Sequence record: DRR723986_11381
DNA: 52,705 nucleotides
Direction: 5' to 3' (one strand)
Under the pieces are notes generated by a model. The model saw nothing but the letters and a program-made list of their open reading frames with translations, had not been told where the DNA came from and made no database searches. The position numbers were made by a program, and so were the translations under genes. Of this stretch, positions 1 through 52,705 are shown piece by piece. The first letter of the stretch is position 1. The number at the start of each line of letters is the position of its first letter.

Positions 1-1
1 T

Positions 2-43
2 GCTCAACAAGCCGCTGCTCAACAAGCTGCACTACAGAATTAA
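2..43 (+). CDS. 3' end of an upstream CDS (possibly the flagellar ATPase FliI), truncated by the window edge
   Basis: The frame from base 2 reads AQQAAAQQAALQN-TAA and ends 33 nt before fliJ. fliI normally precedes fliJ, so the identity is inferred from gene order only. Confidence 0.35.
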   Translation, partial: AQQAAAQQAALQN

Positions 44-76
44 GCGGCAAAAAATTAAGCGGGAGACAGGCTGCCG

Positions 77-538
77 ATGGCTGCATTCAAATTCAGACTT
101 CAATCCGTTATCGCACTAAGAACGCGAGAACGTGACTCAGCAGCCGCAGCCTATCGCGAAATGGTCAACGCCGCTGCGGAATTGGAAGAACGAATCGCCG
201 AACTGCGAGTAGAAGTTGCAGCGCAGAAGCAAGTCCAGTCAACGTCCGCTGGTCAAACGCTCGACCCGCAACGCCATATCAATTCGCAGCGGTACGAGAT
301 GACAATCCTCCGTCAAATTGCGGAGATTCGTTCTAACCTGAATCGTGTCGAAGAAGAACGGGAAAAACGCCGCAAAGTGATGGTTAGTCGGGAGCAAGAC
401 CTTAAATCAATTGAAAATTTGCGTGAGAAACAGCGCCTCCAGTGGATCGACGAACAAAATCGCGTCGAACAACTCACCCTGGATGAATGGGCGGCGACAA
501 AGCACTGGAAGAACAATAACGGGAAGCAAACACGATGA
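77..538 (+). CDS. fliJ: Flagellar export chaperone FliJ
   Basis: 153 aa coiled-coil protein with N-terminal FKFRLQSV and C-terminal EQLTLDE, both typical of FliJ. GGGAGA RBS upstream; lies upstream of fliK. Confidence 0.85.
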   Translation: MAAFKFRLQSVIALRTRERDSAAAAYREMVNAAAELEERIAELRVEVAAQKQVQSTSAGQTLDPQRHINSQRYEMTILRQIAEIRSNLNRVEEEREKRRKVMVSREQDLKSIENLREKQRLQWIDEQNRVEQLTLDEWAATKHWKNNNGKQTR

Positions 539-1200
539 AAATGCTGGGCAAATTGTTCGTTGCATTCTGCGTTGCCACCGTTGTCGCGCAGATGATCATC
601 GCTGGGATGGCCGTTGCGAAAGGCAACGTGAATCCGGATGCGCTTTACAAGGCTCTTGCCTTGGTAAACGGTATCGATATCAGCGGTGACGAACTCAAGA
701 AGATGTTCGACGATGCAACGACAACCCCCAACCCAAAATACGAAGACGTCGAACAGGAACGAGCCCGCTTAGACATGGATTTGGTCCTCCGCGAAGAAGC
801 GATCCGAAAAGCGACTGACGAATTGCTTGCAAAGCAGGCCCAACTCCAAGCCCGTGAATCATCTTTCAAACGCCGCATGGACAAGTTCTATGAAGTGTTG
901 CAACGGCAGGAGGATAAGCTGCAAGACGAGAGCTTAAAAACCGTTCAACAGACGCTCGAATCTCTAACTGCCGACCAAGCGAAGGACCAGCTACTGAAAA
1001 TGTTCGCCGCTGGCCATCAAGACGATGTTGTCGCAATCTTTAAAGGTATGCCCCCAGACAAACGAAAGAAGATAATGGGAGAGTTTGTCGATACGGCAAA
1101 CGATGAGCCCGAGAAGCTTCACGAGATATTGATGCTCATGCGGGCTGGCGAACCGAATGCTAGCGTAATTCGCGATGCGAAGGCCGAGCAAGACCAGTAG
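535..1200 (+). CDS. Flagellar-associated MotE/FlbB/YlxF-like protein (MgtE N-terminal-like helical domain)
   Basis: N-terminal TM helix, coiled coil, then TLESLTADQAKDQL...IFKGMPPDKRKKIMGEF helical repeats. ATGA overlap with fliJ; sits in the usual position between fliJ and fliK. Confidence 0.65.
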   Translation: MKMLGKLFVAFCVATVVAQMIIAGMAVAKGNVNPDALYKALALVNGIDISGDELKKMFDDATTTPNPKYEDVEQERARLDMDLVLREEAIRKATDELLAKQAQLQARESSFKRRMDKFYEVLQRQEDKLQDESLKTVQQTLESLTADQAKDQLLKMFAAGHQDDVVAIFKGMPPDKRKKIMGEFVDTANDEPEKLHEILMLMRAGEPNASVIRDAKAEQDQ

Positions 1201-1362
1201 CCCCGGTCTGGCACGTCCACTGGCGAACCTGCGGAGCCGCAGCTAGTCGCTTGGCCCAAGCCAACTCTCCCCCTGCTGCCTGTGGTGCATTCTGCTTCAC
1301 GACAGCAAGACCGAGCAGTCCATGGAACCTGAGTTCCAGGACAAATTATGGGGGGTAGTGGC

Positions 1363-3087
1363 ATGAGAGCTAATGGCTCAATCGACACGTCAAGCTATGC
1401 GCGAGCGTCGCGAGGCGTGTATTCATTTTCTCACTCGCCAGGCGGAAACTCGAGCGGGAGCCAGATCAGTGGCGACAGCACAGAGCTTCTGTTTGAAACG
1501 TTTCTAGCCACGCCTCCAGCAGCAGTACAGCGTCCCGACGAGTCTCCGGACGATTTCAGTCCACGGGACGATGATGACGAAGGACCTGCGCTGGTCGATC
1601 GCGATCGGCCAGACAAGCACGACCGCAAACCAGAGGTCTCTGAGAAAGACACTTCTGAACCAGCCAACGCCACTGCCGAGGCCGAAGGCGAATACTCCAC
1701 GCTGTACCCAGAGCTAATCGCTACGACGCTGGCTCCCACAACTTCCTATGCAACCGATGCGCCCGTTCCGATTCAGGAAACAGAATTACAACGCGTCCAG
1801 CTCCCAAGCGAGCAACAACCCACGACCACAGCACTGGGCACGGAAACCACGTCCGATGCTCCTGCAACCGTTCGAACTGAAGTGAACACGTTGCAAGCAA
1901 AAACGGCCGAGGACCTATCGGGAGCTGAAGTGCCTTTGGAGGATTCCCAACTCCCTAACTCAACCACCCGTCCGGCACACGAACACGCTAATGAGCCTGA
2001 AGCTGTCGCGCTGACGCCAGCAGCCGAGAATGATACGCCCGACGAGGCTAACCAGGACTCACGCGGCCAGCAAGCGCCAATCGACGAACTGCCCCGCGCT
2101 AGCGAAAGCCGAGAATCGCAGAACGAGGCATCTTCCGATGTCACGAGAGCGGCTGGCGAGAAAGCCCAAGAAGACGCGTCGGCGCGTGACGAATCCCAGC
2201 GGGCGACTCAAGCCGCGCAGGAAGAAGAGCCAGCCAAGTGGTATGAACAACCAACTGAGCCGAATACCATTGCAACCACCCCAATCGGTGGCGATGACAG
2301 CTCAGATCTACCGAGCACGACTGAGCCGCCAACCTCCGAAAACTCGCTGGACGTTGACGCACCACAATCAAACGAACGCGAGTCATCGCAAGCAGCACCG
2401 ACATCCGACGATCGTACACCCGACACCGCGAACTCGCCAACTCGCAACGAGAACTCTGCCGCGGCAGCAGCTCTGCGGGCTGTAGCTGCTGGTGAAACGC
2501 CAAAGTCAGAGACATTGGGCTCACCAACTAGCCCTTCAAGGAGCGGTGCTGAGGCCCCAACTCGGCCCGTTGCATCGGCCACTAAGCCAGCGAGTACCGC
2601 GACCGCTGATTCCGCGAATCAGCCTGAGATCACACAGCAAGAACGAGTGCGATTGATTCAACGCGTGGCACGTAGTTTTTCAAGATTGGGAGCCGAAGGG
2701 GGACAACTGCATTTACGTCTCCATCCACCGCAACTCGGATCGCTGGCCGTCCGAGTGCAGGTTGAGGGTGGCTCCATGTCGGCTAAACTAACGGCCGAAT
2801 CTGAGAGCGCTCGAGAAGTCATTCTCGAAGGACTGCCCATGCTGAAGAAACGCCTGGCCGACCAAGGTGTTGAAATTTCCCAGTTTCAAGTCGACGTTTC
2901 TTCGGGTACCGACGACACCTTTACCGGCGGTAATCCAGACCAGCGGCAGTCAGAATTCCGCGAGGGTAATCGCCCACGTTCGATCCCCGCTATGGTTCGA
3001 AACAACCAAGCTCAACAAGACGAGCCGCCGCCGGTGAACGAACCTCGCCACGTCGTTACGAGCTATTCGTTGGACGTCCAAGCGTAG
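1363..3087 (+). CDS. fliK: Flagellar hook-length control protein FliK
   Basis: Long acidic Pro/Thr/Ser-rich region followed by the FliK C-domain LRLHPPQLGSLAVRV...LKKRLADQGV...F.V. Start is ATG 1363 (after GGGGGTAG) or 1348. Confidence 0.9.
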   Translation: MRANGSIDTSSYARASRGVYSFSHSPGGNSSGSQISGDSTELLFETFLATPPAAVQRPDESPDDFSPRDDDDEGPALVDRDRPDKHDRKPEVSEKDTSEPANATAEAEGEYSTLYPELIATTLAPTTSYATDAPVPIQETELQRVQLPSEQQPTTTALGTETTSDAPATVRTEVNTLQAKTAEDLSGAEVPLEDSQLPNSTTRPAHEHANEPEAVALTPAAENDTPDEANQDSRGQQAPIDELPRASESRESQNEASSDVTRAAGEKAQEDASARDESQRATQAAQEEEPAKWYEQPTEPNTIATTPIGGDDSSDLPSTTEPPTSENSLDVDAPQSNERESSQAAPTSDDRTPDTANSPTRNENSAAAAALRAVAAGETPKSETLGSPTSPSRSGAEAPTRPVASATKPASTATADSANQPEITQQERVRLIQRVARSFSRLGAEGGQLHLRLHPPQLGSLAVRVQVEGGSMSAKLTAESESAREVILEGLPMLKKRLADQGVEISQFQVDVSSGTDDTFTGGNPDQRQSEFREGNRPRSIPAMVRNNQAQQDEPPPVNEPRHVVTSYSLDVQA

Positions 3088-3178
3088 CGCCAGGCGCCGT
3101 TGATGCTTGTACGCAATCGTAAAGCCGCCTCGCAATGCCTGGTACTGCCCGGGGAAGATCTATTCCCAAGTGCGCAAA

Positions 3179-3213
3179 AGAAAAGCCCTCCACTCTGGGA
3201 GAGCTTTCTGTTC
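3179..3213. terminator. Probable bidirectional intrinsic terminator
   Basis: Imperfect hairpin AGAAAAGCCCTCC-ACTCTG-GGAGAGCTTTCT with A-rich and T-rich flanks, between the convergent fliK and lipoprotein genes. Confidence 0.6.
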
Positions 3214-3235
3214 TGTAGTGTGCCGCAGCACGCTT

Positions 3236-3733
3236 CTACTTGCTCTTCAATTCCAAATCGAAGTTGTTCTCACCACCAGCAACAACGGTAGCAGTTAGTC
3301 CCGACTTGACCGCAGACTCATACATCGCAGGCAACTGATTCTTCGCAGACTTGGTACCCTTCTTAGCAGCATCGGCAGCCGTGTAACCTTGCTCGAATGC
3401 TGCGTACTCGTCGTCCTGAGACTTTTCTTCGGCCGGAGCTGTTGGTGCCGCGCTACCTTCTACTTCCGGGAATTTCTTGACGGTGATCTTGTAGGAACCC
3501 GCCATCGCGCCGTCTCCTGAAGAAAACGTCGTTAACGTGTACTTTCCGTCAACTCCAGACTTTCCGGTAGCCGATTCACCAGCCGCATCGTCTGCGATGA
3601 AAGTAATTGTTGCACCTTCAACAGGCTTGCTATCGAGAGTTACAACACCGGTCACTTTCTCAGTGGGTGGATTGGATTCTCCACAACCAACAAAAGCGGT
3701 CACCAAAACGCACAGGATCAAACTCTTATACAT
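3236..3733 (-). CDS. Planctomycete lipoprotein with carboxypeptidase-regulatory-like domain (DUF1559 partner)
   Basis: AAAGGAAA RBS then ATG 3733. Lipobox FVGC; motifs VTGVVTLDSKPVEGATITF, DGAMAGSYKITV, LPAMY...SGLTATV...NNFDLEL. Confidence 0.85.
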   Translation of the reverse strand: MYKSLILCVLVTAFVGCGESNPPTEKVTGVVTLDSKPVEGATITFIADDAAGESATGKSGVDGKYTLTTFSSGDGAMAGSYKITVKKFPEVEGSAAPTAPAEEKSQDDEYAAFEQGYTAADAAKKGTKSAKNQLPAMYESAVKSGLTATVVAGGENNFDLELKSK

Positions 3734-3774
3734 CCAACTATTTCCTTTATTTGAGTTACTGTTCGACTTTTTTA

Positions 3775-4314
3775 TCAACCGTCGGACTTTGCTTCCTCTG
3801 GTGCTTGCTCTTCTTGACTACTGCCAGATTCATCCTCTGGTTCGCCTTCGAGCTTCAATTCAATACTGTTTTCTTCTTGGGCCATTATCTCAACGACTAG
3901 CCCCGATGTTTCTGCGGAGGCGTACATCTCTGGCAACTGATTCACGGGCTCTAGGCCTGTCTTTTCCCCACGCTTCTGCGCTTCTTCCTGCTCGGCTGCC
4001 CACTCTTTGAAGCCTGGATCGTAGGGGCCAATTGGTGCAGGTGGCGCAACAATCTTCGTGACGCGCACTTTGAATTTACCAACCATCGCTCCGTCGGAAG
4101 CTTCATTGGTTGTCAGCTTGAAATTCCCAAGCTGATCAGAGCGGCCCGTTGCAGGCTTCAGTTTCGAATCCTCTGGTAGAAAGGTGATCATCGCCCCTTC
4201 GAGAGGTTCTCCGTTCAGCGTAATGGTTCCAAAGGCCTTGTACACCTCCGGTGGTGATTCTTGGCAACCAACACCAAATGCGAGAACCATGACGCAAAGA
4301 CAAATTCGATACAC
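3775..4314 (-). CDS. Second paralogous carboxypeptidase-regulatory-like lipoprotein
   Basis: GGGGGAG RBS then GTG 4314 (the longer ORF from 4455 overlaps the upstream gene and a terminator). Lipobox GVGC; motifs GTITLNGEPLEGAMITF, DGAMVGKFKVRV, LPEMY..AETSGL. Confidence 0.85.
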   Translation of the reverse strand: MYRICLCVMVLAFGVGCQESPPEVYKAFGTITLNGEPLEGAMITFLPEDSKLKPATGRSDQLGNFKLTTNEASDGAMVGKFKVRVTKIVAPPAPIGPYDPGFKEWAAEQEEAQKRGEKTGLEPVNQLPEMYASAETSGLVVEIMAQEENSIELKLEGEPEDESGSSQEEQAPEEAKSDG

Positions 4315-4335
4315 AACAAACTCCCCCCATGAATG

Positions 4336-4372
4336 AAAAAAAGGGCGAGGCCCGGAAACCGAACCCCGCCCC
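4336..4372 (-). terminator. Intrinsic terminator after the DUF1559 gene
   Basis: The minus strand reads GGGGCGGGGTTCGG-TTT-CCGGGCCTCGCCC-TTTTTTT. Confidence 0.8.
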
Positions 4373-4400
4373 ATATTCTTAGAAGCAGCTAACGGAAGTT

Positions 4401-5552
4401 TTATTCCGGAAGCGAAGCAACTTCTCCACCAGCCTTGGTACCAAGAGCACCCCAAACACCGTAAGGGCTTGGGCCAATAGCTAGACGAGCTGGGATGGTT
4501 AGATCCCCGGTGTCAATATTCTGACTAATGAACTGAACCGATCCATCCGCCATCGCTGCGTTTACACCACCAGTGTGATTACTAGTTGGTGGCAGGATAG
4601 CTGGCTGGCCGTCACCCCAAGAGATGTTGTGAAGGCAAGAAGGCGAGTTCGGAGGCAGGATGCAATTGAATCCAACGTAGGTTGGATTTCCATCGTGCCA
4701 GAACTTACCACCATTACCTTGGTGACGGGTACCTTCTGCCAAGAACTGACCTGCACGAACGTTTCGGCAGAGCAATGGCGATTCGTGAACATCAGGAACC
4801 ATCGCGATTGTCGTCAAGAACGATACTCGCTCGCCCATTCCAACCGCTGGGTTACCAGCTTGGCTTGGGTAAGGAGTCGTATTGATCAGACGTTCGCTGT
4901 ACATGATCGTGTTGCTAGTACCGTCAGAGATCGAACCGTGACTAGCATGACCAACGCGAGAGAACAGACCGCTAACGTTTGAGAAGCTATTGAGGTTGTC
5001 GCCCCAAGCAGTTCCTCGTCCCATGGCCATTCCGTCACCACCCATACACATCGAGTAGGAGTTACCCTTACGAGTGTCGGCGGCACGAGAGTCCGATGGG
5101 CACTTCATGAATGAAGGAGACTGCTCCCAAGGAGCGTAGCCTGCCCAACCTTCAGGTCCCCCTGGAGGTGCTTCGTTGAGCCAGTTTGTTACTGGGTCAC
5201 GACCTTGATAAGGTGGCACACCGTTACCAGCTTCAACCTGGTTGAACATGTTGCCGCCTTCGATGTACGGAAGAATGGTAATGAAACCACTCTTTCGGAA
5301 GTCATTACCCGACCGGCCACCGTTGGTTCGTGCAGTACCACCAGTTCGGTACGGGAATCGCTTGTACGCACTCTCATAATTATGAGCAGCAAGGCCAAGC
5401 TGCTTCAAATTGTTTGAGCACTGCATACGACGAGCCGCTTCACGAGCAGCTTGAACAGCCGGCAGCAAAAGGCCGACAAGAATGCCAATAATGGCGATTA
5501 CAACGAGCAATTCCACAAGCGTGAAACCGCTCCCACGTTTCGATTGACGCAT
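4401..5552 (-). CDS. DUF1559 family prepilin-type N-terminal cleavage / H-X9-DG domain protein
   Basis: [70 protein letters not shown] (H-X9-DG). GGAGG RBS before ATG 5552. Confidence 0.95.
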
Positions 5553-5751
5553 AGACAACCTCCAGGACTAAATAGAAATACAATTCCTCATCGATAAGAA
5601 ACCAGAGCCAGCAACCTGCCGCAAGGGCAAGGGAGCTGTGAACGCCGCTCTAAGTTCATGAAGGGAACATAATTGGGTATACTGACTGTAGACAAACTCC
5701 GCTTCTTCCACAATTCCTGAGCGTTTCGAATTCCCTAAAAGTCTCGCAAAA

Positions 5752-6678
5752 ATGCCATTTTTTCGACTTAGCGTCGCATTACTGACAGTAAAACTACTCT
5801 TATGGGTGTCCACTGGCCCTACCGTTCAAGCTTCGGAAGTAATCCAAGTCACAGAACTTTCAACTCCAGCTTTGACCGAAAGTAGCGGCGTCGCAATCGA
5901 CGTATTCGGAAAAATTTGGACACACAACGATTCGGGCGATTCCGCGAGGCTGTTCAGATTCGACAATTCGACCGGCACCCTCCTTGGGGAGTATCCAATT
6001 GAGTCTGTCACGGCAATCGATTGGGAAGCCCTCTCGGCGTTTAAAGCCGGCGGCAAGGAATTCTTAGTAGTGGCCGATGTAGGCGACAATCTGCGACGAC
6101 GCAAAACCGTCCAAGTGCACTTTGTCATGCCTGTGTTCACGCCATCGGGAACTTGCAAACGAGCTGATCTCGTGGCTACGGCAATCGTCCGTTACGCCGA
6201 TGGACCCGTAAACTGCGAAGCGATCTGCTTCGACCCAGCTACCCGGCAGATCCTCTTGCCCTCCAAAGAGCCGACCCGTTCACGAATCTACGCATTTGAT
6301 GCAAAGGAGATTCTGACGAAGATATTTGCCGCCCAAGAAGCGTTTGCGAAGAGCAAGAAAACGAACAGCCCGCTCGAAGTCAAAGTTACCGCAGAACAAA
6401 TCGGCTGGACGCCAATTCCGCTTGTTACTGGCGGCGACATTTCGGCCGATGGACGCCACCTTGTACTTTGCACCTATGGACCAGGTGCCTGGATCGATCG
6501 ACAAGAGAAGTCTGAATCCTGGCAACTAGACGCCCCTAAGCTGTTTCGCCTGCCGTTTCGCAAGCAGGGCGAGGCAGTTGGATTCACTCGCGATGGCACC
6601 CAACTGCTGCTAACAAGCGAGTTCGCACCAACACCTCTCTCAAGGGTGGTCGTAAGCGAAATTGAGTTCGCGAAGTAG
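5752..6678 (+). CDS. Secreted beta-propeller-like hypothetical protein
   Basis: Signal peptide; repeated blade-like motifs ESSGV, WTHNDSGD, DWEAL, ADVGDN, NCEA, QGEAVGF...LLTSE. Confidence 0.7.
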   Translation: MPFFRLSVALLTVKLLLWVSTGPTVQASEVIQVTELSTPALTESSGVAIDVFGKIWTHNDSGDSARLFRFDNSTGTLLGEYPIESVTAIDWEALSAFKAGGKEFLVVADVGDNLRRRKTVQVHFVMPVFTPSGTCKRADLVATAIVRYADGPVNCEAICFDPATRQILLPSKEPTRSRIYAFDAKEILTKIFAAQEAFAKSKKTNSPLEVKVTAEQIGWTPIPLVTGGDISADGRHLVLCTYGPGAWIDRQEKSESWQLDAPKLFRLPFRKQGEAVGFTRDGTQLLLTSEFAPTPLSRVVVSEIEFAK

Positions 6679-6812
6679 TCTGCTCAACCCTGGACCATTC
6701 TGCCATCTGCCCCGCAAGCCCCCTTTGCCATTGGCGACTCTCGGCTGATACTCAACACTCGCTGCTTGGCAATACAGAACACGAAACGACTCTAGCGTAG
6801 GAACAGCCCCAA

Positions 6813-7172
6813 ATGCCAAAGATCACCGTAGAAGGCATCGGCGAATTTGAAGTCGCTCCCGGAAAACGCCTCGTCAAAGCGCTGACCGAGGACTGTGGCG
6901 TTGATCAATTGCACGCTTGTGGCGGAAATGCCCGTTGCACAACATGTCGCGTCGAAATCACTGACGGCAATCCAGCTCAAATGACGCTGGCGGAGAAAGA
7001 TTGCATGCAGCAACGAGGGCTGGCTGATGTTCGACTGAGCTGCCAGGTTCAATGCAACGATGACATGAGCGTTCGCGTCATCAGTCGCTTAGAGGGAAGC
7101 GGCCGTGCGGACCAAGGCGGACCTGTAGATGATGAGCTGCCGCAAGATACAGTGTGGGTCGACGTCGAGTAA
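6813..7172 (+). CDS. 2Fe-2S ferredoxin
   Basis: HACGGNARCTTC...RLSCQ cysteine pattern; AGGA RBS upstream. Confidence 0.9.
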   Translation: MPKITVEGIGEFEVAPGKRLVKALTEDCGVDQLHACGGNARCTTCRVEITDGNPAQMTLAEKDCMQQRGLADVRLSCQVQCNDDMSVRVISRLEGSGRADQGGPVDDELPQDTVWVDVE

Positions 7173-7287
7173 ACGCTTTTAGAGTAGTTGCGGCAGAGAC
7201 AAACGCTGTTCAGGACCAGCGGCCACAACTTGGCCAACCAACAAACAGCCCGCTTCAATTGAATCAGTGGATTAGTTGAGATCTTAG

Positions 7288-8427
7288 ATGCTAAAGTACT
7301 TGACCGCCGGGGAATCACACGGAAAAACGCTTCTCGCGTTGTTGGACGGCTTCCCGGCAGGACTTGAGATTGACTACGAATTTGCCAACGTCGAACTTGC
7401 CCGACGGCAAGGCGGCTATGGTCGTGGAGGGCGTCAAAAACTCGAAACGGACCAGCTTGAAATCCTGACGGGCATCTGGCAAGGAAAGACGCTCGGCAGT
7501 CCGCTAACCCTGCAAGTTATCAATCGTGACTACAAGCTCGAACGGCTGAAGGAACTTGAGCGTCCGCGGCCCGGCCACGCTGATTTAGTCGGTGCAGTGA
7601 AACACTTTGGCTCCATACGTGGAGTGCTCGAACGCGCAAGTGCTCGTGAGACAGCCGCTCGCGTGGCTGCTGGAGCCGTTGCCAGAATGCTGCTGCGTGA
7701 ATTTGGCATTGAGACGATTGGCTACGTCACCGAAGTAGGCAATGTTGCGGTTGATACCCCGAACGGCGACCTGACGGCCCACCGCAAACTACGTGATTCA
7801 AGTTCGCTGTACACCCTCAACCCAGAACAAGACGCTGAGCTTGAAAAACTAATCGACCAAACGGCTGACGACGGTGACACCCTGGGTGGAATCGTTGAAG
7901 TGCGCGTCGAGGGACTTCCCGTAGGCTTGGGGACTCACGCTCAGTGGGATCGCAAGCTGGACGGCAAACTAGCCCAAGCAGTGATGGCCGTCCAAGCAGT
8001 CAAGGGAGTGGAGATTGGCCTAGGCTTCGAAGCGGCTCGACGGCCGGGCTCTCAAGTCCACGACCCGATTCACTACGACGCAGCTCAGAAAGGATCACCC
8101 AACCTGGGTTACACGCGGCCAACCAACAATGCTGGCGGGCTTGAGGGCGGCATGACCAACGGCCAACCTCTGGTCGTTCGCGCTGCCAAGAAGCCGATCA
8201 GCACCCTGCGAAAACCGCTCGACTCGATCAAGATGGAGACCAAAGAGCCTCAGCGGGCAAGTTATGAACGAAGTGATGTTTGCGCAATATCTGCCGCTAG
8301 CGTCATCGTTGAACACGTGGTTGCTTTCGAAGTCGCGACTGCTATGTGCGAGAAATTCGGGAATGATAGCGTTGAAGAGATGAAGGCACGTTACGATCTT
8401 TACCTTGAACGCGCCAGCCAACATTAG
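7288..8427 (+). CDS. aroC: Chorismate synthase
   Basis: TAGESHG, RRQGGYGRGGR, PRPGHADL, ERASARETA, NNAGGLEGGMTNG, ERSDVC. Confidence 0.97.
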   Translation: MLKYLTAGESHGKTLLALLDGFPAGLEIDYEFANVELARRQGGYGRGGRQKLETDQLEILTGIWQGKTLGSPLTLQVINRDYKLERLKELERPRPGHADLVGAVKHFGSIRGVLERASARETAARVAAGAVARMLLREFGIETIGYVTEVGNVAVDTPNGDLTAHRKLRDSSSLYTLNPEQDAELEKLIDQTADDGDTLGGIVEVRVEGLPVGLGTHAQWDRKLDGKLAQAVMAVQAVKGVEIGLGFEAARRPGSQVHDPIHYDAAQKGSPNLGYTRPTNNAGGLEGGMTNGQPLVVRAAKKPISTLRKPLDSIKMETKEPQRASYERSDVCAISAASVIVEHVVAFEVATAMCEKFGNDSVEEMKARYDLYLERASQH

Positions 8428-8634
8428 CCCGCTGTTCCACAGTTTGAGTGCTGCATTTGATAGCAATGGCTGCTACTGTGATCGCGGTGCTTTAGAGGGC
8501 AACCAAACCTTGTGTAGACGTATCGTGACTTCAACGAGTATCCTTTGAGAAGCCTTGAGCTCAGGGCCCCAAGCAAAACTAGCTACGTCGATTCTGAAAC
8601 CCAGCTTCTGACCCCTACCGAGGAAAACGCAAGG

Positions 8635-10047
8635 ATGCGTGATCCCAAGCCGAATGCAATGCACGAAAGTGCCGCGATTGCGATGTGCCGGTTGGCATTC
8701 ATCGGGCTTGGTCTTGCGCCAGTGTTGGCGATCCTTGTGTGGACTGCCGCATCCTGGACGCCCTTCTACACGGCCCGCACCACTTCAGCCTGGCAGCAGC
8801 GACTCTCCACTCAGATTGGATTAGATGTCCACATCGAAGAAGTGAGCGCTGAATCGCCTTGGCGGACAAGACTGAAAAACATCACCCTCTTGCATCCTGA
8901 GACTGGCGAAGAGATTGCTTCGGCCGGAACGCTTTGGTTGCAACGGAATGCCGATAGTTGGCTTGTGCAGACACCTCGCGCGTCGATCAGCCAACGGCAA
9001 CTTGATACATTGGCCCGAAGTGCGCACGACTGGGTTCTATGCCGGCCACGTCACAACACAGAAAAGGTTGTCATCGCGGCCGCAACTGTTGAGCTGCGTG
9101 ACTCTAACTCGGTAGCAACCGAATTCAGGCTCACGAGTCTTCCCGATGGCGACACACAGCGAATGTTGGTCCAGTTTGAGTTGCCTGAGGCCCAAGCCGA
9201 ACAACCGGCAGTTGATACGCCTAAGCCAGAACCGATACAACTTTTCGTTCGTCGAGAACAATCCGATGCCGGGCTTACAACCGGCGTCATTCTCAACACG
9301 GGAAATAGCTGGTTACCAGTGGCCATGCTGCCACCACAACTGGAACTGCCCAGCCGTTTCGGTGATTCCGCTCGGGTACAAGGGCAAATCGGGCTGGCAG
9401 CAAGTGACGCAGGCTGGAAGCTGACCATTGGAGAGAAGTCCGAACAGGGAGAAATGGCAGGTCGCTTTACGTCGTTCTTCACCGTGGACAACTTGGACTT
9501 CACTCGCCTAACTGCCAACACCCTGTGCGAGCTGCATGGTGTGGGCAGTTTGACTCTGGGTGCAACCGTCAGCGAATCGTCGATCATCGAAACCCATGGC
9601 CATGTTTTCGTCGATCGTGAAGTGAAAAACATCGGCGGGCTTTTTGTCCAGACGGCCTGCAACTACCTGGGCCTAGACGACCAAGGAATCTTGAACGCCT
9701 CAAGCCGGACCAACTTTCCGTTCGAGCAACTTTCGCTGGCGTTCGGATCAACCAACGGCAATCTATACCTCGCACCAGGCGGCCAAGACGCAACCATCCT
9801 GATGGGCCGTGATGTGCCACTTGTGCAACGACATCCGCAACTCTGGCAACAACCGATCCCGCTATCGCAGGTGACCGCTTTGCTCCGGCACCTGGAGCAA
9901 GAGCCAACTCTTCGCACGCCTTTTGTGCGGCCGATTCAGCTCTCCGGTGTATTGGCACGAATGCTGCCCGCGAACAGTCCGGCCAACACCCAAAATCTAA
10001 ATGAAGAGGAACGCCTGGCAAGCGACTCCGTGACTCCCATTCATTAG
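8635..10047 (+). CDS. Hypothetical membrane-anchored protein
   Basis: Long ORF with one N-terminal TM segment (LAFIGLGLAPVLAILVW) followed by a beta-rich body. GAGGA before ATG 8635; start uncertain. Confidence 0.65.
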   Translation: MRDPKPNAMHESAAIAMCRLAFIGLGLAPVLAILVWTAASWTPFYTARTTSAWQQRLSTQIGLDVHIEEVSAESPWRTRLKNITLLHPETGEEIASAGTLWLQRNADSWLVQTPRASISQRQLDTLARSAHDWVLCRPRHNTEKVVIAAATVELRDSNSVATEFRLTSLPDGDTQRMLVQFELPEAQAEQPAVDTPKPEPIQLFVRREQSDAGLTTGVILNTGNSWLPVAMLPPQLELPSRFGDSARVQGQIGLAASDAGWKLTIGEKSEQGEMAGRFTSFFTVDNLDFTRLTANTLCELHGVGSLTLGATVSESSIIETHGHVFVDREVKNIGGLFVQTACNYLGLDDQGILNASSRTNFPFEQLSLAFGSTNGNLYLAPGGQDATILMGRDVPLVQRHPQLWQQPIPLSQVTALLRHLEQEPTLRTPFVRPIQLSGVLARMLPANSPANTQNLNEEERLASDSVTPIH

Positions 10048-10107
10048 TTTCAAGTCGATTGTTCCGTAGTTCCGAAAGTTAACTTCACCGCGCAGGGTGG
10101 CCGCTGG

Positions 10108-11292
10108 CTAGTCAATCTCCAGCGAAAGCGGCAGCTCCTCTAGCATCGCGGGCTCTTGGAAAATGTGGAGTTGAGTGCCAGTCGGAATCGCAGCCAATTT
10201 GGCTTTGCGCTGTTGGTCCAGTGGACGTTCTGCGAGTTCACGGATCGCGATTGCTTTGACTTGTTCAGGGAAACGCCGCGCAAGGAAACGGTAAATTTCC
10301 GGGTCCTTCTCTCCACTGTCACCGACCAAGATAAACTTTCGATCAGGCAGCCGTCGAAAGATATTGATGATGATGCTAACCTTCTTATTGCGACGAAGCG
10401 GCCGGAACCTCTTCAACATCTCTGATCGAACGTTGAAGTAATTTAGGTGCATACTACCGTTCGGAAAATCGCTATTCTCACACAACTCAGCCAGCGGCCC
10501 ATAGAGCTGCCAGGGGCTGCTTGAAACGTAGTGAAAACAGCATCCCAGTTGCTGCCAATGGCAATACAGATTTGCCATTCCTTCAATCACCTCGAATGGA
10601 CGCAAGAAGGTGTTCGCTAACATCTCCCGCTTGTGCGTCGCATCAGTGAATTTGATTGTGTCATCAATATCGCTGATCACACTTAGCCCTGTCTGGGGCA
10701 CCATGTGAATAGTGCCTTTGACGGCTCCCTGATGACCAGGCAACTTCAGAGTCGCCTCCAAGGTCGCGTGGCATTCAGCACCATCATTGGGCGTCTGCGT
10801 TTGCCAATTCTCCGGCAGGTCAATAGTTGAGTAGAAGCCACCGCTGTTCTTGGTGCGTCCACGCAAACGGAACGCCTTCTTCCCGACTTTCAAAACGATA
10901 CGTCGGCGTTTACCGGGCGCGGCCAGGAATCCACCAATCCGATGCTGAAACGTCTCGCTGGCAACCTGTTCTGGCGACGCGCGCATGGCGCGTTTGAGCC
11001 CCTTCAAGAGAAGCCGGGTGCCCAGCGGAATTCGGCTGACGTCGAAAACACGCCCATGCACGTGCGCTCGCCACGCTTCTCTTCGAGCGTCGTAGTATCC
11101 CAGCCCAGGAAATAAGACCGCTTCCTGCCCAGGCTTGAGATTTGAGAATGAGTGTCGAAGACGCTTCTTCAACGCGATACCCTGTGTTGCTATTTCGCTA
11201 GATAGTTTTTTTCGCTGGGTTGTTACTTGCCGCGTTATTACTTTGCTGGTGAGCCGGCGGGCTTTGCAGTCCGGCGCTGCGAAAACATCCAC
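10108..11292 (-). CDS. App1-family (DUF2183) phosphatidate phosphatase-like protein
   Basis: VISDIDDTIK (DxDDT), FHYVSSSPWQLY and FILVGDSGEKDPEIY. The true start is probably downstream of 11292 because the ORF overlaps the next gene. Confidence 0.85.
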   Translation of the reverse strand: MDVFAAPDCKARRLTSKVITRQVTTQRKKLSSEIATQGIALKKRLRHSFSNLKPGQEAVLFPGLGYYDARREAWRAHVHGRVFDVSRIPLGTRLLLKGLKRAMRASPEQVASETFQHRIGGFLAAPGKRRRIVLKVGKKAFRLRGRTKNSGGFYSTIDLPENWQTQTPNDGAECHATLEATLKLPGHQGAVKGTIHMVPQTGLSVISDIDDTIKFTDATHKREMLANTFLRPFEVIEGMANLYCHWQQLGCCFHYVSSSPWQLYGPLAELCENSDFPNGSMHLNYFNVRSEMLKRFRPLRRNKKVSIIINIFRRLPDRKFILVGDSGEKDPEIYRFLARRFPEQVKAIAIRELAERPLDQQRKAKLAAIPTGTQLHIFQEPAMLEELPLSLEID

Positions 11293-12086
11293 TCGTAAAT
11301 TTCGTCGTTTCGGTACGTTTCCGTCCAGCTATCGTGACCAGCTTCGGGATACTCCGTGTAACGAGGCTCAGAGTCGGCATCCTTCAAGCTCTTGATCATC
11401 TTCCGAGAGAATTCCACAGGCACCACACGATCTTTAGCACCATGGAAGCACCACACAGGAGTTCTGGAAACCTCTTTCGCTGTGGAGGGATCTGCACCAC
11501 CGCAGATTGGCAGTGCTGCAGCGAACATGTCTGGGTGTCTCGCGATTGCATCCCACGTCCCGTAGCCGCCCATCGACAAGCCAGTAATGTAGACACGCTT
11601 GCTATCGATGGCGGACTTCTCAAGCATCGTCGCGACAAGCTCGAGTGTTAGGGTCAACGACTGACTCTGTTTCGCAGGGAACTTCACATCCGGTTGAGTC
11701 CAATCGACATCGGCCCATTTCTCATTCTTAGGGCATTGCGGTGCGAGGACATAACACGGATATGTATCGCGAATCTTTGGTCGCAAGAAATCAGCCGTGC
11801 CATGCTTGAGTTGGGCGGTATTGTCGTCGCCACGCTCACCGGCACCGTGCAAGAAAATTACCAGCGGGTACTTCTCTGTTGGATCATAGTCTTTTGGTTT
11901 TAGCAGCCGGTAGTTGAGAGTCGCTACCTTGCCATCAATCTCTTGACTGAACTGACGAGGTTCAAATGCCTGTTCTGGCGTCATCTTATCCTCGGCATTT
12001 GCTGTATCGAAGGTGCCCAATTGGATGATCGCCAGAGCGAATAGACAAGCCGTACGTCCGAGCTGAACCCGATGCCAATTTTTCAA
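11238..12086 (-). CDS. Secreted alpha/beta-hydrolase (predicted peptidase/phospholipase)
   Basis: Signal peptide; YPLVIFLHGAGERGDDN, VLAPQCP, GLSMGGYG nucleophile elbow, FHGAKD, GHDSW. Confidence 0.9.
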   Translation of the reverse strand: MKNWHRVQLGRTACLFALAIIQLGTFDTANAEDKMTPEQAFEPRQFSQEIDGKVATLNYRLLKPKDYDPTEKYPLVIFLHGAGERGDDNTAQLKHGTADFLRPKIRDTYPCYVLAPQCPKNEKWADVDWTQPDVKFPAKQSQSLTLTLELVATMLEKSAIDSKRVYITGLSMGGYGTWDAIARHPDMFAAALPICGGADPSTAKEVSRTPVWCFHGAKDRVVPVEFSRKMIKSLKDADSEPRYTEYPEAGHDSWTETYRNDEIYEWMFSQRRTAKPAGSPAK

Positions 12087-12142
12087 GCGACTGTTCCTTT
12101 TGTATTGAGAAATCTTGAATCAGCGCCGACTGGCACCCAACA

Positions 12143-13078
12143 CTAAGCATCAACCATGTCACGCGCATGGTAGCTCGACCGCACGAACGGGCCGCTTGCC
12201 ACTTGCTCAAACCCCATCTGCTCTGCGACTCTGCCCAGTTCGGCAAATTCTCCAGGTGGAACGTAACGCACAACTGGCAGATACTTCTTACCGGGCTGAA
12301 GGTACTGCCCCAGCGTTAGGAAGTCACAATCGTGTTCACGCAGGTCGGCGAGGCAGTTGATGACTTCTTCGCGTTCTTCCCCCAATCCGAGCATGAGACC
12401 ACTTTTGGTTTTTACTTCCGGATAAAGCTCTTTGACTCGCGAAAGCAACTCAAGCGTCCAGTTGTATACGCTCTTGGGGCCACGAACACGCCGATACAGC
12501 CGAGGCACTGTTTCCATGTTGTGATTGAAGACTTCTGGACGAGCGTCCATGATCGTCTTTAGTTCGTGCTTCTGCTGCACAAAGTCAGGAGTGAGCACTT
12601 CGATGGTTGCTCCCGTCCGCTCGCGAACTGCTTCAATTGTCTCGCGGAAGTGGGCTGCGCCTCCGTCGGGCAAATCGTCCCGCGTCACAGATGTGATGAC
12701 GACGTGCTTTAGGCCAAGGCGGTGGGAGGCTTCGGCAACGCGTTGCGGCTCGTCTGCCTCAAGCGCTTCCGGCTTGCCTCGAGAGACAGCGCAGAATCCA
12801 CAGGGACGCGTACAGACGTTGCCCAGAATCATGAATGTGGCTGTCTTTTGCGAATAACACTCCATGCGATTGGGGCATTTCGCGTTGTCACAGACCGTTT
12901 CCAGGTTCAGCTCATCTAGCAAGCCGGCGGTGAAATTGTTGAAATTCCCCTTCGGCAGCTCACGTTTGAGCCAAGGCGGAAGGCGACGGGATGGCTCAAA
13001 ATCACTAGCGATGGCGGTGTGGCAACCGCCGGCGCCCCCCGAAGAGGCTTGATCGACAACTGGAAGCTCAAAACTCAT
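12143..13078 (-). CDS. lipA: Lipoyl synthase
   Basis: TVCDNAKCPNRMEC (CX4CX5C), CTRPCGFC radical-SAM motif, VITSVTRDDLPDGGA, GPFVRSSYHA. Confidence 0.97.
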   Translation of the reverse strand: MSFELPVVDQASSGGAGGCHTAIASDFEPSRRLPPWLKRELPKGNFNNFTAGLLDELNLETVCDNAKCPNRMECYSQKTATFMILGNVCTRPCGFCAVSRGKPEALEADEPQRVAEASHRLGLKHVVITSVTRDDLPDGGAAHFRETIEAVRERTGATIEVLTPDFVQQKHELKTIMDARPEVFNHNMETVPRLYRRVRGPKSVYNWTLELLSRVKELYPEVKTKSGLMLGLGEEREEVINCLADLREHDCDFLTLGQYLQPGKKYLPVVRYVPPGEFAELGRVAEQMGFEQVASGPFVRSSYHARDMVDA

Positions 13079-13345
13079 GCTTAGACCTAAATCGCCCCTG
13101 TTTGTGGCCATCCAGTGGTACACACCTGGCCCCAGACGCCTCACTAACGAACACCGTCCACTAACGAACTACGAACTCTGTGCTTAAGATTGTAGTCCTA
13201 GGTCTCAAATCAGCCACTCCTGAGCCGCCTCGTCAGTGCTGCTACGAATGCGGAAGCCAGATGGCTGTGGAAAAGAGCCGCCGGCACCGGAAAGCTCTCC
13301 TCCATTTCGATCGAAAATGCCCAAGATATCCTGCGAGAGCGGCCA

Positions 13346-13924
13346 GTGAGCAAGAAAAACTCGAAACCGACGCGTCCCAAGCCCACCAAAGCAAAGGCAA
13401 AGAGTGGGAATGCAAAATCGGGAAAGACCGACAAGAAAGGGAAGGGCGGGGCGGCTGCTTCTAAGCCTCAAATCAAAATCATCAGCGATAATCGCAAGGT
13501 TAGGCACCACTACGAGATCCTCGAGTCGGTCGAGTGCGGCATGATCCTGCGAGGCAGCGAAGTCAAAAGCCTTCGCAACGGGAAGTGCCAGTTGGATGAG
13601 GCCTACGGGCGAGTCAAAGACGCCACGCTTTGGCTCGTCGGTTGCAATATCGCTGAATACCCGCAGGCGACGGTCTGGAATCACGAGCCCAAAAGGCCCC
13701 GGCAGCTTCTCGTATCGAAACGTGAAATGAATCGCTTCATGGGCAAAGCGAAGGAAAAGGGGCTCACCTTGGTGCCGCTGCGTCTGTATTTCAGTGAACG
13801 TGGACTGGCGAAATGCGAGATGGCTCTCTGTCGAGGACTGAAAATTCACGACAAACGAGAGAAAATGAAAAAGGATGACGCAAGGCGCGAAATTGAAAGG
13901 GCCGTTCGTCGTAGTGGTCGATAG
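13346..13924 (+). CDS. smpB: SsrA-binding protein SmpB
   Basis: NRKVRHHYEI, GMILRGSEVKSLR, NHEPKRPRQLL, GLTLVPLRLYF, HDKRE; Lys-rich N-terminal extension. Confidence 0.95.
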   Translation: MSKKNSKPTRPKPTKAKAKSGNAKSGKTDKKGKGGAAASKPQIKIISDNRKVRHHYEILESVECGMILRGSEVKSLRNGKCQLDEAYGRVKDATLWLVGCNIAEYPQATVWNHEPKRPRQLLVSKREMNRFMGKAKEKGLTLVPLRLYFSERGLAKCEMALCRGLKIHDKREKMKKDDARREIERAVRRSGR

Positions 13925-14035
13925 GCCCACGATGTGGCTCGCCGCCAAGATATTAATTCGCAGACTTCGCCCCGACCTCCGACCGCTGTTGCAGCCAGCC
14001 ACTCCTACCCTGCATCCCCTCCACAGAAACCAGCC

Positions 14036-14710
14036 ATGCTCCATATCAAAGACTTGAAGAAGTCGTATCGACTGCCTGATGGAACCTCACTGCCGATCCT
14101 TGATATTCAGCAATTTTCGATCGCACAGAGCGAGCAAGCCGTCTTGCTTGGCGAGAGTGGCGGAGGCAAGACGACACTCCTGCACTGCATCGCGGGCATC
14201 GTGCGTCCGGACAGCGGCAGTATCAAGATTGACGAAATAGAACTCACGACACTTTCAGAAGCCGGGCGAGATCGCGTCCGAGCGGCCAAGTTGGGATACG
14301 TCTTTCAAACCTTCAACTTGCTAGATGGATTTACGGCCCTTGAAAACGTTCGCTTGGGCATGACCTTTGCCAGCAAGAAGAAAGACACCGCGCGGGCCGT
14401 ACAATTACTAGAACGCGTTGGCTTGAAAGACCGCCTGCACAATCGCCCCAACGCGCTTTCGGTCGGGCAGCAGCAACGCGTGGCCGTCGCCCGAGCCCTG
14501 GCTAACAAACCACGACTACTGTTGGCCGACGAGCCGACGGCCAATATCGACCCAGCAAACCAACAGGTCATCATTGACCTCATCCGCGATACATGTCGAG
14601 AAGAGAACATCGCGCTGCTAATGGTGACGCATTCACAGACGGTTGCGGAACAGTTTGATCGTGTTGAAGACTTATCACAATTCAACCATCAATCGGCACA
14701 CGCTGGCTAG
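14036..14710 (+). CDS. ABC transporter ATP-binding protein (LolD/MacB-like)
   Basis: Walker A GESGGGKT, signature LSVGQQQRVAVARAL, Walker B LLADEPT, VTH switch. Confidence 0.93.
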   Translation: MLHIKDLKKSYRLPDGTSLPILDIQQFSIAQSEQAVLLGESGGGKTTLLHCIAGIVRPDSGSIKIDEIELTTLSEAGRDRVRAAKLGYVFQTFNLLDGFTALENVRLGMTFASKKKDTARAVQLLERVGLKDRLHNRPNALSVGQQQRVAVARALANKPRLLLADEPTANIDPANQQVIIDLIRDTCREENIALLMVTHSQTVAEQFDRVEDLSQFNHQSAHAG

Positions 14711-14847
14711 CAACAAACTCCGGCGATACAAATTGCAATTTGCATGACACCGGCAATAGCTCGCAAAAAGCGCATCGACGGGCATCTAAAGATTTTCGAT
14801 AACGCTCCAACCGCAGATCACACCAAACGCATATCCAGGTAAAAGAG

Positions 14848-16224
14848 ATGAACCTGTTTCATATCGCCGTTCGCAACATGCAACAACGTGGCCTCGCGAC
14901 CGTGTTGACGATGTTCAGCATGACATTGGGCGTCACGCTGGTCGTCCTGGTGCTAAGCCTGAGTTGGCTGATCACGGAGTCGTTCGATCGCAACAGTAAC
15001 GTCGGTTACAACCTGATCGTCGGAGCCAAGGGCGGCTCGCTGCAGCTTGCTCTGAACACCGTTTTCTACCTGAGCAAACCGATCGAGGTCATCCCCTACG
15101 AAGAGTACCTTGAGTTGATCCCTGGCGAAGACGGACGACGCGACGAAATCAAGAAAATCGGCGGACGCGTCGCTGAACCTGAGCGACCGGGGCTCTACAA
15201 CGGCTACACCTCAGGCGGCTTTGCAATACCGATATGCATGGGGGACTACTATGGCCCGTTCCGAGTTGTCGGAACGACTAGCGACTTTTTCGAGCAACTG
15301 CGCTACGGACGAGCATCCGACCAAAAATACACCTTCCGTGATGGCCGCAATCTACAGGATTACTCCGAGGAGTATGGATACAACGAGGCCGTGCTTGGGG
15401 CCCACGTTGCGACCCAGATGAAGAAGAATGTTGGAGACACCTTCAAGACGACTCATGGCGATCCAGAGGGAGCTGGGCACGGCATTGAATTCACTGTCGT
15501 TGGCGTCCTAGATGCAACGGGCACGCCCAATGACCGAGCTGCGTTCATCAACTTGGAAGGCTTCTACAAACTAGAGGGACATGCTCGTGTTTTCGAAGAC
15601 GCCTCCAACCCTGATGAGGAGAAAGTTGACGTTGAACGCGTCGATAATGGCACACCAGCTCGACTGCCGCTCGAACAACGCGACTTGACGGCAATCTTGG
15701 TAAAAGCGGGCTCTCCCATGTTCGCAGTAGGGCTACAGCGGCCACTCAACAAGCGTCTTCGCACTCAGGCTGTTTCACCGATCGAAGAAATCACCCGTAT
15801 GCTCGCTGCCTTCGTCCAACCGGTGCAGCGTGCGTTCTTGGCACTCACGATCGTGGTGTGCATCGTCAGTGCAATTAGTATCCTGGTCAGCATCTACAAT
15901 TCGATGGCTGGCCGCAAGCGTGACATCGCTGTCATGCGGGCACTGGGGGCTCGCCGTGATGCAGTCACCGCGATCGTACTTCTGGAGTCACTAATGATCG
16001 CCATTGGTGGTGGTTTGGCAGGTTGGTTTGCAGGTCACATGATCGGAGTCCTCTGCAGCAACTGGATCGAGTCGCAGACCGGAATCACGGTAACCTTCTT
16101 CAACACAATGACTTACTACGAATTCCTGCTTGTACCCGGCCTGATTGTGCTGGCAACCATTGCTGGCTTCATCCCCGCTGTGGTAGCATACCGCACTGAC
16201 GTTTCGAAGAATCTGAGCGCCTAG
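14848..16224 (+). CDS. ABC transporter permease (MacB/FtsX family)
   Basis: N-terminal TM, large periplasmic domain (VGAKGGSLQL), and RKRDIAVMRALGA followed by three TM segments. Confidence 0.9.
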   Translation: MNLFHIAVRNMQQRGLATVLTMFSMTLGVTLVVLVLSLSWLITESFDRNSNVGYNLIVGAKGGSLQLALNTVFYLSKPIEVIPYEEYLELIPGEDGRRDEIKKIGGRVAEPERPGLYNGYTSGGFAIPICMGDYYGPFRVVGTTSDFFEQLRYGRASDQKYTFRDGRNLQDYSEEYGYNEAVLGAHVATQMKKNVGDTFKTTHGDPEGAGHGIEFTVVGVLDATGTPNDRAAFINLEGFYKLEGHARVFEDASNPDEEKVDVERVDNGTPARLPLEQRDLTAILVKAGSPMFAVGLQRPLNKRLRTQAVSPIEEITRMLAAFVQPVQRAFLALTIVVCIVSAISILVSIYNSMAGRKRDIAVMRALGARRDAVTAIVLLESLMIAIGGGLAGWFAGHMIGVLCSNWIESQTGITVTFFNTMTYYEFLLVPGLIVLATIAGFIPAVVAYRTDVSKNLSA

Positions 16225-16325
16225 CTCTCGGTGAACCAGCCTGTTTCGCTTGGCCTTGCGTCCAAACACACTCGACGCATCGGTGCCGCCGCTATCGCGC
16301 TAACCAAGCTCGCGACGGCGGTACG

Positions 16326-18923
16326 TTGCCACTTCCATTATTCCGACGACTCGAAAAAGAACTCTTACCATCCATCGGCCAGTCGATTGCACGGATGCCG
16401 ATGGTCTGGTGTGTCGGCCTGCTCGTCGTCGGGATCGCCACTGAACCAGTGGTCGCCATCCCTTGGTTGTGCCTGTCCACTCTCGTAGTTGCTTTACTAA
16501 CGCTTGGGCTTTCGACTAGACATTCTCGATGGCAGAACGTTGGAGTGCTCGTCGCAGGACTTTCTGCAGTGCTTGCTGGGCACACACTTTCTACGCTCCA
16601 GGCACCGCCTTCAGACGATCCGCTCAGCCGAATGGCCACTCGCGCGGGTCAGCCTATCGCCTTGAAAGGCGTTATCCGATCGGCGGCAAGTTGGCGTCCA
16701 AATCCAAATCACCGGCCGGAGGCCCCGAACAGCAAACCCTGGAGAACACACTGGGAGATACTTTGCACCGGAGTCATGGTCGATGAAGACTGGGTTGCGA
16801 CGCGTGCATTCACGACGCTTTCAACCGACGGCCGCGTAAGTGATCTGCTACCGGGAGACCGAGTTACGGTCTGGGGCAGCTACCGCGCTTTGCCGAAGGC
16901 TACCAACCCAGGCGAGTTTGATCTGGCCGAAGCCATGCGACTTCGACACCAGTTCTGGAGCGTGAATGCTGACAGTCGCGACCAGATCGAATCAAACGGC
17001 AACAGCGGATTGCATCCCGTGCGTAGAGTTCAGGCACGGGTCGCTCGCCGCGTCGATTCTTGGCTGCGGCGCTCAGTAGGACCGCAGCATGCACCATTGG
17101 CGGCTGCATTGATCATCGGCCAACGTGAGCAAGTCGATTGCCAACAGCAAGAGGAACTAATGGCAACCGGCACGCTCCACCTGCTGGCAATCAGCGGACT
17201 CCATCTCGAAATCGTGGCGTCGCTAGCCAAGCTGCTATGTGTTGGCTTTCGTTTCCGCCCTCGCACGCAGTGCTTTCTCCCAATCGCCGTTTGCTTGGCA
17301 TACGCGATTCTTGCGGGTGGGAAACCGCCCGTCCTGAGGGCACTGATCATTGTTTCAACGATCAACATCGCGCACCTTTACGGACGCCAGTCACGCATCG
17401 CCAACACGCTTGCTTTCGCAGGATTCGTCATTCTGGTGATGCGCACGGCCAATCTATCAAATGTTGGAGTTCAACTCTCGTTCGTCGCCGTCGCCTCTCT
17501 GGCGCTCCTTAGTCCGGAAAAGAAGGACTCCTCAGACATCAACTCACGTCTCAGAAGTCTCACCGATCGATCGCGAGGGATACTCTCACTGCTCCTGTTC
17601 CAGATCATTCGATTCGTGACAACCTCCCTTCGCATCAGCACCTGTGTCTGGCTGGCGACTTGCCCATTGATTTGGATGCACTTCCATGTATTGCCGTGGA
17701 TTGCAATTCCATTGAACGTGCTGATCTCGATTCCGCTGTCGCTTGGGTTAGTCTCAGGCCTGATTACTGGCTTGATCGGTTGGTGCGAGCCGTTGGCGAA
17801 CATGTTTGGATTTGCGTGCAAGTATTGCCTGTCAATCGTGCAGAGTATTGTCGAGTATGGGTACCACTTCCCGGCCGGACACGTGTGGCTTCCCGCCCCA
17901 GCTACTGCTTGGGTCTTGTGTTACTACTCAACGTGCCTCGTCTGGTTGGTCGTACTGCGAGGCAAAAAGCTCGGCAGGCTTGCGTGCATTCTCGTCGCTC
18001 TGATTACCGCTCAAGTGCTTGCATTTGCTTTTGGGCCAAGCGGTTTCTTGGGTCAACCGACGGCCCCAGCAGTTTCAGCAGAGCTCACGGAATTGCGGTG
18101 CACTTTTCTTGACGTAGGGCACGGAACCAGTGTGATTATTGAACTGCCCGATGGCAAAATCTGGCTGTACGACGCTGGACAGATGGGCAGGCCACTTCGC
18201 AGTTTCGAAAATATCGCCGAAGCACTCTGGGACTTGCAGGCGGCAGCGGTTGATAGACTAATCGTGTCTCATGCCGATGCAGATCATTACAATGGTGTAC
18301 TTGGACTTTCGAAGCGGTTCCGCATTGGAACGATCGCAAGCACGCCGCAGTTTTGGAGAAGCCACGATACTCCTGTTCGCGACACACTTGCGGGGATCAC
18401 AGACCAGGGCATACCGACCGAATCATGGTATGCGTCTCGGATCGAAGGTGAAGGGTCCGCAGGCGTGCAAGCAGGAGTTGCCTGGACAGTGTTGCATCCC
18501 AGCCGGGATTGGAAGTCGAGAAGCGACAATGCCGACAGTCTGTGTCTGCTGCTGGAATTCGCGGGAAAGTCGATTCTGCTTCCGGGCGACCTGGAAGCAG
18601 AGGGACTGGTCAGCCTGACTCGACTTCCGCCCCGCGGCATCGATGTGCTCATGGCTCCACACCACGGAAGCTCGACGCTAGATCCTGACGAGTTGCTTCG
18701 TTGGTGCCGACCAAAATGGACTGTAATCAGCGGGAATCACCGAGCCGTTAGACCGTCGGTGCTGCGTCAGTATGCTGGCAAAACGAACAACCTTGCGATT
18801 ACGTTTGTTCACGGAGCCGTCCAAGTTCGGATCTCCGCCGGCGGTGCAATCGAGTGCGTCCACTACCAGGACGGTGAGTGGCTTCCGTTTACGGGCGATT
18901 CGCTCGTCGCCGTGCCACAATGA
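16326..18923 (+). CDS. comEC: ComEC/Rec2 competence protein
   Basis: NPGEFD OB region, TGTLHLLAISGLH, GVQLSF, and a C-terminal metallo-beta-lactamase domain (FLDVGHG, SHADADH, LLPGDLE, APHHGS). Confidence 0.92.
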   Translation: MPLPLFRRLEKELLPSIGQSIARMPMVWCVGLLVVGIATEPVVAIPWLCLSTLVVALLTLGLSTRHSRWQNVGVLVAGLSAVLAGHTLSTLQAPPSDDPLSRMATRAGQPIALKGVIRSAASWRPNPNHRPEAPNSKPWRTHWEILCTGVMVDEDWVATRAFTTLSTDGRVSDLLPGDRVTVWGSYRALPKATNPGEFDLAEAMRLRHQFWSVNADSRDQIESNGNSGLHPVRRVQARVARRVDSWLRRSVGPQHAPLAAALIIGQREQVDCQQQEELMATGTLHLLAISGLHLEIVASLAKLLCVGFRFRPRTQCFLPIAVCLAYAILAGGKPPVLRALIIVSTINIAHLYGRQSRIANTLAFAGFVILVMRTANLSNVGVQLSFVAVASLALLSPEKKDSSDINSRLRSLTDRSRGILSLLLFQIIRFVTTSLRISTCVWLATCPLIWMHFHVLPWIAIPLNVLISIPLSLGLVSGLITGLIGWCEPLANMFGFACKYCLSIVQSIVEYGYHFPAGHVWLPAPATAWVLCYYSTCLVWLVVLRGKKLGRLACILVALITAQVLAFAFGPSGFLGQPTAPAVSAELTELRCTFLDVGHGTSVIIELPDGKIWLYDAGQMGRPLRSFENIAEALWDLQAAAVDRLIVSHADADHYNGVLGLSKRFRIGTIASTPQFWRSHDTPVRDTLAGITDQGIPTESWYASRIEGEGSAGVQAGVAWTVLHPSRDWKSRSDNADSLCLLLEFAGKSILLPGDLEAEGLVSLTRLPPRGIDVLMAPHHGSSTLDPDELLRWCRPKWTVISGNHRAVRPSVLRQYAGKTNNLAITFVHGAVQVRISAGGAIECVHYQDGEWLPFTGDSLVAVPQ

Positions 18924-18963
18924 TCTCTGTTGCCGCAATGATCTCAGACGACAGCAGTTCAGC

Positions 18964-19518
18964 TTACGCGTCCTGCATCGCTTCCAATTGCTGCTTGAGG
19001 GCAGCCCGAGCGCGTGACAATCGACTGCGGACGGTGCCGATATTGATGTCCAAGATGGTCGCAATGTCTTCGTACGAAGTGCCCTCCATCTCGCGAAGGA
19101 CCAGGATACACTTGTGTTCGTCGGTCAACATGTTGAGCGCTCTGTGGACCAGAGCTACGCGTTCGCTTCGTAGAATTCGCTCGTCGGGTGCTTCGACGTG
19201 ATCTTCCGGGTCGCTTCCAGTGATCTCACGGCTCTGTTCGATCGAGAGGTCATTGCGTTTGCGACGCGCTCGACTGAGGGCGTTGTTGAAAGCGATCCGA
19301 TAGAGCCAAGTAAAGAGCTTACTGTTGCCCTGGAACGTATGGAGCTTCAAATAAGCCTGAACAAGGGTTTCCTGCACCACATCCTCCGCCTCATCATGAC
19401 TTCCAACGAATTGGAGCATGCCGTTGTATAAACGATCTTTGAAGCGATCGACCAACTCGGCGAACGCGGCCTTATCCCCGTCGAGTGTCGCCCGAATTAG
19501 TTCTTCTTCAGGTTTCAC
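18964..19518 (-). CDS. ECF RNA polymerase sigma-70 factor
   Basis: GDKAAFAELV, AEDVVQET, FTWLYRIAFN, SYEDIATILDINIGTVRSRLSRAR. GTG 19518 is the likely start. Confidence 0.92.
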   Translation of the reverse strand: MKPEEELIRATLDGDKAAFAELVDRFKDRLYNGMLQFVGSHDEAEDVVQETLVQAYLKLHTFQGNSKLFTWLYRIAFNNALSRARRKRNDLSIEQSREITGSDPEDHVEAPDERILRSERVALVHRALNMLTDEHKCILVLREMEGTSYEDIATILDINIGTVRSRLSRARAALKQQLEAMQDA

Positions 19519-19742
19519 AGAATTGGCCGCTTGATGGTCGTTACGAATTCGCCGCAGTTTGAGCCAGATACCAATAGGCGCGGAGGAAGCGGGTGACGCC
19601 AGGAAAATCCCCTGGTCGACACACGTCGCTACTATAGTGAGGGTGAGCTTGAGGAATGTCAAACACCCCCGAATGCGAATCCACGCCTGGATCGCTCCTA
19701 AGACGGCCCCGTCTCTTCATATTTCAGCAGAGCCATATCATG

Positions 19743-19777
19743 AAAAAAGGGGGCAGCCTCTTCAAAAGCTAGCCCCC
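19743..19777 (-). terminator. Intrinsic terminator
   Basis: The minus strand reads GGGGGCTAGC-TTTTGAAGAG-GCTGCCCCC-TTTTTT, just downstream of the 19814 stop. Confidence 0.7.
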
Positions 19778-19813
19778 AATTAAGCGTTTGTCAGTTCACA
19801 AGCGAAGTGAATT

Positions 19814-21817
19814 CTAGAAATTGACGTCGCCGCTGACAGTTGTCAGGCGAGCGGTACCGTGCGGCACGCGTCCGTTGGCGGTTGTGCATTCGTCGCGTTC
19901 TGCAGCGAGCATGACACTTCCGAATTCCCAGCCACTGTCAGTGGTGCGAACAAGCATCGCACTTGGTTGCAAGAACTTGGCGATTACCTCAAAAGGAGGG
20001 AGTGATTGCCCCTTCACACGTTGTTCTTCGCTACGAATCTCCGACTGATTTTGCAGCAGTCGATCGAGGATGCTGGCTAGCATCGACTGAGACTGATTCA
20101 GCTTGCCTTGCCGGAAGAGTTCGTACTGGACCCGATACGCCTTGTCCGTTCTCACAATATTCCAGGCACATGGATTGTCTTCGCCGAAGGTATTTTGCAG
20201 AACGTCGCGAACGCGAACGAAGTCCTCAGCGTCTTCCAGCGGAGAGTACCGATTCTTTGCAGCCCGTTGGACGGCTTCTTCGATCATTTCAGCATGAGAT
20301 GCGAAGAGCAAATAGTCACCTGAAACGGTGATTGCCCAGTCGCTGAGCCACGGTCCGCCGGCTTCCGCTGCGGCCTCATCAGTGTCTTCATCCTCGAAGT
20401 CGTCAAAATCGTCGAATTCGCCGAAGTCACCATCATCTTCGTTTCGCACAACCTTCCAGATCGTCTGGCCGTTGAAATCGACTTTGACAGCGTCGGGTTC
20501 ATTGTTCATCGCCCGGTCAACTTCTTTGGACAAGGCGGCTGCATCTTTGAGCTTCAGAGCGATGAGATTTCGCCGAGATTCCACAGTCGCTTCGCCATCG
20601 GCGGAGTCCGAGATGGAGTAGATGTCGTTGGCAAAGTGAGGAAGGACATCGTTGCGGATATCGACTTGAGGGCCGTTGGTGTCTTTGTGGAAACCCTCGA
20701 TGACCTCTTCGAACACTTTCGGTGTACCAGCAATCTCGTCGACCAAGCCCTCGACCTTCCAAAACGCTTCGTTGGCGTTCCAGTTTGTAACGAGCAGTGA
20801 AGAGATGTTGTCGCTTACAAAGTTTGGAATCTCCCGCGAAGCTTTATTCGGGAAGTCCAAGACACCAGCCGAAAGAGGCAGTGGGAACTGAGCCAGAACA
20901 TAGCCCCGGTGCATGATATCGAGCGACTCTCCGCCGAATCGAACAACGCCGGTAACCGCTTCAATTGCGCTGAAGCCTTGATTCTTCAAAATTGCAATCA
21001 TGTCGGCACCGTTCTTGGAACGATTGCCGCCGATCGACCTCAACACTTCCGCGAAACCCAACGGTCGCGCGAAGTACTCGATGTCGTTTTCACGATCCTT
21101 ATCAACCTGAAGCGGGTCACGCCCTAGGCTACTTTCCAAGCACTCACGGCTTTCAACAAACTGTTCGTTGCTTGCAAGTCGGCCTTCGCCCTCATCGGCA
21201 CTACCAAGTTGACCGATTAAATCTTCGATCAAAGCTTTATCGTCGGTCGCGATAAACTTGCCATCTTTGATCGCGTAGAAAGTGTTCTGTACCAGAATCT
21301 CACCGGCAGGCGGCTGCAGCGTATACTGCAGGACGTCGACGCCATCGACGCGCAGTTCTTTCTTGATTGCCTCGCGTTCGGTCAGCTCCGCATCGATCTT
21401 GTTGAGCATGTCCTGATTGACTGATGCATCGTTTGACACATCAGCAACCATGGTCATCGCAAACGGCTTCCGCGCATTGCCTTCGGACTTCATCCAGGCG
21501 ACGGCGACTTCACCGGTTAGAAAACCGCGAATGTCATCCGGCTTCACGTTCAGACGCCAGCCCGCGTCGATGAACCGCTTCTCGAGTTCTTGACGTTGTT
21601 CGTCGAAGAACGGAGCGACGGCATCGTCCTTGGACAGCCGCGCGAGCTCGGTTTTGTTCCAATTATCCACTAGACGCTGGCCGTCAGGGATCATGACAAC
21701 CGCCTGAGTCGTTTCGGGCAGCAGGGAGTAAGCGGATTCCTGCTGAGCAACTGCCGTTGCACCAAACAATGCAACCGCCAATGACGCACTGAGGGCGCGG
21801 TACGATGAGCGAACCAT
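19814..21817 (-). CDS. Planctomycete secreted/membrane hypothetical protein (DUF3352-like architecture)
   Basis: AAAGGAG RBS before ATG 21817; signal peptide ending AVA-QQ; long ORF with an acidic DDFGEFDDFDDFEDED loop. Confidence 0.75.
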   Translation of the reverse strand: MVRSSYRALSASLAVALFGATAVAQQESAYSLLPETTQAVVMIPDGQRLVDNWNKTELARLSKDDAVAPFFDEQRQELEKRFIDAGWRLNVKPDDIRGFLTGEVAVAWMKSEGNARKPFAMTMVADVSNDASVNQDMLNKIDAELTEREAIKKELRVDGVDVLQYTLQPPAGEILVQNTFYAIKDGKFIATDDKALIEDLIGQLGSADEGEGRLASNEQFVESRECLESSLGRDPLQVDKDRENDIEYFARPLGFAEVLRSIGGNRSKNGADMIAILKNQGFSAIEAVTGVVRFGGESLDIMHRGYVLAQFPLPLSAGVLDFPNKASREIPNFVSDNISSLLVTNWNANEAFWKVEGLVDEIAGTPKVFEEVIEGFHKDTNGPQVDIRNDVLPHFANDIYSISDSADGEATVESRRNLIALKLKDAAALSKEVDRAMNNEPDAVKVDFNGQTIWKVVRNEDDGDFGEFDDFDDFEDEDTDEAAAEAGGPWLSDWAITVSGDYLLFASHAEMIEEAVQRAAKNRYSPLEDAEDFVRVRDVLQNTFGEDNPCAWNIVRTDKAYRVQYELFRQGKLNQSQSMLASILDRLLQNQSEIRSEEQRVKGQSLPPFEVIAKFLQPSAMLVRTTDSGWEFGSVMLAAERDECTTANGRVPHGTARLTTVSGDVNF

Positions 21818-22259
21818 GTGTGAGTGATCTCCTTTGTGTTCTACCATCCGTGTGCCGCACGGACCCATCCCTGGGAAAGCTCGCATCATCTTAACCTACG
21901 GCCCGATCGTGCCGTAAGTGCGGGTCTGCTGCCGTCCCCCTCACTTTAGTGGATGTTGTTTCTGGATTGGGCTGGCTCCAAACCGGACCTCGGGGGCCCC
22001 AGCGACTAATGTCGAAGCCAACATGATTGTTGCCATGAACCTGATCTTGGCGAGTTGCCTATCTTTCTGTCCATAGAAAGATAATCGGTCATCCATTCTG
22101 GGCTACTGGCTCTGCAGTTTACTTTCTGCTTCACTCCGCAATACTCGGTACCCAGGACAATTGGCAGCCGATGCAAACAGACCGTTTGGCCTGCGGAAAA
22201 GTGAAACTGTAAAAAACAAAACCGTGGACCGAGCCCCGGACCGTAGAGCGAGATTACAG

Positions 22260-23684
22260 ATGATTAAGCATCAACGTGAAAACCTCTCCCACGATCCTAT
22301 TCATGGCTATATTCGTTTCGTCGCGCCAACTGGTCAAATCCGTAATGAATTCTGCGAAAGGCATCTAATTGACCATCCTTGGGTGCAGAGAATGCGTCAA
22401 ATTCGGCAATTGCAGACAGCTTGGTGGGTTTACCCGACCGCGGAGCACAGCCGATTCCAACACATTTTGGGCGTCATGCACTTGGCGAGTCGGGCAATTG
22501 AGAGCCTTTACGATTCACTCGCTCAATCAGATCCGGACACGCCCAGCAAACCAACTGTCGAAGCGATTATGCGTTTGGCTGGTTTGCTACACGATGTTGG
22601 GCACGGCCCGTTTGGACACTTTTTCGATGCTCATTTTTTGGCCCGCTACGGCATAACGCACGAATCGCTGGGAGCCTTCATCATCGAGGAACGCCTGGCA
22701 TCGGAGATTGGTAATCTCCAGCGAACCCTCTCAGGCGATCTAGACCGTAAAGTCGACGCAGCCGACATCGCTTGGTTAATCCAACGCCCCAAGCAGAATC
22801 CGCGTGCCGGTACACAATCAGCAGACGACGACTCTGCTGAGCGGCCCCGCTGGATGCAGATGTTGCAGAGCTTGTTCTGCGGAATTTATACCGTCGACAA
22901 CATGGACTTTGTCCTTCGCGACGCCTACATGACGGGCCTCAACCCGCGATCGATCGACATCGACCGACTCCTTCACTACAGCCAGTTCACGCCACAAGGT
23001 CTGACGATCCACGATCGTGGCATGCCAGCCCTGGTTCACTTCTTGTCAATGAAAGCCGAACTATTTCGAAACGTTTACTTTCACCGAACCGTTCGTGCGA
23101 TCGACCTCGAGCTGACCGAACTATTCCGCGATAGCCACAGCGTCATTTTCCCTGGCGATCCTCGTGAGCACTTGGATGACTATCTTGAGTTTACCGAATT
23201 CACACTTTTGGCTGATGCAAAACGCCTGCATTGCAGCAAGGATCCAGGGCTTGCCAAGCTGGGTCAGCGATGGCTCGATTGGACGCGGCGAAGGTTAACC
23301 TGGGTCATGGCGTGCCAACGTAACGTTAGTTTTGCTGAGAACCAATCCGAAGGCAGTTCAGTCTTCTCGTCTGAAAAATTACTGGAGGGTTGTCTTCGGG
23401 ATCGGCTTCCTAGCGATTTGAAGGATCTACCTTTCCGTGTTGACCTCGCGCGGCACATCCATCGCCCCCACACGCTGGGAGCCACCGCTGGAGTGAACTT
23501 TTTCTACGATTCGGCAACTGGAAAGACCAAGCCACTTTCCATGCATGGCCTTTATCGCATGCTCCCCGTGTCGCACACAATTGTTCGGGTCTACACGCGC
23601 GAGCCGCTTTACCAACAGGTCTTTTCGGGAATCCTCGACAGCCTTGTTGGCTCTCCCGGCGAAGATGACCTAACCAACATGTAG
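22260..23684 (+). CDS. HD-domain phosphohydrolase (SAMHD1/dNTPase-like)
   Basis: [57 protein letters not shown]. Confidence 0.9.
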
Positions 23685-23812
23685 GTTGGCTACCGCTGCA
23701 AAAATGGATTCGGCGTTTCGCCAATCTCGTGCATTCCCCGCCCCTCGTCGGCGCTTTGCGGCCCGCCTGCTATCATTTGAGCGGCAACGCTATTTTTATC
23801 GCAGGTAAACGA

Positions 23813-25240
23813 ATGTCTGACTCCTCTGTCTACGAAAACCCACTGATTACTCGCTACGCCTCACGCGAAATGGCTCAACATTGGAGTAGCGTAAAACGTG
23901 CTCGGCTGTGGCGTGAACTCTGGATTATCTTGGCCGAAAGCGAGCAAGAGCTGGGACTCGACATAACCGACGTGCAAATAGCACAACTCAAGGCGACGGC
24001 GGACGACATCGACCTGGACGCTGTCAAGGAATACGAACGACGAAAACGTCACGACGTGATGGCGCACGTACACGCCTACGGCGACAAAGCACCCGATGCG
24101 CGGGCTATCATTCACTTAGGTGCAACAAGCTGCTTCGTGACCGACAATGCTGATCTAATCCTTCTGCGTGACGCACTGCAGTTGATTATCGATCGCATTT
24201 CAACGGTCATCTGCCAACTCGGTGACTTCGCAAAGCAGCATCGCGACCTCCCATGCTTGGCGTTCACCCACCTTCAGCCTGCTCAACCCACAACAGTTGG
24301 CAAACGCGCGTGCCTGTGGGCGTACGACCTCGTGCTAGACCTGGAAGAGCTGAAGCATCGACTATCGACGCTTCGCGCACGCAGCGCGAAGGGAACGACT
24401 GGCACGCAAGCTAGCTTCTTGCAACTTTTTGGCGGAGACCACGCAAAAGTCCGGCAACTGGAAAACCAGATCGCCGAACGCATGGGTTTTGAAGCCAGCT
24501 ACGAAGTTACAGGTCAGACCTATCCTCGTAAGGTAGATGCGCACATCGTTGACTGCCTTTCCGGTGTTGCGCAAAGCTTACACAAGATTGCAACGGACAT
24601 TCGTCTTCTGTCGAACAAGAAAGAAATTGAAGAGCCATTCGAGAAGGAACAAATTGGATCATCGGCGATGGCCTACAAACGGAATCCAATGCGAAGCGAA
24701 CGCATTTGTTCCTTAGCAAGGTTTGTGATGAGCCTTCAGTCGTCTCCAGCCCAGACCGCGGCAGTGCAGTGGATGGAACGCACCCTGGATGACAGCGCGA
24801 ACCGACGCCTTGTACTCCCGCAAGCATTCTTGGCTGTGGATGCGTGTTTGGTATTGATGCAAAACGTATCCAGCGGAATGGTTGTTTACGAGAAACAAGT
24901 TGAAAAGCACTTGGCCGAAGAGTTGCCGTTCATGGCCACAGAAGCCATCATGATGGCCGCCGTCGAAGCCGGCGGAGACCGGCAGGAAATCCACGAGGTC
25001 ATCCGCGAACATAGTGTTGCCGCTGGACTAGTCGTCAAGCAGGAAGGCAAACCAAACGACCTGATCGATCGCCTCAAGAACGATTCGTCGATGTCGGGTG
25101 TCGATATCGATAGCTTGGTTGATCCGAAGCTGTTTGTCGGGCGTTCTCCTGAACAAGTGGATGACTTCTGCAATGAGGTCGTGGAGCCCATTCGAAAGAC
25201 GCTGGGAGAATCAGCGTTATCAGCAGAAGTCAACGTCTAG
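23813..25240 (+). CDS. purB: Adenylosuccinate lyase
   Basis: [63 protein letters not shown]. Confidence 0.96.
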
Positions 25241-25245
25241 CAAGG

Positions 25246-26094
25246 ATGAACGCCGAACTGGTCAAAGCACTCGTCACCCGCGGCATCGTTTACGCTCTTG
25301 CCGCGCTATCAGTCGTGATTCTGGCAGTATCTCTGTGGCACGATTTTCAACCTCGCACTGTCACAATCACCAAGGCCAGTGTAACGGTTGACGGCGACGA
25401 ACGGACTTACCGCCTGGCCGTGCCGACCGACCTAGATCTCGATCAGCCAATCCCCGTCGTCTTTGCCCTTCACGGAGCGCTGGATACCGTCGATCAGATG
25501 GCCCAGTGGACTGGCTTGGATGAATACGCGGCTGACTCTAAAGCAATCGTTTGTTATCTACAGGGTCGGTCATTGAACTGGCCACCCTACATTCCGCCCA
25601 GCAATCCTGAACACGCCGATCCGGACTTTGAATTCTTCGACAAGTTGCTTGGGCAGATATCTGCTGAGTACAACATCGATCAACGGCGAGTCTATCTAGT
25701 CGGAGTCTCGCAGGGCGGAGCGATGTCGTTGCTGTTTGCTGCTCGACGCACCGAAAAACTAGCCGCGGTTGTGAATTGCTGCGGCTGGCTGCCCAAGCCA
25801 CTCGACACCGAACTTGCCAGCGAAGCCACAGAACGTTCCAGCGAAGCCGCCGAACTTGCCAGCCTTGAATCCGATGCCGGGCACAAATGCCAGATGCTCT
25901 TCATCGTAGGATCTGAAGATGAACAAGTCGGCGTCCACCACGTTGAAGCCGCTTACGAAGCTTTCGCATCCGCTGGCTACCCATCACAGTTTCATCTAGT
26001 CGACGAGTTCGGTCATGGTTGGCCTGACGAACTCGGGATCAATGAAGTTGTATGGAATTTTCTCAGCCAGCAGACTAAGGCTGATTCCCGGTAG
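25246..26094 (+). CDS. PHB-depolymerase/LpqC-family esterase, membrane-anchored
   Basis: N-terminal TM; RTYRLAVP, PVVFALHG, GVSQGG nucleophile elbow, GSEDEQV, GHGWP. Confidence 0.82.
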   Translation: MNAELVKALVTRGIVYALAALSVVILAVSLWHDFQPRTVTITKASVTVDGDERTYRLAVPTDLDLDQPIPVVFALHGALDTVDQMAQWTGLDEYAADSKAIVCYLQGRSLNWPPYIPPSNPEHADPDFEFFDKLLGQISAEYNIDQRRVYLVGVSQGGAMSLLFAARRTEKLAAVVNCCGWLPKPLDTELASEATERSSEAAELASLESDAGHKCQMLFIVGSEDEQVGVHHVEAAYEAFASAGYPSQFHLVDEFGHGWPDELGINEVVWNFLSQQTKADSR

Positions 26095-26190
26095 CGCGTA
26101 GCTGCATCCGGTGCAGTGCAGACGCGCACAATATAGATGAACGCCAGGGACCGTCTCCGCCGGTGTCGTTGGCGGTCGCACGTGAAAACG

Positions 26191-26242
26191 AAAAAGGGCT
26201 CGCTCAGTAGCGACACTCTGTTCGCTGCTGAGCGAGCCCTTT
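26191..26242 (-). terminator. Strong intrinsic terminator hairpin (U-tract on the minus strand; may also act on +)
   Basis: AAAGGGCTCGCTCAGTAGCGA-CACTCTGT-TCGCTGCTGAGCGAGCCCTTT gives a ~21-bp stem. The minus strand continues TTTTTCGTTTT. Confidence 0.85.
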
Positions 26243-26748
26243 CCACCGTGAAAGCTGGGCCTGTTGGCTGTAAGCCGTTGTGTTGCTGCCATACTTCGGC
26301 AGCGTCGCCTCTAAGGTCACGGGGCATCCATGTTCGTGAAAATCAGCTTCGCGTCAGCGGCACAGTGGCTCAAGTACCGCCAGTCGCGATTTTCGGCAAG
26401 CGAAGTTTGAACTGCTAAGAGGTTGATCGCCCACGCACACGCGGCCAAACCAGCCGCAAGGCATCACGTTAGCAGTTCATGACTCGCTACCAAAACTGAT
26501 TGACTGGCTCGAAGGTATCTGAAAGCTTCAAAGTCTCGATCGCCCCGCTAGTGGAGGAGAATGCCACCTCTGGGACTCGACTTGATGAATTCAGATTTAG
26601 CAGGAGGAGTAGCTGGCCTTCGATTTGTTGGCTCTCAATGCTCTCAGATTTTTGAGTCGGGCGACCCAGATTCTGAACGCAATGACAACCATTCATCCTT
26701 GGTAGTGGCGACCTAGCTCCGCTGCGGGCCTCGGTATTTTGCCACGCC
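26191..26748 (-). ncRNA. Candidate sigma54-dependent structured sRNA (or small-peptide mRNA)
   Basis: Bounded by a -24/-12 promoter and the terminator above. Contains an 11-bp inverted repeat (26408-26418/26469-26479), GGA-loop hairpins and no convincing long ORF. I do not recognise it as a known RNA family. Confidence 0.4.
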
Positions 26749-26758
26749 TAATGGAGAT

Positions 26759-26775
26759 TGCACGTGCCGTGCCAA
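26759..26775 (-). promoter_or_regulatory. Sigma54 (RpoN) -24/-12 promoter
   Basis: The minus strand reads TTGGCACGGCACGTGCA against consensus TGGCAC-N5-TTGCA, with exact GG/GC spacing and one mismatch. Confidence 0.65.
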
Positions 26776-27002
26776 AAACCTCAAATTCTGATTCTAACCA
26801 ACAGTAGAGGCTGGCTTTTGCAACTTCAGTTCCCACAATACGGTATTTTAAGGGCCAGCGGCCATCACTGCGCGCGACGGGCCAAAACAGAATTCCTGGA
26901 AAACGCCCGCAGCGGCCAATCGACTGCTCCCGCAGGTCCTGGTTTTGAAAAAATGTAAATGTAAGAATTACAATCGCCGCTCGAACTCTCTTGCCCATCG
27001 AG

Positions 27003-30000
27003 ATGAATGAAGTGAATCCGAATAAAATGCTTAAATCCTTCAACCGCTCATCCGGCCCCGCACAACTTGGCCAAGCCACTTTGCTGGCATTTTCGACATT
27101 CTTCCTTTCCGCGCCGCTGCTCGCTGCCGAGCCCACCGCCGCGCAAGATCACGCTGTCGTCGAAGCGCTCCTACGGCTGCCAGGCGATGCGTTGAAGCAG
27201 AACCCGGAATCCCGACAAGCAGTCTTGCGATACCTGAAACGCAATTCAGGGACCAAGCAGTATCTTGATGTCGCAAAGAAACTGGGCGTCGCCGAACAAA
27301 CCGATGAACTTATGGAATTCATCACGTCCGGCAACGGCAATTTCGCGGCAGACGCAGTCCGTTTGCTCATGCGTTCCGGAGGCACTGAAGTACTGCGGCA
27401 AACGATTGAAGGCGATGATGCCGCCAAATCGACCGCGGCCACTCGAGCACTTTCGTTCGTCAACAACGCGCAATCACGCGAGCTTCTGAGCGAGTTGCTC
27501 AATGGAGATTACTCGACGCAGCTAAGAATTGCCGCAACCGCAGCTCTAGGTGCAAATGTTCAAGGCCAGCAGATTCTCTTGAACTTTGCGAAAGAGAACG
27601 GCGTTCCAGGAACACTGACGTTTGCGTTCTCCGAAGCTCTCCGTGGGTCGTCCAGCGAAGAAGTACGCAAAGCGGCCGAACAAGTACTTGAGCCAATCGC
27701 ATCCAAGGGAAGCGAGACAATCCCACCCGTCAAGCAGCTCGCTCGCCAACGTGGCAATGCCAAGCAGGGCAAGACTGTCTTCGATACTAACGGGACCTGC
27801 AACCAGTGCCACAAGGTAAACGGTGCGGGTAAGGAAGTGGGGCCGGACCTGTCCGAAATTGGTAGCAAACTCTCCCGCGAGGACATGTTCGTTGCAATCC
27901 TGAACCCCAACGCGGCCGTCAGTCACAACTATGAAACCTACAGCGCCCTCGACTATGACGGCAATATCATCACGGGCCTTCTGATCAACCAGAACGAGCA
28001 AGGCGTCACGATTCGCAACGCCAAAGGGATCGACCAAACGGTTGCCACAGGCGATATCGAAGAATTGCGAAAGCAAGAAACCTCTCTGATGCCAGCGGAT
28101 CTTCAGAAGCTGATGTCGCTCCAGGAACTTGTCAGTCTGGTTGATTACCTTGTTCTGTTGCGAAAGCCTGGCGAAAAAGGCTTCAATGCAATCGCCGAGG
28201 GAAACACAGAGCAGGACTTGCGCGACCCCAGCACAGCAGTGGCCGGCTTCGAAATCGCCGATGGACTGCAAGTCGAGCTGTGGGCAAGCGAGCCAATGAT
28301 GCTCAGCCCAACAAGCATCGATGTCGACCACCTCGGACGCGTTTGGGTGTGCGAAGCGGTGAACTATCGGCACTTCAGGAATGGACAGAATGAACCGCGC
28401 GAGGAAGGAGACCGAATCCTTGTCCTAGAAGACACCGATCGCGATGGGAAAGCGGATAAACGGACGGTCTTTTATCAGGGCCGCGATATCGACTCCCCAC
28501 ACGGAGTCACCGTATTGGGCGAGAGCATCATCGTATCCGCTGGCGAAAACGTGATTGTTTTCACGGACAAGGACGGAGACTTGAAGCCGGAAAGTCGCAA
28601 GAACTTGTTCACCGGAATCAGCGGCGTTCAGCACGACCATGGCATTCACGCATTCAACATTGGCCCTGACGGAAAACTCTACTTCAACTTCGGCAACGAA
28701 GGGAAACAACTAAAAGGACCGGATGGGGAAACAATTGTCGACAAGGCGGGCAATGTTGTTGACGATTCTCGAAACCCGTACCAGCAAGGCATGGTATTTC
28801 GCTGCAACCTAGACGGCAGCGATCTAGAAACGCTGGGATGGAACTTCCGAAATAACTGGGAAGTCTGCGTCGACTCCTTCGGCAATCTGTGGCAATCCGA
28901 CAATGACGACGACGGCAACCGCGGGACGCGAATCAACTTCGTCATGGAGTATGGCAACTACGGATATCGCGACGAGAAAAACGGCAACACCTGGAAGGTA
29001 GCCAGAACAGGTCTTGAGAGCGAAATCCCTCTACAACACTGGCACCTTAACGATCCTGGAGTTGTTCCCAACATTCTCCAAACCGGCGCTGGCTCGCCAA
29101 CTGGAATTTGCTTTTATGAAGGTGAGTTGCTTCCCGAAGCGTTCCGCAACCAGATTATCCACACCGACCCTGGACCAAACGTTGTGCGCGCCTACCCGGT
29201 CGAAAACTCCGGTGCCGGCTACAAAGCATCCATCTTGAATCTAGTCAAGGGAACTCGCGATCCTTGGTTCCGCCCCGTTGACGTGTGTGCCGCCCCAGAC
29301 GGTTCGTTGTTCATCGCCGATTGGTACGACCCAGGAGTTGGCGGGCACCGTATGGGAGACCCACAGCACGGTCGTATCTTCAGAATTACACCGACTGGGC
29401 ACACCGGCTACGATCTTCCAAGTTTTGATTTTGATACCGCGAAAGGGGCAGCGAAAGCACTTGCCAACGCAAACCTTGCAACACGTTTCCTAGCGCAACA
29501 AGCAATTGCTAAGATCGGTGCAGATGCAGTCGCTGAATTGGAAATCGTCGCGTCAGCATCGCAGTCCGAAGTGCAAGCTGCCCGGGCGATGTGGCAGGTT
29601 GCAGCCCACGGTTCACCCGAACAACGAACCCAGATCATTGATCAAGCCCTCAGCCACCCAAGTGCAGACTTGCGAATCACCGGCATCCGCATGGCTAGGC
29701 AACACAATGTCGACATCCCGCAAATGGTCCGACTGCTGTCGAAAGATCCATCCAGTCATGTTCGACGCGAACTGTTGGTCGCACTTCGCCACACGACAAC
29801 TCAGGACGCGGCCGAGCTATGGGTAGATCTAGCACTGCAACATGATGGCAAGGATCGATGGTACCTGGAAGCTCTTGGACTGGCGGCCGACCTGCACTGG
29901 GACGCCTGCTTTACGGCCTGGCTACAGCGAGTTGGCGACGATTGGAATACACCCGCCGGTCGCGATATCATTTGGCGTTGCCGCAGCCCCAAAGCGTGCA

Positions 30001-30128
30001 AGTACCTCACTGACATCATCCGTTCAACGGACTCAGTTGAGGAACAGTATCGCTACTTCCGCGCATTTGATTTTCACGAAGACGCCCCCAAGACGGAAGC
30101 TCTCAAGCTGTTGCTCGTCAGCCGCTAG
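27003..30128 (+). CDS. PVC-type heme-binding CxxCH protein / putative membrane-bound dehydrogenase (HEAT + cytochrome c + beta-propeller + HEAT)
   Basis: Signal peptide; CNQCH...VGPDLS...ILNPN...SLMP cytochrome domain; propeller motifs ELWASEP, GRVWVCE, GDRILVLEDTDRDGKAD, GPDGKLYF, NFRNNWE, FRPVDV..APDGSLFIADWYD. Start uncertain (26991/27003/27027). Confidence 0.9.
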   Translation: MNEVNPNKMLKSFNRSSGPAQLGQATLLAFSTFFLSAPLLAAEPTAAQDHAVVEALLRLPGDALKQNPESRQAVLRYLKRNSGTKQYLDVAKKLGVAEQTDELMEFITSGNGNFAADAVRLLMRSGGTEVLRQTIEGDDAAKSTAATRALSFVNNAQSRELLSELLNGDYSTQLRIAATAALGANVQGQQILLNFAKENGVPGTLTFAFSEALRGSSSEEVRKAAEQVLEPIASKGSETIPPVKQLARQRGNAKQGKTVFDTNGTCNQCHKVNGAGKEVGPDLSEIGSKLSREDMFVAILNPNAAVSHNYETYSALDYDGNIITGLLINQNEQGVTIRNAKGIDQTVATGDIEELRKQETSLMPADLQKLMSLQELVSLVDYLVLLRKPGEKGFNAIAEGNTEQDLRDPSTAVAGFEIADGLQVELWASEPMMLSPTSIDVDHLGRVWVCEAVNYRHFRNGQNEPREEGDRILVLEDTDRDGKADKRTVFYQGRDIDSPHGVTVLGESIIVSAGENVIVFTDKDGDLKPESRKNLFTGISGVQHDHGIHAFNIGPDGKLYFNFGNEGKQLKGPDGETIVDKAGNVVDDSRNPYQQGMVFRCNLDGSDLETLGWNFRNNWEVCVDSFGNLWQSDNDDDGNRGTRINFVMEYGNYGYRDEKNGNTWKVARTGLESEIPLQHWHLNDPGVVPNILQTGAGSPTGICFYEGELLPEAFRNQIIHTDPGPNVVRAYPVENSGAGYKASILNLVKGTRDPWFRPVDVCAAPDGSLFIADWYDPGVGGHRMGDPQHGRIFRITPTGHTGYDLPSFDFDTAKGAAKALANANLATRFLAQQAIAKIGADAVAELEIVASASQSEVQAARAMWQVAAHGSPEQRTQIIDQALSHPSADLRITGIRMARQHNVDIPQMVRLLSKDPSSHVRRELLVALRHTTTQDAAELWVDLALQHDGKDRWYLEALGLAADLHWDACFTAWLQRVGDDWNTPAGRDIIWRCRSPKACKYLTDIIRSTDSVEEQYRYFRAFDFHEDAPKTEALKLLLVSR

Positions 30129-30188
30129 AGCGGTGGTCTTGCTGGTAATCTACACAACCGAAGTTTCATCGCAGGAAAAGACAGGCTA

Positions 30189-32615
30189 ATGCATCAGAAT
30201 TTCCGCACTGTAATTTGCACAGTGCTCGCGCTGTGCTCGCCACTTTTCCGAGACTCACTTCGGCTATCGTTTGCCGCAGACCAAAGCAAGCTCAACCACG
30301 TGCTTCCGTCTGACGTTGACGCAGAAGGCCTTGGGCTGGCCGCTTCAGTGATTGAGCACGCGGTTGAGAATGAGGAACTGCTTGGTGCAGTCATCTTTGT
30401 CATGCGCGGGGAAGACATCATTCTGCACGAGGCGTTTGGCTTTCGCGACCTGGCTCAACAAAACGCCATGCAACTCGACTCCCTGTTTCGCATGGCATCC
30501 AATAGCAAAGTTGTCACCGCCGCTGGCATCATGGCGCTCGTTGACCAGGGTAAGGTCGATCTCGACGCCTCAGTTGGAACCTACCTGCCCGCTTTTGATG
30601 TTCCGGCTTGGCAACCGGTGACTATTCGTCACTTGCTAACTCACACGAGTGGTTCCAGAATCAAGCAGCTCTACCTTAAGCCGCTATTGAGCCCGACGGC
30701 AGATAATCCAAACGCACCAGAGCCAATTAGTGAAGTATCAAGGTTTGCTTCTATCGCTCCAGAGTTCGGCCCCGGCGAGACCTATTCTTATAACAACGCT
30801 TGCTACAACATTGCGGCCGCCGTTATTGAGAAGGTAACTGGATCGTACAAAGAACACTTACGGAAAACGTTCTATGAACCGCTGGGCATGAATGATAGCT
30901 GCAATCATGAGCCCGACGCCGATCACTCGCGGATGTCGGTTGTCACCAAACGAAACAAGGAAGGGCAGTGGGTAGCAGGCTGGAAACCAGGAGATGCACC
31001 GGACTGGCCGTTTCCTCGAGGATCTGGAGGTATGGTTTCCACGGCCCGTGACTACGCCAAGTTTTGCCGAATGCTGCTACACGAAGGTGTCTACAATGGC
31101 CAGCGAATTCTCAGCCGCGATTCCGTAGCCGAAATCACCTCTCCGCAAGCCCTCAAGGTTGCAACCACCGAAGCACAAGCCGCCAAGAACTACGGCCTGG
31201 GCCTGAAGGTTAGCAAACCTGGTGGGCTCTGTTCGCACACCGGCTCCGATGGCACCTATGTTTGGTTCGATCCAAGCCGTGATCTCGTGGGAATGGTTCT
31301 GGTGCAGAAGAATGCAGCGCCTCGACCGCGTACAGTATTCCGAAAGCTGATTGAAGCCGCCTGTCCCGCTGCTGAAGGCTCAGACCAAGATGCGTCTGAA
31401 TCGCTGATAACACGAACCAGCTCAAGTGGGTTCTACAAAGACATCTTCATGAGCGGCGGCGTCAATTTAACCAGCCGCAAGAAACTCCATGCCGCTGAGT
31501 CCCTGGAGCTTAACTACGAATACTACGCGGGCGCAGATCGCCATTCCCAGAACCGCCTCATCATTGGCGATGCTCACGACACCAATGGTATCTTGCTTTA
31601 CCCCGATGGAAGGCCCCGTTTTCGAATGATCTACGTCAACGGTGGATCAGCAACCGCCCACGGAAAGTCTCTAACAAAGGAAGGTCGCAATAGAATTCGC
31701 GAGTTCTACAGGGCGGGCGGATCCTATGTCGGCTCTTGCGCGGGCTCGTTTCTTTGTGGTCGCAACGTCGACACGCGTTCGGCGCGACGACTGGGATATT
31801 TGCACATCTTCCCGTACAACACGCTGAACACAGGCTTGAAGAAAACGCGCCTTGACCATGTACTCCCTGAGGATTCTCCGTTACTTAAGTTCGGCAAGTT
31901 TAGCGAAGACGGAATTGTCGAAAGCGTCTACCACAACAACGGCAACTGGCTCGCTCAGGAGACTCCCGATAATGTCGAAGTCCTTGCAACGTACCTTGCG
32001 CCAGAACACAAGATTGACGGCGGCGCAGCAATCTGGGCGTTTCAAGAATCCTCTCAGACGGGACGAATCGTTAGCATTGGATGTCACCCCGAGGGAAGTA
32101 GCGAGGGTGAACGCCTGACGTTGACTGAAGCTTGCTTCCAGTATGCCCTTCAGCCATTCCGCGACCTCAACGACAAAGGCGCGATTCCGTTCGGCCAAAC
32201 GCGACACATGAACGCTACGACAGAAGACGGTCGTCCAGCGGATACGCGCATTGGTGACCGGCAATACCACGACTTCACTATCGAAGTCACGGCGAAGAAT
32301 TCAAGCGTCTCGATAAGCGTAGCTACTGCAACCAGCGCGAGCTTAAAACTTCTACTCAGTCGTGAAATGCCACCGCGCGGGGATCGATACGATTTCGCGG
32401 CCACTACCGTGGATGGTAAAGCAGAGGTTCAGGCTTCGCTTAGCCCTGGAACTTGGTACGCAAGCGTACTTTGCGAGACAGCAGTCAAGACGATTGAAGA
32501 CGCAGACGCTGGCTTCTACCGATATGTGGGCGACCGATCCATGCTCAACGGCGTCCCCTACGACATTCACTTCGGCCAATCCACAGCAACTGAGGCTAAA
32601 GCAAATGGTCAGTAA
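30189..32615 (+). CDS. Secreted serine hydrolase (beta-lactamase family) fused to a class I GAT-like/BPL_N-like domain and a C-terminal PPC-like domain
   Basis: FRMASNSK (SxxK), LLTHTSG, YSYNN (YxN) and HTG, followed by IYVNGG, YVGSCAG, CHPE and LSPGTWYASV. Confidence 0.85.
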   Translation: MHQNFRTVICTVLALCSPLFRDSLRLSFAADQSKLNHVLPSDVDAEGLGLAASVIEHAVENEELLGAVIFVMRGEDIILHEAFGFRDLAQQNAMQLDSLFRMASNSKVVTAAGIMALVDQGKVDLDASVGTYLPAFDVPAWQPVTIRHLLTHTSGSRIKQLYLKPLLSPTADNPNAPEPISEVSRFASIAPEFGPGETYSYNNACYNIAAAVIEKVTGSYKEHLRKTFYEPLGMNDSCNHEPDADHSRMSVVTKRNKEGQWVAGWKPGDAPDWPFPRGSGGMVSTARDYAKFCRMLLHEGVYNGQRILSRDSVAEITSPQALKVATTEAQAAKNYGLGLKVSKPGGLCSHTGSDGTYVWFDPSRDLVGMVLVQKNAAPRPRTVFRKLIEAACPAAEGSDQDASESLITRTSSSGFYKDIFMSGGVNLTSRKKLHAAESLELNYEYYAGADRHSQNRLIIGDAHDTNGILLYPDGRPRFRMIYVNGGSATAHGKSLTKEGRNRIREFYRAGGSYVGSCAGSFLCGRNVDTRSARRLGYLHIFPYNTLNTGLKKTRLDHVLPEDSPLLKFGKFSEDGIVESVYHNNGNWLAQETPDNVEVLATYLAPEHKIDGGAAIWAFQESSQTGRIVSIGCHPEGSSEGERLTLTEACFQYALQPFRDLNDKGAIPFGQTRHMNATTEDGRPADTRIGDRQYHDFTIEVTAKNSSVSISVATATSASLKLLLSREMPPRGDRYDFAATTVDGKAEVQASLSPGTWYASVLCETAVKTIEDADAGFYRYVGDRSMLNGVPYDIHFGQSTATEAKANGQ

Positions 32616-32672
32616 GCGAACTGGAGCAGCACCGCGCGTTGCCACCTAGCCGATTCTCATTGAAACGGCCCG

Positions 32673-35120
32673 TTACCGGATATTGAGCAACTCGTCGAAC
32701 AGTTCTTGAGTGGCCGTGATGACACGAGCGTTACTTCGATACTGGGTCGACGCAAGAACCAGATCCACCAGGTCACCACCGATGTCGGTGTTGGATAATT
32801 CCAAGGCACCAGCGACGACGGTGCCAATGCCGTTCTCACCTGGCCCGCCTTCGATGGGCAACCCCGTGTTGATACCTTGCGCGAATAGGTTTTGCCCGCG
32901 TTGCTCCAAGCCCTGCGGGTTGGTAAACCGAGCGAGTCGCATTTGACCAAGGTCGCGACTAATACCGTTACTGAAGACTCCTCGCACGGTTCCATCTTCA
33001 CCGATCACATAACTTGTCAGTGTACCGGGAGGAGAACCGTCTTGTCGAGATGCAGCCAGCGTCGCGTCGTCAGTTGCTAGACCGGAGACAGCAGAAAAAT
33101 CAATATCGAATTCCAAAGGCGACACACTTGGCAATTCATCCCGATCAATGGCGACGCGAGTGTTTGTGGCCGAGATGAAATTCCCGTTACCATCGAAGGT
33201 CAGAATCCCAGATCCCACCGCGATGTCTGCGCCTGAGCCCGACGCATTGTCGGCTGAATCCGCAAACCACCGGTAGACCGTTTCCGAGTCGTTGCGAGAT
33301 TCAAGAACCGCGGTGACTCGGGTCCGAATTGGAAGCCCGAGAGAATCGTAGGAGATGAAGTCGGCTACAGCGCTCTGCCCCTTAGCCTCTTGAACAGAGC
33401 CAAACGCGAGATTTGGGACCGTCACCGCGCCATTGGCATCTGTGACACGGAAGCTGGTTAGATCAATATCAACCGCATTGTCGACGCCGTTGTTGGAAAC
33501 GAAACGTATCTGTCCATTTTGGATATACGCTCCTGCATTGATGGTGCCACCTTCGCCAGGAATGCTGTTCACCGAGCCTGGGATCGGGTTGACTGAATCG
33601 GCTGATACCGTTTGAATCCCCATTGCTTCTTCCATGAAGCTTACGAGGTCTTGCACCGTCGATGCCGCAGTAACCTCGAAGCCCTTCGCTTCCAAGTTCC
33701 GGCCGCCCTTTCGGGCCTCAAAGGACAGGTTTCCTAGCGTGAACGGATTTGAGTAGTCCAGGCCATCGCGGCGGATCACATTGGTCAGCAGTGTATTGCT
33801 GTCGATCGTAGGCCCATCCAAATTCACAAGCTGATTGCCTGAAACGCTAAGATCACTGATCTCCGCGTCACTCTTACCGTCGGTGTAATCGACGCCAGGC
33901 GGGATCGTGTCGACTAGATAGAATGAGTTTGGATCCGTGGCCGTGTTGCGATAAATCCGAATCGAATCGTACTCGGGGAAACCACCACCCGGCGGAGGCG
34001 TTGGTGGAGTCGGCAAATTATCGAGATGGATTCGTCCATTGACGATGTTCTGCGGTCCCAGCAAGATCGATGGCCGTGATTCGGGATCCCCCGTGCGATG
34101 GTAGGTCACCATGTAGCTGTAGTTGCCATTGAGTGTCGTATCGTCCAACTGCGGGCCAGCTACCAACGAGCCGTCGTCATCAAAAGACGTTCCGGTAGGA
34201 ACCGTGTCGAGCCGGAATAGATCTGTCCCATTTGCATCGGAGCGATACACTCGAATGCTGGAGTATTCTCCGGGAGCCTCTGGCAGCGGATTGAGCGTAA
34301 TTGTATTGTCATCTAAACCGTTTCCAGCGGGAACGATAACGTCGATCGGAGTGCTCGGCGGACTCTCGTTTCCGGATGCATCTACGAACGCAAAGCTGTA
34401 CCGGTATGTGGCACCTTCGACAAGAGTTCCACTACCTTGATTGTGCGCGATGGTAACGCCGGTCGCATTTGGAGTGGAGGCTCCCGTGATTGACGTGCCA
34501 GAAGCATCAGGGCGGGGCACGGCTGAATCGCCAAGGATCGCACTTTGAATGATCTCAGCGGTGTCGGCGATATCGCCCTTGGGCGTCAACGTGCCTTCCA
34601 TCACGACATTCTGCGTTTGCTGCGCTACCGCCTCACTACCCAGCGGAATCTCTAGCGGTACAAGCTGCGTCGATTGCACTCGGAACTGATCATCGATACC
34701 GTAGCCCAACAGCCGGTTTCCAGTTGGTGTAACGAGTTGATTTTCGCTGTTGAGATTGAAAATACCACTTCGCGTGTAAAGTCGCTCACCACCCTCGCTC
34801 TGAACGATAAAGAGGCCGTCGCCTTGAATCGCCAAGTCGGAAGGACTAGAGCTGATCTGAATCGTGCCCTGTGTGAAGTCTGGCGAGATTGCGGCTACTT
34901 GCACCCCGAGACCTGTCTGCCGAGGGTCAGTACCACCGTTGGATTCTGTCGGCGCAGCACCGAGCGAAAGGGTTTGCAAGAACTGAGTAGCGAAGACAAC
35001 GTCAGAACTCTTGAAGCCAACGGTTTGAGAGTTGGCTAGATTATTACCGAGCACATCAATTTGTGTTTCGGCGGCGTTCAGTCCTGTCAGAGCAGTACTG
35101 AGAGACGAAGCTAGACCCAT
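32673..35120 (-). CDS. flgE: Flagellar hook protein FlgE (elongated)
   Basis: LSTALTGL...DVLGNNLANSQTVGFK, DLAIQGDGLF, YTRSGIF, ARFTNPQGL, GALELSNTDIGGDLVDLVLASTQYRSNARVI; lies downstream of flgD. Confidence 0.93.
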   Translation of the reverse strand: MGLASSLSTALTGLNAAETQIDVLGNNLANSQTVGFKSSDVVFATQFLQTLSLGAAPTESNGGTDPRQTGLGVQVAAISPDFTQGTIQISSSPSDLAIQGDGLFIVQSEGGERLYTRSGIFNLNSENQLVTPTGNRLLGYGIDDQFRVQSTQLVPLEIPLGSEAVAQQTQNVVMEGTLTPKGDIADTAEIIQSAILGDSAVPRPDASGTSITGASTPNATGVTIAHNQGSGTLVEGATYRYSFAFVDASGNESPPSTPIDVIVPAGNGLDDNTITLNPLPEAPGEYSSIRVYRSDANGTDLFRLDTVPTGTSFDDDGSLVAGPQLDDTTLNGNYSYMVTYHRTGDPESRPSILLGPQNIVNGRIHLDNLPTPPTPPPGGGFPEYDSIRIYRNTATDPNSFYLVDTIPPGVDYTDGKSDAEISDLSVSGNQLVNLDGPTIDSNTLLTNVIRRDGLDYSNPFTLGNLSFEARKGGRNLEAKGFEVTAASTVQDLVSFMEEAMGIQTVSADSVNPIPGSVNSIPGEGGTINAGAYIQNGQIRFVSNNGVDNAVDIDLTSFRVTDANGAVTVPNLAFGSVQEAKGQSAVADFISYDSLGLPIRTRVTAVLESRNDSETVYRWFADSADNASGSGADIAVGSGILTFDGNGNFISATNTRVAIDRDELPSVSPLEFDIDFSAVSGLATDDATLAASRQDGSPPGTLTSYVIGEDGTVRGVFSNGISRDLGQMRLARFTNPQGLEQRGQNLFAQGINTGLPIEGGPGENGIGTVVAGALELSNTDIGGDLVDLVLASTQYRSNARVITATQELFDELLNIR

Positions 35121-35262
35121 CGCGAATATCCCATCCTTGCGCACCGCCGCACGCATGCACCCACCGTTGAATCAGCAGCCTTGCTGGTTCAACGAGTAGT
35201 GTTGGAGAGATTTTGCCGGATGCCCCCGCAGGCAACCCAGCGCGTCTAATGCTAGCGTGCGG

Positions 35263-35703
35263 CTAATTTTCGACGATTTCACGGATATTGCTGATATCGA
35301 CCACTGAGTCTCCAATGTGAACTGATACTTTCCGAATACTCGGATCTTCTGGGTCGGTCTGTACAGATACGCGGTCTACGATGCCTTCTACATCGTTTGC
35401 GTTGTTGTCCAGAGCTGAGACTTGCTTGCCGATCATCGAACTTGCCATCGACAATTCCTGTCCGACAGCCAACGTCGACAACGTTTCGGTAAGCTGTGTT
35501 GTCGAACCGATCTCGCGAATTTGCCCAATCTGCTCAAGCATTTGAGCGTTATCCATTGGGTTGAGCGGATCCTGGTTCTGGAGTTCGGTGATCAGCAGAC
35601 CGAGAAATTCATCTAGATCAACATCGCTGAGCGAATTGCCGGTAAGCCCACCTCCGCCGGAAGCGCTGGGACTGGACGAGCCAACTCCTGGAATACTCGA
35701 CAT
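35263..35703 (-). CDS. flgD: Flagellar hook capping protein FlgD
   Basis: FLGLLITELQNQDPLNPMDN...ASSMIGKQV; GAGG RBS upstream. Confidence 0.95.
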   Translation of the reverse strand: MSSIPGVGSSSPSASGGGGLTGNSLSDVDLDEFLGLLITELQNQDPLNPMDNAQMLEQIGQIREIGSTTQLTETLSTLAVGQELSMASSMIGKQVSALDNNANDVEGIVDRVSVQTDPEDPSIRKVSVHIGDSVVDISNIREIVEN

Positions 35704-36028
35704 CTGCTTTGCCTCGATTTAGGGTACCACTTCGTGGGCGTCACACTCGCTTGAGCGACGAATCGCGCGGTAAGTTACTGCGCTACGCACCTCTGCTGTA
35801 GTGCCGAGCAAGAGAGCACGTCAATTGCAGTTATTGCGTTGGAGCTTCGCAAACGAACTGCCTCACAAGAATTCTCGGCTCCAAGGGCCGCCGTCGCTTA
35901 CAGGAAACTTTGCCTGACCTGTAAAAAACGCTCCTTCGTGGCGTGCCCAGCTTGCAACAGAGCTGCCGAAGCCTCGTTTGCAATTGCTAGCACTGGGGAG
36001 GTCATGCCTTCCCGACAGAACGCATCAA

Positions 36029-37849
36029 TTAAGTTTCGTTGGGCTCAACCACCAAGCTGCTTGCCTCAGTCAGATCAACCTTCTGATTCAGTCCGCTTGG
36101 CCAAGTGATCGTCACTGGTACCGAATCCGCGTCTTGGGGAAGTGGCACGAGAAATAGACGCTGCTGAGCGGCAGCATAACTCGCACCACCGATCAACCAG
36201 TGCGTATGCTGCTGGCCGTCGACGTCGTAGGCGATCTTTGCACCGATGGCATTACGATTGCTCTTCGTACCAACTAGCTGCAGGGCAACCGCTCGACCGG
36301 CGTCCGACCGATTCTCAAGCACAGCCATTGGTTCGTTCTGGTGCGAAACAGCGATATCGAAGTCTCGATCGTTGTCAAAATCACAGACGGCCACACCGCG
36401 TCCCTTGAACTTCTTCTGAAAGTACTCGCCCGCTTGTTGGCTGATTTCTCGGAATCGACTACCTGTGCTCTCAAATAGCTGGGGTGGCATCTTAGGATCT
36501 GCAGTTTGCAGCGCGTTGTCGACGTGCCCGTTCACCACGAACAACTCGAAGCTACCGCTATTTGTCAGGTCAACGAATGCGGCGCCGAAACCTAACAAGG
36601 GCAGGGTAGGGCGGTGCAATCCAGCCAGGGCCGTAACGTCCTGAAACCCTTGGTCGCCAAAGTTGGCGTACAGTGTGTTGGATTCTTGGAAGTAGTGCGT
36701 GCTGTAGATGTCCAACAAGCCGTTGTGGTCGTAGTCCGCTACAGCCAACCCCATACTAGCCTGCGTCTCACCTCGGCGATTCACAGCGCAACCCAAGTCG
36801 CGGGCCTGCTCCATGAAGTTCCCCGCCCCTTCGTTGACGAACAGGAAGTTCTCTGTGGTATCGTTGGCTACATATACATCCATCAGAGAATCATTATTGA
36901 AGTCCGCGATCGCAACCCCGAGCGCTCGATTCTCCGGCCCGACCAGACTGCGTTGTTTCGATTCTTCCGTGAAGCCACCTTGGCCATCATTAAAGTAGCA
37001 AGCGTCTGGCCAAGGCTTCAACTCACGAGGGTAGCAAACGGCAGCTCGACCCGTGTGGTCGGTGCAGAGCTTGGGCGAATCGGGGTCGTAGATGCAATAA
37101 TTGCAAACGTACAGATCCAAGTCGCCGTCAGCATCCAAGTCCCCCCAGGCTGCCGACGCGCTCCACTTTGGATCTGCGATGCCAGCAACTCCTGCCGATT
37201 CCACAAACGTGCCATCCCCGCAGTTTATCCACAGAGCGTTTTCGTGAACGTTGGTTACATAGACGTCATCAAACCCATCCCCGTCGTAATCGGCAATCGC
37301 TAGCCCTTGGCCAAAAGCGGACTCTTGGATGCGAGCGGGCGAGGAAACGTCGACAAACGTACGATTTTCGTTCGCTGACGTATTGCGATAGATTGCATCG
37401 GAGGGACGCTCCGGTTCTCCTTCTCCAAGTGGTCCACCTTGGTTAAGGAATAGATCCCACCAACCGTCTTGATCGTAGTCCAGCCAGCCGACCCCGCCGC
37501 CGGTCGATTCAACCATCAACGCGGCCGGGCTCTCTCCATTGAGATATGTATGCTGGATCTGAAGCTCGTTCTGGACTTCAACAAGCTTAACAGCCGTCAC
37601 CGACGCACTTCCTTGCGAATCAACCTTTGAGCTAGACGGACGCCCTGTTCGATCAACTCGAGATGCCGATGCGTTAGCGTTTTCGCGTGACTTGTCACCA
37701 GCCTCAACTGAGCCATTTTCTGGCTGCTCCGAGTTGTTGGCTCCTGGTTTGCATCCGCAAAGCAATACGCTGCCCAACAAGAGGGCTACACAGCATCGGT
37801 TGACGACACCAGCCGAGCATTTCCAAACAATTGATCTCAGGTTCAACAA
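36029..37849 (-). CDS. CRTAC1-family FG-GAP repeat / ASPIC-UnbV lipoprotein
   Basis: Lipobox LCGC; repeated DYDQDGWWDL, DYDGDGFDDV, DLDADGDLDL, DFNNDSLMDV; C-terminal SNRNAIGA...VTITWPSG. Start approximate (TTG 37849). Confidence 0.9.
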   Translation of the reverse strand: MLNLRSIVWKCSAGVVNRCCVALLLGSVLLCGCKPGANNSEQPENGSVEAGDKSRENANASASRVDRTGRPSSSKVDSQGSASVTAVKLVEVQNELQIQHTYLNGESPAALMVESTGGGVGWLDYDQDGWWDLFLNQGGPLGEGEPERPSDAIYRNTSANENRTFVDVSSPARIQESAFGQGLAIADYDGDGFDDVYVTNVHENALWINCGDGTFVESAGVAGIADPKWSASAAWGDLDADGDLDLYVCNYCIYDPDSPKLCTDHTGRAAVCYPRELKPWPDACYFNDGQGGFTEESKQRSLVGPENRALGVAIADFNNDSLMDVYVANDTTENFLFVNEGAGNFMEQARDLGCAVNRRGETQASMGLAVADYDHNGLLDIYSTHYFQESNTLYANFGDQGFQDVTALAGLHRPTLPLLGFGAAFVDLTNSGSFELFVVNGHVDNALQTADPKMPPQLFESTGSRFREISQQAGEYFQKKFKGRGVAVCDFDNDRDFDIAVSHQNEPMAVLENRSDAGRAVALQLVGTKSNRNAIGAKIAYDVDGQQHTHWLIGGASYAAAQQRLFLVPLPQDADSVPVTITWPSGLNQKVDLTEASSLVVEPNET

Positions 37850-37868
37850 CTTGGCTTCTCTGTTTTGG

Positions 37869-38360
37869 TTAGCTAAACATTTGCCCAGCTTCAGACAGGT
37901 TGGTCGCAGGGAAAGCGTTTTCAATGTGCTGAATTTCGGCCGGCGCATCAACGGAGAGTTTGATTGAAACGACATCGAATCGGCACGGTGCCTCAAGGAG
38001 CCGTTTTTCCTTTAAGAACAACAATGCCGCCCGAGTCAGGTTTGCCTGCTTCCTTCGGTCGATGGCTTCGAATGGCTCGCCCGCGAAACCTGTTTGTCGC
38101 GTCTTGACTTCTACGAAGCAGACTCGCCCTTGGTGCGTTGCGATAAGATCAATCTCGCCTCGACGGCGGCGGTATCCGGCCTGGACTATTTTGTAACCTT
38201 TTCGGCGGAGAAAGGTTGCGGCGATTCTCTCTCCGGCGGCTCCAGATTTCTCACCGGGATGTTGGCGATCCCAGGGCCTGGGCCCGAAGCGCATAAAAAA
38301 TCGACCAAGTGAACGAAACACTTGGCCGATTGTTTTTGGATCGCTGGGCATTTTGGCCAC
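37869..38360 (-). CDS. YraN family (UPF0102) putative endonuclease
   Basis: GAAGERIAATFLRRKGYKIV, GEIDLIA, FVEVKTR, CRFDVV; directly downstream of rplS. Confidence 0.92.
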   Translation of the reverse strand: MAKMPSDPKTIGQVFRSLGRFFMRFGPRPWDRQHPGEKSGAAGERIAATFLRRKGYKIVQAGYRRRRGEIDLIATHQGRVCFVEVKTRQTGFAGEPFEAIDRRKQANLTRAALLFLKEKRLLEAPCRFDVVSIKLSVDAPAEIQHIENAFPATNLSEAGQMFS

Positions 38361-38363
38361 AAC

Positions 38364-38714
38364 CTACATGCGTCGTTCCTTGAGACGAACCGCTTTACCG
38401 CTGCGCTCACGCAAGAAGTACAGCTTGGCACGTCGTACGACACTCTTTCGCTTCACTTCGACCTTCTCAATTCGAGGCGAGTGAAGCGGGAACTTTCGCT
38501 CAACCCCCTCACCAGCGACGATTCGACGGACGACGAACATCGTTCGTGAGCCGCTGCCGTTGCGAGCAATGACAACGCCGGAAAAGACTTGGATACGCTC
38601 TTTGTTGCCTTCCAAAATCTTTGTGTGAACATCGACGGTATCACCGATGTCAAATTGAGGAACGTTTTCCTTGAGCGTAGCCTGCTCAACCAGCTCCATG
38701 ATTTTCTGGGTCAT
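38364..38714 (-). CDS. rplS: 50S ribosomal protein L19
   Basis: FDIGDTVDVH, EGNKERIQVFSGVVI, GEGVERKFPLHSP, VRRAKLYFLR; GGAG RBS upstream. Confidence 0.98.
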   Translation of the reverse strand: MTQKIMELVEQATLKENVPQFDIGDTVDVHTKILEGNKERIQVFSGVVIARNGSGSRTMFVVRRIVAGEGVERKFPLHSPRIEKVEVKRKSVVRRAKLYFLRERSGKAVRLKERRM

Positions 38715-39074
38715 CGTCTACTCCAACCGCTCGGAAGATCCGAAAATACTTGCTATCAACTGGGACGAGAGCCCAGGTCACTATTCAATTTTCAACAGAT
38801 GTTTTGCACTCCCGACATTCAATGCAAAGCAAGGGATTCGCTCCGTTGCGCTGGCATGAGAATCCGGGAAGCCTCGTATAATTACCGAAAGCGGGCGTTT
38901 TGCAAAGGTCAAATCGCTTTCAACCTTCCAAATACTGGTTCTAACTGCTTGGTTGGGCCCGCCGATGCAAGATTCCGACAGCGGCCACCCTCGTGAGACT
39001 GATTTCTGTCGCTAAAATTCTGCTTCGCATCGCCTCCAACCACCCAGCCTTCAACCACCCAAAAGGGCCCAATC

Positions 39075-41144
39075 GTGGCCCGGAGACCTCTGGCCGTGGA
39101 AAATCGAAAGATCCTTGTCACCGCCGCTTTGCCCTACGCGAACGGCCATATCCACATCGGGCACCTCGTTGAGTACATCCAGACCGACATTTGGGTGCGA
39201 TTCCAACGCCTGCGCGGTAATCGATGCATTTTCCTATGCGCCGACGATACACACGGAACGGCCATTACGCTCAGAGCCCGACGTGAAAATCGGTCCGAAA
39301 CCGACGTAATTGCTGAAATGCAGGCCAGCCACGAGGCGGATTTTGCAGGATTCGGGATCAGCTTCGACAACTACGGCAGCACGAACTCTCCAGAGAACTA
39401 CGAATTGTGCAAGCAGTTCTGGACTGCACTTCGAGAGTCAGACCTGGTTGTCGAAAAAGACGTCGATCAGCTATTCGACCCCGAGGCAGGCACGTTTTTG
39501 GCCGACCGGTTCGTCAAAGGCACGTGCCCGCACTGCAAGTCGGAAGACCAGTATGGCGACAATTGCGACAAGTGCGGTGAGACGTACTCGGCCACCGACT
39601 TGATCGATCCCAAGAGCACGCTCTCCGACGCCAAGCCCGAGATTCGAACCGCCAAACACTTATTTGTGGCACTCGAGCAACTGCACGAATTTCTGAACGA
39701 GTGGACGCAGACCGGCGATCACTTACAAAGCGAAGTTGCCAACTATCTGAAGGGGCACTTCCTTGGTGATCCACTCCGCGACTGGGACATATCCCGCCCG
39801 GCTCCCTACTTCGGTTTCGAAATCCCCGATGCTCCAGGAAACTACTGGTACGTGTGGTTCGACGCACCCATTGGTTATATCGCCAGCACAAAACAGTGGT
39901 GTGATCGAAACGGTGAATCGCTCGATAGCTGGTGGAGAGACGGCACCGCGGAAGTGCATCACTTCATCGGCAAAGACATCACCTACTTCCACACGCTATT
40001 CTGGCCGGGCATGCTCAAGACCGCTGGCTTCAACTTGCCGACAAAGGTTCATATCCACGGGTTCTTGACCGTCGGCAATGAGAAGATGAGCAAGAGTAAG
40101 GGCACGTTCATCCGCGCTGCTACTTACCTGAAACATCTCAACCCAGCGTTCTTAAGATACTACTTCGCCAGCAAGCTCGGTCCGCGACTTGATGACATCG
40201 ACCTGAACCTGGAAGACTTCACCAACAAAGTGAATTCTGACTTGGTTGGCAAAGTCGTCAATTTGGCCAGCCGGACTGCGAAGTTTGCTGCCAAAACCGG
40301 TCTGGCTGAATCCTACCCAGATGATGGTGGGCTATTCGAAGACGCCGCCAACGCTGGCGACGCGATTGCCCAGGCCTACGAAACCTGCGACTACGCCAGG
40401 GCCATGCGGCTGATTATGGAGATTGCCGACAAAGCAAACCCTTACGTCGAAAACGCTCAGCCTTGGGTACTCGCAAAGCAGGACGACGGGCAAGAGAAAC
40501 TCCAAGCAACCTGTACGGTGGCGCTGAACATCTTTAGGCAGTTGGCAATTTACCTTGCCCCCGTGCTCCCTGGCTTGAAAGAACAATGCGAGAAGCTGCT
40601 CGGCGAAGAACTGAGCGAATGGTCGCAGAGCAAGAAACCGCTTCTGGGAACAGAGGTGAACAAGTTCAAACACATGTTAAACCGAATTAAGAAAGAGGAC
40701 GTCGACGCAATGGTGGAAGAATCCAAAGAAGAGAATGCAGCCGAAAACGAAACTCCGGCAGCAACATCGGCCTGGAACGACTCAGCCGAACCGCTGGAGG
40801 CGGAACCGCTGGCAGAGACTTGCACCATTGACGACTTCGTCAAAGTTGACTTGCGTGTTGCAAGAATCGTCCAAGCCGAGCAGGTACCCGAAGCGAGAAA
40901 GCTCCTCAAGCTAACACTCAGCCTCGGCGGTGACACACAGAAGACCGTTTTCGCAGGCATCAAAGCTGCTTACGATCCTGACGCTCTTGTCGGACGTCTC
41001 GTCGTTTGTGTTGCGAACTTGGCACCGCGAAAGATGAAGTTCGGCCTGAGTGAAGGAATGGTGACCGCCTGTGGACCAGGTGGAGAAGAGGTCTTCTTAC
41101 TCTCGCCGGACTCTGGCGCAAAACCAGGTCAGCGCGTCCACTAA
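39075..41144 (+). CDS. metG: Methionine--tRNA ligase with C-terminal tRNA-binding domain
   Basis: [29 protein letters not shown] zinc knuckle, [15 protein letters not shown]...[15 protein letters not shown]. Confidence 0.98.
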
Positions 41145-41257
41145 TCGTACACCGGTGCGAAGCTCCCCACGCGGGGAACCTAGCTAACTCCGGTGAGCAT
41201 GCTGAATCGACAAGACTGATATTGAAGCGAAGCGGTCTACTGCCGCTTCATCTGACT

Positions 41258-41494
41258 TTAGTGCCTCAGGTGCGAACGCTGACGCACGGGTTCGGCTTGT
41301 GGACTGTAGAATTCTCGCGGACGGCCACCAACAACTTCGGGACCGATATCGTTTAATGGGTACGGATCGTGGACGACGGCACGCGACTTCTGGCGTTCCG
41401 TGCTTCCTTGCCCCCAGGGCAATCCCCAACCGGGTCTACTCGCGCAGCCACCCAGCAGAAGTAAAGATAGGCTTAGCGCTAGCTTCCGTGACAT
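41258..41494 (-). CDS. Small planctomycete lipoprotein
   Basis: AAAGGA RBS before ATG 41494; lipobox LGGC; HDPYPLNDIGPEVVGGRPREF motif. Confidence 0.75.
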   Translation of the reverse strand: MSRKLALSLSLLLLGGCASRPGWGLPWGQGSTERQKSRAVVHDPYPLNDIGPEVVGGRPREFYSPQAEPVRQRSHLRH

Positions 41495-42006
41495 AACAGT
41501 CCTTTCGCGAGCATCCATTGCTCAGACGTTTTTGATCTACTTGGGGCCGATGCTAGGGAAATGCTCTTCTTCCAGATAGAGCAATCAAGGGGCTCCGCCC
41601 CAGCTCGGCCATACCAGCCGTGCAGCTTCCCAACAACTCAGTGGCGGTGGACAAGGCTGCCCTAATGGCAGTCCAGCTACTCACAACACCCCCGCTTCTT
41701 TGCTATCTATCGAGATCTAGCGCAACCAGATTGCAGGCATAACGCCTGCAGTCCGACAATCGGACCAGCTAGCATTACCCGCAGTCGTTGCGCTGCTACA
41801 GCAGTAGTGGTTGTACTGTCGAACCGCGCTAAGTTCCTGGCAAGCTCTTTTGGCAGCTCCTGATGAACACGGCCTCGCGCGAGCCTGCCGCACCAAACGC
41901 ACCACCCAAAGGAACCAAAACCTGGATCAACAGAGTAGAAACCTCCAGCACCCAGAGTCCACGGAACTGGTCGAATCAAACCTTCATCGAGCAACGCGCG
42001 TATTCA

Positions 42007-42035
42007 TTGACAAACCGAAGCACTAGATATATTTT
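42007..42035 (+). promoter_or_regulatory. Candidate sigma70 promoter for the PEP-CTERM gene
   Basis: TTGACA-17 nt-TATTTT, ~45 nt upstream of ATG 42080, which has a GGAG RBS. Confidence 0.45.
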
Positions 42036-42079
42036 TCGCGAACAATCTGAAACGCCCATGAACTACGGAGAACCGCCCG

Positions 42080-42723
42080 ATGATCCGACTGTCTATCCTT
42101 GTGTCTGTACTTTTCTGCAATTTGAGCTCGGCAAGTGCTGGGTTAGTGCTTGCAACCTTTCTTGACGGTGCCGATGGCACGACGGGGCTCTACACCTACA
42201 ACGACGCCGCAATTGGTGCAACTGGCAGTTCTGTGACGCTCGACGTGCAGAGTGACCGCAATGGTGATGGCCGAATCTTCGGCGGCATGGGAATGGCCCG
42301 CCCGATTATGGATTTCTCAACGGCAGGAAAAGAGGTTCATATCGAATTCCGAACACTGGGATTCAACCAGCAAGCACGATGACATTGGGCCTATGGGATG
42401 CCGACATAACAGGCGATGAAAAACATGAATTTAATGTCTCCACGTCGGGCGGAACCCCAACCACGGATGGTTTCCATCGAGCAATAGTCGATCTTTCACA
42501 GCCTGCAGACTTCATCTTTCGGAGTCAGGACGGAATAGCCAACTTCGGCCTAAATAGATGGGAGCTCCAATCGCGATTTGCGGACGGATTGCTTCCCACG
42601 CCGGGCCAGTCCTTCGGAGTAGAGATTCGCTCAATGCAACTTGTCGCTGTACCCGAGCCCGGAGCGATGGGTCTCCTAGCGGCGGCGGTATTGCCAGTTC
42701 TATGCAGACGCAGGCGACCTTAG
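42080..42723 (+). pseudogene. PEP-CTERM sorting-domain protein split by a 1-nt frameshift (ORFs 42080-42382 and 42379-42723)
   Basis: The first ORF has a signal peptide but no sorting signal. The second has VPEP-TM-RRRRP but no signal peptide. Adding one base near 42370 joins them (...GFNQ-ASTMTLGLWD...). Confidence 0.7.
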
Positions 42724-42806
42724 ACGCCTTGAAATGTATACAGGGCAATTGGTTGCGAAACCAACCTGCCACTGCAGCCTGGCCAGGCCAGAGATAACAG
42801 CACGAG

Positions 42807-43784
42807 CTATGGCAGTCGAATTGCCAGGACCGTCGCGCCCGCTCGTGAGCTGACCGTCACTTCGGAAAGAGCAGCAGGCAGGACGCAGCTTTGCCCCTGC
42901 TCAAGCTCTTGATGTTGCTGCTGCTCATCCGCCATCCAAGTCAATCGCACCGCACCATGTGGGACGGTGATGAAATGCAACTCGCCAGCATTTCCGAGCG
43001 GCATGGCATTCTCGCTGGCGTGAAGACGATCCAGTACAAACTTGTCGCATGTAACAAGTCGTTCGCGGCGCTCACCAACAGGTTCTGGAGTCTGAAAGAC
43101 TGACGCTCCAGCGTTGAAGTCGATAACCTCAAGTGCTTGTTCGATGTGCAACGCACGAGGCTGCCCGTCCGCTCCAAGACGATTCCAATCGAATAGTCGA
43201 AACGTAGTGTTCGAAGCTTGCTGTATCTCGGCAACCAACAACCCCGCGCCAAGCGCGTGCACCGTCCCTGCAGGGATGAAGACACAGTCGCCAGCCTTGG
43301 GATGCAGCTTGTTCAAGCAGTCCTCAACCTCTCCGGTAGCCAGAGCGGTTGCCAAGTCTGCGGCCGTAACTCCTTCTTTCAGTCCTGCGTAAAGCACCGC
43401 GCCGGGCTCAGCCGACATGACGTACCACGCTTCGGTCTTTCCCAAGTCCGGTGGTGTCATTTCTTGTGCGTACGCATCCTCTGGGTGCACTTGAACGCTC
43501 AAGACTCGGTTGCAATCTAGATACTTCAGCAACAGCGGGACCGATTCCACACCGGCCCTGCCGATCAACCATTGCGAGTGCTCACGAGCGACTTCGCCAA
43601 TCGTCTTACCGGCGAGCGATCCGTTGCTGATGCGGCTCTCATGCTCGGGATGATCCACGATTTCCCAGCTCTCGGCCCAAACTCCCTCAGAAGGCAGTGG
43701 TTTGTTGAGAGTCTTTTCCAGGTTCCTCCCTCCCCAGATGTAGTCTTGGAAATGAGGTTCGGTCAGGAGCGGATAGGCTTCCAC
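42807..43784 (-). CDS. manA: Type I phosphomannose isomerase (mannose-6-phosphate isomerase)
   Basis: YIWGG, AESWE, PLLLKYLD, LSVQVHP, GKTEAWY, FIPAGTVHA, EIQQASNTTFRLFDW. Confidence 0.92.
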   Translation of the reverse strand: MEAYPLLTEPHFQDYIWGGRNLEKTLNKPLPSEGVWAESWEIVDHPEHESRISNGSLAGKTIGEVAREHSQWLIGRAGVESVPLLLKYLDCNRVLSVQVHPEDAYAQEMTPPDLGKTEAWYVMSAEPGAVLYAGLKEGVTAADLATALATGEVEDCLNKLHPKAGDCVFIPAGTVHALGAGLLVAEIQQASNTTFRLFDWNRLGADGQPRALHIEQALEVIDFNAGASVFQTPEPVGERRERLVTCDKFVLDRLHASENAMPLGNAGELHFITVPHGAVRLTWMADEQQQHQELEQGQSCVLPAALSEVTVSSRAGATVLAIRLP

Positions 43785-44141
43785 GGCGAAGGGCCCTTGG
43801 TCTAAGAGTGCTTTCGTTGAATCGGCGGATTCTACCCAAAGTCCCGTGCAGCGGTTATAGTAGTCCAAACTGGGGCAGCCAGAATTTTCTGTCGGTCCTC
43901 AGCTTTCTTACAGTGTCTCTGCTGAGTAAATCGGGCACTACGGTGGTCAAAGTACCCGCCACATTTGAGTCGTGGTGAAGCGAACGAGCGTTTACAATGG
44001 ACGCTCGCGAGAAATCGGTCAAACCACCCACCCCTATCCCGCATGGGATTTCAAATCAGAATGTGTCCCGACCGATTCCTTCCAGCGTGTGCCAAGCTGT
44101 TCAATTGAATTCAGCTCTGCCACTGATTCACGAGTGAAATA

Positions 44142-45605
44142 ATGGCCAAAAAACCTGCGGATGACCTATTTGAACAGAGCTCGATGTCGTTCGGGGAACA
44201 CCTGGAGGAACTTCGCAAGGCACTCCTAAAGGCCTTTGTTTGGCTGGGCATCGGCACGTTGGTTGGGCTCTACTTTGCCGAAGACATTGTCCTTTACTTA
44301 CAGCGACCGCTCGAAAAGGCAATGTATGAATTCCGGGTGGAGCAATCCAAGAAAGCCTTCAAACAGGCAAACGGCGTCGATGCGCCCGAAGAACTTGCCG
44401 CTCTGCTCAGCGAACTTGGCGTTACGCCACAGATTAGTTACGTCGACCCCGCCGTCTTCCAGGATTCGTACGATCACGGCGAACTGAAGAAGGCCGCCAA
44501 GGATGACGCATCTTCTCTCAGCGAAGAGAAGTCCGACAAGTTACCTGCCGACAAGCCATCAACCGAAAAGAAGGCCCCTCCAGCCGAATCGGCAACGCAA
44601 GACGACTCACCGGCGGAAGCTCAAGAAAAGGACAACGACGGAACTCGAGGCGCCGAGGCGAGCAACACTCAAGAAGTCAACGACGCAGGCAGTGAATCTG
44701 AATCGTCTCCCCAAGAAGGCACGGACGCGACTGCTTCTGGTGAGGCCCCCAGCACAAGCGACACCGATTCGGCCGCCCCTGAAATCGCAACCGGTGTTAA
44801 GGCTGACATTAAAGCGACTGGCGCTGGCAAACTTTCCGAATCTGGCTTGGCCACCGCTGACGACAAAGGTGAGAATGGCGAGGACGAGACTGGCAAAGCG
44901 GACGAGGCGAAAAAGACGGCTTCCATTCTGGAAGAGCTGGCCGATCCATGGACGGGCTTGAATGCGGAGTCGTTGCGACGCCTTCGACCGGTCATTATTT
45001 GGCAACCCAACGAAACACGCCTCGTCAGCCTACAAGCGACCGAGGGCTTTATGATTTGGCTGAAAGCCGGCTTGGTTGCGGGCGTCGTCATTGGCAGTCC
45101 CGGCATCTTTTGGCACATCTGGCAGTTCTTTGCCGCCGGCCTGTATCCGCACGAACGACGCTACGTCTATTGGTACCTACCGCTCAGCTTGGGGCTCTTC
45201 TTCTCAGGTGTCGCGTTGGCATTCTTTGTGATGCTGAAAATCGTCCTTGGATTTTTGACCGGATACACGACCGGTCTCGGAGTTGATTTCACACCACGCC
45301 TGACTGACTATGTCTCGTTTGCACTGTTCCTGCCGCTAGGTTTCGGAATTGCATTTCAATTACCACTGGTCATGCTGGGCCTCCATCGCTTTGGTGTCGT
45401 CTCAGTGGAATTGTTCATATCGCAGTGGCGAATTGCGATTCTGGCGATCGCCTTCCTTTCGATGATCCTCACTCCGTCCGACCCCTACACAATGGTCGGG
45501 CTCGCCGCCCCTTTGTCTGTGCTTTACTTCTTCGGCATCTTCTTATGTAAGTACATGCCGCGAGGTGACGGTTTCGGGTCTCAGGCGCTCGACCCAACAA
45601 ACTAG
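44142..45605 (+). CDS. tatC: Twin-arginine translocase subunit TatC with a large insertion
   Basis: MSFGEHLEELR, IWQFFAAGLYPHERRY, FGIAFQLPLV, ILTPSDP; long acidic insert after TM1. Confidence 0.93.
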   Translation: MAKKPADDLFEQSSMSFGEHLEELRKALLKAFVWLGIGTLVGLYFAEDIVLYLQRPLEKAMYEFRVEQSKKAFKQANGVDAPEELAALLSELGVTPQISYVDPAVFQDSYDHGELKKAAKDDASSLSEEKSDKLPADKPSTEKKAPPAESATQDDSPAEAQEKDNDGTRGAEASNTQEVNDAGSESESSPQEGTDATASGEAPSTSDTDSAAPEIATGVKADIKATGAGKLSESGLATADDKGENGEDETGKADEAKKTASILEELADPWTGLNAESLRRLRPVIIWQPNETRLVSLQATEGFMIWLKAGLVAGVVIGSPGIFWHIWQFFAAGLYPHERRYVYWYLPLSLGLFFSGVALAFFVMLKIVLGFLTGYTTGLGVDFTPRLTDYVSFALFLPLGFGIAFQLPLVMLGLHRFGVVSVELFISQWRIAILAIAFLSMILTPSDPYTMVGLAAPLSVLYFFGIFLCKYMPRGDGFGSQALDPTN

Positions 45606-45993
45606 CCCGCGCACGCACTACGATCACAGTTACCTGGCAGCACGGGCAGTGCAGCTCCCAGCGACCAACTCCGCTGCTCGCACCTTTGTGCCAAGCGTCT
45701 GAGTATATTGCTGAGTATGAAACAGCGTCGCCCCTATGACGCCCAGCCAATCGGCGGACCAGTCAAACCGCGGCCAGCGGGGAGACGCTCTCGCCGCAGC
45801 GGCCATCTTTCCTGCCGAGGCCGATCCCTGTGGATTGCCCATCGTGGTCCGCTTTGCCTTACAATAAGGTCAGCAATCATCAAACGCTGGGCGTCCATGC
45901 CATTCGCTTTAGGCGTCATCATATGCGTCGATTCGGGCAAGCCCCTCAAGCAAATCACCATTAAGAATTAAACCATAGAAGCCGGTAACCCCC

Positions 45994-47118
45994 ATGAAAC
46001 TAAAGCCCCTAGTGTACGGAGGAGTTTTCGCAACAGCACTCTCCGTGCAATCCATTGCAGTTGGCTACGAAACCATCGAGTCGCTCGTTAGTGCGAAGAC
46101 CAATAGTGACGCATCGGTTGTTGCTCGACAATTGCAGGCCGATCCGAACACGCGGCTGGGCGACGTCCTCTCGGCGATGAAGGACCAGCCAGCAGTTCAA
46201 CAGAATTGGTTGCTGTCAGTTGCACAAAGCGTTGCGGACCGAAACCCATCGGCGGCCAAAAAGGAACTTGCTGAATTCCTGCCCAAGCGTAGCGAATCAC
46301 CGACCGCGCGGTACTGGGCGTTTGACTACATCACGCGAGATGACGCGGCTCTTCGCGAATCTCTGCTGAGTTCCATGCTGACCGATCCAAGCTTGGAACT
46401 TCGCTATGAAGCGGTGGCCCTTGGGATGCGAAAACTGAAAGAGCAGGGCGAAGCCCCAGAGCAAGAAGACTCAGAGAAATCAGACTTGGCTGCATCGTAT
46501 CAGCAGCTTCTGACTGCCGCTCGACTTCCATCTCAGATTTCAGAAATTGCAAAAGAGCTTCGCGAACTTGAGGTGGAGGTCGACCTGCTGAAGCATTTTG
46601 GATTCCTGCCGTCCTGGAAAATCTGTGGCAAGTTTGAAAACACCGATGGCGTAGGGTTCGCGAAGGCCTACGCACCAGAGACAAACTTTGCAGCCGGCAA
46701 ACTTGACCTAGATTCTAAATATGCAGGGAAAGAGGGCGACGCCGTCTGGCAAGACCTTTCCACCGATGCAGACGACGGTGCGCTCGACTTGAACCCTGTG
46801 TTCAGCAATGCCAAAGGGGCCGTTGTCTACGGTTTCTCTACCTTCAATGCGGCGGACGATGTCGCCTGCGAAGTACGCATTGGCTCCCCCAACGCCTGCA
46901 AAGTTTGGCTAAATGGCGAAGAAGTCATTTCCCGCGAGGTATACCATACCGGCAGCCAGATCGATCAATACACAGCACCCGTGAAGCTCAAGGCTGGCAA
47001 GAATGAAATCTTGGTCAAGCTCTGCCAGAATGAGCAAACTGAACCGTGGGCTCAAGAGTGGCAATTTCAGGTGCGGTTCACCGATTCAACCGGTCTAGCC
47101 ATCCAACCGGCGAAGTAG
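45994..47118 (+). CDS. Secreted hypothetical protein (HEAT-like N-terminus, beta-sandwich C-terminus)
   Basis: Signal peptide; DPSLELRYEAV helical repeat; WKICGKF, KVWLNGEEV, LKAGKNEILVKLCQNE motifs. Confidence 0.75.
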   Translation: MKLKPLVYGGVFATALSVQSIAVGYETIESLVSAKTNSDASVVARQLQADPNTRLGDVLSAMKDQPAVQQNWLLSVAQSVADRNPSAAKKELAEFLPKRSESPTARYWAFDYITRDDAALRESLLSSMLTDPSLELRYEAVALGMRKLKEQGEAPEQEDSEKSDLAASYQQLLTAARLPSQISEIAKELRELEVEVDLLKHFGFLPSWKICGKFENTDGVGFAKAYAPETNFAAGKLDLDSKYAGKEGDAVWQDLSTDADDGALDLNPVFSNAKGAVVYGFSTFNAADDVACEVRIGSPNACKVWLNGEEVISREVYHTGSQIDQYTAPVKLKAGKNEILVKLCQNEQTEPWAQEWQFQVRFTDSTGLAIQPAK

Positions 47119-47165
47119 TACCCGCTTCAACACAAATCAATGCACATCGAAAAGTGAAACCGAAC

Positions 47166-48416
47166 ATGTTCAATATACTTCCAAGCGTGAAGCCATTCAC
47201 GAAATTTCTTTCAACAAGCTTTCTGGTCGCTGGTGTCGCTTCGCAACCATGCTTGGCCGACTGGCCGACATTTCTCGGCCCTGGCGGTAACCCTGTCACC
47301 CCGCAAGCAGTGCCACTGAAGTTCACCGTGGGTTCTGACGAATCGCCAGCAGAGAACATTGCCTGGCGTGTACCGATTGACGGTCGTGGCGTCGGCGGTC
47401 CCATCGTTGTTGACGGCAAAGTCATCACGACCAGCAGTGGTTCGATGGAAGGACGCTGGATGCATGTAATTGCTGTCGATGAAGTCACTGGTAAAGTGCT
47501 TTGGAATCGTAGCACCAAATCGACTGGGCGGCCATTCTGCCACCCAACGAGTGCCAACGCCGCACCGACACCCTGCTCGGACGGCGAACGCGTCTTCGCA
47601 TTCTTCAGCTCCAACGATCTCGTCTGCTATGACCTAGACGGAAACCTCCAGTGGTTCCGAAGCCTAGTCGAGAATCACCCGCTGGCTGGCAACGATGTCG
47701 GAATGGGATCATCGCCAATCGTCATTGACGGCGTACTGGTCGTCAGCGTCGAATGCCAGGCAGATTCATTTCTAGCTGGTGTCGACGCCGAGTCAGGGGA
47801 GACGCTGTGGGAAGTTGCACGCCCTAAGAAAGCCAACTGGGCATCGCCAAAACTAATCACCGATTCATCAGGTGCAAAGGCGGTTGTCATCCACGGTCTT
47901 GAAGATCTCGTTGCGATTGAACCACAGACAGGAAAACAACTTTGGAAGCTTGATTTACGGTGCTCCTCAGTAGCGTCAGGCACCTTTGCCGACGGCAAAC
48001 TCTACGTGCCCGCTGGCGGGCTGAAGACGTTCGAAATCACTTCCGTGTCCAAGCAACCAGAAGTGGCGACGGAATCCAATCGCCTGAGCCCAGGCTCTGC
48101 CTCGATTCTAGTCAGCGAGCACGGAGTCATCGGTCTGAATCGAACCGTATTGGTTTGCGTCGACACAGAGGGCAAGCGCAAGTGGGTCGCGAGACTTGAA
48201 GACGCAGGACAGATCTGGTCGACCCCGGTCCTTGCTGGACAGCACTTATACGCCTTTGGCATGAACGGGAAGTGCTTTACGGTTTCTGTCTCCGGTGATC
48301 AAGCTGAAGTCGTTGAGGAAAGCGAGCTTGGCGAAGAGGTCCTGGGTTCGCCTGCCGTAGATAACAATGCGATGTATGTTCGCAGCGTCGATGCTCTGTG
48401 GAAGATTGGCAGCTAA
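47166..48416 (+). CDS. PQQ-binding-like (BamB-type) beta-propeller protein
   Basis: ADWPTFLGP, IAWRVPI.G.G..PIV, TGKVLW, DLDGNLQW, GSSPI, WSTPV, LGSPAV repeats. Confidence 0.88.
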   Translation: MFNILPSVKPFTKFLSTSFLVAGVASQPCLADWPTFLGPGGNPVTPQAVPLKFTVGSDESPAENIAWRVPIDGRGVGGPIVVDGKVITTSSGSMEGRWMHVIAVDEVTGKVLWNRSTKSTGRPFCHPTSANAAPTPCSDGERVFAFFSSNDLVCYDLDGNLQWFRSLVENHPLAGNDVGMGSSPIVIDGVLVVSVECQADSFLAGVDAESGETLWEVARPKKANWASPKLITDSSGAKAVVIHGLEDLVAIEPQTGKQLWKLDLRCSSVASGTFADGKLYVPAGGLKTFEITSVSKQPEVATESNRLSPGSASILVSEHGVIGLNRTVLVCVDTEGKRKWVARLEDAGQIWSTPVLAGQHLYAFGMNGKCFTVSVSGDQAEVVEESELGEEVLGSPAVDNNAMYVRSVDALWKIGS

Positions 48417-48502
48417 GATCGCCCAGTCAACATCGCGTTCCCCAGTCAACATCGCCAAACATGCTCGTCAATCAAGCAACCAAAGCACAAGAACGAATCA
48501 AC

Positions 48503-49924
48503 ATGATGCACTCCAGAACTTGCCTCAGACTCACCCTTTTCTTCGCACTTGGCCTTGTGGCCGCGGGCAGAGTTTCCGCCTTCGAAACAAAGGATCAATC
48601 CAAGCCCAACTTTGTCATCATCTTTGCAGATGACCAAGGTTACGGTGATCTGGGCTGCTTTGGCTCCACCAAAATTGAGACTCCAAACATTGACCGTTTG
48701 GCTGCCGAAGGACGTCGATTTACGAGCTTCATGGTCGCGTCTCCAGTTTGCACTCCGTCGCGAGCTGCACTGCTGACCGGATGCTATCCCAAGCGAGTCG
48801 GCTTGCACCAGCACGTACTTTTTCCGGCTTCGAAGAAAGGCCTTCATCCAGACGAACACACGATCGCCGACCACTTGAAACAGCAAGGGTACGCAACAGC
48901 TTGCTTCGGCAAGTGGCACCTTGGGCATCACCCCGAGACGTTACCGCGGCAGAACGGGTTCGACACCTATCTTGGGATTCCCTACTCAAATGACATGAAC
49001 CACCCGGACAACAAAGGGAAACCACGCATTCCATCTGATGAACTGTGGAAAGATCAAGACAGCGCAGTCAATCACTGGAACACGCCGCTGATCGAAAACG
49101 AAGAAATTGTCGAACTGCCAGTTGACCAGCGCACCGTAACTCGGCGGTACACCGACAAAGCGATCGATTTCATTAAATCAAATTCGGAGAAGCCATTCTT
49201 CGTATACCTTCCGCATTCCATGCCCCACATTCCGTTGTACGTTCCAGAGGATGCGTATGATCCAGACCCACAGAATGCCTACACCTGTGTAATTGAACAC
49301 ATCGACGCAGAAGTTGGTCGGGTTATCGACACGCTGCGTGAGCTGAAGTTGGCAGAAAACACTTATGTCATCTACACGTCGGACAATGGACCGTGGCTGC
49401 AGTTCAAGAATCATGGCGGCTCAGCCGGTCCACTCAGGGCAGGGAAGGGGACCACATTCGAGGGTGGCCAACGCGTGCCATGTGTTATGTGGGCTCCCGG
49501 CCGCATCCCCGCTGGAACCGAGTGCAATGAACTGATGGGCACGATCGACGTATTGCCAACCATTGCAGCCATCACGAACACTCCCTTGCCATCAGATCGC
49601 AAAATCGACGGACAAGATTTTTCTAACTTGGTCCATGCAACCAACGACAAAGGCCGGAACGAATTCGTCCACTACACCTCCCGCGGACAATTGGAGGGCA
49701 TCCGCCAAGGTGATTGGAAACTACTTGTGAAGGTGCCGCAGGGGAAAAAGAACCAAGGCAAGAAGGGCGAGACCATGCTGTTTAATCTTGCCAACGACGT
49801 GGGCGAAAAAGATAACCTGGCAGCCAAGCATCCAGATATCGTGGCGAAGCTTACCGCGCGGATGACGGAACTGGACGCAGAGATCACCGAGAATGCTCGG
49901 CCAACTTGGCTAAAAAGTGAGTGA
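48503..49924 (+). CDS. Arylsulfatase (Cys-type, formylglycine-dependent)
   Basis: PNFVIIFADDQGYGD, CTPSRAALLTG, GKWHLG, SDNGP, GKGTTFEGGQRVP; signal peptide. Confidence 0.95.
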   Translation: MMHSRTCLRLTLFFALGLVAAGRVSAFETKDQSKPNFVIIFADDQGYGDLGCFGSTKIETPNIDRLAAEGRRFTSFMVASPVCTPSRAALLTGCYPKRVGLHQHVLFPASKKGLHPDEHTIADHLKQQGYATACFGKWHLGHHPETLPRQNGFDTYLGIPYSNDMNHPDNKGKPRIPSDELWKDQDSAVNHWNTPLIENEEIVELPVDQRTVTRRYTDKAIDFIKSNSEKPFFVYLPHSMPHIPLYVPEDAYDPDPQNAYTCVIEHIDAEVGRVIDTLRELKLAENTYVIYTSDNGPWLQFKNHGGSAGPLRAGKGTTFEGGQRVPCVMWAPGRIPAGTECNELMGTIDVLPTIAAITNTPLPSDRKIDGQDFSNLVHATNDKGRNEFVHYTSRGQLEGIRQGDWKLLVKVPQGKKNQGKKGETMLFNLANDVGEKDNLAAKHPDIVAKLTARMTELDAEITENARPTWLKSE

Positions 49925-50885
49925 GTCCAAAATGCTTACCGACCAACTCACGATTGCCCTTGCGCAGATCAAAACGATCTGGATGCACAAGGTTGCAACC
50001 CTTGAGAAGATCGCTGAACACATCGATTTGGCCGCACAACAAGGAGCGAACCTGGTCGTTTTCGGCGAAGCGCTCGTACCTGGCTACCCATTCTGGCTTG
50101 ACTGTACCGGTGGAGCAAAATTCAATTCCCAACGCCAGAAAGAGATGTTCGCGCTTTATGCACGACAGGCCGTGGATATCGAAAACGGCGATCTCGATCA
50201 AGTTTGCCAGCTAGCCAAGAAGCACTCGATCGCAATCTACCTTGGAACGATCGAAAGGCCAGCGGACCGTGGGGGAATGAGTCTTTATTGCTCCATGATC
50301 TACATCGACGCCCTTGGCAAAATCCAATCTGTGCACCGGAAACTGATGCCAACCTACGAGGAACGTTTAGTTTGGTCGACTGGTGACGGCAATGGGCTCG
50401 TTACCCACAAGCTCGGCAACTTTCGTGTTGGCGGATTGAATTGCTGGGAAAACTGGATGCCACTAGCCAGAACATCGCTGTACGCCCAAGGTGAAAACCT
50501 GCATGTAGCGATCTGGCCTGGTGTACCGCGGAACACTGTCGACATCACCCCTTTCCTGGCGAAAGAGGGACGCTCTTTCTCGGTCTCAGTTTGCGGCATG
50601 CTCCATACCGAAGATATCCCCAAAGAAGTGCCACTGCGTGAGGAGATCATCGCCAATGGAGGTCATCGATGGTTGGCCAGCGGTGGTTCTTGTATCGCCG
50701 CGCCGGATGGGTCCTGGATTCTCGAACCACAGATTGAATCCGAGGGGCTCTTTGTCCACCAACTAGATCTAGATTGTGTACGTGAAGAGCGTCAGAATTT
50801 CGACCCGACCGGTCACTATTCGCGCCCCGACGTCCTGCAGCTCTCCGTCAACCGAACTCGCCAGTCCACCGAGAAACCTAGTTGA
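49917..50885 (+). CDS. Nitrilase / carbon-nitrogen hydrolase
   Basis: E-K-C triad: VFGEALVPGYP, HRKLMPTYEER, LNCWENWMP; C-terminal DPTGHYSRPD. Confidence 0.93.
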   Translation: MSESKMLTDQLTIALAQIKTIWMHKVATLEKIAEHIDLAAQQGANLVVFGEALVPGYPFWLDCTGGAKFNSQRQKEMFALYARQAVDIENGDLDQVCQLAKKHSIAIYLGTIERPADRGGMSLYCSMIYIDALGKIQSVHRKLMPTYEERLVWSTGDGNGLVTHKLGNFRVGGLNCWENWMPLARTSLYAQGENLHVAIWPGVPRNTVDITPFLAKEGRSFSVSVCGMLHTEDIPKEVPLREEIIANGGHRWLASGGSCIAAPDGSWILEPQIESEGLFVHQLDLDCVREERQNFDPTGHYSRPDVLQLSVNRTRQSTEKPS

Positions 50886-50906
50886 ATTAGCATCTTTTCC
50901 AAACAG

Positions 50907-51635
50907 CTAATCACTCGTTGGCCGAAGCCATACAAACAATCCGTCACACTCACCGTCGGGCATTGTGTACTGCGTGCCACTGGAGGTCTCTTCGGACACA
51001 GCCAAGCGCATCTGGTGTAGCACGACTGGTTGATTCGCCGCAAACTCCTGGCTCTGCTCGGCGGCACCGAAGAAGCTCGCTCCGCTGCTGAAACTGGCCT
51101 CCCAAGATTCCGAGGGCTGTTCGCTAAACACGACGCGATCGTCGAGCAACACTACAACCTTCGATGATCGGCCAGACGATGAATAAATACGAACCGCTAC
51201 CTCGTGTTCACCAGGCGGTACCTCGACCGCTGCCGCTGGTTGGGGATTCAGCCAATCCTTAGGTGTGCTTTGTTCAGTGTTGTCAACAATTTGACCAGCC
51301 CCCCCCTCCAAGGCAATACACAACTGATACCCTGACGGAGAAATATGTTCTCCTGGAACGTGCAGACCATAGCGATCCTCGTATAGACTCACCGACGGAC
51401 GCTTGATCACAACAATTTTGTTTGGGTCGTGCACAACAAGTTCACGAGCGAGGCGCTGCATCGCGTCGATTCGTTGAGTCGCACGTTCAATCTGCGGGCC
51501 TGTTTGCCAAAGTGCTGTTAGCGCTGCGACCAGCGCAGTTACTAACAGTACATTCAGTAGAGTGAACCGAGTCTTACCGCCCGGCGGTTCTGCCGACTTG
51601 GCTTCGTTGTTTGCATCCACTGGCGTTCTACTCAC
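50907..51635 (-). CDS. Hypothetical single-pass membrane protein
   Basis: RFTLLNVLLVTALVAALTALW TM, short coil, then ELVVHDP; start overlaps the upstream gene's stop. Confidence 0.7.
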   Translation of the reverse strand: MSRTPVDANNEAKSAEPPGGKTRFTLLNVLLVTALVAALTALWQTGPQIERATQRIDAMQRLARELVVHDPNKIVVIKRPSVSLYEDRYGLHVPGEHISPSGYQLCIALEGGAGQIVDNTEQSTPKDWLNPQPAAAVEVPPGEHEVAVRIYSSSGRSSKVVVLLDDRVVFSEQPSESWEASFSSGASFFGAAEQSQEFAANQPVVLHQMRLAVSEETSSGTQYTMPDGECDGLFVWLRPTSD

Positions 51636-52317
51636 CCGAGCTGGCTCCCTCGCCTAAGACCCCTAGCTCAATTCGCTGAAAAGCGGCCTGGGTACCAATT
51701 TGCAGCTTCAGCAAAGGCGACTTCTCCAGAAGCTTGCGTGTTGACTCAGAAAGCTTTGCAGTCCGGAGAACATCTGGGGGCACGGTGACCACCAACATAT
51801 CAACGACATCTGCTTTGTGAATTTCGGCTGTCTCAAGCTGTCCCACGATCTCGATCTCACACGCCGCCCAATGCTCGTCTAGGAAGTCCACGATTTCCTG
51901 ACTTACGGCGTCACGACTAATGCCACCACCTATGTGCATGAAGAATGCTCGCCGTCCGTATGCGGTATCATATCCCCACCGCATCTCGGCTTGTTCGGAG
52001 TCGATGCCCATGACCAGGCTGCGAGACCTCGATTGGCCGAGCTGTAGTCTTACTTCCAACTCGGTTGTCGATGGAATGACCGCTTGCCAAACCAACGACT
52101 TCAATCCGGTCTGATTGACCAGCCTGAGATAATACTGCCCTGGATCGTTCGCTTCGATCAGGTAGATTCTTTCTGCGAGAGCGTCCACCCGAGCCTCAAG
52201 ATCGTGCAGTTTGGCGCGTCGGGCCAGCAGCAGGCTGCAGACGCCAATGCAAGCTACCAGCAAGACTACGTTCAGGGCTCGGCTCATTGCTATTCTCAAT
52301 ATACGCGTGACCGCCAT
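51628..52317 (-). CDS. Hypothetical single-pass membrane protein
   Basis: ALNVVLLVACIGVCSLLL TM, coil, then LIEANDP. Start trimmed to ATG 52317 because the longer ORF overlaps the divergent helicase. Confidence 0.65.
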   Translation of the reverse strand: MAVTRILRIAMSRALNVVLLVACIGVCSLLLARRAKLHDLEARVDALAERIYLIEANDPGQYYLRLVNQTGLKSLVWQAVIPSTTELEVRLQLGQSRSRSLVMGIDSEQAEMRWGYDTAYGRRAFFMHIGGGISRDAVSQEIVDFLDEHWAACEIEIVGQLETAEIHKADVVDMLVVTVPPDVLRTAKLSESTRKLLEKSPLLKLQIGTQAAFQRIELGVLGEGASSGE

Positions 52318-52413
52318 AGCTGCTTCCCGGGTGGTCAGCACCTGATTGCGGAGTATCGAGCCTAACACCAACCGTCCAATCAATCCACTGCCCCTGAGGC
52401 GAACTGATCCAAC

Positions 52414-52705
52414 GTGACGAATGCTGCCCTGAAGAAGACCGAAGAGTACTTCGCCGCAATAGGATTCACCCCGTTCCGTTTTCAACGTTCGATGTGGCGA
52501 GCGTATCGCGACGGCGAGAGTGGGCTCTTGCACTCAGCAACAGGTACAGGAAAGACGCTGGCCGCCTGGATGGGCCCCATTCAAACTTGGCTTGCCGAAC
52601 AGCCTTCGGCACGTGGCAGGAGCAAGTCGCCGCGTCAGAGTGGGCTCCGCGCTCTGTGGATTACGCCACTGCGGGCACTTGCAAGTGATACGTTGGAGGC
52701 ATTGC
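52414..52705 (+). CDS. 5' end of an Lhr-like DEXH-box helicase (ligase-associated DNA damage response type); runs off the window
   Basis: Manual translation from GTG 52414: VTNAALKKTEEYFAAIGFTPFRFQRSMWRAYRDGESGLLHSATGTGKTLAAWMGP...LRALWITPLRALASDT (Q motif, Walker A, motif Ia). Not in the ORF track. Confidence 0.9.
   Translation, partial: MTNAALKKTEEYFAAIGFTPFRFQRSMWRAYRDGESGLLHSATGTGKTLAAWMGPIQTWLAEQPSARGRSKSPRQSGLRALWITPLRALASDTLEAL

Follow-up and report, generated by a model that had tools for sequence, protein, structure and literature searches.

The -24/-12 promoters of sigma-54 follow the consensus TGGCAC-N5-TTGCW. CrcZ and CrcY of Pseudomonas are sponge RNAs that depend on CbrB and sigma-54, and CrcZ shows repeated A-rich motifs. 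The Qrr RNAs of the Vibrionaceae, which are under the control of LuxO and sigma-54 and require Hfq, come from stand-alone genes in which a palindromic activator site precedes a -24/-12 promoter and the transcript ends at an intrinsic terminator. Precedents for small RNAs (sRNAs) that bind a protein are GlmY with RapZ and 6S RNA with RNA polymerase. In the Enterobacteriaceae, the GlmY and GlmZ genes (regulator GlrR) are preceded by sigma-54 promoters and activator sites, according to the available part of PMC3045617, and GlmY is a protein decoy through its structure, according to that of PMC7073468. The accessible portion of PMC10162802 gives the LuxO site as TTGCAWWWTGCAA, and CsrB and CsrC are credited with 13-22 sites in the corresponding portion of PMC6546359.

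The DNA analysed here (the window) is a stretch of 52,705 nt from sequence record DRR723986_11381. Positions 26186-26973, read on the minus strand, form a complete gene of their own, the product of which is a non-coding regulatory RNA. The sRNA family to which it belongs is undescribed so far, and its dependence on an enhancer and on sigma-54 is predicted. We consider it highly probable that this is a sigma-54- and enhancer-driven non-coding RNA gene of a conserved family, an estimate that concerns the gene and leaves its mode of action aside. We observed a conserved gene architecture, a 3′ module that folds into a P1-P2 three-way junction followed by a terminator, and the lack of a kept reading frame. 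In the proposed mechanism, an enhancer-binding protein (bEBP) would bind the palindrome TTGTAATTCTTACAT about 200 bp upstream and would then activate sigma-54 RNA polymerase parked on TTGGCACGGCACGTGCA. Transcription would start near 26748 and stop at an intrinsic terminator near 26190, so that the RNA would measure about 560 nt. A hidden minus-strand unit from a sigma-54 promoter to a terminator had been proposed in a sequence-only reading of the window; conservation boundaries, promoter co-occurrence, covariation and the strand asymmetry of wobble pairs all agree with it. On re-reading the sequence, the sigma-54 motif, the hairpin, the inverted repeat and the GGA motifs were all found at the coordinates given in that reading. 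The features of the gene are listed in Table 1.

Table 1. Features of the sRNA gene and its upstream region, in window coordinates.
Feature	Position	Strand	Basis
Putative upstream activating sequence, palindrome TTGTAATTCTTACAT (minus-strand reading)	26959..26973	.	Motif comparison across loci
Sigma-54 type -24/-12 promoter, TTGGCACGGCACGTGCA	26759..26775	-	Pattern match, 72/74 loci
Predicted transcription start	26748	-	12 nt past C of the -12 GC, from promoter geometry
Conserved 5′ element, GUGGC-AAAAUACCGAGGCCCGCAGCGGAGCUAGGUC-GCCAC	26705..26745	-	Seen in the closest relative's clade
Lineage-specific expansion	26351..26704	-	Comparison with L001 and other family members
ACAUGGAUG motif just 5′ of P1, best CsrA-like site	26325..26333	-	GGA at most 16 nt 5′ of P1 in 53/74 loci
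Conserved three-way-junction core	26246..26322	-	Alignment, covariation, folding
Helix P1, CCGUGA with UCACGG	26322-26317 with 26251-26246	-	Paired in 99.8% of cells
Helix P2, G.GGC with GCCC; internal loop between P1 and P2		-	Paired in 97.1% of cells
Hairpin H1, loop GAAGUAU	26285-26303	-	All 6 pairs changed on both sides
Hairpin H2	26266-26276	-	Part of junction core
Intrinsic terminator: A-rich lead (GGAAAGGG), 21-pair hairpin, then UUUUUCGUUUUC	26186..26245	-	

The closest relative found, L001, has a flanking esterase that is 60% identical at the protein level, and identity between the window and L001 runs from the sigma-54 motif to the T-tract of the terminator. In more distant relatives, BLAST similarity starts at query position 41 (about position 26745 of the window). 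A covariance model of the 3′ part (R1) matched 42 of the 49 genomes from the genus of L001 and 35/151 from its family. A further model (R2) matched 72 of 151 genomes from its order, nearly always once per genome. As R2 misses about half of the order, the family may be patchy, or copies may have been lost by the model or through incomplete assemblies. Judged by these matches, the RNA family is single copy in many Pirellulales planctomycetes. Samples of the class and phylum outside this order gave no convincing covariance-model match; the weak matches there (L091, L092, L095) lacked paired P1 strands, promoter and palindrome alike, and were therefore set aside as terminator-driven. An Infernal/Rfam scan, one of the checks suggested in the sequence-only reading, returned no family match for the gap in the window or for seven homologous loci. 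With Rfam 15, the best match in window positions 25900-27200 reached 29 bits, where the gathering score is 79, the top matches all lying on the terminator hairpin, and the seven loci produced one chance match (E = 0.68). No description of a planctomycete sRNA turned up in literature searches. The description of the unit as non-coding, absent from Rfam and specific to planctomycetes is supported on all three points.

The near-consensus sigma-54 promoter noted earlier on the minus strand (26775-26759) is present, and its GG and GC are spaced as in -24/-12 promoters. Using a search pattern that demanded GG and TGC, a -24/-12 motif was found no more than 480 nt upstream of the RNA, and on the same strand, in 72 of 74 non-redundant homologous loci with the relaxed pattern and in 53/74 with the strict one. 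The consensus of the family is TTGGCACG-N4-NTGCW. In control DNA (188,211 nt from the fetched loci) the strict pattern occurred five times on both strands, or about 0.006 per 480 nt, and the relaxed pattern at 0.05 per 480 nt. These rates are far below the occurrence at the homologous loci; therefore, the promoter motif is more than a chance match.

The palindrome further upstream is presumed to be the bEBP site. In the window it sits 198 nt upstream of the -24 motif, with an extra TTACA half-site at 26954-26958. The 15-bp palindrome (at most two substitutions from TTGTAA-N3-TTACAA) was present in 67 of the 70 loci with at least 200 nt of upstream sequence, and the same search found no place in the 188,211 nt of control DNA. 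Its consensus is TTGYAA-WWY-TTACAA, and its centre lies 81-235 nt (median 128) upstream of the -24/-12 motif. Within three genomes, the exact palindrome was accompanied by a sigma-54 motif at this gene alone (2/15 loci examined, of 16 sites). Other exact TTGYAA-N3-TTRCAA sites in these genomes, of which 13/14 were examined, had no sigma-54 motif within 450 nt, two relaxed-pattern matches near such sites not being strict sigma-54 motifs, and 11 of the 13 lay inside long ORFs. Hence no palindrome regulon emerged.

The machinery for such a promoter is encoded by relatives: rpoN was found in 5/5 genomes, and 12-20 Sigma54_activat matches per genome in 3/3. A Pfam scan of the 38 large window ORFs detected no rpoN or enhancer-binding protein gene, and no bEBP or two-component protein was encoded among 132 flanking ORFs scanned across loci. 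The neighbouring genes vary widely from one locus to the next, which is what a trans-acting gene would be expected to show. Some neighbours recur in mixed orientations, namely TPR proteins (about 13 loci), terC (5) and UDP-glucose dehydrogenase (4). HEAT/cytochrome c proteins were also seen near four loci at the cut-offs used, again in mixed orientations, along with a DUF7133 protein in the window. By analogy with LuxO/Qrr and GlrR/GlmY, the RNA would act in trans, as the end product of a dedicated relay from bEBP to sRNA.

The stand-alone arrangement of -24/-12 promoter, upstream palindrome and intrinsic terminator is thus shared with Qrr, as would be the role of dedicated output of one bEBP. 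However, there is no sequence or structure homology to Qrr (Rfam negative), and the RNA described here is 2-5 times longer, contains a three-way junction and has one copy per genome. Whereas Qrr needs Hfq, Hfq (PF17209) was found in 0/5 relatives, though it was detected in control genomes, so that the usual chaperone of base-pairing sRNAs appears to be missing. The palindrome has the same layout as the LuxO site TTGCAWWWTGCAA in the available part of PMC10162802, with two A/T-rich half-sites 3 bp apart, but it spans 15 bp and has the half-sites TTGYAA/TTACAA. With GlmY/GlmZ, as far as the accessible parts of PMC3045617 and PMC7073468 describe them, the locus shares the sigma-54 promoter and the upstream activator site, and a decoy role is among the readings considered below. 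It differs from them in that there is no homology and that the RNA showed no overlapping sigma-70 promoter.

Covariation analysis was another of the checks suggested in the sequence-only reading. Across the 74 loci, 96.8% of 2259 helix cells were paired, in an alignment that was itself fitted to the covariance model, compared with 80.7% in shuffles and 35-50% when the partners were slid. The helices covary strongly, 28/32 pairs changing on both sides, and for the terminator the count is 16/16 across 74 sequences. P1 and P2 are almost invariant, and therefore these two helices rest mainly on conservation and a few compensatory or wobble changes. H1 and H2 were not recovered by MAFFT and RNAalifold because their loop lengths vary; H1 was supplied by hand, followed by realignment with Infernal. 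With P1 enforced, the two-hairpin junction formed in 56/73 sequences, a count lowered by the search pattern, which matched within H2 in some of them. G-U pairs are consistent with the minus strand alone. The opposite strand is matched as such only by the model's terminator part (positions 109-150); the one full-length match there is weak (L009, 25.7 bits) and overlaps the terminator. The 563-nt transcript has a folding energy of -231.5 kcal/mol; shuffled versions gave -191.2 +/- 7.2 (z = -5.6). Conservation of the promoter and stems in relatives had been named as a check on the unit, and the promoter motif (72 loci) and the stems of the 3′ module are conserved among the 74 non-redundant loci.

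The 5′ part is more variable between clades. The 5′ element consists of a closing helix round an invariant core, which includes the AGC-GGA-GCU hairpin; in L009, L020 and L041 the closing helix is GCGAGC/GCUCGC. Elsewhere in the order the element is replaced by a different motif, CGACCCAG, and the clade-specific 5′ motifs of the RNA include CGACCCAG and GGCCCGCAGCGGAGC. The idea that the 5′ motif repeats the 3′ strand of P2 was abandoned on reading further sequences. From sequence comparison, a lineage-specific insertion of about 350 nt accounts for the long window copy (about 560 nt); the median RNA length across the family is about 246 nt, and a similarly long unit was found only in L001 and L043. 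The size of about 550 nt proposed earlier reflects this lineage-specific expansion and is not typical of the family. The expansion holds an ACCA-AGGAUGAA-UGGU hairpin, two CUCCUCC motifs (26603-26609 and 26553-26559), a 69-codon ORF (26487-26696) and the hairpin of an 11-bp inverted repeat (26408-26479), and it differs between the window and L001 by indels of 2, 1, 1, 5 and 7 nt. The arms of this repeat, TGAACTGCTAA / TTAGCAGTTCA at 26408-26418 and 26469-26479, enclose GCGGC...GCCGC. The repeat is perfect, as first reported, and is confined to this lineage. Two changes separate it from the L001 repeat; read on the minus strand they leave G-U pairs, and read on the plus strand they are A.C mismatches.

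A hint of expression comes from a single Logan contig, from which strand, level and true ends are not readable. The contig is 520 nt long and comes from a relative in a seawater metatranscriptome run. It spans 26236-26501 and 26692-26719, has a different sequence in place of the variable middle, and ends in Illumina adapter. It covers this unit only, reaching neither flanking gene, and its end at 26719 falls short of the predicted transcript start by 29 nt. Only short L001-like contigs were present in sequencing runs X19 and X20, and run X1 is DNA; for run X18, the uncovered parts are uninformative.

It is very improbable that there is no separate gene here, with a hairpin that merely terminates the purB-esterase operon on the plus strand and a promoter-like motif that is due to chance or some other use. 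The hairpin does lie 97 nt past the esterase stop, could act in both directions and may also stop the converging esterase operon. However, the hairpin at 26191-26242 (21 pairs, one C.A mismatch) has its better U-tract on the minus strand, as had been claimed for it, the tails being TTTTTCGTTTTC on that strand and merely TTTCC on the plus strand; a simple terminator scan reported just its inner 5-pair part, also on the minus strand. Moreover, it travels with the RNA irrespective of the downstream gene or its orientation, accompanying the RNA module beside unrelated downstream genes, some of them on the same strand (terC), and promoter, palindrome and RNA module occur together in about 70 loci. 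A sigma-54-dependent gene for a small protein, encoded by the 69-codon ORF or by a short ORF in the 3′ module, is less probable still. The 69-codon ORF starts with an ATG 52 nt past the predicted start, and the same ATG opens a 73-codon ORF in L001. Yet the two ORFs are separated by frame-shifting indels and have only QQIEGQ in common, the ORF region is absent from most family members, and the ORF has no Pfam family. No conserved reading frame was found among the homologues: the spacing between the invariant P1 strands is not a multiple of three (18/20/14 by residue modulo 3), and the substitution pattern tracks helices rather than codons.

As to how the non-coding RNA works, we tentatively favour base-pairing through the exposed clade-specific 5′ motif, the invariant 3′ junction serving as a platform for stability or a chaperone, though this falls short of being probable. 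A target search with the 15-nt complement of the 5′ core gave an exact match solely at the sRNA gene itself, and the ten sites with one mismatch had no common position or gene and revealed no recurrent target. Less likely, but still to be taken seriously, is a protein decoy, in which the near-invariant junction (P1, the internal loop AUCUUAG/UUUU, P2 and the H1 loop GUAUGG) would bind a specific RNA-binding protein with high affinity and titrate or recruit it, with the 5′ domain as an accessory. Sequence itself, beyond pairing, is kept in P1, P2 and the loops across the order, a pattern seen more typically with protein recognition than with a scaffold. Between clades the 5′ domain is swapped while the junction stays constant, and the failure to find Hfq in 5/5 relatives points the same way. 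On the other hand, no protein emerged as a candidate, the locus has no consistently linked gene, and the short conserved 5′ motifs (CGACCCAG, or GAGGCCCGCAGCGGAGCUAGG) resemble seeds. Like CrcZ/CrcY, the RNA is sigma-54-driven, several hundred nt long and a proposed protein titrator; unlike CrcZ, it has no enriched repeated motif (GGA 93 vs 109 expected) and no Rfam match.

The sequence-only reading had itself suggested a sponge like CsrB/RsmZ, sequestering CsrA through GGA motifs in loops; this now appears improbable. GGA motifs in small stems are indeed present on the minus strand (AGCGGAGCT at 26723-26715; ACCAAGGATGAATGGT at about 26703-26688; CACG..CATGGATG..CGTG at about 26338-26318), but they are not enriched: the window RNA has 4 where 8.5 would be expected, 18 homologues together have 93 where 108.8 would be, and the sites are only partly conserved. 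Relatives encode CsrA, with 5-8 paralogues (PF02599) per genome in 5/5, and, as in CsrB/RsmY/RsmZ, some GGA (one or two sites) is placed in loops. The motif ACAUGGAUG presumably resembles the CsrA SELEX consensus. ACA-N-GGAUG before P1 is kept in part of the family (53/74 loci), and so is a hairpin with a GGA triloop (AGC-GGA-GCU or GGU-GGA-ACC), the stem of which shows covariation by eye. Moreover, csrA genes are enriched behind predicted sigma-54 promoters in Planctomycetia, according to the available part of a 2025 survey (PMC12316311), which would fit such a sponge. However, both GGA sites are missing, by eye, from many order-level members, in which the site before P1 often gives way to a CAUG-type sequence, and GGA is absent from the most conserved parts of the RNA. 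There is also no match to any Rfam CsrB/Rsm family, no multi-GGA array and a different type of promoter.

Three parts of the gene offer experimental handles: the palindromic enhancer, the -24/-12 promoter, and the structured RNA, which carries its own terminator. The family is single copy and occurs widely in an order whose members are abundant in the environment and apparently lack Hfq, and it could therefore reveal riboregulation without Hfq. One more speculative and rather unlikely scheme is that the Hfq-less Pirellulales run an order-wide relay from a bEBP through sigma-54 to the sRNA, with the junction docking an RNA-binding protein, possibly a CsrA paralogue of altered specificity. If true, the RNA would represent a new class of protein-binding riboregulator and would provide a first handle on post-transcriptional control in planctomycetes.

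The gap between the esterase and DUF7133/cytochrome c/HEAT protein genes had been proposed, in the sequence-only reading, to hide a minus-strand sRNA gene. The promoter motif, hairpin and inverted repeat named in that reading were all found in place, as were its three small GGA hairpins. Pfam gave no family for any of the 4 ORFs in the gap, and an Rfam scan of the gap returned chance matches to the hairpin alone (best 29 bits vs a gathering score of 79). For the predicted transcript of 563 nt, folding is 5.6 standard deviations better than for its shuffled versions. Elsewhere, the window holds flagellar genes (FliJ and FliK-like, FlgE and FlgD-like; 59-3084 and 32676-35718) and an ECF-type sigma factor (18967-19716).

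Features of the gap and its borders in the window
Feature	Position	Strand	Remarks
Esterase gene	25246-26094	+	left border of gap
21-pair hairpin	26191-26242		minus-strand tail TTTTTCGTTTTC, plus-strand tail TTTCC
11-bp inverted repeat	26408-26479		confirmed in sequence
Sigma-54 motif TTGGCACGGCACGTGCA	26775-26759	-	read from sequence
Enhancer palindrome TTGTAATTCTTACAT	26973-26959	minus reading	extra TTACA half-site alongside
DUF7133/cytochrome c/HEAT protein gene	26991-30128	+	1045 residues; right border of gap

With the esterase as query one relative was found, locus L001 of an uncultured Pirellulaceae assembly (esterase 60% identical). The two gaps align with near-perfect identity from the sigma-54 motif through to the terminator T-tract, and upstream of the motif share little except the enhancer block and two short runs; conservation thereby marks out the unit, from motif to T-tract. 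Its 5′ 90 nt and 3′ 300 nt are almost identical, with indels of 2, 1, 1, 5 and 7 nt in the middle. The 69-codon ORF is destroyed by these indels. The 11-bp repeat has two substitutions, both leaving G-U pairs if read on the minus strand and A.C mismatches if read on the plus strand; in the terminator stem an A-U pair is replaced by U-A.

Conservation in relatives was borne out by BLAST: the unit's matches among 401 genomes of L001's family come in two pieces, a 5′ element and a 3′ module, separated by a far shorter distance than in the window. R1, a covariance model built on the 3′ module, matched 42/49 genomes in the genus sample of L001's lineage and 35/151 in the family sample, and its rebuild from 54 sequences (R2) matched 72/151, 9/151 and 3/151 in the order, class and phylum samples; these are samples with many incomplete assemblies, so genomes lacking a match are to be read as "not found in those searched" rather than "absent". 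Matches are nearly always single per genome. Wherever a class or phylum match is convincing, its genome had already appeared in the family or order sample; the remaining three (28.9-33.8 bits) have no paired P1 strands, promoter or enhancer and were rejected. Estimated RNA length is 146-576 nt (median 246 nt, 72 loci), the window RNA being an outlier because of an insertion, with comparable length only in L001 and one further locus, L043. At loci L007 and L014, long insertions (~40 nt and ~100 nt, respectively) replace hairpin H2 of the 3′ module and leave the invariant flanking strands untouched, so the H2 position tolerates expansion. A 574-nt contig from an algal-metagenome DNA run (X1) matches the unit over just the 31-nt core of the 5′ element (window 26705-26735), with unrelated sequence on either side; it is probably a further member of the family whose body differs.

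The 3′ module is modelled as a three-way junction with helices P1 and P2 and hairpins H1 and H2, followed by the terminator. Standard pairs fill 96.8% of 2259 cells in a 74-sequence alignment biased toward the structure by having been fitted to the model; column shuffles reach 80.7% (0/500 as high as observed) and slid partners 35-50%. Covariation is present, 28/32 pairs changing on both sides, including 6/6 in H1 and 16/16 in the terminator. Support is weaker for P1 (CCGUGA/UCACGG) and P2, because both are almost invariant, with a few compensatory changes and five cases in which U-A becomes U-G. With P1 enforced, 56/73 sequences fold to the two-hairpin junction, a count lowered by a flawed pattern. 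Searching the opposite strand gave matches to the terminator part of the model alone, besides one weak match over the terminator of locus L009. The spacing of the P1 strands is spread evenly modulo 3 (18/20/14); no reading frame is conserved.

Upstream signals were counted in 74 non-redundant loci, the remaining sequence of those loci serving as control. A relaxed -24/-12 pattern ([CT]GG[CT][AG][CT]-N5-NTGC, RNA strand, up to 480 nt upstream) occurs in 72/74 loci and a strict one in 53/74, against control rates of 0.05 and 0.006 per 480 nt; of the two loci without the relaxed pattern, L044 lacks any upstream sequence. The family consensus is TTGGCACG-N4-NTGCW. A 15-bp palindrome (consensus TTGYAA-WWY-TTACAA) sits 81-235 nt (median 128) further upstream: TTGTAA-N3-TTACAA with up to 2 substitutions was found in 67/70 loci with enough sequence and nowhere in 188,211 nt of control sequence. 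In three relatives' genomes (G382, G001, G044) the exact TTGYAA-N3-TTRCAA occurs 4-7 times per genome, vs 1 for the reversed control, and, among the sites inspected (L097-L111), has a sigma-54 motif nearby only at copies of the sRNA gene; 11 of 13 other exact sites inspected fall within long ORFs. The same 4-7 copies per genome against one for the control are noted for the form TTGCAA-N3-TTGCAA, again chiefly within long ORFs. There is one rpoN per genome in 5/5 relatives and 12-20 Sigma54_activat matches per genome in 3/3. Palindrome and -24/-12 motif are arranged as is usual for an enhancer-dependent promoter, and an activator would presumably bind at the palindrome. At locus L036, TGTAA half-sites are spaced 15 nt apart in the stretch ~112-195 nt upstream of the promoter, five consecutively and then a full palindrome, as if by tandem amplification of the enhancer. 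A sigma-70-like promoter (TTGAAA-18-TACAAT, 10/12 matches; 26945-26974, plus strand) is oriented toward the divergent DUF7133/cytochrome c gene. The palindrome and the -10 hexamer of this promoter overlap, and therefore activator binding could also influence that gene.

Among 21 sequencing runs listed, one RNA library, a seawater metatranscriptome available as Logan contigs, yielded a single 520-nt contig. It covers 26236-26501 and 26692-26719, with 205 different letters in place of the window's 190-nt variable middle, and meets Illumina adapter immediately past 26719, reaching neither flanking gene. The contig gives a hint, and no more, that a relative makes an RNA that is discrete and abundant, because contigs show no strand or level and such libraries may contain DNA.

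Neighbouring genes vary by locus (HEAT/cytochrome c, UDP-glucose dehydrogenase, TPR, terC, hydrolases, transporters) in mixed orientations, with no enhancer-binding protein (bEBP) found among them, which points to a trans-acting product. In one clade (L073, L074, L075, L078, L083) the gene lies ~600-700 nt upstream of a same-strand terC-family gene. Such genes are often riboswitch-controlled elsewhere; the proximity may be coincidence. The 5′ domain differs by clade, with GAGGCCCGCAGCGGAGCUAGG within a closing helix in L001's genus and, in much of the order, CGACCCAG close to the 5′ end with a long hairpin after it; the 3′ junction is retained throughout, sequence level included. This combination reads as a putative specificity (seed) domain attached to a platform that is conserved. 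We rate a base-pairing role somewhat higher than a pure protein decoy; this step is one we infer, because sequences complementary to the 5′ core, looked for in a simple search, showed no recurrent target. The CsrA/Rsm sponge suggested by the sequence-only reading fails its defining test, as GGA is not enriched (4 vs 8.5 expected in the window RNA, 93 vs 108.8 in 18 RNAs). The best GGA site is missing from 21/74 loci and, judged by eye, from many order-level members. Five relatives (G001, G044, G215, G360, G382) have an unusual RNA-binding-protein set: CsrA paralogues (PF02599, 5-8 matches per genome over cut-off) are unusually abundant and Hfq (PF17209) was detected in 0/5. A lower-valency CsrA link thus remains conceivable, given those paralogues and the undetected Hfq.

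Qrr, GlmY/GlmZ and CrcZ are likewise bEBP/sigma-54-dependent, but differ in size, fold and enhancer; given these differences and no Rfam match, the sRNA falls outside those families. The LuxO site upstream of qrr genes, TTGCAWWWTGCAA (PMC10162802), resembles the palindromic enhancer. Our literature search found no paper on any planctomycete sRNA, and a term search of a 2025 sigma-54 regulon survey including Planctomycetia (PMC12316311) gave no match for sRNA, small RNA or non-coding. We file the gene as a new family within a known kind; with its enhancer, promoter and RNA fold all defined, riboregulation in planctomycetes can be tested directly.
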